IMG/VR virus record: IMGVR_UViG_3300027984_000004
Length of the DNA: 64,000 bases
Source: an uncultured virus (IMG/VR IMGVR_UViG_3300027984_000004)
Lineage: Duplodnaviria; Heunggongvirae; Uroviricota; Caudoviricetes
Strand: one strand, 5' to 3'
This document shows positions 1 through 64,000 of the stretch, piece after piece; the stretch's first letter is position 1; each line of letters begins with the position of its first letter. The translations under genes were made by a program, and so were the position numbers. The notes under the pieces are model-generated. The model had not been told where the DNA came from and ran no database searches. It saw only the letters and a program-made list of their open reading frames with translations.

Positions 1-500
1 ATTTTTTTACGTTTTGTTTTCCCTGAGATATCTATTAATCTTCCATCAACCTGACGATTTGTACCTGTAATAATATCTCCGGCATAATGATTTCTCCTAT
101 CGCAAATAAGATTTGTTATCTTTGGTTTTCCCTTGGATAAAATAAACATATATTCAAATGCCTGAATATATCTTACGCTATGTTGATAAGGACATACCTT
201 GTGCCAAATCATCGTATCATGCAATTTAAAACCCACATCAATAAAATGCAACGCTTGCCGAAAACTCGTACCAGTCTCAGAACCATCAACCGTGGAATCA
301 CCCACAATCCAAACGACAACCCCACCGGGTTTTAGCGTACGCCATAATTGCCCTGCCACTGCTGAAAAATCAAATTCGGCGTATCCTCCATACGTGCGCA
401 GGTTATCGTATGGTGGGGATGCAATACACATGTCTATTGAGTTATCCGGCAGTTTACTCATGCCGGTTGCGCAGTCCTCATTGTAAATTTCGTTTATCAT
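1..500 (-). CDS. DNA methyltransferase (N4-C/N6-A, beta class), runs off window start
   Basis: Not in ORF track; manual translation from ATG at 500: MINEIYNEDCATGMSKLPDNSIDMCIASPPYDNLRTY...LWRTLKPGGVVVWIVGD, with SPPY catalytic motif. Confidence 0.88.
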   Translation of the reverse strand, partial: MINEIYNEDCATGMSKLPDNSIDMCIASPPYDNLRTYGGYAEFDFSAVAGQLWRTLKPGGVVVWIVGDSTVDGSETGTSFRQALHFIDVGFKLHDTMIWHKVCPYQHSVRYIQAFEYMFILSKGKPKITNLICDRRNHYAGDIITGTNRQVDGRLIDISGKTKRKK

Positions 501-726
501 GTTTTTCATAGAAACGCTTATAGATAATGTCCGGCAATGATTTAATGCCGTCATATACTGCCTGTGATATAACTATTATCAGTGTTATTGGCCATAATAG
601 ATACATAATCAAATCAATTTTATTCACATCGCGCCTTCGTCCGTCGTATTCCTTCATCTCCTGCACGGTTAAGAATACATATACCGCTATTGCTATCGCA
701 AAATATGCCAATAGCGACGATAACAC
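478..726 (-). CDS. small membrane protein, hypothetical
   Basis: 82-aa ORF with two hydrophobic segments. Confidence 0.55.
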   Translation of the reverse strand: MLSSLLAYFAIAIAVYVFLTVQEMKEYDGRRRDVNKIDLIMYLLWPITLIIVISQAVYDGIKSLPDIIYKRFYEKHDKRNLQ

Positions 727-775
727 AATGATTAAGTATAACGTATTATCCCTCCTTTATTTCACACATATACTC

Positions 776-1732
776 TTAAATTAATTTAAGCAAACAATTA
801 CTATCCCTTTTTACAAACATCTCATCTGAATCCAGTATAAGTTTGCTCTTTGTCCCTGAACACATAAATTTATTAAAATCAATATCGTCATACCTGCCCT
901 CTACACCTACACACAAAGGACATTCTGCGCAATTTTGTGGCAAAACCAACTCTAATACAGCGTTATTTTTAATATCCACATTCTCCTTATTTTCTATATC
1001 AAAAAGACTTACAACTTTAATATCTGACAATTCGAATGTTTTCTTTACTTGATCCATTGTAGCCCCCGATGCTGTAAAATTATTGTAAATTAACATATAA
1101 CCGTAAGAATCATTTAATTTTCTACTATTAGCTTTCATTTGCCTTAATATTGCTGGATAATCATCACCTAAATTAGGTTTCATTTCAATAAGTATTCGTT
1201 TTTCACGTTTAAGAAAAGGATATTCAATTAATAGTTCTAAATAAACATCCCAACCGTCCATTTCGAATATACATTTTTTAGTTATAATATGCTTATCATT
1301 ATTCAAACTATTTAATTGTAATTCTATATCGCGCATTAATATAAGTGGATTATCATACTTATAACACATATCCCCAAAATAATAATACCCATCTTCCTCA
1401 AACGAAAAACTATTTAATTCACTTAACATATGATTTAATATTTTTTTTTCATGTTCAATAGTCCAACAATATTTATATATAAAATCATTGCAAAAATTAT
1501 CATTTAAAAATTTAACCTGCATTGAATTATGCTCTGGCGTTTCAGAAGGCTCACCAAAATTATTGATAATTAATTGATATATATCGGATTTCTTATCCCT
1601 CACCCAATCTTGTGTCATTAGCCAATTACAATAAGCAACATCATTTTGCACAACTTCTATTGGCTGTCCTTTATATTTCCCAAAAGACATTATTTTATTC
1701 ATATAAAAATCCCCCTTAAAATGGAATATCAA
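776..1732 (-). CDS. hypothetical protein, N-terminal FGKYKG domain and possible PD-(D/E)XK-like nuclease region
   Basis: MSFGKYKGQPIE...YCNWL at N-terminus; D...IEMKPNLGDDY..ILRQ further on. Confidence 0.5.
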   Translation of the reverse strand: MIFHFKGDFYMNKIMSFGKYKGQPIEVVQNDVAYCNWLMTQDWVRDKKSDIYQLIINNFGEPSETPEHNSMQVKFLNDNFCNDFIYKYCWTIEHEKKILNHMLSELNSFSFEEDGYYYFGDMCYKYDNPLILMRDIELQLNSLNNDKHIITKKCIFEMDGWDVYLELLIEYPFLKREKRILIEMKPNLGDDYPAILRQMKANSRKLNDSYGYMLIYNNFTASGATMDQVKKTFELSDIKVVSLFDIENKENVDIKNNAVLELVLPQNCAECPLCVGVEGRYDDIDFNKFMCSGTKSKLILDSDEMFVKRDSNCLLKLI

Positions 1733-3536
1733 ATTCTATTTTCATTTTATCTGGTTCAATACTACCCTTACCTAATTCCCATCCATAATGTTTCTGTCCA
1801 CTTCTAACAGTTGAAATACGCTTTGTTCTTTCACTAAAAAACAATTCTATAGCTTTATCCCCTTGTGCCAATTTACCTAACAATCTGTTTTTTGTTATAT
1901 GAAGCTTTGAATCGCAATTTCTATTTTCATCTTCTATACGTTCATATACCATAACTGTATCTACCCTATTAGTAATATCAGCACTTCCGCTTACATCATC
2001 ATTTTCAAAATTTTCACCTTTAGCTATTTTTTTTGTATGAGCAACCAAAACTATAACAACATTCCAACGCATAGCAATAACTTTTAATTTTTTTACAAAT
2101 ACTGATTGAGCCATATAATATTTATCACCAGGAGCGGAATCCATTGCTGTCATTAAATTATCCAGACAAACAAACTTAACCCCATATCGTTGAATAGTCA
2201 TTTCAATTGCAATTAAAAGACTTTCCATTTCGTCATCATCAATTATTTCATTGTCATATAAATATAATTTTTCATCATACCATGATGAAATTCTTTTTGC
2301 TATATCATGCTTAACTGAATATCTGACCACACCTAACTCATCTAATCGCTCAGAAACATAACTATTGCCAGCCGCTTGCAAATCCAACCAGTATCTAAAT
2401 GCCAAATCTTTCAACTCACCAGAATAAGCAAAACATGTGTACCCCTGATCCACTGCTTCGACTAACATTTGCGATAACCATGTTGATTTACCCTTACCGC
2501 GCTTACCAGTTAACAAAATTAACTGTCCTAAATACATCCCCCCAATAACCATATCAATCTCAGGTAAACCAGTAAATATCTTTTTCATAGACGTAAGATC
2601 TATTGGTTCAACTTCTGACAATTTTTTGACATGCCTAACTGGAATTATTTTAGCATTGTTAACCGCTGTCCTTAATGCATCCTTGCCATATTTACGCAAT
2701 ATATCATTTGCGTCTTTTTCACCTAAGTAATCCTCAAATCTCACAGCTTTAACTAACATTGGCATACGTTTTTGAAGCGTATCCAGCAAAGACATTTTGC
2801 CATCCTCTAAATCTCCGAATACAATCATCTCTTTGAATTTGGAAATCCAGTCCCATACATGCTCAATCCAGGTAAATCCATTGGCCCCATTTGGGACACT
2901 TACAGCATTAGGGATACCAGATTCAATCAAAGACAATGTGTCGATTTGTCCTTCTGTTATGATAATGCGGTTATCCCCAACACATTTATCCATACCAAAT
3001 AATATAGGTTTAGCGTTCTTTTCACACCACTCTTTACTTGTTCCCTTAGTTATATTCCCAATATTTCTATATTTAATAAATACCAGTTTACCCTTATCAT
3101 CCCTAAATGGAAATACCAGAACATTACGGTTGTCTTTTTTTGTTGTTATTTGATACATTTCTGTTATTTTCCGGTTTATTCCTCTTCCTTCCAAATAATG
3201 AATGGCTTGCTCAGTAGATATTATATCCTTGCGTTGCGGTAATGATTTATATATAACAGATTCATTATTGCCAAAATTTAATTTATAATTAAAGTCTCTT
3301 GCGAGTTCAACAAAATGACCTTGATGATTACATGTACTATAAAAACAACTAAATGTTCCCTTATTTAGATTCACACTAAATGTATTTTTTCGTCCGGAAT
3401 TGCCACCCTTACAATAAGGGCATATTTCAAAATTTAATTCCAAACCTCCTTCGGTTTCTTTTTCAGTAGTTTTAGCATTTAAAAAACGGGCAAAGTCTTT
3501 TACATCCTGCTGATTAAAGATATAAGCCATAAACAC
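1716..3536 (-). CDS. bifunctional DNA primase-helicase (T7 gp4/Twinkle-like)
   Basis: Zn finger CPYC...C..C, TOPRIM ITEGQID and KDAND, Walker A GKRGKGKS, LDNL, LVAH, SGSADI motifs. Confidence 0.92.
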   Translation of the reverse strand: MFMAYIFNQQDVKDFARFLNAKTTEKETEGGLELNFEICPYCKGGNSGRKNTFSVNLNKGTFSCFYSTCNHQGHFVELARDFNYKLNFGNNESVIYKSLPQRKDIISTEQAIHYLEGRGINRKITEMYQITTKKDNRNVLVFPFRDDKGKLVFIKYRNIGNITKGTSKEWCEKNAKPILFGMDKCVGDNRIIITEGQIDTLSLIESGIPNAVSVPNGANGFTWIEHVWDWISKFKEMIVFGDLEDGKMSLLDTLQKRMPMLVKAVRFEDYLGEKDANDILRKYGKDALRTAVNNAKIIPVRHVKKLSEVEPIDLTSMKKIFTGLPEIDMVIGGMYLGQLILLTGKRGKGKSTWLSQMLVEAVDQGYTCFAYSGELKDLAFRYWLDLQAAGNSYVSERLDELGVVRYSVKHDIAKRISSWYDEKLYLYDNEIIDDDEMESLLIAIEMTIQRYGVKFVCLDNLMTAMDSAPGDKYYMAQSVFVKKLKVIAMRWNVVIVLVAHTKKIAKGENFENDDVSGSADITNRVDTVMVYERIEDENRNCDSKLHITKNRLLGKLAQGDKAIELFFSERTKRISTVRSGQKHYGWELGKGSIEPDKMKIEFDIPF

Positions 3537-3539
3537 TCC

Positions 3540-4358
3540 TCATTGATTTCTTAGCATTTCTCTCAGCCTTAATTCTTCCTGTGACAATACATTCTTGTTC
3601 GATACATTATCATCATCCAGATAATCCAAATAACCAGAATTAAAAAACGTACTTCCGTTTTTATAATGACACCATTCCGGCTTGCTGGATACGTACCTAT
3701 CAATACAAGCTTTGACTTTATCGTACCCCAGCTTAAACAGCTCCCGTTTGGATTTTTTAGAAACAGCCGCTTTCCCCTTTTTATCTGGATAAAGTTTCCA
3801 AATGGATTCAAAAAAACTTTCAGCGTCCGCGTCAGCGGATGCATAATTGTTTTTTTCTTTACTATACTGATCTATACTGATCTGTGTTTCCAAAGTGGAT
3901 CCACTCTGGATCCACTTTGGATCCATTTCTGCATTTTTATGTTCGATCTGTTTTTGAGCCGTATTTACGCCATTTGTAATATTCTTCAACTCACTATATA
4001 GCATACCTTGCGTAGGGTCTAATGTATAAGACTTGTTTTTTTTTATATATATGCAGGATCTTTCTTCTGTATATACAGATGCATTATACCTATCTTTTTG
4101 TATCTGGTTATTCATATTCCAATGCTTAATAACGCATACCCCACTTTCAAATGGTATAATAAAATGTTTCATTAACAATAATTTAAAGTCATCCTCACTG
4201 GCTCCAACAAACCGCATAATACGCTTAGGGCTACCCAAAAAACCATCGTCATCTGCCTCCATGCCTAAATGAAAATATAAACAACGCGCTGACATTGGCA
4301 TGTCTAAAAAAGCATCACTATTTGTTATTGCTTTGGAAAACATTCTTCTTTCCGCCAT
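3540..4358 (-). CDS. phage replication initiator (replisome organiser)
   Basis: MAERRMFSK..SDAFLDMP.SARCLYFHLGMEADDDGF N-terminus; C-terminal FE.IWKLYP.K.GK...STFFN. Confidence 0.85.
   Translation of the reverse strand: MAERRMFSKAITNSDAFLDMPMSARCLYFHLGMEADDDGFLGSPKRIMRFVGASEDDFKLLLMKHFIIPFESGVCVIKHWNMNNQIQKDRYNASVYTEERSCIYIKKNKSYTLDPTQGMLYSELKNITNGVNTAQKQIEHKNAEMDPKWIQSGSTLETQISIDQYSKEKNNYASADADAESFFESIWKLYPDKKGKAAVSKKSKRELFKLGYDKVKACIDRYVSSKPEWCHYKNGSTFFNSGYLDYLDDDNVSNKNVLSQEELRLREMLRNQ
3862..3925. repeat. probable replication-origin iterons inside initiator gene
   Basis: Three TGGATCCA palindromes at 3896, 3907 and 3918 (11-bp period) plus tandem CTATACTGAT x2. Confidence 0.6.
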
Positions 4359-4516
4359 TCCAAACGTGCTCCTTTTGTCTTTAATCTTTCAATTTCAGAT
4401 TCTGGAATGTCCCATATCTTACCTATCTGGATTCCTTTAATATACTCCATTTTTATCCAACGTCTAACAGTCATATCACTTCTTTTTAGCGCCGCCGCCG
4501 CTTCGGTAATAGTCAT
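4325..4516 (-). CDS. helix-turn-helix (excisionase-like) DNA-binding protein
   Basis: TITEAAAALKRSDMTVRRWIK...IKG.QIGKIWDIP. Confidence 0.8.
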   Translation of the reverse strand: MTITEAAAALKRSDMTVRRWIKMEYIKGIQIGKIWDIPESEIERLKTKGARLEWRKEECFPKQ

Positions 4517-4623
4517 TTAATCACCTCATTTTATTTATCATTCCTATATATTATATGACAACATATAAGTATATGCAACCATTCAACCATTAGAATTACA
4601 TTAGAAAAAGCCGCCCCGGCGGC

Positions 4624-5304
4624 TTAGTATTTAAATTCTGGATATTCCTGTTTCCATATATCGATATGGTAAGTATTAACGTTTCCATAATTAGCGTCAA
4701 ATATCTTTTTAACATCATACGCCAGATAATTGCTAGTATTCTTTAATCGTTTCCAACTTATAGACTTCCAGCTTATGCCGTTCAAATGAGCCACACGCTT
4801 CACGCTATACCATTCTTTTGATTCATCAAGTTCTGTTTTTAAGATTTCCTTTTCGGTTTGCAGGACAAAATTGTCCTGCTTCAACTGTTTTATTCGCTCA
4901 TCTCGTAATGCTAATGTTTTTTGAGCTATAGTTAATGCTTGCGCCATTAATTCTTCATCTGTCATTTCTTCCTTAATTGGAATATACCCGCCAGTTTTAC
5001 GGATTTGTGGGATAACTTCGGATGTAATCCATTTACGAAATATCTTTGCTTGTGGTTTATCAGAGCGAATAGTCACGTCATATAAACCGGATTCACTAAT
5101 AATAATCGCATTTTGTTTCCCGCCAAGGGTATCAATCTGGCTTACATCCTTTTGATCGTCATCTAATCTATCTGCTGTCATCTTTGGATTACTTAACCCC
5201 AATATATTACACACATCTTTTAGTACAAACCAAGGTTCGCCATCTCTTTTAATAATTCGTATTTCTTCTGTATCGAAATTAAAAGCCCGCAATTCATTTC
5301 CCAT
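4624..5304 (-). CDS. BRO-N domain antirepressor
   Basis: EPWFVLKDVCNILGL...ISESGLY...SDKPQAK.FRKWITSEVIPQIRKTGGY. Confidence 0.9.
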   Translation of the reverse strand: MGNELRAFNFDTEEIRIIKRDGEPWFVLKDVCNILGLSNPKMTADRLDDDQKDVSQIDTLGGKQNAIIISESGLYDVTIRSDKPQAKIFRKWITSEVIPQIRKTGGYIPIKEEMTDEELMAQALTIAQKTLALRDERIKQLKQDNFVLQTEKEILKTELDESKEWYSVKRVAHLNGISWKSISWKRLKNTSNYLAYDVKKIFDANYGNVNTYHIDIWKQEYPEFKY

Positions 5305-5665
5305 TGCTATCCTCCTTATTCTTTTTTCTGTCTATATCAGCCTTGACTAAATCATTTAAATACTGGTTAACGCTGATCCGCGTCTTGTATGCTTCATCCC
5401 GTATATGGTGTTCATATTTGGTCTCGAACCTTGCTGGAACCTCTAACTTTATTGCATGGTCAATTCGCTCAATAGAATTATTGTTCGTTGTTACATATTT
5501 TTGTGTAAGTGTCTGATAATCGCTGTTTTCCGTAAACCCATATTTAATCATTTGTGCAAACCAATCAGTATATTGCATTTTAGATTCTAAAAAATCATGA
5601 AGTATGCGTCCAGATATAATCTGTTCGCCTTTTTCATTTTCATTAATTGGTATTAATTCATTCAT
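5294..5665 (-). CDS. AntA/AntB-like antirepressor N-domain fused to a ribbon-helix-helix-like C-terminus
   Basis: SGRILHDFLE...YTDWF..MIKYGFTENSDY; likely start MNELIP at 5665 after GGAGG. Confidence 0.7.
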   Translation of the reverse strand: MNELIPINENEKGEQIISGRILHDFLESKMQYTDWFAQMIKYGFTENSDYQTLTQKYVTTNNNSIERIDHAIKLEVPARFETKYEHHIRDEAYKTRISVNQYLNDLVKADIDRKKNKEDSNGK

Positions 5666-5822
5666 CCTTGTTATCCTCCTTATTTTGCTTACTGGCAATG
5701 TCTTTACCTACGGCATAATTGATATACTGGTTGATGCTCATGTGCAAGTCGTATGCACGTTCTTTAATTGCTTGCTGGTATTCCGATTCAAATCGAACGC
5801 TAACAAGATAATATGTTTTCAT
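5658..5822 (-). CDS. small ribbon-helix-helix-like regulator (54 aa)
   Basis: Manual: MKTYYLVSVRFESEYQQAIKERAYDLHMSINQYINYAV, RBS GGAGGTGA. Confidence 0.6.
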   Translation of the reverse strand: MKTYYLVSVRFESEYQQAIKERAYDLHMSINQYINYAVGKDIASKQNKEDNKDE

Positions 5823-6040
5823 GCGTTCACCTCCTATATTAATATTATATGCTTAATTGATACTAAATGATACTATGTAATATTATAATTACATTAGAAA
5901 AAGCGGCTTGCGCCGCTTAACTCCAATATTTTTTATACAGAAAAATCATAAGAGCTGTAAGGATTAAAATCCCGGCTACCCAAGCTAATCCGATCTTATG
6001 CGCCGTCTGAATTGCTATCTGGTACTGTTCTGTGGTCATG

Positions 6041-6256
6041 TTATTCACTCCTTTCCGTGCAACCGTCGGATGTCATATACTCGACGGCTTCTTTTAGCGT
6101 GTTAAAATGTTTTGAGCTGTGGCTTGCTATCGCCCAGTATGCCGGGCTTTTATCAGGATTGTGTAGGATTCCGCAACTATGACGGTCTTTTTTCTTACTT
6201 TCGTTCGTCCAGTATTGTTTGACCTCCGTATAACCGTTCTGAATTTTATTTGCCAT
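6041..6256 (-). CDS. hypothetical protein
   Basis: 71-aa ORF with GGGAGG RBS. Confidence 0.55.
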   Translation of the reverse strand: MANKIQNGYTEVKQYWTNESKKKDRHSCGILHNPDKSPAYWAIASHSSKHFNTLKEAVEYMTSDGCTERSE

Positions 6257-6474
6257 TATTTACCCTCCCCTAACCATTGTTTAACCCATGCTATAAAATC
6301 TTTACTGGATGAGTATATAACCGATGTACCCCTGTAGACTACGATATATTTGTGGGCATTAACTCGGTTAACAAAGTATCCTTTGTCGAACGCTCGTTTT
6401 GTTGCGGCTTTGACTGTCATGTCTTTATCTCCCCATTCATTTATCTATTTATATCATATGCTAATTATAGCAAT

Positions 6475-6497
6475 GTGATACATGGAATACATTAGAA
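6475..6497 (-). promoter_or_regulatory. conserved 23-bp phage promoter motif, copy 1
   Basis: GTGATACATGGAATACATTAGAA on +; on - it is followed 14 nt later by CATATGAT, then RBS and ATG. Confidence 0.75.
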
Positions 6498-6691
6498 TGA
6501 GATTAATATTAGGTTAAGGATTTTTTATGCGTATGACACATGTTTTTTAGTCCATTGGACGTTTATATTACCCATGCTCACAGAATGCAACAGCGTGAAT
6601 GCTGGCGCGTCATATGGCATTAAAATAAGCGGCTTGTGGGCCGCTGTTTAATTATGTGCTTGATATTTCAATACATCACCTAATGTTTTCA

Positions 6692-7006
6692 TTACCGAGG
6701 TATCCTTGGGGATTTTATTAAATCACGAATGATATAAACATATCCATCATCGTAATCATCATTAGTATTGTCAAAAAAATACCCATCTTCATTCGCCAAA
6801 ATCTGCAATTTATAATATGTCTTACGGCCTAACGGCCTATCGGTTATGAAATATTTATTTATTACTTTTTCCGCGCATAATGCTAGTGGAAAATGTTTTA
6901 CATCTTTTCTTGAATATGCCCATTGCCGTATTTCTTCTCCTGTGGCATTCATGCCGTTACGGCATAATTGAATAAATTCATCTTGATATTCTGCATAATT
7001 TTTCAT
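6692..7006 (-). CDS. hypothetical protein
   Basis: 104-aa ORF, AGGAGG RBS. Confidence 0.6.
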   Translation of the reverse strand: MKNYAEYQDEFIQLCRNGMNATGEEIRQWAYSRKDVKHFPLALCAEKVINKYFITDRPLGRKTYYKLQILANEDGYFFDNTNDDYDDGYVYIIRDLIKSPRIPR

Positions 7007-7076
7007 TGATAAATCCTCCTTATATTTGCCCCGCCGAATGGCGGGGTCTGTCGGTCAAACTTTTTTAGACGTTTTG

Positions 7077-7340
7077 TTATTGTTCCAGTCTGGTCAATGC
7101 TGATTGCGCTAATTTATAATCTTTATGGAATACTCCTACGCTGTAAGCTAAACTGTTAAGTGCCCAATAGTCAGCTCCGGTTATATCAATCTTGCGGGAT
7201 TCCCACGCCTTGCTCATAATATGGGCGGCGGTGTCGTAACATGATTTCGCGCTGGTATTCATAACACCTTCGTTATAATGTTCCTTGGCGATATCCATAA
7301 CGGATGCGATAATATTGCAGTTGTTAAGTGTATTTTTCAT
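7077..7340 (-). CDS. hypothetical protein
   Basis: 87-aa ORF, GGGAGG RBS. Confidence 0.6.
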   Translation of the reverse strand: MKNTLNNCNIIASVMDIAKEHYNEGVMNTSAKSCYDTAAHIMSKAWESRKIDITGADYWALNSLAYSVGVFHKDYKLAQSALTRLEQ

Positions 7341-7351
7341 AATGAACCTCC

Positions 7352-7549
7352 CTAATTTTCAATATTCATACGCGTAAAACCGCGTTTTAACATCTCTTTA
7401 TCCATAGCGGATTCGGTTTTGTACTTACGCAAATCTCCTCCTTGCTTACCCACAAAAATCAACCAATCGCCGTTATCATTTTTTGTTGCTACACGAGTTC
7501 CTAATACCCAATCGTGTATCTTGTAAACAATACGTTCTTTTTTGTCCAT
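7352..7549 (-). CDS. hypothetical protein
   Basis: 65-aa ORF, GGGAGG RBS. Confidence 0.55.
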   Translation of the reverse strand: MDKKERIVYKIHDWVLGTRVATKNDNGDWLIFVGKQGGDLRKYKTESAMDKEMLKRGFTRMNIEN

Positions 7550-7684
7550 TTCATGACCTCCCTCACCCGCCCCCTTAATTTCAGGCTGTCGGCGTATGTA
7601 CGGTCGTGGCGACGTTTCCCCAGCCTTTCGGCCTTGACGCGCTCGCGTTTGTATCTATTGTTATTATATGCTTATTATATCATT

Positions 7685-7707
7685 GTGATACATGGAATAC
7701 ATTAGAA
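7685..7707 (-). promoter_or_regulatory. conserved 23-bp phage promoter motif, copy 2
   Basis: Exact motif; CATATAAT 14 nt downstream on -. Confidence 0.75.
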
Positions 7708-7858
7708 ATAGATTAAAGATTATTAAATTCACATTAAAAATAGTGTCAATTATGCAGTTAAAATCATTCATTGGACATTTACCTTACCCATATGCCTATG
7801 TGCGCTAAAACACCCCTTCAAATGCATTACAGGGGCACAATAAAAGCGCCGTCAGGCG

Positions 7859-8107
7859 CTAACTATATTCATCCAATATAAACTCGCTTAATTCGCGCCC
7901 CATATCCATAGGGATGCCTTTATCATTCAATGTATAAATCCATATGCATTTTTTGGCCGGATTAGTTCTTGATATTTGTTGTCTAGCTTGCCAACTTTCG
8001 GCAGAACCTTTCCGCATATCTGTGGGTATATCTTTAAGATAATGATTATCAAATCCCATGTATGATAATATTTGTCTCATGGATTTATTGTCGATCATCC
8101 TTTTCAC
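7859..8107 (-). CDS. hypothetical protein
   Basis: 82-aa ORF overlapping upstream HTH gene. Confidence 0.5.
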   Translation of the reverse strand: MKRMIDNKSMRQILSYMGFDNHYLKDIPTDMRKGSAESWQARQQISRTNPAKKCIWIYTLNDKGIPMDMGRELSEFILDEYS

Positions 8108-8573
8108 CCCTCAACAAATAAGAATCGGTCACATCAAACATATCTGCCAGTATAGGAATGAACTGTGCACGGATAGGATGATCGCCGCGCTCATATTCAG
8201 CATATGCTGGACGGCAAACTCCAATAGCGTCGGCGCATTCCTGTTGAGTTTTACATGCTTTTATTCGCGAATAATACAAACGTTTAGCTATTCCTGAGCG
8301 TGGTAATGCTGGAGGTTTGATATATACATCCCTATCTGCTAAATCCTCCATGCCCACACTGAAAAAATCAGCCAAACGTTCAACCGTCTGAACAGTTGCA
8401 CGGCCGCCTCCCTCCCAGCGCTTAATGTGCCGAATATAAGCACATTCGTAAAAGCAATCAATCGCAAGTTGATATTGGGTTAATCCAGCTTTTTCACGTT
8501 CACGTTTTAACCCCGGCAGTAAATATAAGTTTTTCACATATAACACCTCATAGATATTATATGATAAAAACAT
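8085..8573 (-). CDS. XRE-family regulator with two HTH domains
   Basis: LKREREKAGLTQYQLA...RLADFFSV and RIKACKTQQECADAIGV.R..YAEYERG. Confidence 0.85.
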   Translation of the reverse strand: MFLSYNIYEVLYVKNLYLLPGLKREREKAGLTQYQLAIDCFYECAYIRHIKRWEGGGRATVQTVERLADFFSVGMEDLADRDVYIKPPALPRSGIAKRLYYSRIKACKTQQECADAIGVCRPAYAEYERGDHPIRAQFIPILADMFDVTDSYLLRGEKDDRQ

Positions 8574-8674
8574 AACAAACGTTACTATAGTTTACATGCA
8601 TATGGCATTTTTTAACGTCTAAAATACCTGCGTGGGCATTTACCTTACCCATGTATCCATCGTTTAAAATTCGG

Positions 8675-9010
8675 CTATTCCTGTGCATTGTGGGCACGGT
8701 TTAATGCGCATTTCTGCACTGGATATATCCACACCAGATCCCGTAAAATGTTTTCCTTCATTTCGATTGAAAATACGTCCGTATATTCTTGTGCAAAAAT
8801 GTAATATGCGAGACTATCAATTCTTCTCTCGGTAACATTCTCTATCTCGTCAATGCAAGCCAGATAATCACTTATCTGGCTATCGTCATAGTCAATTAAT
8901 AAATCAATATCGCTATCTTGTGTCTGTCCTCCACGCGCATATGAACCAAAAACCCCTAGCTTAATGATGCTAGGGTGTTTTTGAGCTGTTTCAACGATTC
9001 TTTCAAGCAT
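8675..9010 (-). CDS. MNT (minimal nucleotidyltransferase) antitoxin
   Basis: FGSYARGGQTQDSDIDLL = GS-X10-DxD motif. Confidence 0.88.
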   Translation of the reverse strand: MLERIVETAQKHPSIIKLGVFGSYARGGQTQDSDIDLLIDYDDSQISDYLACIDEIENVTERRIDSLAYYIFAQEYTDVFSIEMKENILRDLVWIYPVQKCALNRAHNAQE

Positions 9011-9318
9011 TTGGTCATGTCCTCCCTAATCAATGACTGGCATACATTAAATGTTATCTTAAAATCAACGCCCATATAATTATGACTATTAATATTCCTG
9101 ACACGGCGCATATCGGGCAACTGTACTGGTGCGTCGCTCTGTAGGTTCTTGTCGCATTCACAGATATTTGTTATTATCTGCGTGACTGCATATTTTTCGC
9201 ACATGGAATCCCTTAATGATTCCCATGTGTCTATGCCGCTCATGATTGTTTTCAAATCGGCGATATATTTTTGAATCTGCCGGATGTTCTGTATATCTGT
9301 GTGGATTGATTGCTTCAT
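8956..9318 (-). CDS. HEPN (DUF86-like) RNase toxin
   Basis: RNINSHNY = R-X4-H-X-Y motif; overlaps MNT gene. Confidence 0.82.
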   Translation of the reverse strand: MKQSIHTDIQNIRQIQKYIADLKTIMSGIDTWESLRDSMCEKYAVTQIITNICECDKNLQSDAPVQLPDMRRVRNINSHNYMGVDFKITFNVCQSLIREDMTKCLKESLKQLKNTLASLS

Positions 9319-9374
9319 TGATGATTGCCTCCCGTTTTTTTCTATCTAATACATCATATGAATATAATACTATA

Positions 9375-9397
9375 GTGATACATGGAATACATTAGAA
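9375..9397 (-). promoter_or_regulatory. conserved 23-bp phage promoter motif, copy 3 (upstream of HEPN-MNT)
   Basis: Exact motif; CATATGAT 14 nt downstream on -. Confidence 0.75.
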
Positions 9398-9477
9398 TAT
9401 TATTAGAATTACTAAACATTTTTTTTTTTTATGAATATTATAAATTATAACACTAACAACACATAAGGAGACTAATC

Positions 9478-10239
9478 ATGAGACAACTTAATGCAACAGA
9501 TTACGCAAAATATGCACGATTTAATTCTACGGATAATCCATTTCCTAACGTGGCAACATATGTAACCACCGGAGATCAAAACGTATGGAAGAACGCAGGA
9601 ATAGAAATGCAAGGAAACTGTCAAAATTTCCAATCCCCATACTATGATCTGCTTAGGCTTATTATGTGTGAAATGTTCAAACCTGTTAACGCTCAATGGC
9701 CTACAATAATGATGCCTACATTAGGAGATCCTCCAACGATAAATGATAAAGTTTGTTTGTTTACAGGTAATCCTTATCCCGCCAATACTGGCACTGGAAT
9801 GTTGACTGGTTCTGTTTATGCCGCTAATAATACTGGATTACTTAGAATGATTGCAACTAATTCCGTTGCAGTTGCCAACTACCCAAAATGGGCGGAGGAT
9901 TGTCTGCGGCATGAATTATATCACTGGTATTCTCAATACACTGGCGTACAAAATCAATTATCAGGTTCCGGCAATGAGTGGATGTCAAGTATATCTGGTA
10001 TGCAAACTGTAGTAAATGAAAACGATGGAGAAATCTATGTTAAGCCTGATGGCACATATGGATTCAGATATAGACATTGGAATGATGCATCTAAAATTGA
10101 TATATCAGGTACAGAAGAGGCAATACAACTTATGGGGCAATGGGGCGTTCAACTAACAAATGATATATTTAGTGCTTGGATTAATGGAAATATATTATCA
10201 TTATATAAATCAAAATTACCGGCACATTTTATTAAATAA
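9478..10239 (+). CDS. hypothetical protein with HExxH zinc-metallopeptidase-like motif
   Basis: 253-aa ORF, AAGGAG RBS, LRHELYH. Confidence 0.6.
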   Translation: MRQLNATDYAKYARFNSTDNPFPNVATYVTTGDQNVWKNAGIEMQGNCQNFQSPYYDLLRLIMCEMFKPVNAQWPTIMMPTLGDPPTINDKVCLFTGNPYPANTGTGMLTGSVYAANNTGLLRMIATNSVAVANYPKWAEDCLRHELYHWYSQYTGVQNQLSGSGNEWMSSISGMQTVVNENDGEIYVKPDGTYGFRYRHWNDASKIDISGTEEAIQLMGQWGVQLTNDIFSAWINGNILSLYKSKLPAHFIK

Positions 10240-10254
10240 TATGATGATTAAAAA

Positions 10255-10276
10255 AAAAGCGGGCATACGCCCGCTT
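10255..10276. terminator. bidirectional intrinsic terminator
   Basis: AAAGCGGGC-ATAC-GCCCGCTTT between convergent genes. Confidence 0.75.
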
Positions 10277-10680
10277 TAATCATTGCCGTCCAATAATAGC
10301 TTTAAATAATATGCGGCTTTTTCTAAGTCCTTCCTATTTCCTTGTCCGTTCCTATCGTGATATACGCTCCTGCAAACGTATTTCACCACATTCCCAAGGC
10401 AAAAGTCTAATCCCCAGTCCATTATAACATCAATAGCTTCAATCGTGCCTATGTTATAATGCGCTGGATGTTCAATGTCTGAAATATCTTTAATCATATT
10501 TATACTTTGCGATTCGTTAAGCAATGTTTTTTTTACTGTATCCACAGATACAACTCCATCCTCTAAATACTGACTATATTGAGTATGTGAATCAACTATG
10601 GCATTAATAGCGCTTTGTTTCTCCTGAATATCGCTCCATAATTGTTGTATGTGTGTTATTTCCTGATCGTCCATATGCAT
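10276..10680 (-). CDS. DUF3310-like (putative nucleotide kinase) domain protein
   Basis: IEHPAHYN..IEAIDVI...FCLGNVVKYVCR...DLEKAAYYL. Confidence 0.8.
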   Translation of the reverse strand: MHMDDQEITHIQQLWSDIQEKQSAINAIVDSHTQYSQYLEDGVVSVDTVKKTLLNESQSINMIKDISDIEHPAHYNIGTIEAIDVIMDWGLDFCLGNVVKYVCRSVYHDRNGQGNRKDLEKAAYYLKLLLDGND

Positions 10681-10686
10681 AATCTC

Positions 10687-10845
10687 CTATGATATTATTA
10701 TCGGTATTGGTGTTCCTGTTGGCGTAGGTGTACTTTTAATAATTGGTGTCGGCTCTGTAGGTTTCATTCCAGTTAGATCGGTTGTTTCTCCACATGCCGA
10801 CAATACTATCAATCCAGTTATCAAAAATGCAATTAATTTTGTCAT
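10687..10845 (-). CDS. small Pro/Thr-rich lipoprotein (52 aa)
   Basis: Manual: MTKLIAFLITGLIVLSA-CGETT..., lipobox LSAC, AAGGAGG RBS. Confidence 0.6.
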   Translation of the reverse strand: MTKLIAFLITGLIVLSACGETTDLTGMKPTEPTPIIKSTPTPTGTPIPIIIS

Positions 10846-11447
10846 TCCGACCTCCTTAAAAATAATGAGCTATAATTAATGCAAGTAAAATATAACCGTC
10901 TGCCGTTATTGCGTGTCTGATAATTTTGAGTATTAAGTCTATGAAAATCCCCTCTTTTTTACACGTTTAAAGTCTTCAATGGCATAATATACTATACATG
11001 CAATTATCATACGTTAAATTGAATGTTTTATAGTAAACCATCACGAATATAAGCCATTTCTAATGTATCTAAATTATCCTTCAATCTTTGCTCGCGTATT
11101 TTATCTACATGATTAAAATTCTTAACTGATTTATATTTTGGGCAATATATTACCGCCGCTCTGAAACTTTGTTTTGCATTTGCGCACACAACCTATACAT
11201 GTTAATGAATATTTCTCATATCCATGCCCATCACAGAAAAAGCAATTATCAATCTCATCGGTATTGTCAAATGGGCATTTATTTATATGGCATTCCAGTA
11301 TTATTATCACCTTCCTAAAATGGCTTAAAAACGTTCGAACAAATATTAAAATCATTCATTTAATAAACGATAATGCTTTTCAGGCATAATGATACCTTGA
11401 TGGTAAAATTCATGCTTAAATTGCCCGGCGCAATGGCCGGGCAGGAA

Positions 11448-11993
11448 TTATTGTATCTCGTATAAATTTCCGTTTATATCTTTAACAAGTTTATTTGTTT
11501 TTCTGCAATCATGAATATATGAATGAGAACGACCGATATATTGACATGCCAGACTTATACTTCTAAATTCTAATTTTTCATTATTGTCAACATTTCTTAA
11601 AACAGTTTTAATTTGTGAACCATATAAATTATTTTTAAATCCATGCCGTATATTGTCACCAAGCGTTAACCATTCAAGGTTATCAATATTATTGTTTAAT
11701 CTATTTCCATCTTTATGGTTAACCGTAATATCTGTATTAATTAAATCATCTAAAAAAGTTGTTGCAATAAGTCTAGCAACTAAAAAGTCTTTGCATTTAC
11801 CTTCTTTCCATAAAGATACTCTATATCCAGTACCTAAACGCCCAGAATCTGGCTTAAATTTTAAAACTCTTTGCTTCCAGTGCCTTATACCATGCCGTTC
11901 AGTATAAGTTGTTTTATTTTGACATGTTCTAATTAGCCCCGCATCACTTGCTTCATATATTCCCTCATAGTTCGGTATATCCTTCCATTGCAT
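11448..11993 (-). CDS. NUMOD4-HNH homing endonuclease
   Basis: WKDIPNYEGIYEASDAG; VNHKDGNRLNNNIDNLEW. Confidence 0.9.
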   Translation of the reverse strand: MQWKDIPNYEGIYEASDAGLIRTCQNKTTYTERHGIRHWKQRVLKFKPDSGRLGTGYRVSLWKEGKCKDFLVARLIATTFLDDLINTDITVNHKDGNRLNNNIDNLEWLTLGDNIRHGFKNNLYGSQIKTVLRNVDNNEKLEFRSISLACQYIGRSHSYIHDCRKTNKLVKDINGNLYEIQ

Positions 11994-12062
11994 AAATAAT
12001 TCATCTCCTATAGTCTTTTATATATTATATGCTATAGGAGATGAAAAGGCAATACCTTTTTA

Positions 12063-12638
12063 TCAGAAAGGCAGATCTAAATCATCTAACATATCTGGTA
12101 CATTAGAATAACTGGCCGGATTTGAATTAATGACTGCCGGATTATTTGCCGCCGGTTTGTCTGCTGGGATCTGATAATTGCCTGATGTTATTTTCTCTAC
12201 TGAACATGCGCGGAATGGCTTTGCTGACCATCGTGACGTACCGCTGGAATTTATATATTCTTCATTTCTGTAGATTAAGCCGTATTTCTTGCCGATTAAA
12301 CTTTTTTCGTTCCAATCCCAAATATATCCGGGATTAGATTTTTCGAGAGATGTTATAAGTCCTTTAAAAAATCCAGTACTAGATCCATCTGTTATCTGAC
12401 GATGTACTCCGCCGTTTGGCCATTGTGGCATTGGCCGGTTGTCGTTTTTAAATTGTCTGGTGAAAAAACCTGCATAATCGCCTTCCGCAATATCAATCTC
12501 CAGCACTAATTGATTTCTACCGGTGCTGGTTTTGCCTTCATGCGCACGTAGAACCCTTACAATGTAACCTCCTGCTGGGAGTTGCTCATATTCTCCCGTT
12601 AATGCTTGAATTGATTCCCAATCTTTAATTTTCTCCGT
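12063..12638 (-). CDS. single-stranded DNA-binding protein (phage type); probable ACG start
   Basis: Acidic C-terminus DDLDLPF, downstream of Sak4; frame extends to ACG-GAG-AAA-ATT...EQLPAGGY 7 nt after AAGGAG. Confidence 0.7.
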   Translation of the reverse strand, partial: TEKIKDWESIQALTGEYEQLPAGGYIVRVLRAHEGKTSTGRNQLVLEIDIAEGDYAGFFTRQFKNDNRPMPQWPNGGVHRQITDGSSTGFFKGLITSLEKSNPGYIWDWNEKSLIGKKYGLIYRNEEYINSSGTSRWSAKPFRACSVEKITSGNYQIPADKPAANNPAVINSNPASYSNVPDMLDDLDLPF

Positions 12639-12701
12639 AAAAATCGCTCCTTTTATAATTTAATAAACTTTTGATCAATTAAATCAATAAATTCATGCAT
12701 A

Positions 12702-13343
12702 TTAAAAATCCTCAAGTGCTTTAATAACTTTAGTAATATCGTTATCTATCTCTGGTTCATCGAATGCACCCAACGGACTTTTGGCCGTATTGTCATTTGC
12801 TTGTGTTTCAAAAACATATTTGCCTTTATTACCCTTAGAGTATAAAACAGTTGTAAATTTACTTTCTACGACAATTTTGTCCAATTTGCGTCCGCTTGTT
12901 CTAACGTGTGTGAATTTATAACCGGATTCATCATAATCTGTTTGCGTATGTGCTGTAAATATAATTATTAAATCATCGCGCAATGTATTTGCTGTGGTAA
13001 TTAATCCATAAATACTACTCGCCAGGTCTGACCATTTATCATAGTTTTTCTCGCTCATTCGTTTAAATTCATCATCCCACATTATAGTATTAATGGTGTC
13101 AACAACTATCGTTTTAATATCTGGTCTTTTATCTGATATGCCTTTAATGATAAATTCAATTTGTTTTGCATCACTACTTTTTATATAGTTTTTATTTTCC
13201 TGATTATATTGTTCTTTCCATCCTTTCCAGCTTAATCCTTTACGATCTGCATCTACGTAATAAGTAGTTTTTGGATCTAGGGTTCTCATTGACGTTGTTT
13301 TTCCACTGCCGCTACTGCCCATGATTAATAATGCCTTTGACAT
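12702..13343 (-). CDS. Sak4-like AAA ATPase / ssDNA-annealing recombinase
   Basis: GSSGSGKTTS, IVVDT, C-terminal AKSPLGAF...IDND. Confidence 0.85.
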   Translation of the reverse strand: MSKALLIMGSSGSGKTTSMRTLDPKTTYYVDADRKGLSWKGWKEQYNQENKNYIKSSDAKQIEFIIKGISDKRPDIKTIVVDTINTIMWDDEFKRMSEKNYDKWSDLASSIYGLITTANTLRDDLIIIFTAHTQTDYDESGYKFTHVRTSGRKLDKIVVESKFTTVLYSKGNKGKYVFETQANDNTAKSPLGAFDEPEIDNDITKVIKALEDF

Positions 13344-13344
13344 A

Positions 13345-13497
13345 CTATATTGCCTCCTTATCCTCTCTCTCCATCCATTCAGAACATATCATTCGAATGA
13401 TTGATGCAAGTGAGATGTTTCGCCGTTTTGCGGCCATTTTTAATCTTACATGTAAATCTTCTGCTACCCTAAAATTAAGGGTAACACCCTTTTTCAT
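13345..13497 (-). CDS. small ribbon-helix-helix (Arc/CopG-like) protein
   Basis: Manual: MKKGVTLNFRVAEDLHVRLKMAAKRRNISLASIIR. Confidence 0.65.
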   Translation of the reverse strand: MKKGVTLNFRVAEDLHVRLKMAAKRRNISLASIIRMICSEWMEREDKEAI

Positions 13498-13576
13498 TAT
13501 TACCACCTGCCTTTACTACTATTATATGCCAAAACGCTATCAATGTGATAGCGTTTTTATATTAATTTTTTTTAAT

Positions 13577-14071
13577 CTATTTAATTCTCAAACTTATACC
13601 TGAATCATCCAATAATGCGCCGGGAATCGTTTCACCTCTCTTGAGTGCATTCAATAGCGCACGTTTGTCTGGACGTGGCTCCTGTGGAATTAGGTATTGT
13701 GCTGGTAATAGTTTCGTATCCACCATGACTGATGACGGATTACGTTGCGTATAAACCGTAAACAATGGCGTTTTTACTTTCTGAATATCCAGTACCATCA
13801 TAGAACCGCACAATGAATTTTTCATTCGTTCGATATTGTTTTCTATCGTCTGCCGCCTTCCGGCTAAACGTTGTTCTTCCTGTTTTAACGCATCCGCATC
13901 GGCTGACAATGATTTGATAATTTTAGCATAATTTTCAGCCTTTTGTTCAAAACCATCAAACGTTGTTTCTATTTCTTGGAATAAATCCTGCGCGGCATCC
14001 GCCGCGTCAGGATCATCCATCAAATCATAAAGCTGTTTTAGTTTGCCGGTTAATTCATATAATGTACTCAA
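13577..14071 (-). CDS. siphovirus Gp157 family protein
   Basis: MSTLYELTG...KAENYAKIIK...K.KTPLFT...PDKRALL.ALKRGETIPGA.L...SLRIK. Confidence 0.88.
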   Translation of the reverse strand: MSTLYELTGKLKQLYDLMDDPDAADAAQDLFQEIETTFDGFEQKAENYAKIIKSLSADADALKQEEQRLAGRRQTIENNIERMKNSLCGSMMVLDIQKVKTPLFTVYTQRNPSSVMVDTKLLPAQYLIPQEPRPDKRALLNALKRGETIPGALLDDSGISLRIK

Positions 14072-14307
14072 TCATCATCCTCCGTATAATCTTCATCCTC
14101 CAGACCTTCGTCGTTTTCGCATGTAAGGAAACAATCCAATGCACAATATTCGCACAATGTATATTCTGCTGTATCAAAGTATCTATCACCGATATGAATT
14201 CCCGCTCCGCAAAAATCGCAAAACATAATCGGCCTATCAGGCTTATATTTGCCAAGGAACCCGTCACGTTCCATTTTTTCAATATCAGGATGGGTTAATG
14301 ATGTCAT
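14068..14307 (-). CDS. small zinc-finger protein
   Basis: HPDIEKMERDG; CDFCG...GDRY...LCEYC. Confidence 0.65.
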   Translation of the reverse strand: MTSLTHPDIEKMERDGFLGKYKPDRPIMFCDFCGAGIHIGDRYFDTAEYTLCEYCALDCFLTCENDEGLEDEDYTEDDD

Positions 14308-14308
14308 A

Positions 14309-14584
14309 TTAATTATCCTCCTTTATATTATACTTACGATTAAATTCTTTTTCTATAGCTTCCTCATCGTAATGCATATCACGCAACTGTGCGTCTATTG
14401 CGTCAAGATGTTGCGTTATCGTCTCTAGCGTGGATCTGATTTCCTCATTGTAATGCCTTATTGCTACAATCTCGTTCCATGCGCTATCGGCCATTTTGTA
14501 GGCTATGCCTGCCATTTTGTACGCGCTGGCAATCATATCGCCCTCTGCATTGTACTGGTTGATTACTTTTTGCAAGTTATCCAT
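14309..14584 (-). CDS. hypothetical coiled-coil protein
   Basis: 91-aa ORF, GGGAGG RBS, directly downstream of promoter motif. Confidence 0.6.
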   Translation of the reverse strand: MDNLQKVINQYNAEGDMIASAYKMAGIAYKMADSAWNEIVAIRHYNEEIRSTLETITQHLDAIDAQLRDMHYDEEAIEKEFNRKYNIKEDN

Positions 14585-14639
14585 TTTTTTACCTCCCTGA
14601 TTTATCTTTCTAATATATTATATGTTCATCACACTATAT

Positions 14640-14662
14640 GTGATACATGGAATACATTAGAA
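14640..14662 (-). promoter_or_regulatory. conserved 23-bp phage promoter motif, copy 4 (heads recombination operon)
   Basis: Exact motif; CATATAAT 15 nt downstream on -. Confidence 0.75.
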
Positions 14663-14721
14663 TATCATTAGAAAACATTCGAAACTATTATGCAGATACA
14701 TTATCATGCGTGACGCATAGT

Positions 14722-14967
14722 TTATACATAATGTGGATTTAAAAATATTAGAACAAATCCGACAATAATGAGCATAAAACACACAATAAACATTATACCA
14801 AAAAAGATACCGACAATCGTAAAAAATAATATCCTGTTGTTATCAATCCAATCATTTAAGTTCCAGTTGCTATCTTTTAATCTTGGATGGATCAATTTGA
14901 AAGCCAATCCGAATGCCAAATAATACGCCAAACCTATGCCGGATAAAATTATTCCTGCTATTTGCAC
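14722..14967 (-). CDS. small membrane protein
   Basis: Two hydrophobic helices, AAGGAGG RBS. Confidence 0.6.
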   Translation of the reverse strand: MQIAGIILSGIGLAYYLAFGLAFKLIHPRLKDSNWNLNDWIDNNRILFFTIVGIFFGIMFIVCFMLIIVGFVLIFLNPHYV

Positions 14968-15237
14968 TTGAACCTCCTTGAAAACATTGTTGTTATTTTG
15001 AAAATTGTATGTGTTTTATTGTTGTCAACTTGAAAATAATAGTTATCACATTAATAATGTTTTCGAATGTTTTCACGTGATTTCAAATTAGTAACTTAAA
15101 ATCGTTCAAATACATACTGATATCTTCAAATGTTCAACAAAGTATTTTATTTATTTCTATTACTTATAATAATTTGTATTTCAGCATAATTTCGAACAAT
15201 TCTTCACTTATATTTCAAATATAATTATGCGGTTGAG

Positions 15238-17217
15238 TTATCCCTCATCCGCATAATCAATTAAACCATCTTTATATTTTTTAATAACCTCACCCACAAC
15301 TGACTTACTTAATCCAAATGCTTGCGCCGTGGATCTTATTGACGAATTTTGTCTATATAATCTTATGATTTTAGCGTTTCGTTCTTCAATATTTTCTGTC
15401 CGTCCGGGTATTTTTTCATCTTCACTATTTAAAAAATCTTCGCTTTTGCTGTCCGTCCGTCCGTCCGTCCTGCTGTCCGTCTGTCCGTCCTGTACGGATT
15501 CAAGCCATTCTTCACTATCCGGTGTCCTGTCGCTGTCTTGAATTTTTTCATTACCGGACAGTATAACGTCCGGTATATCATTTGTCGAATTGACGAATTT
15601 ATTTTTAATGAATGGAATTATATTACTGGATAAACTCCATCCATTAATTATATTATCGTTAACATCGTTGTCCTGTTGTAGACGATTAATGATTCCAGCA
15701 ACCCTATTTCTAATGCCGTCTGGATTGATATAATATCCTTTACCTCGTATAAAGTCCCCATTATATTTGAGATATAAATCACCCGGAGCGCCAAGTTTTT
15801 CAGCTTGCCGATATCCATTCCCTAATATAATCTGAGATTCCTTATCTGTGCCAACCTTTAAGCATATTTTACACTGAAAATTACATGTAATAGTCTTGTC
15901 AATGGCGTTACCGTCTGGACGTTGTGATGCCAATACGATAAGAAAATTAAGTCCACGCGATATACGCGCCGCCTTTACAAGAACTTCATTTATTTCCGGA
16001 TAATCATTTATAATTGTATCTATTTCATCAATAACCAGCATAAATGGAACAAAATTAGTCAATGAATCCTTTGCCATTACATCCTGACGGCGTTTCATTT
16101 CTTTCATAATAAATTCAATGGCTGATGGAATATCATTTTCATCTTGTATATTTCTAACTAAATGCGGCAAATCATTCATGAGATTCATTTCATGTTTGAC
16201 TACATCAATAAGCATGATCTGTAAATCATCAGGGTTATTTTTGTATGCCAATGACATTATCATCGTATGCAACCATGATGTTTTACCGCTACCAGAGCCA
16301 CCACCTATAATTAAATGCGCTTTTTTGAATACATCAATATTTATAGGCAATCCGTTTGTATCAATGCCTACAGGAATCAATAAAGGATTATTCATAAATA
16401 CTTTATCATCCAGTAATAATTGAAAATCTATTATCTGTGATTTATTCACAGGCTTATTGACATATAAAACCAATTTACCGTTTTCGTTTTCACCAAAACT
16501 GACACGCCCAACATCCTGCTTCAATACAAGTGCTATTTCCTTTACACGATTCTCTACCTGATCAACCCTACATCCTCTATCAATGTCAATATAATATTTC
16601 CATGCTGAATTACATTCACGAACTCCTACTGCTCTTGCAGGAACATTATAATCCTGAAAAACGCCCTGTATGGAGCGCATTTCAGGATTAACCGTTATCG
16701 TTTGTCTTGCTGGACTAGAAATAATCCTCGTCGGCGGTTCTGCCGTCCGGGAATCTATAAAATTGCGCTGATTGTTGCCTACGCGGGATGTTGCCATTTG
16801 TCGCTGTCCGGCTAAGACTTGGCGGATGCCGCCTTGCCGATACCGGGCGTACGCCGCGACGACCTGCGAACGCCCGCGAAAAAAAGGTATTATAAGCGGA
16901 ATAGCTGCAATCAAAATGGTTATCCATACATCTACAAACTTTATTGCAGTGCTGGAAATGTAATACGCAATCATTCCAAATCTTGCCGGATTAAAGCATG
17001 ACATAATTACAGATATACATAAAATACATAATCCTACATATCCAAATCTATAAGGGTGCCACTTGTGCGATAATTGCATGTAGATGCCATATACCATCAA
17101 TGCGCATAAGCCATATTTGGCCGCTCCCATTAAGCTATTTATTATAGAATATGCCATTTTAACCCATATGGCGTCACTATTCTGACCATAAATACATAAT
17201 ATGGCAATTACGCCCAT
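15238..17217 (-). CDS. ftsK: FtsK/SpoIIIE-family ATPase with N-terminal TM segments and C-terminal HTH
   Basis: HLIIGGGSGSGKT, MLID, LVIDE, LASQRP, AEKLGAPGD; the frame is open upstream to ACG at 17280. Confidence 0.85.
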   Translation of the reverse strand: MGVIAILCIYGQNSDAIWVKMAYSIINSLMGAAKYGLCALMVYGIYMQLSHKWHPYRFGYVGLCILCISVIMSCFNPARFGMIAYYISSTAIKFVDVWITILIAAIPLIIPFFRGRSQVVAAYARYRQGGIRQVLAGQRQMATSRVGNNQRNFIDSRTAEPPTRIISSPARQTITVNPEMRSIQGVFQDYNVPARAVGVRECNSAWKYYIDIDRGCRVDQVENRVKEIALVLKQDVGRVSFGENENGKLVLYVNKPVNKSQIIDFQLLLDDKVFMNNPLLIPVGIDTNGLPINIDVFKKAHLIIGGGSGSGKTSWLHTMIMSLAYKNNPDDLQIMLIDVVKHEMNLMNDLPHLVRNIQDENDIPSAIEFIMKEMKRRQDVMAKDSLTNFVPFMLVIDEIDTIINDYPEINEVLVKAARISRGLNFLIVLASQRPDGNAIDKTITCNFQCKICLKVGTDKESQIILGNGYRQAEKLGAPGDLYLKYNGDFIRGKGYYINPDGIRNRVAGIINRLQQDNDVNDNIINGWSLSSNIIPFIKNKFVNSTNDIPDVILSGNEKIQDSDRTPDSEEWLESVQDGQTDSRTDGRTDSKSEDFLNSEDEKIPGRTENIEERNAKIIRLYRQNSSIRSTAQAFGLSKSVVGEVIKKYKDGLIDYADEG

Positions 17218-17266
17218 GCCGCCTACTATTAAAGCTTTATTAAGTAATCCTCCTTCATCGTAGGGA

Positions 17267-17656
17267 TCATTTCCGTTCGTTCCTACTCACCTTCCCATCA
17301 AAAAGCTTAAACAATCCATATTCCGTTAAGCTCATATTCAATTCTTTAGCTTTTGTTTCTAATTCCTGCCGTTCCGGTTGTGTAAGTCTAATTCGTAAAA
17401 ACTCAGATGCCAATTCTTTCGTCTTTTCCAACCCATAGAACGACAATAAATAATCTGGTACTGGTGTCCCGCCTAGCTTAGATGGATGACTGCCAGAATA
17501 TTCTTTAAAGTCTTTTTCTGTCAGATTGCGCATAGGCTGTATATCTACAAATACCAATCGCCCCACTCCATACCTGGTTTTTCCCAGTAATTCAATAACA
17601 TAGCGGCTAGGTTGTGACCCAACCGCCCACATATTAGCAATCTGCAATGCCATCAT
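17267..17656 (-). CDS. hypothetical protein with C-terminal RHH-like segment
   Basis: LRIRLTQPERQELETKAKELNMSLTEY. Confidence 0.55.
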   Translation of the reverse strand: MMALQIANMWAVGSQPSRYVIELLGKTRYGVGRLVFVDIQPMRNLTEKDFKEYSGSHPSKLGGTPVPDYLLSFYGLEKTKELASEFLRIRLTQPERQELETKAKELNMSLTEYGLFKLFDGKVSRNERK

Positions 17657-17816
17657 CTTCTCCTAGTTCTTCTTTGGCAATTTGAATCGCACATCTATAT
17701 GCCCTCGCTATTGCACTGTAGTAATGTTTTGTTCTTTCCCCGGCATATTTTTCAACATTCCGTTCTTGCTTTACCGCCATTTCTTCCAATCTTTTTAACA
17801 GATTGTTCATTTTCAA
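17634..17816 (-). CDS. hypothetical protein
   Basis: 60-aa ORF, AAGGAGG RBS. Confidence 0.5.
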   Translation of the reverse strand: MKMNNLLKRLEEMAVKQERNVEKYAGERTKHYYSAIARAYRCAIQIAKEELGEDDGIADC

Positions 17817-17932
17817 TCCTCCTTATATATTTTTTTTATTATTGCCATATATTTTAATATTTTAAGCAATGATTTAATGTCATTCATAATGTCACCTCCA
17901 AATGTTTTAATCCATGTAATGCATGTTGTTTA

Positions 17933-18217
17933 TTACACTTCTTCCATAATTTCATCAAACGGATGATATTCATGTTTAGATAATACTTGAAACATATTTG
18001 CCTGTGTATTTATTTGTTGCTGGCACACCGTCAGTGCATTTATCATGTTGGTTATTGCATTATATTTCGAATGCTGATGAGTGGTAAAACCTTCATCGCG
18101 TTCGCCCCATGCTTGCGCTTTAATCAGTGCAAATCTTGCGTTAATCAAATCCTCGGTAATATCTTTAACTGTACCAATTACAAAATTGTAATGTTCTTCT
18201 TTATTAAATATAGACAT
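17933..18217 (-). CDS. hypothetical protein
   Basis: 94-aa ORF, GGAGG RBS. Confidence 0.55.
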   Translation of the reverse strand: MSIFNKEEHYNFVIGTVKDITEDLINARFALIKAQAWGERDEGFTTHQHSKYNAITNMINALTVCQQQINTQANMFQVLSKHEYHPFDEIMEEV

Positions 18218-18220
18218 AAA

Positions 18221-18778
18221 CTAAACCTCCAAGTTGAATTGTTCTCTTATTAATGCAGGAACGTGATACCATTCCCAGACGGGATATATATTATTCCCTT
18301 TCACGTATCTATTATACATTGCATACATCTTTATCACTGGTATTTTTTTAGATATGTCAAGAATCTGTTGTGGTGAATCTTCAAACATTAATTCAATATT
18401 GTATTGTTTAATAGCATTTAATTTATTTCCATTTGCAACAATCAAATTGTGATAATGAATATTATTACGTGTAAACCATTGTTTGTTAACATCATTATCA
18501 TTTGTAATTATAAATATCTTATGTCCTTTAGCTATTAATCTATCTATAACATCGTTGGAATCTATTTTAGACGGCCAACTATTATATAAATCACTTGTTA
18601 TTTTCCAGAACATTTCTTCCGTCCCTTTTGGAGCGTTGTACATTTCATCTAAATTATACAAATCTTCCTGCGGGTATTCCGCCGGAACGTTAAAAGTATG
18701 ACAAAAATTTAAAAAATATTTTTTAGTAAACTTCTCCATTTTCGTTAGTGTTCCGTCTTTATCAACTCCTATATTCAT
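18221..18778 (-). CDS. HAD-superfamily 5'(3')-nucleotidase-like protein
   Basis: IGVDKDGTL (DxDGT), IFIIT, K, MFEDS motifs. Confidence 0.8.
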   Translation of the reverse strand: MNIGVDKDGTLTKMEKFTKKYFLNFCHTFNVPAEYPQEDLYNLDEMYNAPKGTEEMFWKITSDLYNSWPSKIDSNDVIDRLIAKGHKIFIITNDNDVNKQWFTRNNIHYHNLIVANGNKLNAIKQYNIELMFEDSPQQILDISKKIPVIKMYAMYNRYVKGNNIYPVWEWYHVPALIREQFNLEV

Positions 18779-18883
18779 TTCAATCTCCTTATTTTATTGC
18801 CGGACATTTCGACTATCCGGCATATCCGCGCCCGCGCTTGCTTTTATTGTGGCTCCCGTATGGCCGATAGAGACAGCCAGCAT

Positions 18884-19111
18884 TTAATTTAGTTCACAAA
18901 ATCTTGCGATTTCTTCCAACGTGCCATATTCGGCTAGTATACTTGCTATAGCATAATTTGTCTTTATATGCCCTTCAATGTAAGAACATATCGGCTTGGT
19001 TGTATTTTTCCAAATATTATATTGCTCATCCCATTCCGGACATTCTGCAATAGATTCATACTCTAATGATTTGTCTACACATATTTGTCTTAAAAAAACT
19101 ATGTTCCACAT
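18884..19111 (-). CDS. hypothetical protein
   Basis: 75-aa ORF. Confidence 0.45.
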   Translation of the reverse strand: MWNIVFLRQICVDKSLEYESIAECPEWDEQYNIWKNTTKPICSYIEGHIKTNYAIASILAEYGTLEEIARFCELN

Positions 19112-19346
19112 CTCGTATTTCTATTAGTCGTTTTAGCTCGTTCATTTTATACCATTCCTTTATAAGATTATCCTGTAAAGCTGAATCAGCATGTCGCCTA
19201 TATGCACTGGTCAGGCGTGACCGATTAAATTTTTCTACCCCATCAGCGCTCGGCAGTAGTGGAGTATCTTTATCCTTTAATATATTATATGTCGGATGTA
19301 TTCCAAGTGATACATATTTTATTAATTTTATTTTATTGCAAGTGGC

Positions 19347-19661
19347 TTATTCATCCGTTTGCGCATATGCTAACATTTCGTTTAAATCTTTAATTAACTG
19401 TTCCTTGGCGATTTTCAACCATGCGTCCATTTTAGATTTTTTTGTTTCCTTGAATTGCCTAGCGGCCATTTCGTAATACTGGCTAAATCCCCAAGGCCGC
19501 GCTATGGCCGTATTAAAGTAAATATTGTTTATATCTCCAAAACTATCAATCATATTTTGCATTTCAAATACCCTGCTCAAATGAAAACCCTTGTGCGTAC
19601 AGGTTATTGAAAATTGCTTAACCTGTTGGATTGCTTCTTTAATTCTTTCTGGATTATACAT
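19347..19661 (-). CDS. hypothetical protein
   Basis: 104-aa ORF, GGGAGG RBS, downstream of promoter motif. Confidence 0.6.
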   Translation of the reverse strand: MYNPERIKEAIQQVKQFSITCTHKGFHLSRVFEMQNMIDSFGDINNIYFNTAIARPWGFSQYYEMAARQFKETKKSKMDAWLKIAKEQLIKDLNEMLAYAQTDE

Positions 19662-19715
19662 TTTTGTTCCTCCCGTTTTTTTTCTTATACTGTATTATAT
19701 GCATATCTTAACATG

Positions 19716-19738
19716 GTGATACATGGAATACATTAGAA
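19716..19738 (-). promoter_or_regulatory. conserved 23-bp phage promoter motif, copy 5
   Basis: Exact motif; CATATAAT 14 nt downstream on -. Confidence 0.75.
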
Positions 19739-19783
19739 ATAGATTAATTTTATATAAAAAAATAGGCCAGTATTTAATCTGGC

Positions 19784-20221
19784 CTATTTCCATGCTTCCC
19801 TTATTAAAGGCAAGAATGTATTAATAAAAACCTGATAACCTGCATACCAGAACAAACTTATAACTACATATCTGAATAAAACGGCCATCCATCCAACACG
19901 CCCACGAATTACCCATGCCCCTCCTTTATCTCGTTTTGCCGTATTGCAGGCTATGCAACTGGTAGTTAGATTGGATAGGCTATTTATGCCGTCTTTCTTC
20001 CAGCGATATTTCCAGCGGAGCCAGCGTGAATGCCTAACACGCGCCACGGCATTAATATGATCAATGGCTATTTTATGTTTGTCGAATAAAAGTTTACCGC
20101 AATAATGACAATAAAATATATTTAGCCCCAACATACCATGATGATGCTTAAAATATTCATACCGGCAGTTATCTGCCCTCATATATTTGTTATTCAATGT
20201 CAATATCCCTTTCTGACACAA
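19784..20221 (-). CDS. HNH endonuclease-like protein with C-terminal hydrophobic helix
   Basis: CHYCG...IDHI...NLTTSCIACN..K.DK, then TM-like segment. Confidence 0.75.
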   Translation of the reverse strand: MCQKGILTLNNKYMRADNCRYEYFKHHHGMLGLNIFYCHYCGKLLFDKHKIAIDHINAVARVRHSRWLRWKYRWKKDGINSLSNLTTSCIACNTAKRDKGGAWVIRGRVGWMAVLFRYVVISLFWYAGYQVFINTFLPLIREAWK

Positions 20222-20390
20222 TTAAACGTTTGCCCAATGGTTTTAGAATCTTTTCGCAAGTGTCTAAGCACGGCGATACATCGCGTTTAACAATCCTATA
20301 CACAGTGGAGGGGCTAATCCCTGCCGGTTCAGATATATCACGCATAGTACAATGACTTAATGTAATGCCTAAAAATTCATAAAAATCCAT
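20190..20390 (-). CDS. Cro/CI-type HTH protein
   Basis: MRDISEPAGISPSTVYRI...PCLDTCEKILKPLG. Confidence 0.75.
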   Translation of the reverse strand: MDFYEFLGITLSHCTMRDISEPAGISPSTVYRIVKRDVSPCLDTCEKILKPLGKRLIVSERDIDIE

Positions 20391-20478
20391 ATTTTCACCC
20401 CATATATTATTATAGTATTAATATTCCATTTATGCAACAAAAAAAAGATGAAACATTTTAGTTTCATCCTCCAAAATA

Positions 20479-21075
20479 TCATTGATACTCTTTTTTTATT
20501 TTTTCAAACGCTCTTTTGCGTAAATTAGTTATGTTAGCCCTTGTGCATCCTTTTATTTTGGCGATTTCCGCATCTGACAATCCATCATAAATTGACATTC
20601 TTATAATTTCAGCCGTTTTTTCTGGCAATGATTTTAAAATTTCATTTACAATCATATTATTAGACCATGCGTATTCCGTTTCTTTTTCATCTGCTATATA
20701 ATCGAATATAGATGTTTCACTTGTGTTGTCGTTTGCTGGAATATATTCTGGTATTGCCTTAACGCGTTTCTGTTCTTTACGCATATATGCCGTAACTGTA
20801 TTATTAATAATCATTGTCGCGTACGTTGAAAAAGCAACTGCCTTGTCAAAATCAAATGTTTTTGCCGCCCTAAAAAGCCCCATACATCCATCTTGGAATA
20901 AATCTTCATATGCACTATTATCTGCACGATATCCGCGTTCTGATAATATTTTACACACAAGCCGTTGATTGTATTCAATAAACTTATTCATTGCATCTTT
21001 ATTCCCTGAACGTCCAGCCTTTAATAATGCCATATTTTCACTTGCTGGCAAGCTCTTAGATAATGTATTCGTCAT
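20479..21075 (-). CDS. RNA polymerase sigma-70 family factor, sporulation-type (SigE/K/F/G-like)
   Basis: AMNKFIEYNQRLV, EDLFQDGCMGLFRAAKTFDFDK..AFSTYA, region 4 HTH. Confidence 0.88.
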   Translation of the reverse strand: MTNTLSKSLPASENMALLKAGRSGNKDAMNKFIEYNQRLVCKILSERGYRADNSAYEDLFQDGCMGLFRAAKTFDFDKAVAFSTYATMIINNTVTAYMRKEQKRVKAIPEYIPANDNTSETSIFDYIADEKETEYAWSNNMIVNEILKSLPEKTAEIIRMSIYDGLSDAEIAKIKGCTRANITNLRKRAFEKIKKEYQ

Positions 21076-21142
21076 TTTAATCTCTCCCAGTTTATTTTAT
21101 TTGGCCGGGCATTTTACCGTCCCGGCTCGGTTATACTTTATT

Positions 21143-21397
21143 TTACCAATCCTTATAAACTATATTATCTAAATCTAATATCCTATTCATTTTAGACATT
21201 TTTTTAATTGAAAATTTTATTGCCGATTCTTCGCTTTTATAATGGCCAATATTGAACCAGTAGCTATCGCCGCCATATGACATTCCATCATTTAATACTG
21301 CCGTTGCTATCCAGCTCCCATCCGTGCCATTTTTAAATATTTCCACTTCGCAACTTCCGTCGATTGAATTAATCTTTTTCATTTTTTTGCCTCCCAT
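21143..21397 (-). CDS. hypothetical protein
   Basis: ORF downstream of promoter motif, GGGAGG RBS. Confidence 0.55.
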   Translation of the reverse strand: MGGKKMKKINSIDGSCEVEIFKNGTDGSWIATAVLNDGMSYGGDSYWFNIGHYKSEESAIKFSIKKMSKMNRILDLDNIVYKDW

Positions 21398-21435
21398 TTT
21401 TTTCTTATACTGTATTATATGAATACTATACCATT

Positions 21436-21490
21436 GTGATACATAGAATACATTAAAATTAGGTTAAGAAATACATGGAATACATTAGAA
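21436..21490 (-). promoter_or_regulatory. tandem copies 6 and 7 of the phage promoter motif
   Basis: GTGATACATAGAATACATTAAAA (21436-21458) and ATACATGGAATACATTAGAA (21471-21490). Confidence 0.7.
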
Positions 21491-21582
21491 TACAATTAAA
21501 ACAAAAGGCGCTCATATGAGCGCCCAAACACGGAAGAAAGAAAATTAGGGAGGCACTAGCCGCAAACCAGTACACTATAATA

Positions 21583-22197
21583 TTATTCTTTATCTGGATT
21601 TATGATACACGCAATTTTTTTTATCGCACGTCCACGTGCTCGGCATACTGTGCTACGCTTCATATTTAACAGTTCTCCGATTTCTTTATCTCTAATTCCT
21701 TCTATATAATACATTTTTAAAATTCTTTGTTCGCGTTCATTTATCATGGATAGCATTCCAGGAGCCATTATTTCAGCAATCCATTTATCTTCTGTTTGTT
21801 TTGTATCTTCGATGATATCAAATACAGAATCCGAATCTTGATCAAATTCACGCATATTTCCCAATGCCGTAAATTCATCAACCTCATGTCTTTGCTTTCG
21901 CTCAGACCGCATAAAAATACGGATGCCGTTTTCAACAACTATTCCTGCATACGTTGAGAATGGCAATCCTTTGCTTGGATTAAATTTGTCTATAGCATTT
22001 AACAATGCTATTACACATGTTTGAAAAATATCCTCATAGTTATTGTGAGATTGCTTATAGCCAAATTTCGATACTATTCTGACTATTAATCTTAGGTTAT
22101 GTTCCACAAGTTTATCCCTTGCAGTTTTATCACCGGATTGAGCTTTTTCAAGTAATTCTGCCGTTTCTTCTATAGTAAGTGCTGGTAATAATGTCAA
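21583..22197 (-). CDS. RNA polymerase sigma-70 family factor, sporulation-type (SigE/K/F/G-like)
   Basis: ARDKLVEHNLRLIVRIV, EDIFQ...LLNAIDKFNPSKGLPFSTYA, REQRIL...EIGELL..RSTVCR. Confidence 0.9.
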   Translation of the reverse strand: MTLLPALTIEETAELLEKAQSGDKTARDKLVEHNLRLIVRIVSKFGYKQSHNNYEDIFQTCVIALLNAIDKFNPSKGLPFSTYAGIVVENGIRIFMRSERKQRHEVDEFTALGNMREFDQDSDSVFDIIEDTKQTEDKWIAEIMAPGMLSMINEREQRILKMYYIEGIRDKEIGELLNMKRSTVCRARGRAIKKIACIINPDKE

Positions 22198-22486
22198 GTC
22201 AACCCCTTCTCTGTGTATTTTCCTGTCCTATTTTTGTCATTTGTAAGAATGAGAATACTTAAGATATTCCCAATTATAATATTATTATACCATAATAAAT
22301 ATTTAAAACAATTAAATGTAATAATATTACTTTGTTTTATTTGTGATTACATTGTTTATTAATAAAAATGCCGCCCAGGAGGACGGCAATATAGGCTCGC
22401 AGATTGGGCCATTAGAATTGTGTAGGCAAGCCTACATTTACATAATATTCATATATCTGCATATTGGTTCAATTTATTTATTACTA

Positions 22487-22900
22487 TTATTTTACTTTTT
22501 GACCTATTGCGTCAAGTTTTATCTGTAAGCCTTTAATCAAAACTTGCTCATCCCGTGTGAATGCATATCGTTTACTTTGCTCAACAAACATGTTAGCATG
22601 TTGATACTCCGATTTAGCAATAACGCGATTGCCTTTATTTTGATAATTTTCGCAATCCTCCATCTCATGTTCAATTACCAGTATAAAATCAGATACCTGT
22701 TTGCGTCCTATCAATATTGGTTCTGGAATAGGCTCATATTGTAGTTTTGCAATTTGTTGTATATCGTTATCTCCACAAAGTTTATCTTGAACTACATATA
22801 AAGCGGCTAATAGTTGCGTATTTGCCTTTGTAGGCTCATCCTGTAACGTCAATGTTATCTGATTCTTAACTGCCATAATCCAATCTTCGGCAGAAAACAA
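22487..22900 (-). CDS. hypothetical protein of accessory module
   Basis: 137-aa ORF; C-terminal EHEMEDCENY...EYQHA resembles a ferritin-like helix pair. Confidence 0.5.
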   Translation of the reverse strand: MFSAEDWIMAVKNQITLTLQDEPTKANTQLLAALYVVQDKLCGDNDIQQIAKLQYEPIPEPILIGRKQVSDFILVIEHEMEDCENYQNKGNRVIAKSEYQHANMFVEQSKRYAFTRDEQVLIKGLQIKLDAIGQKVK

Positions 22901-23076
22901 TTATTTTCTACCCCCTAAACATAGATATACCATATGAAATAGCTAGTAATAATGATATTACTAAAATAACTACAAGCAAAAAAGCATAATTGCTTAAATA
23001 CAACTGATCTATATATGCCGCCGGAGCGGTTAATGTATTATTCATTGTTATCCCTTTCAAAAAAAACCGCCAGATA

Positions 23077-23649
23077 TTAAATCGGCGGGTTATCTTTGTA
23101 AAGTCGTTTTATTTTTTTGATATATTTCTGTTCTATTTCTGGTTGAATACTTACTATTGTGGGATAATCCCATTCCATTCCATTCAGTGCTGTTGCCATA
23201 TCGGATATAGTTATTAACTCGCCTGCAACATCTTTTATTATCTTTGAAACAAACCCATAATCAGTAACATCGCCATCATCAATAAGCTGTTTGCCTATAA
23301 AACCGTACTCGTTAAGCGTGTTTTTTTCCCAGGCAATGTATTCATTCCAGACAGCTTGTAAGGCCAACCATTTACTATTAGGACTTGCAAGGGTTAGCTT
23401 CTCCTTTTTAATCAAAGAATCTATAGGATTAATATTAATCGGCGGATATTCCTGCAATATCTGATTATACATGACAATAACATATTTTTTTAGATTGCGT
23501 TTAGTGTTGGATTCAGTTATGTACTGGTATTGATGGAGTTCAGTAAATCCCTGTAATGCTAAAAACATAAAAAAATCACGCGAACTAGAATGAAATGCCA
23601 ATGCTGATGTAAGTCTTTCATCAACCTTCAACAACAATTCTAGGCTCAT
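23077..23649 (-). CDS. ferritin-like domain protein (phage type)
   Basis: ALAFH...FLALQGF.ELHQYQY..E; WNEYIAWEKNTL..Y; IIKDVAGEL helical-bundle pattern. Confidence 0.55.
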   Translation of the reverse strand: MSLELLLKVDERLTSALAFHSSSRDFFMFLALQGFTELHQYQYITESNTKRNLKKYVIVMYNQILQEYPPININPIDSLIKKEKLTLASPNSKWLALQAVWNEYIAWEKNTLNEYGFIGKQLIDDGDVTDYGFVSKIIKDVAGELITISDMATALNGMEWDYPTIVSIQPEIEQKYIKKIKRLYKDNPPI

Positions 23650-23653
23650 AAGC

Positions 23654-24772
23654 CTATCTCATTCCTGCCCCGGTTCCCGGTACGCCTCTTTTAAGCTCAT
23701 TGGTTGTATCCGCCTTGGCTTCCGTACGCGTGTCTAATGCGGATCGCGCTTCATTAACACCGCGTAAATAGTTTTCATTTGCAATTCTTTCTTGCTCAAT
23801 ACGTTTGGCTTCTGCTCGACGCATCGTCTCTTCCATAGCTTCTGCCTCTGCGTCCATTTCCATACGTGGGATGTCTGCTCTCATTTCGTTTGACGGCGTT
23901 GTTCTTGCCTCGGCGTATCCTTTTATAAATCTACCTGTACGTTTGCTTCTTCGTGGCATTCTACGCGCCATTTCCATATCTGTATCAGTTTCATATTCCT
24001 GACCATCAGCGCGATATTCCATTTCTTGACGGGTAGTTTCTGTTGCGGTTCTACGTGCTTCATCTCTTGCAACCTCACGCGCTTCTGCACGTATTTCATC
24101 TACGTTAACATTTGCGTCAGCTTCATATTCTGAACGATAACCACGCCGTCCGCGTCCAGTTCCAGGAACTCCACGCTTCATTTTTGAAGGTTCATGATAT
24201 TCTTGCCCGTCATTTCTATATTCATTATAATCATCACGATATTCATATTCATTATAATCTTGTCTGGTGCCGGTTCCGGGAACCCCCCTGCGCATCATGC
24301 TGTCATCACGATATTCGTATTCGTTTCTACGTGGCGCTGTGCCAGGTACTCCGCGTTTCATCGCGTCAGATTCATATTCGTATTCATTGTATTGTCTGGT
24401 ACCTGTCCCCGGTACGCCTTTGCGATTATAGGAATTATAGGCATTTTCCATGAGCTGAGGTAGCGGCCCGGGGAATATTTGTGACCAAGGATTGCTATAT
24501 TGACTGCCGCTAGTTTGAAAACCTATAGGTTGCTTAGTATCTCCACCTATAAATTTTTGCATAACTTCTTTTAATCCGACATCTTTCGCTTCACAAAGTA
24601 AATTCAATATTTCTGTAAACACAGTGGCAGTTGATAAATTTGCAATAGCCTGAGCATCACGCATCTCCATTTTGCCACCTGAATCTAACTTAGTTGAATA
24701 TTCTGTAAGTTCGCTTTCTAATTGTTTTATCAATTTTTTCAGACTTTCTATCGCTAAAACCTTCTTTCGCAC
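23654..24772 (-). CDS. repeat-rich charged protein with five (K/R)GVPGT(G/A) motifs
   Basis: 372-aa ORF; repeats visible in the translation. Confidence 0.7.
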   Translation of the reverse strand: MRKKVLAIESLKKLIKQLESELTEYSTKLDSGGKMEMRDAQAIANLSTATVFTEILNLLCEAKDVGLKEVMQKFIGGDTKQPIGFQTSGSQYSNPWSQIFPGPLPQLMENAYNSYNRKGVPGTGTRQYNEYEYESDAMKRGVPGTAPRRNEYEYRDDSMMRRGVPGTGTRQDYNEYEYRDDYNEYRNDGQEYHEPSKMKRGVPGTGRGRRGYRSEYEADANVNVDEIRAEAREVARDEARRTATETTRQEMEYRADGQEYETDTDMEMARRMPRRSKRTGRFIKGYAEARTTPSNEMRADIPRMEMDAEAEAMEETMRRAEAKRIEQERIANENYLRGVNEARSALDTRTEAKADTTNELKRGVPGTGAGMR

Positions 24773-24881
24773 ATATAATAGTACATAGGCAGACGCGGGA
24801 TCGATACCGTTGGGCGTTACCTCAAGCGCCCATGTCCGCTATTATTATTGAGGGTGAAATCGAGAGGGGATTTATTTAAGA

Positions 24882-24962
24882 ATATCATTAGGTGAATATC
24901 ATTCATTTGAAGATGCTGTTAACGCACGTCGCAATGGTGAAAAATTATATTGGAATAAATAA
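24882..24962 (+). pseudogene. remnant of AP2-domain (HNH-AP2 endonuclease) C-terminus
   Basis: Manual: ISLGEYHSFEDAVNARRNGEKLYWNK*. Confidence 0.55.
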
Positions 24963-25002
24963 TGTTTAAATATTAGCGGGGTTAAGATAACCCCGCTTTT
25001 TA

Positions 25003-25839
25003 TTACCAATTACGCCAAGGATGCACTGGAATATTCCCGTCATGACATCCACAACGCGGAAAATTTGCAACAACAAAGACACCATTATTTGTGCTTCGAC
25101 CAGGGATTCTTACTAGATCACCACATGAACGCGGACTGCTAACCCATGCAAATAAGTTAGCACCGAATGCAGTATTTACGTTTTCACAACGGAGACCCAC
25201 TAAAATCCAGATCTCGCGATCGATCAGTTGTTCGCATTCAAAGACCAATATTTCAATAGTTACACTGGCATCATTTAATGTTGTATTGCTAACAACTCTA
25301 AATTCAAAATGCCGTTTAGGTTTACAATCATCCTTGCATTCATCGTGCCCGTCAAATCCTGCAACTGACAAATCTTGCGGCGCAAGTTCAGGAAAAAAGC
25401 TTAAATCAGCACGCAATAATCCATCCCTTGTAAACATGTGAGAATTTTGCCGAATAACTGCTTCAATATTTGCCGTCGAAAAACCAAATGTATTCATATT
25501 GCCTTGTTTTATTAGCAAATACGCCGGAAAATTTCCGCTTGTAATATTAATAGAATCTGAGGGTATCTCAATAATAAAATTGCGATTTTGACGATATTTA
25601 TCGGCATCACCAATAAGGAATACTGCATTGTCAACTCCGGCTAATTGCACTACACGTTCTATTGTAATTACACGCGGTGATTCGCAAACAATCGGGTAGC
25701 GGTGCGAATTTGTACTGCATAACGCATTTGGCCCGCACTCACATGTTCTACCAAGTCTACTATTACCGGCATTAAAACCACAACTAATTAAACGTTGTAC
25801 GTTTTCTGCCGCCCTAACTGGAAAAAATCCATCTATCAT
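25003..25839 (-). CDS. Cys-containing hypothetical protein of accessory module
   Basis: 278-aa ORF, AAGGAG RBS. Confidence 0.65.
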   Translation of the reverse strand: MIDGFFPVRAAENVQRLISCGFNAGNSRLGRTCECGPNALCSTNSHRYPIVCESPRVITIERVVQLAGVDNAVFLIGDADKYRQNRNFIIEIPSDSINITSGNFPAYLLIKQGNMNTFGFSTANIEAVIRQNSHMFTRDGLLRADLSFFPELAPQDLSVAGFDGHDECKDDCKPKRHFEFRVVSNTTLNDASVTIEILVFECEQLIDREIWILVGLRCENVNTAFGANLFAWVSSPRSCGDLVRIPGRSTNNGVFVVANFPRCGCHDGNIPVHPWRNW

Positions 25840-25949
25840 TTATTAAAACTCTCCTTAATTTATAATTAAGCGGAGAGCATAGACCCCCGGTAGGTCTAAT
25901 TTCTCAACGCTTATGTCAAATCACACCCGGAATGTGATTAAACATCATA

Positions 25950-27654
25950 TTAACAATAACCATACCCAGGCGAGTTATGCCCATCTCCATAGCAATATTG
26001 ATTTACAGGAGCATATGGAGTGCCATAAAACGGGGTGTAACTCGGTCTCGGGACTTTCATACGCTCTTTAGCAAGTTCTTCTTTTAACATATCAATCTCT
26101 GAACGGTTAAGCCTATCTTCAATTTTACGGAAACCTTCCTGTTGCGCAAATAGAAGTTCCTTAGTGTTTTGAAGGGATATAATTGCCTGGTCTTTAAATC
26201 CCATCCCGGCATCATAACGTACCTGATCCGTCAAACGCGCCTGATCGTAGAATCCTTTATCTGTGGCCGTGCGATTTTCATAAAAATAACGCGCATTATC
26301 CATTGACTGTGTATAAGCATTGTCTTTTATTTCTGTGCGCGTTTGGGCAAATTCGCGCATAAGATCTCTTTCCAAATCCCACATATGCCCGGTTGCGTTA
26401 AAATTGCAAGGATCGCAACAGTTATTATTACATCCTTTTTGTTGATTATTCATTGCACCAACAGCTAATGCCGGTGCTAACGCATTCATAGGATTATCAC
26501 TGTATTCTTTATGGCGTGGTTCGTCCCGCCGCCATATGAGGATCAATGCGAAAAATCAAATATTATATGTAGTTTTTTATCTACATCCTATCTTTTCAGA
26601 ACACTTGACATTTTAAAAGCATGCGTTATAATGGTACATATAACTATTAAAAAGGAGTTGTTATATGCATCCATATGCGCAAGATATTACAGGAAATAAA
26701 TACGGTCGATGGACTGTTTTATCATATTCACATAGCAAGGGAAATGGGCGAACATACTATGATTGCCAATGTGATTGCGGTACATTAAAAACTGTTGCAA
26801 GATTGTCTTTAGTTAACGGCAAATCACAATCGTGCGGATGTTTGCATCTCGAACGCGTAACAAAACACAAAGAACGAGATAAAAAATTATATAGCATATG
26901 GCATAATTTTATAGATCGTTGCTATCGCACAAAAAATCCATTTTATCAATATTATGGCGGACGCGGAATAACAGTTTGTGATGAATGGAGACAAGATTAT
27001 TCCACTTTTCACAAATGGGCATTCGAACATGGTTATAAACATGGGTTAAGTATAGACCGCATTGATAATAATTTAGGATATACTCCAGATAATTGCAAAT
27101 TTTCTACTAATTTAGAACAAATGCAAAATAGAAGATCTACACTTAAAATAACATATAATAATGAAACCAAAACAATGTTTGAATGGGCAAATATTGTTGG
27201 TATATCATACTATGCAATCCGCGAAAGAATAAAAAGAGGATGGTGTGCTGAACAAGCATTGACCATTCCATCAAACCGTACTAATCGTATTAATCGCATT
27301 AATTTACGTCAAGTTAGGGTTCGGCCTATATCATAGTCTACAGCATTACCTGTTTAGACCCGGCGCGCTCGTGTCGGGTTTATTAGTATCCATCTTCACC
27401 CGTTAGGCTCTGCTCTTTCTAAGGTACTTTTACTGGATTCTCTTAGCTTAGATCAGGATTACCTTGTGTTTTTACCATTTAGGTTCCCCTGAGTTCACGC
27501 CGTTTTCTGTAAAAATTTCTATTTACAGTCACATTTTTTACATGATTACAATTGCAAAGATCCACATACCAGACCACCAACCGTTGCGATCATCTCCTTG
27601 ACCTCCGGTTGCTGTCAACACATTTGGCAATCCTCCGGTATTTTCATACACCAT
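25950..27654 (-). CDS. intron-split membrane-anchored protein: exon 1 27654-27542, exon 2 26556-25950, 239 aa spliced
   Basis: Splicing joins ...GWWSGMWIFAIVI-I-FFALILIWRRDEP into one TM helix, followed by a CC motif and coiled coil. Confidence 0.8.
26605..26632 (+). promoter_or_regulatory. sigma-A-type promoter for intron HNH gene
   Basis: TTGACA-16nt-TATAAT, then AAGGAG RBS and ATG at 26665. Confidence 0.75.
26665..27336 (+). CDS. HNH homing endonuclease (intron-encoded, opposite strand)
   Basis: CQCDCG..SCGC, YYGGRGITVCDEW, SIDRIDNNLGYTPDNC...EQMQNRR. Confidence 0.9.
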   Translation: MHPYAQDITGNKYGRWTVLSYSHSKGNGRTYYDCQCDCGTLKTVARLSLVNGKSQSCGCLHLERVTKHKERDKKLYSIWHNFIDRCYRTKNPFYQYYGGRGITVCDEWRQDYSTFHKWAFEHGYKHGLSIDRIDNNLGYTPDNCKFSTNLEQMQNRRSTLKITYNNETKTMFEWANIVGISYYAIRERIKRGWCAEQALTIPSNRTNRINRINLRQVRVRPIS

Positions 27655-27805
27655 TCGACAAAATCACTTCCTTAAATGTTATTTTTATAACAAGTCAACT
27701 AAAGTTGACATATTATCGCTATCTTGCATATAATAGATATGTCCGGTTTAACTCTCCCGTTTTTCGGATCTCCTTATCTGGCCGCTTGTTCTGCAAAACA
27801 GGCGG

Positions 27806-28108
27806 TCAGCTTTCTTTATAGTACTTAGGATCTGAACCTTCAAATTTCTTGCGGAGACGCTCAAATTCTTTACGTTCTTCATCATTTTCATCAGACGATT
27901 CTTGTTTCTGCTGGCTTTGCTTTTGCGATTCCTTATCCTTCATTTCTTTTTTCTCAAAATCTTCTAATGCTTTAATATCCTTATCCTCAATCATATCCTG
28001 AACCATCTTGCGTTTTTGTGCTGGCAATGATGCAATCCCTGCAATAAGACTAGACAATCCAAATATTGCTAAAGTTTTTACCAGCGTTTCAGGTATTCCG
28101 CCCTCCAT
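27806..28108 (-). CDS. hypothetical protein, N-terminal TM and charged tail
   Basis: 100-aa ORF coupled to SOD-like gene. Confidence 0.55.
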   Translation of the reverse strand: MEGGIPETLVKTLAIFGLSSLIAGIASLPAQKRKMVQDMIEDKDIKALEDFEKKEMKDKESQKQSQQKQESSDENDEERKEFERLRKKFEGSDPKYYKES

Positions 28109-28695
28109 TATTCAACCTCCAGTGCTTTTGTTCTGCGTTCAACTACTTTCCAGCACAAATGTTTTACTGCATTCTCTATGTACAAATCTTGATTGGCAGG
28201 ATAATCCATCATAAATGAATGTTCATAGCAATCCAGAACAATCAAAGGATACATATTGATAATCAATCCGCAATCATGCGTATCTAATAAAATATTTTGT
28301 AGACTACAAGTCTTTTGTTCATATGAAGCTATACACCATCCACGGGAGGATTTTCCACAAGCGATAAAATCATCTTGCCATTCTTCTAAACCGCCAAAAC
28401 AATCTTTAGCCAGTCTATCGAAACATTCTCCAGGTTTTTCATTTTCTCGGCATAAATTTCTAAAGAATAACTCATGCAGTAATACGCTACTTAAATTATA
28501 CGATAATTCTGCCTTCAAACCACGATAATAGGAATAATTCTTATTTGCATTGTCATAGTCTGGATTGCTAGATAGTTTAGCTAATATTTCATTCACCTTA
28601 TTGGCATATCCTGCATAGAGCTTTTTATGAGCCTGAAATGCCTTTTCACTAACCAAACTTGTATTATATACAAAATCAATCATATCTATTTTCAT
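28108..28695 (-). CDS. Fe/Mn superoxide dismutase family protein
   Basis: AHKKLYAGY, LHELFF, SSRGW, PLIVLDCYEHSF (variant of DxWEHAY). Confidence 0.82.
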   Translation of the reverse strand: MKIDMIDFVYNTSLVSEKAFQAHKKLYAGYANKVNEILAKLSSNPDYDNANKNYSYYRGLKAELSYNLSSVLLHELFFRNLCRENEKPGECFDRLAKDCFGGLEEWQDDFIACGKSSRGWCIASYEQKTCSLQNILLDTHDCGLIINMYPLIVLDCYEHSFMMDYPANQDLYIENAVKHLCWKVVERRTKALEVE

Positions 28696-29000
28696 TTTTT
28701 ATCACTTATAAAGAATTTCAATACGGCTCCAATGTTGCCAGTTTCTTTTAATATTTGTTCTGCGTGTGGTATTATTTGGTCTGGCGATTTTTGTTTGAAT
28801 GATTGCCATATTTGGTTATCTTTTAATGCTGAATCCCATCCTTTAGCTCTGGCTATTTGTTCTAGCCCTGCCATTACTGCCGCGACGGATTTTTCTGACT
28901 GGCCTATCTTCATAGCTTGATTCATTACCGTCCCTGCGTCCGGCATCTTTCCGCTGATCCATTTCCACACGCTTTGCAATAACGTCTGTGGTAACGCCAC
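28692..29000 (-). CDS. hypothetical protein of accessory module
   Basis: 102-aa ORF coupled to SOD-like gene. Confidence 0.55.
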   Translation of the reverse strand: MALPQTLLQSVWKWISGKMPDAGTVMNQAMKIGQSEKSVAAVMAGLEQIARAKGWDSALKDNQIWQSFKQKSPDQIIPHAEQILKETGNIGAVLKFFISDKK

Positions 29001-29508
29001 TGCTTATCATCTCCCGTATTTCGTAAACTAAATCTTCCAAATCACTTAATTTAGTCTGCATATCTTCAATTCGTGGCGTTAATAAATCAGGCTCTTTTTC
29101 TTTTGCCTGTTCTGCCGGTTGCTCTGATTCTACTTTTTTATATATTTCCTTATATGTAATCGGAATATTTGCATCAAAACGTTTAACGTAAAACGCGCCA
29201 TGCTCTTGATCATAAAAATATTGTTTATTGCCAGTCCAATCTGGCGCATAATTCCAGGCATCTTCCTCTGATTTAACTAATATAAATGGACTGGATTGTT
29301 GAACTGGCGGTGATTCATATGTAGAATTAACTGGCGTATTATATGTAGGCATCGTGTATGGCTCTTGTGGTTTTTGCATTAAACCAGCATAACGTTGTTC
29401 TATTTCTTTAAGCCTTTCTTCAATCCTTTGAATATACGGCGGTTGTGTGTACATTGGTTGATATGGGTATGGTGGCGGTGGATATCCGCCGCCGTAATAA
29501 TTACTCAT
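28843..29508 (-). CDS. Pro/Tyr/Gln-rich protein of accessory module
   Basis: MSNYYGGGYPPPPYPYQP...VKSEEDAWNY..D..G..YF.D...FYVK; AGGTGA RBS. Confidence 0.7.
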   Translation of the reverse strand: MSNYYGGGYPPPPYPYQPMYTQPPYIQRIEERLKEIEQRYAGLMQKPQEPYTMPTYNTPVNSTYESPPVQQSSPFILVKSEEDAWNYAPDWTGNKQYFYDQEHGAFYVKRFDANIPITYKEIYKKVESEQPAEQAKEKEPDLLTPRIEDMQTKLSDLEDLVYEIREMISSGVTTDVIAKRVEMDQRKDAGRRDGNESSYEDRPVRKIRRGSNGRARTNSQS

Positions 29509-29588
29509 GGTAATCACCTGAAAATAGCTTAACAAATAAAAAATGACGTGTCACTGGTTTTTATGCCAATAACGCGTCATTTTTATGC

Positions 29589-29798
29589 CTAACTTACGCC
29601 ATTTATTTTGTTTCTAATATTTGCCACTCTACGCTGTAATGTCCTGCAAGACATACATAGCTCATCGGCATATTGTTTTAATTTCCATTCGTTCCCGTAT
29701 TGACGGTATACATCAATTATTGTCATTTCTTCCCTCGTAAATCCACACGTATCTATTAACTGCGTCCATTCGGCAGGATATAGATCTATGATTTTCAT
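29589..29798 (-). CDS. small HTH regulator
   Basis: CGFTREE..I...YADELCMSCRTLQRRVANIRNKI. Confidence 0.75.
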   Translation of the reverse strand: MKIIDLYPAEWTQLIDTCGFTREEMTIIDVYRQYGNEWKLKQYADELCMSCRTLQRRVANIRNKINGVS

Positions 29799-29846
29799 TT
29801 GTCCGTCCTAACTCTTGATTTATCTATCTTTATCTGATTTGCGTTT

Positions 29847-30170
29847 TTACAAACATTCTAATACGGGCATTTGTGGAATCTCAGCATTAGGTGCTATCTT
29901 TATTAATACACGCTGTAATTCTAATATATATTTTTGCAAAATCTTAGAATCTTTTTCATATAAACTCAATTTATTTTCAAGCATAACAATTTTTGATTCA
30001 CACTTGCTTGATAAATCTTGCCATGCTTGAATCCTGTCATCTATATTCTTATTTCTGGCTTCGCTTTTCTTATTGCTTTGATTGACCCATAAAGTAATAA
30101 ATCCAGTTAATACACCACTGGTAATTATACCACCAATGGATGTTCCTATAAAATCAAGCACTTTATTCAT
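29847..30170 (-). CDS. holin-like / membrane-anchored coiled-coil protein
   Basis: N-terminal TM plus coiled coil, near endolysin. Confidence 0.5.
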   Translation of the reverse strand: MNKVLDFIGTSIGGIITSGVLTGFITLWVNQSNKKSEARNKNIDDRIQAWQDLSSKCESKIVMLENKLSLYEKDSKILQKYILELQRVLIKIAPNAEIPQMPVLECL

Positions 30171-30179
30171 CGCTTTCTA

Positions 30180-30650
30180 TTATATTATATTATGTCTCAA
30201 AATGCTTAACTTTAACCTCCATGTAAAAATTATAAATAAACAAATTGATAGTGCCAAGCTTACAAATGTTCTGTTCCAAAAGACTGACAAATTCATAAAA
30301 ACAAATATAAGTTTACCCAATATAATTAAAAAATGAATGATTTCATTAATTATTAAAAGAAAATTATCCTGATTTTTTGTTACTATTAATAGCAACGCAA
30401 TACCAACCGCAAAACCACTGGTGGCCGCAAAATAGAAACCAAACAAACCAGGGATAATATTTTGTGTCATAAGCATAAAGACATATCGTAAATATGCAGT
30501 ATAAACTATAGCTGTAAATGCATATATACAATACATAAACTGTTCATTTAATTTCTTAATGGATTTAAGATATTCAGACATTTCTTTAAACCACATCATA
30601 TGCGTTGAACAAAATCTAATGAAATCCAGCCAGCGCCACTTTTCAGCCAA
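30180..30650 (-). CDS. multi-pass membrane protein (holin candidate)
   Basis: Four hydrophobic segments, directly downstream of amidase. Confidence 0.5.
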   Translation of the reverse strand: MAEKWRWLDFIRFCSTHMMWFKEMSEYLKSIKKLNEQFMYCIYAFTAIVYTAYLRYVFMLMTQNIIPGLFGFYFAATSGFAVGIALLLIVTKNQDNFLLIINEIIHFLIILGKLIFVFMNLSVFWNRTFVSLALSICLFIIFTWRLKLSILRHNII

Positions 30651-31327
30651 CCCCAGCCTTTATTAGATCCTTGCCCCTGTTTACAATCAAGAATTGTATA
30701 ATTGCCTTTATCTTTAATAACGTCTACTATTGCATAATTTGTTCCTGGCCCGGAACGTATATTAAGAGTATCAGAATCAATTTTAACTAAACCATATTGT
30801 TCTACTGGTAAATTATTATTATTTCCAAGCTTTGCATTTACTAATCGTGCTATTTCTGGCATTTTAGCCTTCAAATATGGGCCTGGACAAAGCTTTTCGC
30901 GAAACATGTCATGAGTTGTCAAATTAGCATTAGACGTGCCGTCGAATTTCAATTCTTTAATATTATTTCTCTTGCAAATATCTACGCATAGCTCAATAAG
31001 ACTATTGTATGCTTTATCGCTAACCGGCCAATTGGGTGAACCGTCAGAATTGGCAACTTCAATCGTTACAGCCTTATTATCATTGTCTGGACTTGACGAA
31101 CACCACGATCTGTTTTTCTCATCAACATATAATCCTACACGCCCATCAGAGCCAATGCCGTAATTACTGGATGCCTGCGTAGAAGATTGTGCAAACCAAT
31201 TCCCACAAGATTCAATCGTAAGATTTCCCGCCATATGATGAATCGTAAGTTTACTGATTTGACTATTGCGAGGATTGGTTGAATTTGGAGAAATATGTGT
31301 ATGCACAATTAAATTACTATTACTCAT
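30596..31327 (-). CDS. endolysin: N-acetylmuramoyl-L-alanine amidase (Amidase_2) + SH3b
   Basis: TIHHMAG, ASSNYGIG, TIEVAN, H...CPGPYL; LNIRSGPGTNY...GWISL. Confidence 0.9.
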   Translation of the reverse strand: MSNSNLIVHTHISPNSTNPRNSQISKLTIHHMAGNLTIESCGNWFAQSSTQASSNYGIGSDGRVGLYVDEKNRSWCSSSPDNDNKAVTIEVANSDGSPNWPVSDKAYNSLIELCVDICKRNNIKELKFDGTSNANLTTHDMFREKLCPGPYLKAKMPEIARLVNAKLGNNNNLPVEQYGLVKIDSDTLNIRSGPGTNYAIVDVIKDKGNYTILDCKQGQGSNKGWGWLKSGAGWISLDFVQRI

Positions 31328-31401
31328 TCCGTCATCCCCTAGATGTAATATGAGTAATAGTATACATAATTGTATATATTTGCTAATGCGTTACGTATTT
31401 G

Positions 31402-31845
31402 TTAGATTTTCTGCCATCCCTGTGGGTATGCATCTGGAGACCAGACGTTATTATCTATAAGGCTTTTGTACGTATTGCCGTTATATATAACTATATCACC
31501 TGATTTATAAGAATCTTGTGAACCTACAGGCTGTTTCCATGGTGAACCTATTGGCTTTTCTTCTTGATATAATGCCGGAACCGCATCTGGTATCCACGTT
31601 GCTTGCGCCATATGCGATTGAATTACTTTATATATTTTACCATTGTATTTTAATGTTTGACCAACATTATACCATGTGCCTACAAGCCAATCCATACCAT
31701 CTTGCGCCTGCGCTATTGCGCCCTCCGCCACTAAGGATATTTCTTCCGGCGTAAGATTGACTATGCCTCCATGCTGATCAATAACCATCTTGCGCTGTAT
31801 GTCATTTGCTTGTTTATATTTCAATGCCAAGTCCAATAAACTCAT
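31402..31845 (-). CDS. carbohydrate-binding (CBM5/12-like) protein
   Basis: YKVIQSH....W.PD.VPALY; WKQP.G..DSY..GDIV.YNG..YKSLIDNNVWSP..YPQGW. Confidence 0.8.
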   Translation of the reverse strand: MSLLDLALKYKQANDIQRKMVIDQHGGIVNLTPEEISLVAEGAIAQAQDGMDWLVGTWYNVGQTLKYNGKIYKVIQSHMAQATWIPDAVPALYQEEKPIGSPWKQPVGSQDSYKSGDIVIYNGNTYKSLIDNNVWSPDAYPQGWQKI

Positions 31846-32201
31846 TATGCCGTCCCTCCTAAAACTGTATTCAATGCCTGTTCAAGTGTTGCTATTCTAT
31901 CCTTTAAATCTTTTATTTCATCGTTTGAATTAGAATCTGGAGGATTAGTTGTAGTTGGCTGGACATACGGAAATACAGATTCATGTTCTTCAATCATTTT
32001 AGTGTATTCGCTAATTACTTCATCATTCCACAATTCAGACACGCGAGCATACAATTCTATTGGCAATATTTCTTTAGCCCTACTTAATTTATTTGGCGTT
32101 AATCCTTCGCGTCCATATTCAATATAATTGCCATTTTCATCTTCAACGGAGTAAATGACAGATATTGAGTATTTACCCAATACCTCAATTGATACTTTCA
32201 T
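31845..32201 (-). CDS. hypothetical protein (tail-fibre associated)
   Basis: 118-aa ORF downstream of fibre gene. Confidence 0.55.
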   Translation of the reverse strand: MKVSIEVLGKYSISVIYSVEDENGNYIEYGREGLTPNKLSRAKEILPIELYARVSELWNDEVISEYTKMIEEHESVFPYVQPTTTNPPDSNSNDEIKDLKDRIATLEQALNTVLGGTA

Positions 32202-32211
32202 TTAATCTCTC

Positions 32212-33360
32212 CTAATCTATTGGATAAATTCCAGATAAAAATACTGACACAGTACCTGACGTTGGAAGCGTCCCTACTGTAAAATATCCGGTATCAGCCG
32301 TCAAATTAATTCTTGCCGACGCAGGCGCTATTATAGCATTTCTTATCGTTGCGCTATTAGTGTATCCTACTGAAATAGTTTGATATGTCCCTGTTATATT
32401 TTTACATGCAATGGGCAATCCATCTATTACAACTGTCAATCCATCACTGGCTGTTCCAGCCGCCTTTGTTATAGTTACGTTAGTACTTACATATACATAA
32501 CTCCCTAATCTTATATAACTAGCCGCTGTGAATGTTAACGTGTACCCCGCATTTCCTGCGCCCGGAACCCACGTACCAGTCGTAAAAGGCAAATTCAGCC
32601 CATGCCATATATCATACGTATTGTAAATACCAGCAGTTTCTGCAATATATTGCAATCCCTTCTTATCATCTGCCAAATAGGAGGGTGCCCAAATTACTAA
32701 TTCACGCACATAAGATGTATCAGAGCCAAATGTCGTTATATTAAATTGATTACTGGTATTATAAATATGACTTAATATATTAGATGTTTTTAGTATAATA
32801 CGACTATTAGACGATGGATTTTGTATATTTAAATCACCGGTCATTGTATCGCCAATTCTATTGACTTTTGCTAAATCTAATACATTAAATTTATTATCAA
32901 CATATGCAGGTGTAGCAAATGAACCAGACTGTAAACCATCAAGTATGGTTTGTGCTTCGTTTACAATATCTGTAAGTGTTGCCATATAAGACCTCCTCAA
33001 GCTTTCCGTGTCAACTAAATCTGAAACAAGTAAATAGCGAAAATATAAAGTAGCGGCTATTGTGCCGTCTAAATTTCTCAAACGAATATAACCAATTATA
33101 ATACCAGTAACATCAAATAATTCTGGTCGTAATACATAAGATATGCCCTGCGGTGATAATATTCCATAATCCTGCACGTTTGTTTTATCTGGTTTTTGAA
33201 ATACTATTTCCACCCTATTAAATAATTGATAGTTCAGCTCATTGCTATCCTTATAAATTCTGAATATAAATTTAACGCTATTATCATTTGCCTGGTTAAT
33301 GACTATATTCGTTCTTTGTGTCGTTGGTTCGTCAAAATCTAGTTTAATTGTATATTCTAT
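32212..33360 (-). CDS. baseplate upper/receptor-binding protein (BppU-like N-terminus); probable ATA start
   Basis: Frame open to ATA at 33360 (IEYTIKLDFD...NQANDNSVKFIF); KVNRIGDTMTGDL fibre motif and beta-rich C-terminus. Confidence 0.65.
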   Translation of the reverse strand: MEYTIKLDFDEPTTQRTNIVINQANDNSVKFIFRIYKDSNELNYQLFNRVEIVFQKPDKTNVQDYGILSPQGISYVLRPELFDVTGIIIGYIRLRNLDGTIAATLYFRYLLVSDLVDTESLRRSYMATLTDIVNEAQTILDGLQSGSFATPAYVDNKFNVLDLAKVNRIGDTMTGDLNIQNPSSNSRIILKTSNILSHIYNTSNQFNITTFGSDTSYVRELVIWAPSYLADDKKGLQYIAETAGIYNTYDIWHGLNLPFTTGTWVPGAGNAGYTLTFTAASYIRLGSYVYVSTNVTITKAAGTASDGLTVVIDGLPIACKNITGTYQTISVGYTNSATIRNAIIAPASARINLTADTGYFTVGTLPTSGTVSVFLSGIYPID

Positions 33361-33374
33361 TTAAACCACTCCCC

Positions 33375-33656
33375 TTAATTAATGGGTGTCCAACTTCCGA
33401 TTATACATTCATCTATCAACATAATCCTATCTCCGATTTGCGGTTCATATGAACGCATCCGACGATATATTTTTTCGCTCACTAATTGACTTCCATCAAA
33501 TCGTATATGCGGCTCTCCACTTGCAGTTAAAGATACAACATTAGCATACTGTATATTTGTTTTGGCACGTTCGGTTTTCTGCGCTTTCTTTTGTTCTCTT
33601 CCCCAATATTGACTATTGGTTGCAATATTGCTCACAGCATCACAGACCTCCTGCAC
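33375..33656 (-). CDS. small tail-tip/baseplate protein
   Basis: PHIRFDG...YEPQIGDRIML, OB-like pattern, tail-tip context. Confidence 0.6.
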   Translation of the reverse strand: MQEVCDAVSNIATNSQYWGREQKKAQKTERAKTNIQYANVVSLTASGEPHIRFDGSQLVSEKIYRRMRSYEPQIGDRIMLIDECIIGSWTPIN

Positions 33657-34759
33657 TCATGTACCATTAACCCTTCAAAAGACAAATCCATTTCCCATCG
33701 CGTCTCAGTATAAATCTGTGGAACGTCCATTAGGGTTTTGTCGAAAAAATAAATTGTATCACCACTACCATGCGTAGGCATAAGCGGCGTTTTAAACGTC
33801 AAATGACTATACGTTGACATACTATTTAAAGCTATTCTACGCGTATATGCCGTCAATGCTGATTGATTGGCTATATTTTCTATCTCTTCATAACTAACAA
33901 TATGCCGCCCACGACTGACTGTAGATGTTGCTGACGATGGATTACTATTGATAATCGTTGCCACAAGCTCCGTTTCATCGTCCAAATTACGCGCCACTCT
34001 TGTAAATACATTCGGTTGTTTAGATATATCTAATTCATCAACTATTTCTGGTACAATAATACTATCTCTATCAGATATATAATAATGATTTATTGGCCTT
34101 AATGCAGGTTCAATATACGGCTCTGCTCTAAAAAAACCATCTTCGTCTACATAGATGCTCTTATAGTTTATTTCACCCAATAACGTGTTGACTACTTCCC
34201 TAATAGTTAATCCTATTGCAAATTCTCTATCTGAGCGTAAAGCAGAATCTGTGCGTTCAATGTTTATCTTATTTATTCCAGTTAATGCAAGTATCTTCAA
34301 AATCGCGCCTACATAATTTGTGCCAGCACGAATGAAGAAACGTTCAGTTAATCTATCTCCATCTAAAATAATAGATTCATCGTACGCGCCTATACTGCGA
34401 GTGGACTTATTGCCATATATATTCCTTTGTGGAGTTTCCAATAAAAATGTTCCCATTAAAAATTCTACTGTTCCTCTACCATCAGGCATATGCAAGATAA
34501 CTATAACTGATATCCGATCGGATAAAAAATTCACATCATGACTGATGGTTTCGTCTAATTCAAATGTTGCTGAACGCTTTACACTGGCTAAATCCTGATA
34601 TGCAAGTTTTGCGCTAGTTATGCCAGGTAAAACACATAACATAGCATTATCTTTATTTAAGAGATTGTATCTGAATGAAATTTGTCGGATGCGGTCTTTG
34701 AATTTCAAAGCCGCATCAATCTCAGCGTCAGTATAATTTAATGGATTACTTATTATTAT
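33632..34759 (-). CDS. tail tip / baseplate hub protein; probable ATA start
   Basis: Position after distal tail gene; LGEINY.SIYVDEDG, TSTVSRGR; frame open to ATA at 34759. Confidence 0.65.
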   Translation of the reverse strand: MIISNPLNYTDAEIDAALKFKDRIRQISFRYNLLNKDNAMLCVLPGITSAKLAYQDLASVKRSATFELDETISHDVNFLSDRISVIVILHMPDGRGTVEFLMGTFLLETPQRNIYGNKSTRSIGAYDESIILDGDRLTERFFIRAGTNYVGAILKILALTGINKINIERTDSALRSDREFAIGLTIREVVNTLLGEINYKSIYVDEDGFFRAEPYIEPALRPINHYYISDRDSIIVPEIVDELDISKQPNVFTRVARNLDDETELVATIINSNPSSATSTVSRGRHIVSYEEIENIANQSALTAYTRRIALNSMSTYSHLTFKTPLMPTHGSGDTIYFFDKTLMDVPQIYTETRWEMDLSFEGLMVHECRRSVML

Positions 34760-34790
34760 TTTACATCACCCCGCTAAAAATGTAAAGCTT

Positions 34791-36839
34791 TTACAGCGGT
34801 ACTTGTTCATCAAAATCACTTTCACGAAAAACGAACGAAACAACATAGTTAATTTTCTTCTCAACATGCGTATCCGGCATGACGGCATATGCATTAATAT
34901 CGGTATTTGAGTTGACTTGCCCATCCACCTGCCCAAATATAGTTCCGTGCCGTTTGTCGCGCAATATCAATATTTCATCTTTACCTGTCAATTTATGCAA
35001 TGCATCCCGTTCTGCGCGTGAAACATAAAAGCTTAAACTTATAGTGCGGCTGATAAAATTTCCAAGTTGAACAACCGGTGACTGACGGCCCACAACATTC
35101 AAGAATGACTTTTCATACTGGTATTGTTGTGATATATCTGGCGCACTGCCTAATTGCCATAACATTTTTAATAAATTGCTTCTATCATTAACTGACGCAA
35201 TAGTTGTCTCCGGATAATTCAATTTCATACTGACGATATTACTATCAGCAAAATTATTTGTATCTGTAACTATACGAACAAAATATTTGTATCTGGTTCC
35301 AGGCGCGGCAGTCCAATCCTCATATCTATCATTGTTAACCTTTGCTATTCGAATATAATTATCTTCATCGAATAAACTCCTGTAAATATAAACTGTGTAT
35401 TTTGTGTTATTAAAATATAAACGTATACAATAATCCATATCATTACGCGCAACATCTAAATCTAAATATGCAGGAATCATCGTATTAATTGTAAATACAT
35501 ATTCTGTCCATGAAGATGTATATCCATACTGATTAGCCGTTCTTATTCTTACTGTATATGTTCCATTTTGAAATAATCCAGTAGTCAAATATGGTTGACT
35601 AGTATAAGGCAAATTTGCCATTGAATAAACGACATTTCCTGCCTGTAAAATTTCCATTTCCCAGCTCAAAACATTCTGCGCCGTAAACGATATTGTTGGC
35701 CTATTATTATTACTAACACCAGTTATGACCGGTGGTTTTGGAGCGCCTACAGTAAAGAATTGCGCTATTTCAGACCACGGGCCAGCATCACCAAGCGCAC
35801 CGTATGACATTGCTTGCCATTCAACTGTATTTTGACCAATTATAGGATTTGTCATTACATTTGGAGCGGCACTGGTTTTAGTAATCCATTCACCACCCTG
35901 TATTCTATATCTTACTGTAAATCCCGTCGGCGTTGTATCATATAATGAACGATATTCAAATTCTAGCAGTATGCCAGATTCAGCATTTACAGAAATTCCC
36001 ACAGGAAAAACTAAAACTGGTGCAAGCGGTTGCGTGACAGATAAAGGCACACTTGCCAACGATGACCATGCGCCCCAACCATTATATTGTGTCTGTGTTC
36101 GTACTCTAAACGTAAGCGTATTTAATGACGTATATGTGTTTGCTGGCAATATATAATAATTCAATGTGCCTGATATTGTTTGCGTAATCGTTGTCCCGCC
36201 GGATTGACTTATTTCAATTTGGCTGGCAATCTGTGGATCATTTGCTAATAATTGCGGATTAGGCGTATGAACCCAACTGAATCTAATCGGCCCTTTAGGA
36301 TTTTGTGATGTTGTAGGTTGTAATCCTACTGGTGCATATGGCAATAATTGAGTAACAATGGCTTCCAGCCAAGCATCGCTATCTGTTGCTAATGCATAAC
36401 TGTCAAGCGTATAACTAAAATAAGTCCCAATCATGCCGGAAACAGCATTATTGATATTGAAAATATCGGTTATATCCAAGTCTAATTGTCCACTATGCAA
36501 AGTATCATTTGATATATGCTTATTAGGATATAAATGATTGGTATTTGCAATATCAGGTAATATCTGCGGTCTTGATGAATCTTTGGAATTAAAAGTATAT
36601 AATGTATAATTGGCAAATCCAGAGCCATCCATAGTATCCAATGCTGATCTTGTTCTTCTTAACATTATATTGGATAATTGAGAACGCAATAGAACGTTGC
36701 AATCATACATTATATAACAATCATAACGCCATTCACGGCCAATAATATCTACATATCGTCCATATCTAATTCCTTGAATAGTTTCACCTGTAGGGGCAAC
36801 ATAATAAGCCGCTATTTTAGGAATTACAACTGTAGCCAT
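34791..36839 (-). CDS. distal tail protein with fibronectin-III-like repeats
   Basis: Follows TMP; FRVRT...WGAWS, WQA...GPWSE FN3-like motifs. Confidence 0.65.
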   Translation of the reverse strand: MATVVIPKIAAYYVAPTGETIQGIRYGRYVDIIGREWRYDCYIMYDCNVLLRSQLSNIMLRRTRSALDTMDGSGFANYTLYTFNSKDSSRPQILPDIANTNHLYPNKHISNDTLHSGQLDLDITDIFNINNAVSGMIGTYFSYTLDSYALATDSDAWLEAIVTQLLPYAPVGLQPTTSQNPKGPIRFSWVHTPNPQLLANDPQIASQIEISQSGGTTITQTISGTLNYYILPANTYTSLNTLTFRVRTQTQYNGWGAWSSLASVPLSVTQPLAPVLVFPVGISVNAESGILLEFEYRSLYDTTPTGFTVRYRIQGGEWITKTSAAPNVMTNPIIGQNTVEWQAMSYGALGDAGPWSEIAQFFTVGAPKPPVITGVSNNNRPTISFTAQNVLSWEMEILQAGNVVYSMANLPYTSQPYLTTGLFQNGTYTVRIRTANQYGYTSSWTEYVFTINTMIPAYLDLDVARNDMDYCIRLYFNNTKYTVYIYRSLFDEDNYIRIAKVNNDRYEDWTAAPGTRYKYFVRIVTDTNNFADSNIVSMKLNYPETTIASVNDRSNLLKMLWQLGSAPDISQQYQYEKSFLNVVGRQSPVVQLGNFISRTISLSFYVSRAERDALHKLTGKDEILILRDKRHGTIFGQVDGQVNSNTDINAYAVMPDTHVEKKINYVVSFVFRESDFDEQVPL

Positions 36840-36841
36840 AA

Positions 36842-39800
36842 TTATACTCCCCAGACAACTTCGTTATGGCGCATATTAGAAAATATTTGCAATAATTGCG
36901 CCACGCTTCCAATGTCTTCCATTTTTACATTTGCAGAATAATAGTTGTTTATAATATTCCCCTGTTGTGATTCAGTTGTGCTCAATGCTGGAATTGATGT
37001 TGTATTACCAGTTAGATTAATTGATGAATTTTCAATATCACTGAGCGCATTACTAACTGTTTCTGGTATTTTCATCGCGGCTTTTTCTATTTCAGTTGCA
37101 CTATTATTCAGTCCTATAGCATAGCCTTCTCCTGTATCCTCACCGTAACCCATATATAATTTTGACGGCGATCCTCTTTGAAGGAAATTAGACAATGCCG
37201 ATGAAGCTGACGACAATACGCTTGTTATTTTGCCCATAATGGATTCTCTTTTGCTTTCGATACCATTAGCAAAACCTGAACCTGCGTCCCTACCTGCCTG
37301 TTCAAATTCACCTTGTGCAGTTTGCGCTTCTTTTCCAGCCTGTTGTACTATATCTCTTACGCGTGGCGGCAATTTTTGCAATTCTTGCTCTGATAAATCG
37401 ACCATACCCTTCATAGCGCCAGATACAATTATTTTTGTTTCTTCACTATGTTCTTGTGCCATCGTTGTTGCTTGGCTCATATTTTTATCAAACGATGCAG
37501 ATAAACGTTGCAATTCTTCATCTGATGAATCAGCCAATAATTTAACTTGCGCCGCTCCTTCAATGCCCATTGTCTCAAGTTTTTGCAGTATGCCGTCCGA
37601 CAATCTTCCATATAAACTATCCAGATTTTGTCTCCATTGCTCAGTAGCTTGCGCATTATGCTCTAAATTAGTGATCATTGATTCTACAGATTGGGCTTGC
37701 CCTTCCGCTATTTGCGAAAACATATCAGTTGTTATCTGTACATATGTTTTCATTCTCTCCTCATCTTGCGCAAGCATATCCTCCCATTGCTTTAACGTCA
37801 TTCCACGTTTAGCGGCCTCCGCTTCTAAAGAATCAGTATATGCTTGTTGTGCGTCTTTTAATTCTTGTATTCTATTTGTCAAATCAGTCATTGTACTTGA
37901 TTCTTGTTCTTGCGCCTGAACTATTGAATTACTTGATTGAGCATAATTCCCTGCCACGATTTCCATTTCACTTAAATCTGCCGTATATCCTTGAACTGTT
38001 ACTTGCGATTGCCCTAAAACATCATTTAATTGTGTTTGTGCATTCGTATAATCATTAATACTAGTATTAATGGTAGTCAAGTTATTCATTTGATTTTCAT
38101 ATTCACCAGTTAAACCATTAAGACTATTCTTAGTATCCTCAGCGGCCTGCATAACCCCTGTTAGTCCAGTATTCGTAAAATCAAATTGTGGATTTAATTC
38201 ATTAGCTTTTTGAATAAGCGTATCTACACTGGCGGCATATTCTTCTTGAGATATTTTACCACTATCCAGCGATTCAATTAAATTATCAGATTCAACCACT
38301 ATTTGATTTAAGCCAATAGCGAATTGACTTTGTTGTGTTATCTGATTCGCCATTGCTTGCGTCTGTTGTTCGATCGCTTCTTTTTCCTGCATAAGTGCAT
38401 TTATGTTTGTTTCCGACATTTGAGCTTCAAGTTTTGCAATGGCTACTTGTTTTTGTGATTCGGTTAAACCTTCCAATGCCGTTATCTGATCTAAAAATGC
38501 ACTATTTTCTTGTGCAACATTAGCGATTAATCCTCCAGATTTATCAATCAATGCCTGTTTAACTGTTGCCAATTCATTCTGAGCAATAGTTAATTCATTT
38601 GTGGGCATTTTACCTGTCGCAATAGCATCTGATAATTCTATAAATCTGGCTTTTAAAGATGATATATCAGATTGTTTTGTATTAAGGCTTTCAAGATCAT
38701 TTGCTAATTCATTTACGATCTTCCCACTACCAATAAACGCCTGATAACTTTCCTCTTGTGCCTGTTTGTATTTATTCCATGCCGTTATACCCAATGTCAC
38801 AGCGGTAGTTATACCTGCAATAGCTAATATAACTGGATGCGCAAGTAAAACTGTCATTGCGGCGCTAACGCCTTCAAGCGCAGTTATTAATGTAGTAAAC
38901 CCAGCAGATAAACTACTTACTATTTGCCAAGCGGCAAATCCTGTTGCAACTGAAATAATTAATGGCGATAATGCGTCAATAACACTTATGGCAGTATTAA
39001 TCCCATTTATGAGTTTAGCAATTCCTTCAATAACTCCCGGCAATGCATCAACTGCAAATTTTACCATACGTTCTATTAACGTTCCCATATTGGCGGCCAT
39101 ATTGTCCAGCGCACTACCTAACGCACCGCCCTGCATATCCGCTAACAAATCATTCATTGATTCTGTTACTGAATCAACCGTTTGTCTAAATGGTATTTTC
39201 ATTTTGTCAAATAATGCAATCTGGATTGATTCCATAGAACCACTTAACGCTTCTATAGAACCAGCAACATTATCAAGCATAGTCGATGCCATTTCAGCCG
39301 CCGCGCCATCTGCACTTCTTAATCCATCAGTTAAGGCTTGCAATTTTTGCGGGCCAGCGTCAACTAATGTTAACATACCCGATAACGCTTCTTGTCCAAA
39401 CAATACCGCTAAGGTTTGATTCTTTTGTTCTTGGGTTAATCCTGTAGTACCAACTCTTAATTGTTCAATAATTCCCGGCAATGGTAACATGTTTCCGTGA
39501 GCGTCAAAAAAGTTCATCCCTAAATCTTTCATTGCCCCGGACATTTGTTCTGTAGGGCTAGTCAATCGTGATAATGCCGCTCTTAATGTCGTACCTGCTT
39601 GACTACCCATAATACCAGCATCAGACATAACTCCAATAGCGGCGGCTGTTTCTTCTAGGCTTAATCCCATCGCATGGGCAACAGGCGCAATGTATTTCAT
39701 TGCCTCGCCCATCGTACCCACACTGGCATTAGTATCAGCGGCTGATTTTGCGAATACATCCGAAACATGTCCAGCATCTTTTGCTTCTAATCCAAATCCA

Positions 39801-40351
39801 CGCAATGTAGCGGCGGCTATTGAAGCGCTATTAGATAAATCTTCTCCACTTGACGCGGCCAAATTTAACATACCCGGCATAGCATCCATTATTTCGGTAA
39901 CACTAAAACCCGCAGACGCTAAATTCTCCATACCTTCTGCGGCTTGTTTGGAAGAAAAAGAAGTTTTAGCGCCTAAATCTACAGCCTGAGCGGTTAACGC
40001 TTGTAATTCAACTTTTGAAGCTCCTGCCGTTCCGCCAACCCTTGACATTGCCGCTTCAAAATCCATACCTGTTTTCATTGAAGCCGTAAGTGCAGATCCA
40101 AGCATTTTAATACCTTCACCAATGGCATTAATACCTGCTTGAATTGCACTACTGACAAGATTTGCCTTCAATACATTGCCAAACTCTTGAGTATCTCGGC
40201 TGGTAGATTTTATATTAGTATCAAGATTAGTCAGAGAATTTTTTGTTTCTGTCCCGAAATTATCAAATGTTGTTGCCGCCTGCTCAATGCCAGTTGTAAA
40301 ACCCTTATCTTCTAAACCTATATTAGCATATAAGGAAAATATTTCAGCTAT
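36842..40351 (-). CDS. tape measure protein (TP901 family); probable ATA start
   Basis: Long helical protein with FEAAMSRV...TSFS..QAAEGM..LA.AG and GSQAGTTLR; frame open to ATA-GCT-GAA (AEIFSLYANIGL). Confidence 0.92.
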   Translation of the reverse strand: MAEIFSLYANIGLEDKGFTTGIEQAATTFDNFGTETKNSLTNLDTNIKSTSRDTQEFGNVLKANLVSSAIQAGINAIGEGIKMLGSALTASMKTGMDFEAAMSRVGGTAGASKVELQALTAQAVDLGAKTSFSSKQAAEGMENLASAGFSVTEIMDAMPGMLNLAASSGEDLSNSASIAAATLRGFGLEAKDAGHVSDVFAKSAADTNASVGTMGEAMKYIAPVAHAMGLSLEETAAAIGVMSDAGIMGSQAGTTLRAALSRLTSPTEQMSGAMKDLGMNFFDAHGNMLPLPGIIEQLRVGTTGLTQEQKNQTLAVLFGQEALSGMLTLVDAGPQKLQALTDGLRSADGAAAEMASTMLDNVAGSIEALSGSMESIQIALFDKMKIPFRQTVDSVTESMNDLLADMQGGALGSALDNMAANMGTLIERMVKFAVDALPGVIEGIAKLINGINTAISVIDALSPLIISVATGFAAWQIVSSLSAGFTTLITALEGVSAAMTVLLAHPVILAIAGITTAVTLGITAWNKYKQAQEESYQAFIGSGKIVNELANDLESLNTKQSDISSLKARFIELSDAIATGKMPTNELTIAQNELATVKQALIDKSGGLIANVAQENSAFLDQITALEGLTESQKQVAIAKLEAQMSETNINALMQEKEAIEQQTQAMANQITQQSQFAIGLNQIVVESDNLIESLDSGKISQEEYAASVDTLIQKANELNPQFDFTNTGLTGVMQAAEDTKNSLNGLTGEYENQMNNLTTINTSINDYTNAQTQLNDVLGQSQVTVQGYTADLSEMEIVAGNYAQSSNSIVQAQEQESSTMTDLTNRIQELKDAQQAYTDSLEAEAAKRGMTLKQWEDMLAQDEERMKTYVQITTDMFSQIAEGQAQSVESMITNLEHNAQATEQWRQNLDSLYGRLSDGILQKLETMGIEGAAQVKLLADSSDEELQRLSASFDKNMSQATTMAQEHSEETKIIVSGAMKGMVDLSEQELQKLPPRVRDIVQQAGKEAQTAQGEFEQAGRDAGSGFANGIESKRESIMGKITSVLSSASSALSNFLQRGSPSKLYMGYGEDTGEGYAIGLNNSATEIEKAAMKIPETVSNALSDIENSSINLTGNTTSIPALSTTESQQGNIINNYYSANVKMEDIGSVAQLLQIFSNMRHNEVVWGV

Positions 40352-40356
40352 TCAGA

Positions 40357-41126
40357 TCACCTGCTTATCCCAACGCGCTTTTGATTTGCCTTTCTTTTAC
40401 CCATTTTCTTAAACATATCCACTATATCTTGTGGAGTATATTCCTTTTTTTCTTTTTTAGGCTTATTTACATTCCATTCATTCCATCTTGGCAATGTCGG
40501 TCTGTTTTGCTTATTCTTAAATCTCATATCTGTAGCCATTGCCCACAAACAATCAAACATATAATTTTCTTTTTTATTTTCTTCTTTATATTTAGATACT
40601 ACATATTTTAAAAATGGAACCATCGGAAGCATACGCGGCAGTTCTGCCGCATATATTATGATTCTATCCGCTCCGACGGTTCCGTATATGATAAAAAATC
40701 TTTAAAATTCAAATCTGCGATTATTTCATTCAACATGGTGGTTATTTTAACACCTGGATAATGACTTATATCTTCCGGCGTATTTTTTTCAAATATGGCT
40801 AATACTTGAAATACAATGCTTCTATTTTCATTTGATAATAGTTGCGGAATAATTTTTGTTGTATCTCGAATGAATATATTGGCTTGCTCTTCCTCTATAG
40901 TCATCAATGCATCATTCATCTTTGTTTCATCTGGATTTTGTTTTTTAGCTTCATTTAAATAAATCATGCGCGCATTATTTGTCTTTTTGTTGTACCTTTT
41001 AAATATTTGTGCTTGTATTAATTCAGAATCAACTAATATTGGTAGAATAGGAGATATTATAAATAATACATCAAATAATTCGTTCCCATCTAATTCTTTT
41101 ACATTGCGCAAAATAATCCCTCCCAA
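40357..41126 (-). CDS. tail assembly chaperone G (40656-41126) and -1 frameshift product GT (to 40357)
   Basis: Between major tail and TMP; slippery T-TTT-TTA at 40698-40692 opens into the 40357-40632 frame. Confidence 0.75.
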
Positions 41127-41204
41127 GGATTCCCGATGTGGCGCTGGAAGAACGTCGGGTTCGTTCTTGTCGTATGCGCATACTATCCAACGCCAAATAT
41201 TAAA

Positions 41205-41849
41205 TTAAGGTTCTAATGATTCGCACTCATCATCAATAGGTGTTGCCCATTCAAATTGCCAGATATTCACAGGTACATTTTGCATATTGGCTAAATCAGC
41301 TTGGAAAGCATGAAACTCAAACGGCGCTGTCATTTCACCCTCTGCTGGTAATCCAGCAACAAAACCAGCCGTATTTAAAACATTTTCCAGATCAATATAT
41401 AATAAATCACCATCGTTATACATTCCTGCCCACGAAAAATGAGGAATATAATGACAAGGTAATAATGTATTAGATACAGTCAATGCGCCAGTAGCGGTAA
41501 CTATTCGCGGTGTCACTAGCAACCTTTTTAAATTTAAAAGTGTCATTTCTTTAGCTGTTCCCGCAAGGAATACATCCCAACGCTGTAAGACTTGCGAACC
41601 CACAACAGGTGACGTTACTCCGGCCATTGTAATCTCCCTGAATGTAGGAACAAGACTAAACGTTCCGTCACCCTCTGTAACACCTATGCATTTGCCGCCC
41701 TCTAATGCTGTTTGTAGTATAACGCCAAATTCCTCAGCCGTTGTTGTAGGCGTTATTAATGATGTATCAATTCCAAAATAAAAAGCCCCCGGGCCTAAAA
41801 CCATATTAAAACCAGAATCAGGGGTTACACCTGATGGTTTATACGGCAT
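41205..41849 (-). CDS. major tail protein
   Basis: Position; NMVLGPGAFY, IGVTEG...F, LENVLNTAG...EGE...PFEFHA. Confidence 0.75.
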   Translation of the reverse strand: MPYKPSGVTPDSGFNMVLGPGAFYFGIDTSLITPTTTAEEFGVILQTALEGGKCIGVTEGDGTFSLVPTFREITMAGVTSPVVGSQVLQRWDVFLAGTAKEMTLLNLKRLLVTPRIVTATGALTVSNTLLPCHYIPHFSWAGMYNDGDLLYIDLENVLNTAGFVAGLPAEGEMTAPFEFHAFQADLANMQNVPVNIWQFEWATPIDDECESLEP

Positions 41850-41870
41850 ATTAACACATCCTTTTAAAAA

Positions 41871-42389
41871 CTATTGAACATAATTTCTAACTATTATTCT
41901 GGCTATTCCTCTAACTATATCAGAAGAAATAGCTCTTACTGATTCCTGTGTACCCGGATCTCCCATATATTGAATGAATGGATTAGATTGTTCAAACCAA
42001 ACCACACCATCACATCCAAGATTAACCATTGCCCCCCTGCCCACTGGAATAACTTCATTTATTTGTGACAATACGTCATCAATTCTAGTAAAAAAACCCG
42101 GATTGTCGATATTTCTATCCCATACATGAATTGACGATATTGTTATGCCGGTAAATGTAGGCTTCACTACTTCATACGTTATATATGGCCATGCCCATGA
42201 CGGCCATGATAACATATCTATTGGACGACCAGATTGTGTGATAAGGTTTCCTCTATCATCTCGTATAAACACATTATCTACTGGATAAGCGGCAATCAAG
42301 CGTGGTTCTGTAACTAGCACGCGATTATAAAATCTGTTATTAAAAAAATTTCTATAAGCTGTCCTAATATTATGCATAACCAACACCAC
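41871..42389 (-). CDS. tail terminator / neck protein
   Basis: WPYITYE motif; precedes major tail gene. Confidence 0.6.
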   Translation of the reverse strand: MVLVMHNIRTAYRNFFNNRFYNRVLVTEPRLIAAYPVDNVFIRDDRGNLITQSGRPIDMLSWPSWAWPYITYEVVKPTFTGITISSIHVWDRNIDNPGFFTRIDDVLSQINEVIPVGRGAMVNLGCDGVVWFEQSNPFIQYMGDPGTQESVRAISSDIVRGIARIIVRNYVQ

Positions 42390-42743
42390 GCGAAACGGCT
42401 TCTCTTGATACTAGTTCAAGATTAAACAGTTGAAATTGAGATTCCGCCACATCTGGACTACGCTCGCCAATAGATGAAACACGATAAAATGAATTATCTT
42501 TTGCCCGACGCAACATATCATTAGGCTCTAAATGTATAACCATATTTTCGGTTATAAAATCGTATTGTGCCCGCATCCCTTGTGCTTCCGCAACTCTTAT
42601 CTCAGCCTGACGCGCCTTTGATATTATGCCATCAAGACGAACTCCATCCTGCATAATCCAATACAATCCTCCGAAGCCATCCTCAACCGTTATGGCACCC
42701 TAGCCTGAACCCAAAATAGTTCAGAATAATTGCTAAGGGGCAT
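42370..42743 (-). CDS. head-closure protein, apparently frameshifted near its 5' end
   Basis: GAGGTGA RBS + ATG 42743 stops after 17 codons; the -1 frame continues EDGFGG...AEIRVAEAQG. Confidence 0.55.
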
Positions 42744-42782
42744 CTATACATCACCTCTATCTAGTAAACCGAACTAATTGCA

Positions 42783-43259
42783 TCATATCCTTATCGACAT
42801 CTGAATCACTCTAAATGCATTCAATCTAGATTTAAACACATCCTGCCATTGTAAAGGCACACCATCCTTGTTGGTTCCTTTACTCCAACTATGCACGTTT
42901 AAAACTGTTTCACTGGTATATGCTGTAGGCTGTCCTTCTGCGCTGTGATTAAATTTATCAATATCAGCACATAACTGTAAAAAATCTTGTGGAATATGCA
43001 ATCCGTATATTATTCCATGCCATTCCTCATCGTTATCTGCATTGGCAAGCGTATACACATTGCCTCGTCTCGCAATAATTTTGTAAATATTATTTATTAT
43101 TGTTGTTCCGGTTAATGCAATATATTGATCTACTCTGTAGATATTCTTTAATTCTATTTTGCCGTCTTTTAATATATAATCGCCTTGCTCTGAACAAACG
43201 TCGAAAAATTTATTAACATAACGGCATATCGGCAGAATAATATTACCTGACAAAACCAT
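42783..43259 (-). CDS. head-tail connector protein
   Basis: ICRYVNKFF...YTSET...SWSK...WQDVFKSRLNAFR. Confidence 0.65.
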   Translation of the reverse strand: MVLSGNIILPICRYVNKFFDVCSEQGDYILKDGKIELKNIYRVDQYIALTGTTIINNIYKIIARRGNVYTLANADNDEEWHGIIYGLHIPQDFLQLCADIDKFNHSAEGQPTAYTSETVLNVHSWSKGTNKDGVPLQWQDVFKSRLNAFRVIQMSIRI

Positions 43260-43900
43260 TATTCAACCACCAGATACCCTGCAAAAGTAGCCATTGCCTT
43301 AACCAGAAAATTAATATTATCTCTTGAAACGTCAACCATGACTTGCGTATATACGGCACCGTCAAGCATATAGACCGTACATTCTAACGCTCCATTATGC
43401 GCAACGGTTAATGTATATATACCTGCTACAGCCGCACTCCAACGCGCGTCTCCCTGCGTAAAAGGCTCCTGTGCCGGTGCCGCTCCTGGGCCTCCAGGCG
43501 TAGGAATTGGATACCATCCTACAATGCCCGATGGAGACGTGCCAAACAACATATTATTTCCCGGCGCTGGCGTTGGCTCTAATGTTATAGCTTTACCCAC
43601 AACAGTTGTGCCATTTGTAATAGCCGCTACATTACTATCTATCGATGCAAATTTACTCTGAATTGTACCAATAGTAGCATTGTAGTTTTGCGCCGTTGTT
43701 GCCGTCAATGCGTTCTGCACTACATTGCTAGACGCATCAAGAACAGCAACGCCATTCGGCTGTCCTTGATGCGATAATGGTATATAGTTAGCTAAATCTG
43801 TTACATTTGCCTTTGTGGAATCCAGATACGTATTATTATCATTTATGTTTTTCGACAATTGATTGGGAGTTATTGGCGTTTGAATTGGTACTAAAGGCAT
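43259..43900 (-). CDS. putative fibre/decoration protein (paralogue of 43918-44274)
   Basis: GQPNGVAVLDASSNV fibre-type motif. Confidence 0.55.
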   Translation of the reverse strand: MPLVPIQTPITPNQLSKNINDNNTYLDSTKANVTDLANYIPLSHQGQPNGVAVLDASSNVVQNALTATTAQNYNATIGTIQSKFASIDSNVAAITNGTTVVGKAITLEPTPAPGNNMLFGTSPSGIVGWYPIPTPGGPGAAPAQEPFTQGDARWSAAVAGIYTLTVAHNGALECTVYMLDGAVYTQVMVDVSRDNINFLVKAMATFAGYLVVE

Positions 43901-43917
43901 TGAATAGCCTCCTTATA

Positions 43918-44274
43918 TTAAGGGTTCGTGCTCATTGTTTGAAATTTCTTTAGAAAATTAAGGAACGTTTGCGCCACTAAAACAACATCAGATTCTGTCG
44001 CTAATGTTCCTATTATTGTGTCAATAGATGTAAATTTGCTTTGTATTGTACCAGTCGTTGTATTATAATTATTCGCCGTTGTAGAATTTGTCGCATTTGT
44101 AGATGTCAATGCATTTTGAATAACATTGCTCGACGCGTCAAGGGATGCAACCCCACCGGCGGTTCCTTTAGCTGAAATTGATATTTTATCGGTATCCAGA
44201 TACGCATCATTATTATTAATTGTAGTTATTAATGTATTTGATGTTATCGGACTTTTCAAACTTGTAAGGGGCAT
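43918..44274 (-). CDS. putative fibre/decoration protein
   Basis: KGTAGGVASLDASSNV; shares N-terminal ~95 aa pattern with 43259-43900. Confidence 0.55.
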   Translation of the reverse strand: MPLTSLKSPITSNTLITTINNNDAYLDTDKISISAKGTAGGVASLDASSNVIQNALTSTNATNSTTANNYNTTTGTIQSKFTSIDTIIGTLATESDVVLVAQTFLNFLKKFQTMSTNP

Positions 44275-44283
44275 CTAAGCCTC

Positions 44284-45003
44284 CTATGCTATAGCTAATT
44301 GTCCATCAAATGGTATATTGGCTATTAACGATATATCACCATTAGGAAATCTGCGATACGTACATAATACGTTTTCTAAATATGTTCCTGTATTTTGCAT
44401 TATTTCTAATACTGAACCGAATAATCCACGTTCATGCATTGATTCTGGTATAGTAATTTGAACATCGGTCAAATATTGTTGCCATTCGGGTATTACAAAT
44501 TCTTGACGATAAGCATTTAATGGCTGATTTCCATTACCAGCGGCTGACACTGTATTCCATTGCCCGTTAGCAAAATACTGAAATTCTCCAAATGATTCCC
44601 GAATAAATGGCGTTGAATTGCCCGGCGTTTGAACATATACATTTGTTGGCTCTGGAGGTTCTGGCGGATCACCGCAAATAGAACCTCCAGAGACTACTTC
44701 AAATGAAGCTTCATTTGTCAAACGCATGTCTCCAGCGAATATAGAGACATAAACAGATCCTGCAATCTGCAACATTTCATTGGGTATCTGACACATACTA
44801 TCAATTATTTGAACGCATATTTGCGGTATTTGTTCACTTCTGAAAACAGCGATCTGATTTAACCCTTCCCATTGTTCCGAAAATCTAAATCCTGCATAAA
44901 AATAATTTTTACTACCGATTGGAATACCGCAATTTGTTGGACTTATTTTTCTTATGCATGTATCAGTAATATCAAAATTGATAATCGTACTATTTACATC
45001 CAT
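44284..45003 (-). CDS. structural protein with BppU-like N-terminal domain
   Basis: GSKNYFYAGFRFSEQWEGL..IAVF...CQIPNEML. Confidence 0.55.
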   Translation of the reverse strand: MDVNSTIINFDITDTCIRKISPTNCGIPIGSKNYFYAGFRFSEQWEGLNQIAVFRSEQIPQICVQIIDSMCQIPNEMLQIAGSVYVSIFAGDMRLTNEASFEVVSGGSICGDPPEPPEPTNVYVQTPGNSTPFIRESFGEFQYFANGQWNTVSAAGNGNQPLNAYRQEFVIPEWQQYLTDVQITIPESMHERGLFGSVLEIMQNTGTYLENVLCTYRRFPNGDISLIANIPFDGQLAIA

Positions 45004-45004
45004 A

Positions 45005-45265
45005 TTATTCCTCTGGGATTTCTTCCGTTGTTATTTCTTCCGTAACTTCTATTTCTGGATATAATATCGCGTATTTTTCTGCTTGTCTGCGTTGCATTTC
45101 TTCCTCTGTTATTTCTTCCCATCCTTTGGTATTCGCACTCTTGCCTAAATAAGCTTTTTGCGTGTATATATTCTTTTCTTCATTTGCCAACCAGTTTATT
45201 TCTATTGAGGGCGTCAAAATTTTCATAACTATAGTTGTATTAGTAACTATCATACAACAACCCAT
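45005..45265 (-). CDS. small hypothetical protein (fibre-associated)
   Basis: KAYLGK...WEEITEEE. Confidence 0.5.
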   Translation of the reverse strand: MGCCMIVTNTTIVMKILTPSIEINWLANEEKNIYTQKAYLGKSANTKGWEEITEEEMQRRQAEKYAILYPEIEVTEEITTEEIPEE

Positions 45266-47271
45266 CCTTTATCAACCGCTATTGCAATATCTGCATCAGT
45301 TATTTTGTTAATATTAGATCCTAACTGCAATATTTGACCGTTGGATTTTGGCAATGATTGTATTATCGTTTTCAATTGTTCGGTCGTTAGTCCTGCACTT
45401 ACAACAAATGGGCAATTCGTTCCAACGGTTGTCTGTCCTCCACCATCTGACCATACATTATTAATGCCTTGTAATGATTTTACTGTAAATGGGGCAATTA
45501 ACAACGTTATTGGAGTTAATACTTTCCACAATGATGTAACATTATTGTTTTGCAACCATAGTTTAACACCAGCCAAATCATTTGTTGCTAATCTGCTCCT
45601 AAGTACGCGTAAATTAATAGCATTATTTATTGGTGCAGGTCTTAATAATTCAACATCACTTGTATATGACGATAAAAATTGAAACTTATCTGATATTGTT
45701 GCAATGCTAGTGCTAATATTTAACCCTGCAACAGATGCATATACTGAAATTGTATTAATTTGATTTGGATCTGCGCTTGTTGTCCAATTTTCGTTTCCAT
45801 TTAATACTAGTATTTTTGTATTTTGTATGATAGTTCCATTATTTTGAATAATATCCTCTGCCCCCGATAGTCCATATAGCGGTTGCAAAAGTGATACAGA
45901 ATACTCGTCACCAATAAATGATTCGTAAGGAGTATTTGTTGGACTAACTTCAATTTGCAATGAATCTATTAATGACTGAGCTTCCGGATACGAATCTCCA
46001 GATTGCCACAAAAATACACTAATATAAAATGCATTTGCTGGCGCTGTTATGGTCGTTACCCATTTACCGTCTATTGTTGGAGGTACGACATTATTATAAG
46101 TCAATACAGCTTCATCAATAGAAGGTTTATTTTGACTAAAAACAACACTTGGTCTTGTGCCAGGTATCCTAGATACTTTATATGTCATTTGGGGCGCACA
46201 CCGTGCATACGCTGTAACTACATTGCCAGCAAGAAATCTTGCCGGGGATGTATTTGTCCATGTTATATTCATTATGTTTGATTTATTAAAAATATTTTTT
46301 CCAGTACGTGATACAACAATATTATTACGACCAACTATATTTCTAATATTTTCTGGTGTCGGCGTACCAGAACCAGTCTGAACAGCAATTAATTTCGTAC
46401 TAATATCCATTGGCAAATTTCGCCCTGGCATATTAGCGTATGCTTGTGCAATCATATCAGTAGCACCGGTTATGCATGGTAGCTCATAAGGGCAATTAGT
46501 CTCCACAACAGTTGTACCGTTATCAGACCATACATTATTTACGCCCGGTAATGCTGGAATCTTAAAACCACGTTGCGCATCTATTAATGGAATAGAATAG
46601 GTATTACTAATATACGGTTCGTATGGAGTAGCAATAGATCCCATTTCTATTTGTATAGAATTTAATACTTGTTCTGGTGTTAAACCTACATTAGCACTTG
46701 TATCTACTGTGTTCCAAAATACTACATTTAAATAATTAGCATTCACTGGAGACAAGGCAGTTATTACTGTAGCAAATTGACCTGCTTTACTTATTCCAAA
46801 TAATACGGGAACATTAATCCCTGGTATTACATTTGAAAATGACACGCTAAATCTATAACTAGCAATTTTCGAAACTGTATAATATATATTAGGATAACAT
46901 TTAATCCATGCCACACGTGAACCAGCAGAAGTTATCCAATGCGTTGTGATAGACAGCATCGCCAAATTTAATAATACATTTGATTTATTTAATAAATTCT
47001 TACCTGTACGTGTTATGTTTAATGGATCTTGCGTAGTATTTATAACTATTACATCTAGCATTTCTCCTGATTCTAAATTCTCAGCAAATGCTGACGCAAT
47101 TAAACCAACAGCACCTTTTATACAAGCAAATGAAGACCAAAATAATTGTGCAATCCCATTAATACCAACATATCCGCGTAAACATTTATTAGCCAATCCG
47201 CCAATACCAGTATAAATGCTTTTTATCTTATTCGCAATGCCATTAATTCCTGAATAAGCCGTCCGCGCCAT
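45250..47271 (-). CDS. putative fibre / receptor-binding protein with internal duplication
   Basis: Two copies of RTGKN..NKSN...QIE....TPYE...G.NNVWSD. Confidence 0.65.
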   Translation of the reverse strand: MARTAYSGINGIANKIKSIYTGIGGLANKCLRGYVGINGIAQLFWSSFACIKGAVGLIASAFAENLESGEMLDVIVINTTQDPLNITRTGKNLLNKSNVLLNLAMLSITTHWITSAGSRVAWIKCYPNIYYTVSKIASYRFSVSFSNVIPGINVPVLFGISKAGQFATVITALSPVNANYLNVVFWNTVDTSANVGLTPEQVLNSIQIEMGSIATPYEPYISNTYSIPLIDAQRGFKIPALPGVNNVWSDNGTTVVETNCPYELPCITGATDMIAQAYANMPGRNLPMDISTKLIAVQTGSGTPTPENIRNIVGRNNIVVSRTGKNIFNKSNIMNITWTNTSPARFLAGNVVTAYARCAPQMTYKVSRIPGTRPSVVFSQNKPSIDEAVLTYNNVVPPTIDGKWVTTITAPANAFYISVFLWQSGDSYPEAQSLIDSLQIEVSPTNTPYESFIGDEYSVSLLQPLYGLSGAEDIIQNNGTIIQNTKILVLNGNENWTTSADPNQINTISVYASVAGLNISTSIATISDKFQFLSSYTSDVELLRPAPINNAINLRVLRSRLATNDLAGVKLWLQNNNVTSLWKVLTPITLLIAPFTVKSLQGINNVWSDGGGQTTVGTNCPFVVSAGLTTEQLKTIIQSLPKSNGQILQLGSNINKITDADIAIAVDKGWVVV

Positions 47272-47273
47272 AT

Positions 47274-47864
47274 TTACACCGCCGGTTCATAAACAAGATA
47301 TACCATTCCATTTGGCAATGCAGAAACTCCTACTTGCAAATCTATATCTGATATTATAATATTACACACTTGCGCAACTGAATAATTTATATTCGATTGA
47401 GCAATTAATGTGCCAAGCATAGTTCCTCCGCTCAATGGCAACATACCAGTTATATCAGTTGCAAACGTCAAGATATATTCCCATACAATAGTAGTACCAT
47501 TAATAGCAGAAATCATATACATTGTAGGTTCATCATTTTGATTTTCATCAACGCGAACTATCACAAAATCATTAACCGAGGCGGCAATGAAACCAGAAAC
47601 ATCAATAGGAACTTCTGCAAACGTATCAAAAACACCAATAAAGTCCCCCATGCTTTCAAGCTTGGCGATTTTTGCCGTATTACTAACTATTAACTGTCGT
47701 ATGTCATCATGTGCTATAATTGATGTATTATGAGCCTGCAAATCAGCAGGTTGCAATGCTGTGCTGGTATTGGTGTATAATTCTGTAAAATTTTCATTTA
47801 TTTTATTTCTGGCCGACAGACCAGTATCTAAATTATCAACTGTTTGTTGTGCCATACTTAGCAC
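47274..47864 (-). CDS. putative fibre/structural protein
   Basis: ARNKINENFTELY, AHNTSIIAHDDIR, LPLSGGTM.G motifs. Confidence 0.6.
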   Translation of the reverse strand: MLSMAQQTVDNLDTGLSARNKINENFTELYTNTSTALQPADLQAHNTSIIAHDDIRQLIVSNTAKIAKLESMGDFIGVFDTFAEVPIDVSGFIAASVNDFVIVRVDENQNDEPTMYMISAINGTTIVWEYILTFATDITGMLPLSGGTMLGTLIAQSNINYSVAQVCNIIISDIDLQVGVSALPNGMVYLVYEPAV

Positions 47865-47869
47865 TCCCT

Positions 47870-48082
47870 TTATCCATCAATCCAGAAATTATTATCATCC
47901 CATATTGCACTATCCAACCATAAATACTGAGCGTTTGCCTGTATTGGCAATTCATTTACACAAAACAAAAAAATCGGTGGTTCAGGCGGTTTATATTCTC
48001 CACGCTGAATGTATATATAACGCGTTGTTGGCTGGATATTTGCCCTACGCGGGCGGTTGACTGCACCATTGGCCACAATCAA
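47870..48082 (-). CDS. hypothetical protein
   Basis: 70-aa ORF in structural operon. Confidence 0.45.
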   Translation of the reverse strand: MIVANGAVNRPRRANIQPTTRYIYIQRGEYKPPEPPIFLFCVNELPIQANAQYLWLDSAIWDDNNFWIDG

Positions 48083-48243
48083 CCGCCGCTTTTCTTTGTT
48101 TTTTTGGGCATTGATGATAATGTTTGTTCTACTGGTTTAATTAATTCATTGGCTATTACTTGACGTTCCAATGATTGATTTATTCTTGTTTTTTCCCTCG
48201 GAATCGCCTTTTTTAGCTTTGCATCCCAAACCAAATCTGCCAT
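48079..48243 (-). CDS. small hypothetical protein after capsid gene
   Basis: MADLVWDAKLKKAIPREK; ATG adjacent to MCP stop. Confidence 0.45.
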   Translation of the reverse strand: MADLVWDAKLKKAIPREKTRINQSLERQVIANELIKPVEQTLSSMPKKTKKSGG

Positions 48244-48244
48244 A

Positions 48245-49246
48245 TTAGACCGTCCCGTTCCCATTTCCATTTCCATTTGCATCAGGATTTAAAATTCCAG
48301 TTATTGAGCCGTGTAAAAAGCTGGGGCCAGAATCCAATCCCACTTGCGTAAACAACTGTTCTCTTTCACTTGCGCCAATTTTGGCAAGCGGCTCGGTGAA
48401 AAGGATACCTTTGCCCGGAACTTCCTGAAATACCGGAGCCATATAAGAAACATCAGCCACAAGAAGCGCATCTGGCGGCATGAATCTACTCCAGACAATT
48501 CCCATTCGACCGAAATCAAATTCAATTTCCTGAATGTTTAATCCACCAATGTTGCGCGTGGGCGGCAATGCAAAACCCACAACCAGATTATAAATTTCAG
48601 TTATTTTTTGTTTTAAATACGCACCAACAAACATAACCGGATTTTGGAACATTGCTCCGCCGTCGGCCATTGTCCTAAAGAGCGTATTTAGCATATCCTT
48701 ATCAAGCGGAGCGCCAGCGGCATCGATATGAGATCCACCCGGCAGTTGAGTAACTTCCAACATACCGCGTGTCATATTGGCCACACCGGACGATGTTGCC
48801 CTCTGGAACTGTCCAGCAATAAAACTCCATTCAATATCCCTCGCAATTTTAACAAGTTTCTGTTGCAACTGCCAGTCAAATTCATTCGGCGGATTTGCCT
48901 GTTGTCCTGCAATATTAACTCCGCTCATTAATCCGCTATTAGCCAACTTAACATATGTTAAGTCTATTGTTTCGTGATGTATTTGCACCACATTAGTAAC
49001 TTGCTCACGCACAATATGTGCTGGCGGCGGCGCTATAATAGAATCATCTTCCGATATATTAGGCTGTGTCACGGCAGGATGATTGAATAATTGAGCGGTT
49101 ACAAATTCATACGCTCTTGTAATCATGCCACCAGTTAACCCACCGATCATTGAAAGTAACGGTGTTTGAACTGGATCAGCTGTAAAAAGCTCACCGCTGT
49201 AATTCGGGAGCGACCAGCTCGTCCCCACCCCAGTAACTATTGCCAT
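48245..49246 (-). CDS. major capsid protein (DUF5309/SU10-like)
   Basis: LPNYSGELF...TPLLSMIGG, TNVVQI, KIARDIEWSFI.G, TRGM, EPLAKIG, HGSITG; follows scaffold gene. Confidence 0.85.
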   Translation of the reverse strand: MAIVTGVGTSWSLPNYSGELFTADPVQTPLLSMIGGLTGGMITRAYEFVTAQLFNHPAVTQPNISEDDSIIAPPPAHIVREQVTNVVQIHHETIDLTYVKLANSGLMSGVNIAGQQANPPNEFDWQLQQKLVKIARDIEWSFIAGQFQRATSSGVANMTRGMLEVTQLPGGSHIDAAGAPLDKDMLNTLFRTMADGGAMFQNPVMFVGAYLKQKITEIYNLVVGFALPPTRNIGGLNIQEIEFDFGRMGIVWSRFMPPDALLVADVSYMAPVFQEVPGKGILFTEPLAKIGASEREQLFTQVGLDSGPSFLHGSITGILNPDANGNGNGNGTV

Positions 49247-49270
49247 ATAAATACTTCCTTTTTATTTATA

Positions 49271-49930
49271 TTATCCTACTATTACACCTTTAGCATACGC
49301 TTCACGTTTAATACGCAATGCCTCCAGTGTATTCCTATTTTTCATTGCGGCATCATACTGCTGTTGCCAGTCAGTATTGCCAGTAACCATTTTATTTTCA
49401 GATTGCTTTTGCTTCAATCTATCATCTAATGCTTTAGCCGTCCGACGTTCAAGCTCACCAGCTGGATAGTATTCCAGTTGAGAAAATACATCAATGATAT
49501 TCTTGGCTTCTTCCGCCGTCATATCATGATATTTGAATATATCAGCAAAAACTTTGGGAATACCTTTATTAACAAATGCGTCCACAACTTGATTTTTTAA
49601 ACCATCGGCGGCTTTATCACGCTCATAACGCTGTTGTGCTTCTTCCAGCTTTCTGGCTAGTGCGTTAATCTGTTCATCCTTGCTCATTGCTTTAAACTTA
49701 GCTTCTTCGCTAATTCGTGTATCCGCAAGTATGCGCTGACGCTCGGCTTCTTTTTCCCTAGCCGTCTGTGCGGCCTGTGTAACTTTCTTATCAATTAACG
49801 CTTGCAACTTTTTGTCGTTTTTTAGCAATTCCTCATAGTCCAACGTCCTATCAGTAACGCCCTTTGTTTCTATATTATTCGGTTCTGTGATAATTTGTTC
49901 GGCATTTTCAACATTTAATTCGTCTGCCAT
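49271..49930 (-). CDS. capsid scaffolding protein (DUF4355-like)
   Basis: Acidic/coiled-coil, IDKKVTQA..TAREK; directly upstream of MCP. Confidence 0.8.
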   Translation of the reverse strand: MADELNVENAEQIITEPNNIETKGVTDRTLDYEELLKNDKKLQALIDKKVTQAAQTAREKEAERQRILADTRISEEAKFKAMSKDEQINALARKLEEAQQRYERDKAADGLKNQVVDAFVNKGIPKVFADIFKYHDMTAEEAKNIIDVFSQLEYYPAGELERRTAKALDDRLKQKQSENKMVTGNTDWQQQYDAAMKNRNTLEALRIKREAYAKGVIVG

Positions 49931-49987
49931 TATACAAACATTCTCCTTTTGCCCTTGACGTACTCAGCCGTTCAAGTGCATGTTATA

Positions 49988-51220
49988 TTAATTTAATTCA
50001 TTAATTGATGATTGCAAATCCTCTAAAAATTCGTTTGCCGTATCTAACGTCATATCATTTCTGACAGCAATACGTTGTACCGTTATATCCTGCATATTAT
50101 ATGGTAACTGATATGCCGGTAGCATCCAACCTTTATTTAACATCTTATCAGATAATTCGTATAATGTAAAGGAATATTTTGGATTTAATTTCCAAGCAAA
50201 TACAGGAATATTAATCTGATCTGCCCATAATTGAAAAATATTCATCCTTTCTATTTCTGATGCTAAATATTTAGCTAAACTTAATGAACGTTCCTGCACA
50301 ACTTTAAACCCTTCAAATCCATAGCGTAAAAATGCCCAATATTGAAGTAATATTTGCGATCCAGGTCTTGAGAAATTCAATGTCCATGTAGGCATATGTC
50401 CACCCAAGTAATCCACGTAATGAATTAAACTATCTGGTAGATAATCTTTATGTCTCCATATAATCCATCCCAATCCCGGATATACAAGTCCGTATTTATG
50501 ACCTGATGTATTTATCGAAACAACATTCCTCAAGCGGAAATCCCACAACAGATCAGGATGCAAGAAAGGAGAAATCATACCTCCACTAGCCGCATCAATA
50601 TGGATAGAAACATCTATTCCTGCACGTATACTAATAGCATTAAGCATTTGCGATATATTTAAAATATCATCAAATTGACCTGTATATGTGATTCCTAGTA
50701 TGGCAACAACACCAATCGTGTTTTTATCTATCAATGGCAATACTCCATAGCCATCTAAAACTTTATGATGTTCAAGTATTGGTGCGCAACGCGGTTCCAC
50801 ATCAAAATAATTACAAAATTTTTGCCAACAAACATGCGTCGCGCTTGAAATTATAATGTTAGGCTTTCCCTTGCCACCATTTTCTTCCCAACGACGTTTC
50901 ATAGCTAAACCAGCCATCATACACGCCTCGGAAGAACCAATAGTTGAACATCCTATTGCATTATCAACATCTGGACAATTCCACAAATCAGCCAATATCC
51001 TCCAGCATTCATTCTCAATAGCTGTAGTTTGTGGATTTTCTGATTTATCAATAGCGTTTTTCCCAAACGTCTCATAATATAGACGATTAGCCCATTCATC
51101 CATTTCGGCGGTCACAAATGATTCTACATTCTTACGAGGATTTGAATCTTCCTTTAATCGTTTGGCTATTGTTTCGTATGCTGATTCTGGTGATGTTGGA
51201 TATTTGAATAATTTATCCAT
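49988..51220 (-). CDS. gadB: glutamate decarboxylase (PLP-dependent, group II)
   Basis: KNAIDKSENPQT..IE, STIGSSEACM, HIDAASGG, SINTSGHKYGLVYPGLGW, YLGG..TLNFSRPG. Confidence 0.92.
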   Translation of the reverse strand: MDKLFKYPTSPESAYETIAKRLKEDSNPRKNVESFVTAEMDEWANRLYYETFGKNAIDKSENPQTTAIENECWRILADLWNCPDVDNAIGCSTIGSSEACMMAGLAMKRRWEENGGKGKPNIIISSATHVCWQKFCNYFDVEPRCAPILEHHKVLDGYGVLPLIDKNTIGVVAILGITYTGQFDDILNISQMLNAISIRAGIDVSIHIDAASGGMISPFLHPDLLWDFRLRNVVSINTSGHKYGLVYPGLGWIIWRHKDYLPDSLIHYVDYLGGHMPTWTLNFSRPGSQILLQYWAFLRYGFEGFKVVQERSLSLAKYLASEIERMNIFQLWADQINIPVFAWKLNPKYSFTLYELSDKMLNKGWMLPAYQLPYNMQDITVQRIAVRNDMTLDTANEFLEDLQSSINELN

Positions 51221-51579
51221 TAACTAAATCCATCTGATAAATATATTTCTGTTAACTCTTGCCAAATCTTAGCACCATCTACAATGGCATCACGTAAAAA
51301 TGGACGCTCTTTCATACGACTAGTTCCGTCGTGAACCCACGGGCCATATTCCATATTTGTACCTATAGCAACATAATTTTCAATAGGATATTCCGGCGCT
51401 GATGTTATTGAGCGCATTAAATCTCCGGTTATACGTATTGGCCGTCCATATTTATTTTCCATGTAGTCAACTGTTTTTTCTACAGCGGCTTCTCCAATAG
51501 CAACTAGTGCTTTATGCTTATTACCTTTAAATCTATTTAATACTTCTACTTTATAATTAACTATTATTACACTACTCAT
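51220..51579 (-). CDS. HK97 gp10-like morphogenesis protein
   Basis: TGDLMRSI, IGTNMEYGPWVHDGTSRM..RPFLRDA. Confidence 0.8.
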   Translation of the reverse strand: MSSVIIVNYKVEVLNRFKGNKHKALVAIGEAAVEKTVDYMENKYGRPIRITGDLMRSITSAPEYPIENYVAIGTNMEYGPWVHDGTSRMKERPFLRDAIVDGAKIWQELTEIYLSDGFS

Positions 51580-52522
51580 TTTGCATAGCCTTTGCAATAC
51601 CTTTTGCTCTCTTGGCTTCAACTTCCAGACAATAGCGTTCAAATGATTTAGATTGCGCCCACGCTCTATGTGCTTGTAATGCAGGACTAACTGATTGAAC
51701 CATAGGCTTACTAACGCAAAAACAATTTATGAGATTAGCCGCTGTAGAACCACTACCATTTTGATCACCCGGAAACTTTAGTCCATTCGCAAATTCCTCA
51801 CCCACATCAACTATTTGTAGATGCGTCAATTCATGCTGTTCGCGTGTACGAACAAGCCTAGCCATCCACTGACTTTGCATAGATATCCCAAGACTTTCCG
51901 CTTCTTCATAACCCATATAACGACCTTCCGATTGGATTCTTGTCCTCTCAGTTTGCGCTACACGTCGCGCTTGTCTAAAGCTTTGTCCAGTAACATCACG
52001 TATGCGCCTAATTACTTTCTGCTGACTTTCTCCTAACATTACTGATTGCATCAACTGGTTTTGTAAACGCTGAACTATTGGCTTATTCTGTCCTAACTTT
52101 TTATATGCAAGCTTAGTAAACGGGCCCTCACTTCCCTTGACTAAAACTGCCAATTCATTACGATTATAAATATTCCAGTCTAAATCTAATCCAGACTGCC
52201 TATTAATAGAATAAGCGGCATAATCATAATTAAGCGTGTATATGCCAGTCATTTCACCTCTAATAATATCAGCCGCCGTCTGTCCAGCATCCGCTATTTC
52301 AGATGCAATTAAATTGGTCTGACGTTGCCGTCTAACCACTTCTCTAGCAAATGCCTTGCGCTTTGCATCCGGCGCGTCTGGAGGTAATGAAGCTAACTTT
52401 GCAATCCATTCTTTTTCGTTTTCAAGCGCTTTCGTCAGAGCTTCATTATAAACTGCCTCCAAGCGCTTAGACAATACCCTCATGCGGTCATCGGTCATTT
52501 TTGTTGCAATGTCAATAGCCAT
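51572..52522 (-). CDS. minor head morphogenesis protein (SPP1 gp7/Mu F-like)
   Basis: ARRVAQTE, W.A....RTR..H, F.NGLKFPGD, INCFC. Confidence 0.85.
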   Translation of the reverse strand: MAIDIATKMTDDRMRVLSKRLEAVYNEALTKALENEKEWIAKLASLPPDAPDAKRKAFAREVVRRQRQTNLIASEIADAGQTAADIIRGEMTGIYTLNYDYAAYSINRQSGLDLDWNIYNRNELAVLVKGSEGPFTKLAYKKLGQNKPIVQRLQNQLMQSVMLGESQQKVIRRIRDVTGQSFRQARRVAQTERTRIQSEGRYMGYEEAESLGISMQSQWMARLVRTREQHELTHLQIVDVGEEFANGLKFPGDQNGSGSTAANLINCFCVSKPMVQSVSPALQAHRAWAQSKSFERYCLEVEAKRAKGIAKAMQNE

Positions 52523-52524
52523 TG

Positions 52525-54189
52525 TTATCTACCAATATATTGCGCAGGAATGGATTGACCAACTAACGGCTGTATTTGTTGTGTATTTGTAGGCTGTTGT
52601 CCTTGCGCATCCTGTTGTATTTGGCCCGTCAAATCATTTATTACTGGTTCATTCGGCATAGATAAATTTTCCTCAGTCAACCTGTCTGATTCTTCTATCC
52701 CTATTTCCTCACCGTACAATAATTGTAATGCATATTCCTCAGATATCAACTGATTATTACGCAGTTCAATTATTTGTTCTGGTTTCGACGGTCTAATCTG
52801 ATCTGCCTGAATCTTAATAACTTCGCTGGACGGATCCACATCAATACCAGAATTAGATATGGCTGATTTCAGCGATAATAATCCACCGTCTTTTGCTTTA
52901 ATAGCTCTTTCCATCTGTGCGTTTTTATCTGTAGGTATATTTCGTTGAAAACCTATTATAATGTGTGTGAAATCATAATCAGTATTTTTCTTCAAGTTAA
53001 TTCTACTTGTAATTAGTTCCCACAAACGTAAATAACCTTTTTTGAATATCCTATCCACAACAGCGGCATACTGATTTAATCCATAATTTTTGAACTCAAG
53101 CGCCACTCCAGACGCATTACCTGAAAAACTAGCATCTGTCATATTGGGAACATTCGACAACATAGTTATTAATTCTTCTAATTTCTTCAATACGTCTAAA
53201 ATCCCATTGTAATCAACCTGCTTTATCAACCATTTAATGTCACCATCTTCTCGCAGAAATATAGCCTTTGCATCAAATAGTTCTTTCTCTTCCTGTTTCC
53301 ACGCCGGGTTTACCTCTCGTGCGGGATTACCAAACCTATCCACAACCATCATGCCATCAGCGCCCATTACATTTGTGAACATTGGATTATTAGGATTATA
53401 ATTCAATAATAACAACTTTGCATCGTCATTATATTGCGTCATATTCTTCAAATTGGTAATCATGTTTTCATACATATCTATTAAACCTAACACAGGTTCA
53501 TAAACAGCAATAGATGACGGATTTTCGAATGGCGTAACCGGCACGTCACCCCATAATAAATGCTTTTCAAGCATAGTTGTTTCGTTACCAGAATCATCAA
53601 AATCTACAAATTCAACCGGCATACCATCAGCAGTAAATATTCTACGAACACTGTCTGTTATTATTTCAAGTTTAATAATAACTGTTACACCATCAAGATC
53701 CAATTCTTCACTTCTCCTAAGAAATGCAATCGGATAAGGTGGCGTACCAAAATCATATACACAAATGCTATTTAAGCTATCCATCCATGCATAAGTTATC
53801 TCGTTATCTTCGCTTTCCATGACATATAAATATGCCGCTCCGGTTGTTATATAATTATGGATTAACTCAGCGAATACAGAACCGTCATCGTTGTATCTAC
53901 GGATATAGTCTATTTCCTGTTGGAAATTTTCTGATGTATCTCCTTCCATAACCGTATATGTCGGCGCTTTGCCAGATAAATAGCCTTGAACCATATGAGT
54001 TATATAATATTCAAACGGAACTGGCACATGTTCATCTTTCGCGCTCATTAATATATACGGAACATCCTTGCGGCGGAAGCGATTATATAATTCTCTTCTA
54101 AATCTCCAATAAGGTTCAGCGTATCGCAACAACATTGTTACCTTTTCTGGCGTTATACTATCAAAAAATTGTCGCTCTATCTGGATAAT
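52525..54189 (-). CDS. portal protein (SPP1 gp6-like); probable ATT start
   Basis: GYLSGK, G.AY, VPVTPFEN, FSGNASGVAL..K; frame open to ATT-ATC-CAG at 54189 behind GGTGGTGA. Confidence 0.9.
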   Translation of the reverse strand: MIQIERQFFDSITPEKVTMLLRYAEPYWRFRRELYNRFRRKDVPYILMSAKDEHVPVPFEYYITHMVQGYLSGKAPTYTVMEGDTSENFQQEIDYIRRYNDDGSVFAELIHNYITTGAAYLYVMESEDNEITYAWMDSLNSICVYDFGTPPYPIAFLRRSEELDLDGVTVIIKLEIITDSVRRIFTADGMPVEFVDFDDSGNETTMLEKHLLWGDVPVTPFENPSSIAVYEPVLGLIDMYENMITNLKNMTQYNDDAKLLLLNYNPNNPMFTNVMGADGMMVVDRFGNPAREVNPAWKQEEKELFDAKAIFLREDGDIKWLIKQVDYNGILDVLKKLEELITMLSNVPNMTDASFSGNASGVALEFKNYGLNQYAAVVDRIFKKGYLRLWELITSRINLKKNTDYDFTHIIIGFQRNIPTDKNAQMERAIKAKDGGLLSLKSAISNSGIDVDPSSEVIKIQADQIRPSKPEQIIELRNNQLISEEYALQLLYGEEIGIEESDRLTEENLSMPNEPVINDLTGQIQQDAQGQQPTNTQQIQPLVGQSIPAQYIGR

Positions 54190-54202
54190 GCTATATCACC
54201 AC

Positions 54203-54394
54203 CTAACATGTTGAATCGATGAATTTTACAACTTTTTTGGGCAATTTATCCAGTGATTCATATGATTCGCTTCTAGCCCTATGGGTCTTGGCAAAATAAC
54301 CATCTTTATCATGCATAATACTACACCCTGTTTTACCAAATCGCTTATTAGCAATTTCTCTTTCTTTCGCTGTTAATGAACGCTTATCTGTCAT
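54203..54394 (-). CDS. hypothetical protein
   Basis: 63-aa ORF, DKDGYF..THRARS..Y. Confidence 0.55.
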   Translation of the reverse strand: MTDKRSLTAKEREIANKRFGKTGCSIMHDKDGYFAKTHRARSESYESLDKLPKKVVKFIDSTC

Positions 54395-54472
54395 TTCTTT
54401 TTAGTTGCCTTATCAGTTTCATAACGGCAGTCCTTTGCTCCGCTCTTTTTACCTTTAGCCATGTAAATCCTC

Positions 54473-55768
54473 CTATATTTTCAAGTTTGACGTTACCATT
54501 AACGGGCCGCGCTCTATAATACGGATTAAACTGGATGCACTGTCCGCGCAATCATCGTGTTCCGCGTTTTCCGTATAATCCATAATCTCATTAAGATATT
54601 CCGGGTCTGTATCCTCCATAAAAATAATATTATTCCATGCTCTTTTTAAATACGTGCTTATCTTGACATATTTATTCATGGATTCATGGTAAGGCTCATT
54701 CGCAAATCCGCCCCGGCGACGTATCTCTTTTGCCAAATAACCTTTATCAGCGTTATCCTCAGTAGATATACTACCCCCGAAATACTGTTCTTTAATTTTT
54801 AAAAACTCATTTAAACAATTATCAATATGTGTTTTTCTTATCTTACCCAACACATATATAGTATTGCCCATTTTACGCGCTATAGTGAATGCGCTCCCGT
54901 CTTTACCTCCATATGCCGCGTCAATATGGCAAATTCCGTTATATATCTTAGTTTTGTCAGCTTCAAACCTTGGCGGCGTTGTGAACAATGCGTCCTCTGT
55001 TGCTATAAATTTTAACTCATAGTTTGCCGCAAATAATGATGGTGTCATAGATTGACGAATATCCTCTATTTCGTCCCTTGTCATCAAACCAGATTCAAAA
55101 CACGTACACTTCACTTTATTAGGCATTAACGTTGCCGCATCTTCCTTATGCCAACACGTTCCCGTATTAACTATGCGCCCACCGCGATTTTTTATATTCT
55201 GCAATTCAAAATATACTTGTCGTGTGTGATTGCGTTCTGCCGGGCTTATCCTATCACGCATATTGATTATATCATCCGTATAAACAATATCCGCATGTTT
55301 ACCAGTCAAACTACCGCCTACGCCAATGCCCAATAGTTGAACCGCACCCCGAACATGTGTAACTAAATTCGTACTGATTTCATTCTGGTTAGATTTTGTT
55401 AGTATCAACTTGCGTTCATATAGTTTAGATACAATATGCTGAATAACTTCACTTGTTAATATTTTCTTAACCTGATTGATGACCTCTACTACGTCAGCAT
55501 CAGTCTTACGTAAGAATATAATGTTATGCCTTGGGTATAGTATGATACGTAATGCAATGGCAATAGAAAGACAAGTCGTTTTATAACTACCTCTGTGGGC
55601 TTGCAATGTATAGTCTGACTTGCCGAATGTAAATTCTTTTATCCAACTGTTATGCAAAACAGTCAGTTTGTCAAACCCACACCATACACCTATTTGGCGT
55701 GGATTGTCTTTACATAAATTCAAGTAACTAATCTGCGGTTTCGTTAGTTTCATCATTGCCATTATCAT
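54473..55768 (-). CDS. terL: terminase large subunit
   Basis: HRGSYKT, LTGKHAD...DDII, TCWH.ED, nuclease HIDAA...HDDCADS; upstream of portal. Confidence 0.9.
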   Translation of the reverse strand: MIMAMMKLTKPQISYLNLCKDNPRQIGVWCGFDKLTVLHNSWIKEFTFGKSDYTLQAHRGSYKTTCLSIAIALRIILYPRHNIIFLRKTDADVVEVINQVKKILTSEVIQHIVSKLYERKLILTKSNQNEISTNLVTHVRGAVQLLGIGVGGSLTGKHADIVYTDDIINMRDRISPAERNHTRQVYFELQNIKNRGGRIVNTGTCWHKEDAATLMPNKVKCTCFESGLMTRDEIEDIRQSMTPSLFAANYELKFIATEDALFTTPPRFEADKTKIYNGICHIDAAYGGKDGSAFTIARKMGNTIYVLGKIRKTHIDNCLNEFLKIKEQYFGGSISTEDNADKGYLAKEIRRRGGFANEPYHESMNKYVKISTYLKRAWNNIIFMEDTDPEYLNEIMDYTENAEHDDCADSASSLIRIIERGPLMVTSNLKI

Positions 55769-56135
55769 TAATATACGCTTCTACAGCATCTATAGTTTCC
55801 GACGTTTTCTTGGAATATTCTACCTCTTGAATATCTTTCATACCTAAAAAATTTTTTGCATGAAAAATCCATACAGCCGGATTTGATTGTGCAAGCTGAA
55901 AACCCGCTCGCCTTAATGAAATCTTTCCCCGTTGTTTCTTTTTGTCAAATACATTCGAAAAACCCATTGGTACGCCAAATTCGTCAGTATAGGTTCTTTT
56001 GCACCAATCATCTAATGTATCATAGCAACATCCCAATTCGGATTCAAATTCTAAAACTGTACATTGCAATGAGCACATTGTTTCAAAAATATTTTTATCT
56101 ATTTCCTTATGCGGTCTACCGCCCTTATTTTTCAT
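55728..56135 (-). CDS. terS: terminase small subunit
   Basis: GRPHKEID...FE.MC..QCT, GKISLRR..F..A....IFHAKNFLG. Confidence 0.8.
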   Translation of the reverse strand: MKNKGGRPHKEIDKNIFETMCSLQCTVLEFESELGCCYDTLDDWCKRTYTDEFGVPMGFSNVFDKKKQRGKISLRRAGFQLAQSNPAVWIFHAKNFLGMKDIQEVEYSKKTSETIDAVEAYINDNGNDETNETAD

Positions 56136-56184
56136 TTTGTTATTTCTCTACCTTTATTACATTCATAATATTTGGCAATTCAAA

Positions 56185-56241
56185 TCATCCCTCGAATTGT
56201 TTTTGGTCTATTCCCTTTTGGGGTCTACCTACTTTAGCCAA
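56185..56241 (-). pseudogene. truncated copy of a terminase-small-subunit N-terminus (18 aa)
   Basis: MAKVGRPQKGIDQKQFEG* with GAGGTGA RBS; resembles GGRPHKEIDKNIFE. Confidence 0.55.
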
Positions 56242-56248
56242 TATATAA

Positions 56249-56446
56249 TCACCTCTTTTTTACAGACTCATCCAATATCATAGGGACGCAATTATCCCGT
56301 CTTTTATCATTTGAAATAACTAGCGCCTGTTGCCATCCAAATGATTTTATACTATTGGCAACTCTGGTTATCTGTTCGTCAGGATGTTTCTTTGCGTTCT
56401 TGGAATAAGGTTTTAAATCTTTGATGGACTTTTCTATTACTTGAAT
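56249..56446 (-). pseudogene. truncated ParB-like N-terminal domain (65 aa, ATT start)
   Basis: Manual: IQVIEKSIKDLKPYSKNAKKHPDEQITRVANSIKSFGWQQALVI. Confidence 0.65.
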
Positions 56447-56492
56447 AATATCACACCTTTTTATAAAATTTTAAATTTACGACATTAATATC

Positions 56493-57434
56493 TTATTTAT
56501 TTATCTTATATACTGCCTCATATGGCGTAATTAACTTTTTAAATGTGCCAGATTGCAATGTGCTTTTAGCGTTACGTTTTACAGCATGTGGTAATCCAAA
56601 TTTATCATCTAACATTTTATCTCTATAATGCGATATATAAATTGCTTTTGCGTTTACATTATTAATCCAATCACAAAACTCGCTAAAATCAATGCCATTG
56701 TATGCATCACAATCTGTATTCCAATATGGCGGGTCTAAATAAACTACTGCATTGAAATCATCTATTTTGATATCTTTATAATCAAGACTTGTTAATTCTA
56801 ACAATGGCTGTTGAAGCCGTTGAAGCTGTTGAAGCTGTTGAAGCTGTTGAAGCTATTGAAGCCGTTGAAGCTGTTGAAGCTGTTCAAGCTGTTGAAGCCG
56901 TTCAAGCTGTTGAAGCTGTTGTTTGTATTTTATGGATTGCTTATAATTATTCGACGTACCATATTTATTTAAAATATCAACTGCCAATTTATATTTAGTA
57001 TCCGAATCTTCCTCAGCATATAAATATGTCTTGAAATTATTTCCAAATGAATTGACCAATAATTGCAAGCATTCTAATGGAGTTAAATCCTCAACGCTTT
57101 TATCTCTAATTACATAAAATTGTTGCATTGGTATTAGCGCATCAAACATATTATATTTGCCAGAAAATATATAATCTACAATTTTTCGCATACGAACATC
57201 ATAAATATTACATATTGTATGATATCTAAATATTAAGGCTTCGGCTGTCATCGCAATGCCACCACCAAACACATCATAAAAATCAAATTTGCCTTTATTC
57301 TCAAGACGTATTAATTGAAATAATTGCCTAGACAACTTTTTCTTGGAACCCTGATATGGAAAACCAATCGGCGGGCCTTTACGATATCCTTTGATTTTTT
57401 CCAAATCAATGATATTAGTTATATTCATAACCAC
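56493..57434 (-). pseudogene. D12-class N6-adenine DNA methyltransferase interrupted by in-frame TAG at 56855-56853
   Basis: GFPYQGSK, YDVFGGG in 5' half; YLDPPY in 3' half; both ORFs in the same frame. Confidence 0.8.
56807..56921. repeat. 9-bp tandem repeat GCYRTTSAA, 12 full units plus a partial
   Basis: Encodes LQQ/LER/LQR triplets in the methyltransferase; one unit (56852) carries the stop. Confidence 0.95.
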
Positions 57435-57897
57435 ATGCTGGACATTTATATTTAAATTCTTTATCTAAATTAATGTTATCACCTAGATCATCTGATGCAG
57501 TTAACGGATCTGGCAACACGGATTCCGATAAGTCAAAGCCAAATGCAGACATATCAATATCAAAAATATTAGATAATTCTTCATTCAATAAATCGAAATC
57601 CCATAAAGATAATTCTGATGTTTTATTATCAGTTAAGCGATATGCCCGTATTTGTTCATCCGTTAAGTCATCAACAACAACACACGGAATAGTACTTATT
57701 TTTAATTTTTTGGCCGCTTTCACACGGGTATGACCTGCAATTATCACATTATTAGAATCAACGACAACGGGAACGCGCCATCCAAATGTCTCAATACTAG
57801 CCGCAACGGCATCCACCGCTGGATCATTCTTCCTTGGATTCTTATCATAAAACTTTAAATCATTAATTGATTTTTCATAAATCTGAATAAAAATCAC
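57415..57897 (-). CDS. ParB/Srx N-terminal domain protein with C-terminal zinc ribbon
   Basis: KNPRKND.AVDAVAASI..FGW..PVVVD...IIAGHTRVKAA; CPACGYE. Confidence 0.85.
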   Translation of the reverse strand: MIFIQIYEKSINDLKFYDKNPRKNDPAVDAVAASIETFGWRVPVVVDSNNVIIAGHTRVKAAKKLKISTIPCVVVDDLTDEQIRAYRLTDNKTSELSLWDFDLLNEELSNIFDIDMSAFGFDLSESVLPDPLTASDDLGDNINLDKEFKYKCPACGYEYN

Positions 57898-58142
57898 TCT
57901 CCTATAAATGGCGCAATATGTGCAATAACCGCATTAAAACGTGCCTTTTGTGCTGGATAACAATTCCTGCCGGTATGCGTCTTATACCATGCATCCTGCA
58001 ATGCCTCGCACAACGGCGTATGGCAATTAACTGAACGTAAAAGCAATAGTTTCAATTCTTTAAAGTCCGACAAACTGAAAAGCTTCTTTTTAATACATCT
58101 TAGATAAAATTGTCTGATTTCGTCGTCCATAAAAATCACCAA
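57894..58142 (-). CDS. hypothetical protein
   Basis: 82-aa ORF downstream of sigma-A-like promoter. Confidence 0.5.
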   Translation of the reverse strand: MVIFMDDEIRQFYLRCIKKKLFSLSDFKELKLLLLRSVNCHTPLCEALQDAWYKTHTGRNCYPAQKARFNAVIAHIAPFIGE

Positions 58143-58146
58143 ATAA

Positions 58147-58193
58147 AAAATGCCATATATTTATATAATATGGCATTTTGAAAATAATGTCAA
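58147..58193 (-). promoter_or_regulatory. sigma-A-like promoter overlapping an inverted repeat (terminator/operator)
   Basis: On -: TTGACA-17nt-TATTAT; AAAATGCCATAT/ATATGGCATTTT hairpin followed by T-run. Confidence 0.6.
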
Positions 58194-58212
58194 TAGATAT
58201 TTCTGTTAAATT

Positions 58213-58507
58213 TACAAAACATAAATGCATAACACAATACCTTATTTTACTTGGCTATACATTTTACGCGACATGACTGTACGTAGCTTTACTACACCAT
58301 GACTATGCATTTACATTACACGATGCCACATGACTATACATTTACACAACCCTACGCTACAATACCGTACCATACAATAACCATACGACACAGAGCACAA
58401 CTTGACTACACCATAACCATACATTATATGACTTAACATTAACTGTACTGTACTCAACTTTACGTTAGCTAACTCAACTCAACCTTACATTTACCTTACA
58501 TAATTAC
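58213..58507 (-). ncRNA. non-coding pentamer-periodic array (GT-NNN, about 50 units), putative guide RNA for adjacent RAMP protein
   Basis: e.g. GTaagGTtgaGTtga...GTatgGTacgGTattGTagcGTaggGTtgtGT; no ORF of 60 aa or more; begins at the RAMP stop codon. Confidence 0.75.
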
Positions 58508-58508
58508 A

Positions 58509-59120
58509 TTATTTCGTAACTGTTATAATTGAACGGCCATAACCGGCATTGCGCCATTGTAAAAAAGCTTTATACTTTGAATATTCCAATAACTCCATGA
58601 CTAACTTTTCATATTTAGGATCAAGCAATTCAATCTCAAAATCAAACGTTGTCCCTACTGGTACAGTTTCACTATTAGCTAATGCAATCCTTTCCCCTTG
58701 TGCCGTCTGCCCCCGCAATGGACGTTGAATATTCCCTACTATGCCCTGTTCTGCCCCTTCATAAACCAGCGGAATCTTTCGCGGGAATACAAATACGCAA
58801 TCTGTTAAAATCTTTATATAAGCTTTAGTTTTAGCTGTTTCCGATGTAGAAACACGTGCCATTGCCTGAGCCGCCGCTTTCAAGAATCCTTTTATCTGAT
58901 AATCCCACATAAAAGGTTGGCCGTCAGGTTTGCCATTCAAGCGTGGGAATACCGTCTTTGCTTTTTCAATTACCTCTGTTATGCCTATTGCCGATATCTC
59001 TTCCGTTGTACTTTTAGCATCCGGCGCTTTGCTGGCAATGTATTCCTCATGAAGATTTGGATCTGCGCTGGTAGTCCCCAACATTTCCGTAATTAATTCA
59101 GCATGGCATTTCAATACCAT
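58509..59120 (-). CDS. solitary Cas7/RAMP-like protein
   Basis: N-terminal strand + MLGT, P.MWDYQIKGFLK helix, SETVPVGTTFDFEIEL, terminal G-loop-like LQWRNAGYGR; 203 aa. Confidence 0.72.
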   Translation of the reverse strand: MVLKCHAELITEMLGTTSADPNLHEEYIASKAPDAKSTTEEISAIGITEVIEKAKTVFPRLNGKPDGQPFMWDYQIKGFLKAAAQAMARVSTSETAKTKAYIKILTDCVFVFPRKIPLVYEGAEQGIVGNIQRPLRGQTAQGERIALANSETVPVGTTFDFEIELLDPKYEKLVMELLEYSKYKAFLQWRNAGYGRSIITVTK

Positions 59121-59252
59121 ATAATCATAAGCTCCTTTTCAAATAATCAATAGCGCGTACTATCGCAAGAATTGCGCATTGACCATAATCTGTACTATAC
59201 CAACTGCATGAACATTTACAAGGTTGCCCGGATAAAGGGCATATACCAGATG

Positions 59253-59519
59253 TCATCTGAACCATTCCTCCAAATCTTCCCGTGATAAAACTTCTGGATG
59301 CGTCTTTATCGGCCAACCGTCATCACCCAGCAAAACCAGTTTAGGCAATGATGTTACTCTATACTGCTCTGCTATCTTGGGTTCCTGTTCAATATCAATC
59401 TTTTGGAACTCAACTCCGTATTTAACGCATATACCTTTTACAACTGGTTCATACTGCACACAAACGCGACACCAAGGCGCTGTAAACATAAACATTTTCT
59501 TCATAATTCCAACCTCCAA
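59253..59519 (-). CDS. thioredoxin-like protein
   Basis: FTAPWCRVC, KIDIE...IAEQYRVTSLP. Confidence 0.88.
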   Translation of the reverse strand: MEVGIMKKMFMFTAPWCRVCVQYEPVVKGICVKYGVEFQKIDIEQEPKIAEQYRVTSLPKLVLLGDDGWPIKTHPEVLSREDLEEWFR

Positions 59520-59524
59520 AAAAT

Positions 59525-59728
59525 TTATAGAGTTAATTGCTCAACGTTGTCATTTGCATGTAAAAATGCGCCGCTTTTAATTTGATTTTTAACTAAAACC
59601 TTAGATTTTTTAAGCCCTGACAATGTATAACCGGAATCCAGTATCAATTTAAGCATTTCCGGCGCATATCCTCCATTCTCAATATCTGATTTGAAAATAC
59701 ATGTATCACTATGCCATATCTCAAACAT
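59525..59728 (-). CDS. hypothetical protein
   Basis: 67-aa ORF, operonic. Confidence 0.5.
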   Translation of the reverse strand: MFEIWHSDTCIFKSDIENGGYAPEMLKLILDSGYTLSGLKKSKVLVKNQIKSGAFLHANDNVEQLTL

Positions 59729-59730
59729 AT

Positions 59731-60750
59731 TTATTCTGGTCTCCCATACATAGATATAAGATAATCAATATTTATATTTTTCAATTCAAAATGACATTTA
59801 TCTGGGGTATTCCAGTTTCCTCCCCATTCTAATCCTAAATATTCTCCTATTTTCCCGCATTTATTTAAAAAGTCCTCATCATACTCCTTTCCCTTAATAT
59901 TTTGACATATATCGAAACACATACCCCATTGGTGGAATGATTTGTATTCACTGCCTTTAGCGTTAGTGATTATCTCCCCCGAGAATGTACGCCCTTGTGC
60001 GTAAAATAAATCCTGTTGTTCTTTTGTCCTTATGGTCTCTGTTATCTTAACATCTAACCCATTATTTCTGGCTATTTCAATAAACTGCTCCATTTTAGCC
60101 TTCAAATTAGGGTTCAATCCTTTCCATAATGGAGAAGGTTTATAATATCTAAATACATGCGCTGGATAATTACTGTCACCATATCGTTCCATATTTAACC
60201 TATCCGCTTGCATATTAGCAAATAACTTAGAATTTTCTTTTGAATATCCACCGCGCTGTTTAGCCCAATATATATATCCTTCTCCATAATTATACCCCTG
60301 CAAAGCTAACTTAATGTTATCCAAATCATTAGGTGAACCCACATTAGCCGCTTTTAAACAATCAGCTAAATAATGACATCCACAGTTTATTGAATACTCA
60401 ACATCTTTTATTCCGTTAGGTTTAGAATCGTATTTTTTATTATACTTGCATTCTGCGCTTTGCATTAAATCTGATGTTTTACTTGTGCCTAATGCCCCCC
60501 ATTCTTGACGGCATACTGCCAATATAAGTTTTTTGTATCTTATTATACCGTATCTTTCAGCGTATTTGTCAATCAAACTAGAATATTTCATAATATCATC
60601 TGTTATCCCGACGTTTATCATATCACCGCCAGAATAGCCAACAATATTTACTGGCGGCGCATTTGGCAATTTGATAGCATTAGCGGCATATGCTGACGCT
60701 GGATACAACGCTATACATGCCGCTAATAAAATTGATACAAATCCTTTCAT
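59731..60750 (-). CDS. secreted peptidoglycan hydrolase: lysozyme-like + M15 (L-Ala-D-Glu type) peptidase
   Basis: Signal peptide; QE...DLMQSAE, LALQGYNYG.GY, YGD..Y; ETIRT..QQD..YAQGRT, SFHQWG..FD, WGGNW..PD..HFE. Confidence 0.85.
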   Translation of the reverse strand: MKGFVSILLAACIALYPASAYAANAIKLPNAPPVNIVGYSGGDMINVGITDDIMKYSSLIDKYAERYGIIRYKKLILAVCRQEWGALGTSKTSDLMQSAECKYNKKYDSKPNGIKDVEYSINCGCHYLADCLKAANVGSPNDLDNIKLALQGYNYGEGYIYWAKQRGGYSKENSKLFANMQADRLNMERYGDSNYPAHVFRYYKPSPLWKGLNPNLKAKMEQFIEIARNNGLDVKITETIRTKEQQDLFYAQGRTFSGEIITNAKGSEYKSFHQWGMCFDICQNIKGKEYDEDFLNKCGKIGEYLGLEWGGNWNTPDKCHFELKNINIDYLISMYGRPE

Positions 60751-60777
60751 GTTTTACTCTCCCGAAAATCTCTTTAT

Positions 60778-61968
60778 TTATTTTAATAAATTATCTGGAG
60801 TTCCATACATTGATTTATAATCTTGTGGCGCAAATCCATTTAATTCAAAATGACCAGCATCCCCAAGTTTAGACCAATTTCCACCCCAATTCATCCCTAA
60901 TGACATTCCTATGCTTCCTACCTTGTCAAAAAAGCCTCCATCATTTGAATATTCAGCACCGGGCGCATTCCTGCATACATCAAATGCAACACCCCATTCA
61001 TGAGCGCTCTCATAATCATTACCATTAGCGTAGGTAACTATTGCACCCGGTTTAGTTCTACCCTGCGCATATAATGCATTCTGTCGCTCAACCGTCCTGA
61101 ACGTTTCCGTTACTTTTACCGGAAGTCCTGCCGCATTGCATAATTCCAGGAATTGATTCATCTTAGTTTGCATTTCAGGTATTAAACCATATATACTGTC
61201 TGAATTTGAACGTTGATAAACGCCGTAATATTGTAAAACCCTATTTGCATATTTTTTATCCCCATACCTATTCCACCCTAATTTTTGTGCTTGCATATCT
61301 GAAAAACTGCAAGCTTTTTCCTCTAATGTTCCTATGCCTGAATTTGCGTAATTTACAAATCCGCCCCCCATATTATAAGCATATAAAGCAAGTTTAATTC
61401 TTTCAATGTCTGTAGGCGATTGCACATTAGCTAGATGTAATACTGTAGCCAATTCATGGATTCCACAATCTATGGAATATTCTTCATCCTTAATTGAATT
61501 TGGTGTATTAGGATACAATTTATTATACTGGCATTCGCTTGATTGGAGTACATCCGGGCCATATCCACTGTTTTCCTGTTGCGCCAATGCTTTTATTAAT
61601 TCAATATATTCTGATATCCCGTATTTATCAGCATACTTTTCAAATAGTGGCGTGTATTGTAATACCCTATTATTTACATTTGCTCTTACTACTTCTTGGA
61701 TGCCTACCATCTGATTAATTGATTGGGTTATTGAATGAATGGCCGGTTGTATTTCTACCGTTCCAGTACCATCCTGTACTTCCCAACCCAAAACTCGATC
61801 ATCATCCCATTGTACTTGCGGTACATCATTCCACTTTACCAAGGCATTATCTGCGCTCCATTGAACTGTATTATCAACCTCCCCCCAATTAAATGTCCCA
61901 GCAAATGCATAAACTGGAGTAGTTAACATTAGTACAATAAAACCGGTTACAATTAACTTCTTTTTTAT
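60778..61968 (-). CDS. secreted peptidoglycan hydrolase paralogue: lysozyme-like + M15 peptidase; probable ATA start
   Basis: QENSG...DVLQSSE, YNMG.GF, YAQGRT, SAHEWG.AFD, HFE; extension gives signal peptide KKKLIVTGFIVLMLTTPVYA. Confidence 0.85.
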   Translation of the reverse strand: MKKKLIVTGFIVLMLTTPVYAFAGTFNWGEVDNTVQWSADNALVKWNDVPQVQWDDDRVLGWEVQDGTGTVEIQPAIHSITQSINQMVGIQEVVRANVNNRVLQYTPLFEKYADKYGISEYIELIKALAQQENSGYGPDVLQSSECQYNKLYPNTPNSIKDEEYSIDCGIHELATVLHLANVQSPTDIERIKLALYAYNMGGGFVNYANSGIGTLEEKACSFSDMQAQKLGWNRYGDKKYANRVLQYYGVYQRSNSDSIYGLIPEMQTKMNQFLELCNAAGLPVKVTETFRTVERQNALYAQGRTKPGAIVTYANGNDYESAHEWGVAFDVCRNAPGAEYSNDGGFFDKVGSIGMSLGMNWGGNWSKLGDAGHFELNGFAPQDYKSMYGTPDNLLK

Positions 61969-62666
61969 TTTTGCTCATCCAATGGAGTGTAATAAGGCGC
62001 ATTTTCAGGCAAGATCGGAGTGCTGGCTTGCCAAGCCAATGCTTCTTTATAGTGGGCATCCGTTTCAGAAGGCCATATAATATCATTGGAATACTGGTTT
62101 ATATTATTAACAATTTGATCCGTTATTTCATGGGGCTCAGTTTTTGGCGGATAATTAATATCAAACCAAGGCATTCCAGGTATATGCCTAGTCATATTAA
62201 AATCTGCATACATCTGTTGACGTTCAGCGTCTGTCATTTGATAAAGATTGGCTGTTCCTATAGCGGCAGTTACGTCATTGTACATTTGCTTAATTTGCTT
62301 ATCTGAATCTGTTAATTCTGTCTCCGGCGTAGTCAACCATATTAATGATTTAAACTGAGCATCGTCTATTTGACTTTGTGTAGCTCCTACTACAGCCCTC
62401 TGTTCTGGTGTCATATTTCTTAATCCAGTAGTATCATCACCAAACACCATCCAAGACAAATCTTTAGTAGCTTCTTTTCTAGCCGCTTTTCCTGCTGTAT
62501 CAACAGCTTTTGCGGCAATCTCACTTGTGGCTTTGTTTACTTGCGTAGTAAGCACTCCCGCGCCATTAGCAACTGCCGACAATGGCTCGTTTGAACCAAT
62601 ATTTAGATTAGCTAATATATATAACCCTACGATTGTGCCGATAATAGTTAAAATCGTTTTTGTCGT
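61965..62666 (-). CDS. membrane-anchored hypothetical protein; probable ACG start
   Basis: AGGAGG-7nt-ACG gives TKTILTIIGTIVGLYILANL N-terminal TM. Confidence 0.65.
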   Translation of the reverse strand, partial: TTKTILTIIGTIVGLYILANLNIGSNEPLSAVANGAGVLTTQVNKATSEIAAKAVDTAGKAARKEATKDLSWMVFGDDTTGLRNMTPEQRAVVGATQSQIDDAQFKSLIWLTTPETELTDSDKQIKQMYNDVTAAIGTANLYQMTDAERQQMYADFNMTRHIPGMPWFDINYPPKTEPHEITDQIVNNINQYSNDIIWPSETDAHYKEALAWQASTPILPENAPYYTPLDEQK

Positions 62667-64000
62667 TTACTTTCCTCCTAATCTTTTTGCCCACTCATCA
62701 GCAGTGGGCATACTAGTATCAATTTCATAAGGCTTTACTTGAGTTATTGCAGATGGAAGGTTTGCGCTATTTAAACGTTCCTGCCATCCGCTGGAATCCT
62801 TTGGTAAATTGGTATCTATTCCTGGCAATAAGCTTTGCGTTGGTGTCAATTCCGATTTCTTAATCTCTATCCCTTTTTGAATAGCATCATATAACTTATC
62901 AGCTTCTGTTTTTGCTGGTACTGGCGCTAATGTTGGAATAGGAACCGGCGTAGGCTTTGCCGGTTGCTTTGGGGCTTCTGTTGGCTTTAACGGCATATTA
63001 GTAGGTACACGTACTGGCGTATTTGTTGCTATTGGTTGCACATCATCCTCTACTTGTGATTTTTTTTTTATCAATTCCGGTTCAGGAATCGGCGTATTGG
63101 TTGCTGTAGGTTTTGGCGTTGGCGTAGGTGACAATGTAGGCATAGCTATTTTCTTTACTTCAACATCCGGCCTAATCCTCAGAATTACATCTGCATCCTG
63201 TAAACCTGGCGTATCTTCTGGCACGTTCCCCGCCCTCATACGTATACACCATTGCGCTTTGCTTGTATCTGATATCTCAATATAATTTTGTGCCGATGGA
63301 TCTTTGTAAAGCAGTGAGTATCCTCCATCAAGCAATGTATAAATCTCATCATTTATAGAAAAAATATCACCTGGCTGGCTTTTCGACGGTTCTATAAATA
63401 AAACTAAATCCGGTCTATCCTGCAACTGTTGTACAAACTTCTTTGATTCCTCTACTGCCACTCCATACGGCCATATAACGCCGTCTTTTAATAGTGTATA
63501 CGCTTTACCTCCAGTAATAACAATATCTCCCGGCACAGCATCTTTAGGCAAAACATGTATAGTTGTTTTTACTAATTCGTCTACCGTCTTCCAAGGTTTA
63601 GGCTGGCTCGCCAAAACTGGTATTATCGTTGGCGTAGGGGTCAACGTGGGTTCTTGTATCTGCCCAGACCAATCAGGAACTGATACCGTACCCAAATATC
63701 CATTTGGATCAAATGTCGTATTAGGCTGAGTGCTATTCGAAACCTGTGTGGATTGTTGTTCTTTAATTATCTGCTTGACAACTCCAGCAATATCATCTAA
63801 TGTAATAGAGGGCTTTGTACTGTTTGATTCTTGTATTGGCGCTTGGCTTAACGCTGATTGAGTATCCATGCTGGTACTGGCCGACAACAGCACAGGTTGC
63901 GCCTTTCCACCCGGAGCTTCCGCCTGTGCTGTTTTGCTCAATTTAGATAAATCAATATTAATCACGCCGCTAAATATTAAAAACCCAGCTATTACCGCAA
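62667..64000 (-). CDS. Pro/Thr-rich surface/membrane protein, 5' end beyond window
   Basis: PT-rich linkers; frame open to window end with hydrophobic AVIAGFLIFSGV. Confidence 0.65.
   Translation of the reverse strand, partial: AVIAGFLIFSGVINIDLSKLSKTAQAEAPGGKAQPVLLSASTSMDTQSALSQAPIQESNSTKPSITLDDIAGVVKQIIKEQQSTQVSNSTQPNTTFDPNGYLGTVSVPDWSGQIQEPTLTPTPTIIPVLASQPKPWKTVDELVKTTIHVLPKDAVPGDIVITGGKAYTLLKDGVIWPYGVAVEESKKFVQQLQDRPDLVLFIEPSKSQPGDIFSINDEIYTLLDGGYSLLYKDPSAQNYIEISDTSKAQWCIRMRAGNVPEDTPGLQDADVILRIRPDVEVKKIAMPTLSPTPTPKPTATNTPIPEPELIKKKSQVEDDVQPIATNTPVRVPTNMPLKPTEAPKQPAKPTPVPIPTLAPVPAKTEADKLYDAIQKGIEIKKSELTPTQSLLPGIDTNLPKDSSGWQERLNSANLPSAITQVKPYEIDTSMPTADEWAKRLGGK

Follow-up and report, generated by a model that had tools for sequence, protein, structure and literature searches.

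A group I intron with a variant guanosine-binding site in a transmembrane-protein gene of an uncultured tailed phage

How is a conserved phage membrane-protein gene expressed when its reading frame stops after 38 codons, and what does the interrupting sequence reveal about the guanosine site of phage introns? The window analysed here (the whole stretch of DNA under study, 64,000 nt) comes from a tailed phage, with terminase-, portal-, capsid- and tape-measure-like frames and an amidase endolysin. The gene in question, which we will call the host gene, sits in an accessory module on the minus strand, below the lysis genes. Its ATG is at 27654 (-), and unspliced exon 1 (27542..27654, -, 113 nt) runs into a stop after WIFAIVIM. 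An earlier note on this DNA had proposed that joining 27542 to 26556 restores the frame, and removal of 27541-26557 indeed yields an open frame of 239 aa with a single predicted transmembrane (TM) helix, in which exon 1 ends in phase 2 of Ile38 with U as its last base and exon 2 covers 25950..26556 (-). The alignment with intron-less homologues that the note had suggested as a check is equally clear: the relative in locus L002 is 85% identical to the spliced protein over 236 residues with no gap at the junction, and the intron-less proteins P0005 and P0006 also cross it ungapped, with an identical 23 residues spanning it. Scored against L002, the join 27542|26556 ranks first of 32 in-frame U...G pairs within ~30 nt.

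The intron site lies inside the best-conserved 10-residue window of the protein, residues 33-42, which is the single predicted TM helix (15 aligned homologues). The family comprises 76 clusters at 50% identity and extends to a distant form in other gut-type contigs (L053-L056). The claim of the earlier note that the host gene is conserved is thus well founded, given this best-conserved window, the number of clusters and the four different introns found in the stretch; the gene may also be functionally important. The protein has no usable match in Pfam, PHROGs, NCBIfam or Atlas, and the literature searched (mostly open-access papers) holds nothing on the gene.

The intron (26557..27541, -) is 985 nt long and IA-like in its subgroup, and every coordinate and helix given for it in the earlier note (P1, P10, P3, P7 and the terminal G) is present. 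P1 (27529..27545, -), read from the sequence, puts a U.G where the 5' splice site lies and contains the internal guide AAAAAUGUGA (27538-27529, -), which also forms P10 with exon 2 and pairs at 10 of 10 positions with the ligated junction, U.G at the cut included. It is followed by a P2 hairpin (27507..27528, -) and by the 5' strand of P3 (27496..27502, -), which pairs with 27367-27361; five of the seven P3 pairs change on both sides while the helix stays 100% paired. The P4-P5-P6-P6a domain (27419..27492, -) shows two-sided changes in P6a relative to the sister intron in locus L034. The 5' strand of P7, R (27404..27410, -), reads G262, bulged A263, G264 C265 C266 U267 A268 in Tetrahymena numbering; between it and the 3' strand of P3 lie the hairpin P7.1 and ACACGAG, a linker conserved in this family of introns (27368..27402, -). 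P8 (27335..27360, -) leads into J8/7 and the 3' strand of P7, S (27323..27334, -, with S itself at 27328-27323: U307 A308 G309 G310 C311 C312). The 5' arm of P9 (27308..27322, -) pairs with 26609-26599 around an endonuclease cassette, in a fold made without the insert. The terminal hairpin, here P9.1 (26567..26586, -), has the loop AUAAAAAA with A at a position that is G or A among these introns, and the terminal G is 26557 (-).

How well do independent searches support this fold? The Infernal search that the earlier note had called for gave a divided answer. The Rfam model RF00028 finds nothing when the whole window or 3 kb is searched, and matches only a 281-nt query (44.7 bits, E 1.8e-10), below the gathering score of 50, which is a database threshold and not a biological criterion. 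A model built from 17 related cores scores the window intron at 152 bits, a value that is high by construction as its own core is included. In an alignment of these cores 95.5% of cells are paired and both sides vary in 16 of 26 pairs; none of 500 shuffles scores as high, for a structure that was drawn from those same sequences. The guanosine-binding pair G264:C311 with bulged 263 is invariant in all 17. Subgroup IA (IA1/IA2) is characterised by one or more additional hairpins between P7 and P3 and by a P9 domain that is extended; of such hairpins, P7.1 is 87% paired in the 17 cores and P7.2 is not evident. The core of the sister in L034, which has no HNH gene, is 84% identical and shows two-sided changes in P6a, P7 and P8. 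A blastn search of the core against 50,697 phage records returned two short matches; contigs from three DNA runs, two of which may be the source of the window, showed no exons joined at the splice sites, and among them a contig of low depth carries a related HNH-less intron that agrees with L034. At the level of sequence, then, a group I intron with a complete core, compensatory changes and a precise insertion after U in a TM-coding stretch is established, and self-splicing would, with high confidence, restore the TM protein.

The window P7 is GCCUA/UAGGC in place of the usual GACUA/UAGUC, so that A265:U310 becomes C265:G310 while G264:C311 stays intact. In Tetrahymena numbering A261-A265-U310 forms a base-triple layer around the guanosine (passages of PMC10020454), and since C265:G310 alters this triple, the activity of the intron could be low. 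Among the 17 related cores, whose P7 is 100% paired, the pair is C-G in two and A-U in fifteen, with a further two-sided change, A266:U309, in L034. When variant S strands were sought together with a terminal hairpin, at least 104 loci were returned; among the matches listed, in 76 clusters, all are UAUGC and none UAGGC (0/104), and 93 of the 104 have the matching GCAUA upstream. The 3' exons of these introns, by our reading of their translations, resemble tape-measure, terminase, capsid, reductase and polymerase proteins, and there are annotated examples as well. The scans for variant and for canonical P7 (at least 104 and at least 117 loci) give no frequency ratio. C265:G310 is widespread in this phage clan and also occurs in a published intron (TMP-IVS3b, below), and is therefore a common alternative, only the GCCUA spelling being rare: GCCUA/UAGGC makes up 1 of 19 in another count, that one being the window's own record, and was seen only in the window phage. 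The earlier note was right that the change is a true compensatory pair, and implied a greater rarity than it has, as C265:G310 is the norm in a large clan. RF00028 detects 1 of 20 tested loci of the GCAUA clan at E<=0.01, and the clan as such is not reported in the literature searched (mostly open-access papers). The window core itself falls outside it, with G303, C266:G309 and a grouping with the introns of L051 and L065, and shares only C265:G310 and loop A with it.

Searching for R and S spelled exactly as in the window yielded 24 loci, and on reading not one of them resembled an intron. A pattern scan of 401 genomes gave 8 matches against 9 control matches in 6 genomes, with only L385 an intron among the 4 matches read in context. 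J8/7 position 303 is A in 85 of 104 GCAUA-clan loci (L156-L259) and in 2 of 117 canonical ones, among the matches listed; it is not strictly tied to P7, as the window and L034 have G and L303 has A. KX077891.1 (L377, 2617-2908) contains a GCAUA-type intron that carries no annotation and lies between two CDSs, which are the annotated halves of a tape-measure gene.

The identity of pair 265:310 is mirrored in the terminal hairpin, one loop position of which could be either A or G in both P7 scans. Among the matches listed, the loop base is A in 104 of 104 UAUGC introns and G in 116 of 117 UAGUC introns, and it is A in the window (GCCUA). In a stricter set of 198 matches in 143 clusters (drawn from all fetched loci by requiring that R match, that the surroundings be J8/7-like and that the hairpin pair; five copies of the window were removed), the loop base is concordant with pair 265:310 in 143 of 143 clusters, and not with 266:309. 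By R and loop the clusters are GACUA/G (73), GAGUA/G (1), GCAUA/A (65) and GCGUA/A (4). The spellings GAGUA, GCGUA and GCCUA sort by 265:310, indicating that the loop base follows this pair whatever 266:309 is. The one exception, L307, has a canonical S with loop A; its R was not located, which places it outside the filter. How many independent events does this represent? A quick tree was built from 117 cores of the 150 extracted (192 columns, with the variable P7 columns masked and the loop not included; near-duplicates and cores >330 nt, L045 among them, were left out). It groups the window and L034 with the canonical L051 and L065 (SH-aLRT 99), puts 55 of 57 GCAUA rows on one side, and forces four changes of P7 label, gains and a reversal, at each of which the loop base matches (A in window/L034, A in L233, G in L295/L303 and A in the clan). 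The independent evidence amounts to ~4 events, because most concordant clusters fall in two clades, and mosaic cores could mimic these forced changes.

On chemical grounds the minor groove of C-G suits an A, and that of A-U a G; an L9.1-P7 contact was reportedly proposed for phage T4 sunY, and may anticipate the one considered here. A peripheral purine, G358, occupies the minor groove of P7 in Tetrahymena, and Twort is reported to have a similar contact (passages of bioRxiv 2021.08.11.455951). The literature searched (mostly open-access papers) holds no report of loop-P7 covariation. We propose with moderate confidence, from the covariation, that the loop base and P7 form a tertiary contact.

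What occupies the rest of the intron? Two thirds of it, inside the P9 loop, is filled by a gene for a putative HNH-family endonuclease (26665..27336, +; 223 aa, 672 nt), antisense to the intron and with an intact frame, which the earlier note's description of the intron had overlooked. The protein matches PHROG 374 at E 6e-64, and also PHROG 3377 and 2081, has no Pfam or PDB match, and carries all 43 invariant columns of a 9-row family alignment. Histidine is the usual general base and catalytic residue of HNH enzymes; here it is replaced by arginine in an invariant D131-R132, and D-R-I-D/N is found in 9 of 9 aligned members. The protein is accordingly termed HNH-like by profile only. P0012, the nearest relative (61%), lacks the final 13 codons of the window gene, which read antisense through P9, S and J8/7. 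The family is very large (3413 matches at E<=1e-30 among 8000 scored). Among 80 of its loci 12 have an intron core, one of them antisense (L115), and the antisense layout is uncommon but not new. L115 itself (158-2012, -) is a capsid-like region with several intron-like elements, one of which has an antisense HNH of the same family in P8.

The HNH gene is preceded by a promoter, TTGACA-16-TATAAT (26605..26632, +), that agrees with the sigma-70-type consensus at 12 of 12 positions and whose -35 box lies on the strand opposite the 3' arm of P9; a ribosome site, AAAGGAG, follows at 26651. A second 12/12 site, TTGACA-18-TATAAT (27705..27734, +), lies antisense just upstream of the host gene, is found in the same place in L002 and L042, and in L042 precedes a free-standing HNH gene. 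Exact TTGACA/TATAAT promoters number three in 64 kb, two of them at the intron locus; loose matches are at chance level (7 vs 8.8), and only the two 12/12 sites are used here. In the region 27705-27822 (+) the second promoter is followed by ~80 nt that comprise two hairpins, the linker CUCCUUAU and an end resembling a terminator; the linker is anti-Shine-Dalgarno-like, the folding z of the region is -4.0 and L002 has the same promoter and layout. It is possible that this is a small antisense RNA or the remnant of a lost cassette.

Is the insertion in this gene an accident? Among 19 distinct loci with a readable TM region (17 close and 2 distant; L050 and L052, which start below the TM region, were left out) four have an intron, and no two of these share a site: relative to the window (0), the intron lies at -14 nt in L034, at -3 in L051 and at +12 or +15 in L047, a span of ~26-29 nt. 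The intron in L051 is complete (273 nt, RF00028 90.8 bits, canonical P7), with an open spliced frame; the sites in L034 and L047 rest on 3' structure and frame, because these introns are cut by contig ends. Three of the four have no HNH gene in their readable part, and in L034 and L047 a short spacer sits between the same P9 arms, as loss of such a gene would produce. In L045 the next gene is also split, by a fifth intron (36 bits). Free-standing members of the HNH family occur just twice in the 87 kb of the 20 module loci, in both cases abutting the host gene antisense, upstream in L042 and downstream in L044. Descent of the intron HNH from these two genes was considered and rejected, as they rank 90 and 119 of 122 and a quick 39-row tree gives three changes; the three gene-linked HNHs are not one clade.

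The earlier note had listed DNA-metabolism, terminase and lysin genes as the usual hosts of phage introns, a list that is too narrow, since published introns also include ones in capsid, tail and tape-measure genes. Why core genes alone are colonised by phage introns is a question raised in a recent survey (passages of PMC11878797), and four introns within a single short TM stretch of this accessory gene, with a fifth next door in L045, are a counter-example to that pattern. No report of a hotspot in an accessory TM gene was found in the literature searched (mostly open-access papers). The hotspot singles out a common but unstudied module. Within the module we observe an Fe/Mn superoxide dismutase-like gene (28108-28695, -), a ferritin-like fold (23077-23649, -; Atlas TM 0.74 to a ferritin cluster, a lead only) and two tandem sigma-70 family genes (20479-22197, -) that are nearest to SigG/SigK/SigF, below curated cut-offs. 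The frame at 23654-24772 (-) encodes a protein of 372 aa in which the motif KRGVPGTG recurs and other repeats are rich in Tyr/Glu; it has no family match. Sporulation-like sigma factors can alter sporulation (PMC9429907). Any role in host dormancy or stress would be a guess.

Could the loop base and the P7 pair be nothing but family marks of an intron that splices, inherited together with no contact between them, the P7 spelling being ordinary tolerated covariation? The confinement of nearly all GCAUA rows to one clade fits such co-inheritance, as does L307, which breaks the rule, and recombination of cores could carry both marks at once. We nevertheless consider this unlikely, since each of the four forced changes brought the matching loop base with it, the rare spellings (GAGUA with loop G, GCGUA and GCCUA with loop A) sort by 265:310 alone, and R, S and the loop lie far apart, with ~750 nt from S to the loop in the window. 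Nor does the intron look like one in decay or of poor activity, in which the altered guanosine site and an antisense transcript through S and P3 would suppress splicing and leave the host gene effectively off. Both exons are intact and close to the intron-less protein, the 10-bp guide is perfect, the changes relative to L034 are two-sided, and introns of the related C265:G310 clan interrupt genes which, read from their translations, are terminase, capsid, tape-measure and polymerase-like and are required by a phage. The Rfam score below gathering, the rarity of GCCUA (absent from the 104 matches listed) and an HNH transcript that must run antisense through the P7 3' strand and J8/7 would fit decay, which on balance is very unlikely.

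A further question is whether the HNH gene targets the host gene at all, or is a cassette carried in a tolerant loop while the intron spreads only with its phage. The size of the HNH family speaks for a mere cassette, and so do the scatter of the three gene-linked HNHs over the tree, the arginine at the usual general base and the three of four host-gene introns with no such gene in their visible part. We find this doubtful: the sole two family members in the 87 kb of module loci abut the host gene antisense, the window HNH has an intact frame and a perfect promoter, and the P9 arms retained in L034 and L047 are what gene loss would leave.

The reading that we prefer, and regard as highly probable on the strength of sequence comparisons, is that a late or accessory phage gene carries a group IA-type intron which is functional and mobile, a reading with splicing, homing and the loop-P7 contact as its parts. 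The RNA would self-splice by the two-step guanosine pathway, with G264:C311 intact, and so restore the TM helix in place of a mere 38-aa peptide. Transcription of the HNH gene by the host vegetative RNA polymerase would start at the antisense promoter and be uncoupled from that of the host gene; this antisense transcription may damp splicing while it is running. The enzyme would nick or cut intron-less alleles near the site, allowing the intron to spread by homing, and we suggest with moderate confidence that homing depends on an HNH enzyme expressed in this independent way. The loop base of the terminal hairpin would buttress pair 265:310 from the minor groove, G on A-U and A on C-G, and GCCUA/UAGGC in the window would be an independent switch from A-U to C-G, tolerated because the loop base switched too.

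A wider reading, which we consider possible and put forward tentatively, is that the guanosine site of phage group I introns comes in two architectures that can replace each other, one combining A265:U310 with a G in the loop and the other C265:G310 with an A, and that the tertiary contact joining pair and loop has switched several times. The window intron would be a natural intermediate that pins the contact to 265:310, the C:G type would be a large clan mostly missed by the standard model, and the accessory TM codons would be an intron/endonuclease hotspot like those of core genes. For the class of ribozymes that has been studied best, this offers a precise structural hypothesis in the form of a three-way covariation around the guanosine site. 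Many phage introns escape RF00028, as the 1 of 20 detected shows, so that split genes are annotated as fragments. If the hotspot reading is true, an unstudied module would matter in competition between co-infecting phages.

How does the locus compare with known systems? It shares with the guanosine site of RF00028 and Tetrahymena the P1-P10 layout, G264:C311, bulged 263 and the terminal G (passages of PMC10020454 and PMC9943679), and differs in that A265:U310 is C:G and in its score (44.7 vs gathering 50). The closest likeness in P7 is TMP-IVS3b of a Bacillus cereus-group prophage (IA1; PMC2504315), which like the window has C265:G310 and loop A; as we read it from plasmid pBWB404, its P7 is GCAUA/UAUGC. 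In passages of its paper related introns are described as adapting P1 to different sites of one gene, and the passages searched carry no remark on P7 (PMC2504315). It differs from the window in residing in a tape-measure gene with no complete endonuclease gene (same source), and the window core groups with canonical-P7 introns and not with the GCAUA clan (TMP-IVS3b itself being outside the tree).

A further comparison is with collaborative homing, as reviewed for the S-PM2 psbA intron with the free-standing F-CphI (passages of PMC2988022 and PMC3984707). The loci described here include an intron-less host gene beside a free-standing HNH gene (L042, L044), introns with no reading frame (L051, complete; L034 and L047, partial) and a composite (the window). 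Unlike that system, the three HNHs are not one clade and the introns occupy different sites. The host-gene set resembles stages of collaborative homing, a likeness that does not prove that path. The major-capsid intron of mycobacteriophage LittleE is spliced and, like the window, has a bottom-strand endonuclease frame; it differs in its capsid gene and LAGLIDADG-related nuclease, and the passages of its paper that were searched contain no promoter or P7 analysis (PMC3706429). Antisense intron endonucleases therefore have precedents in LittleE and L115, and P7 variants have precedents too.
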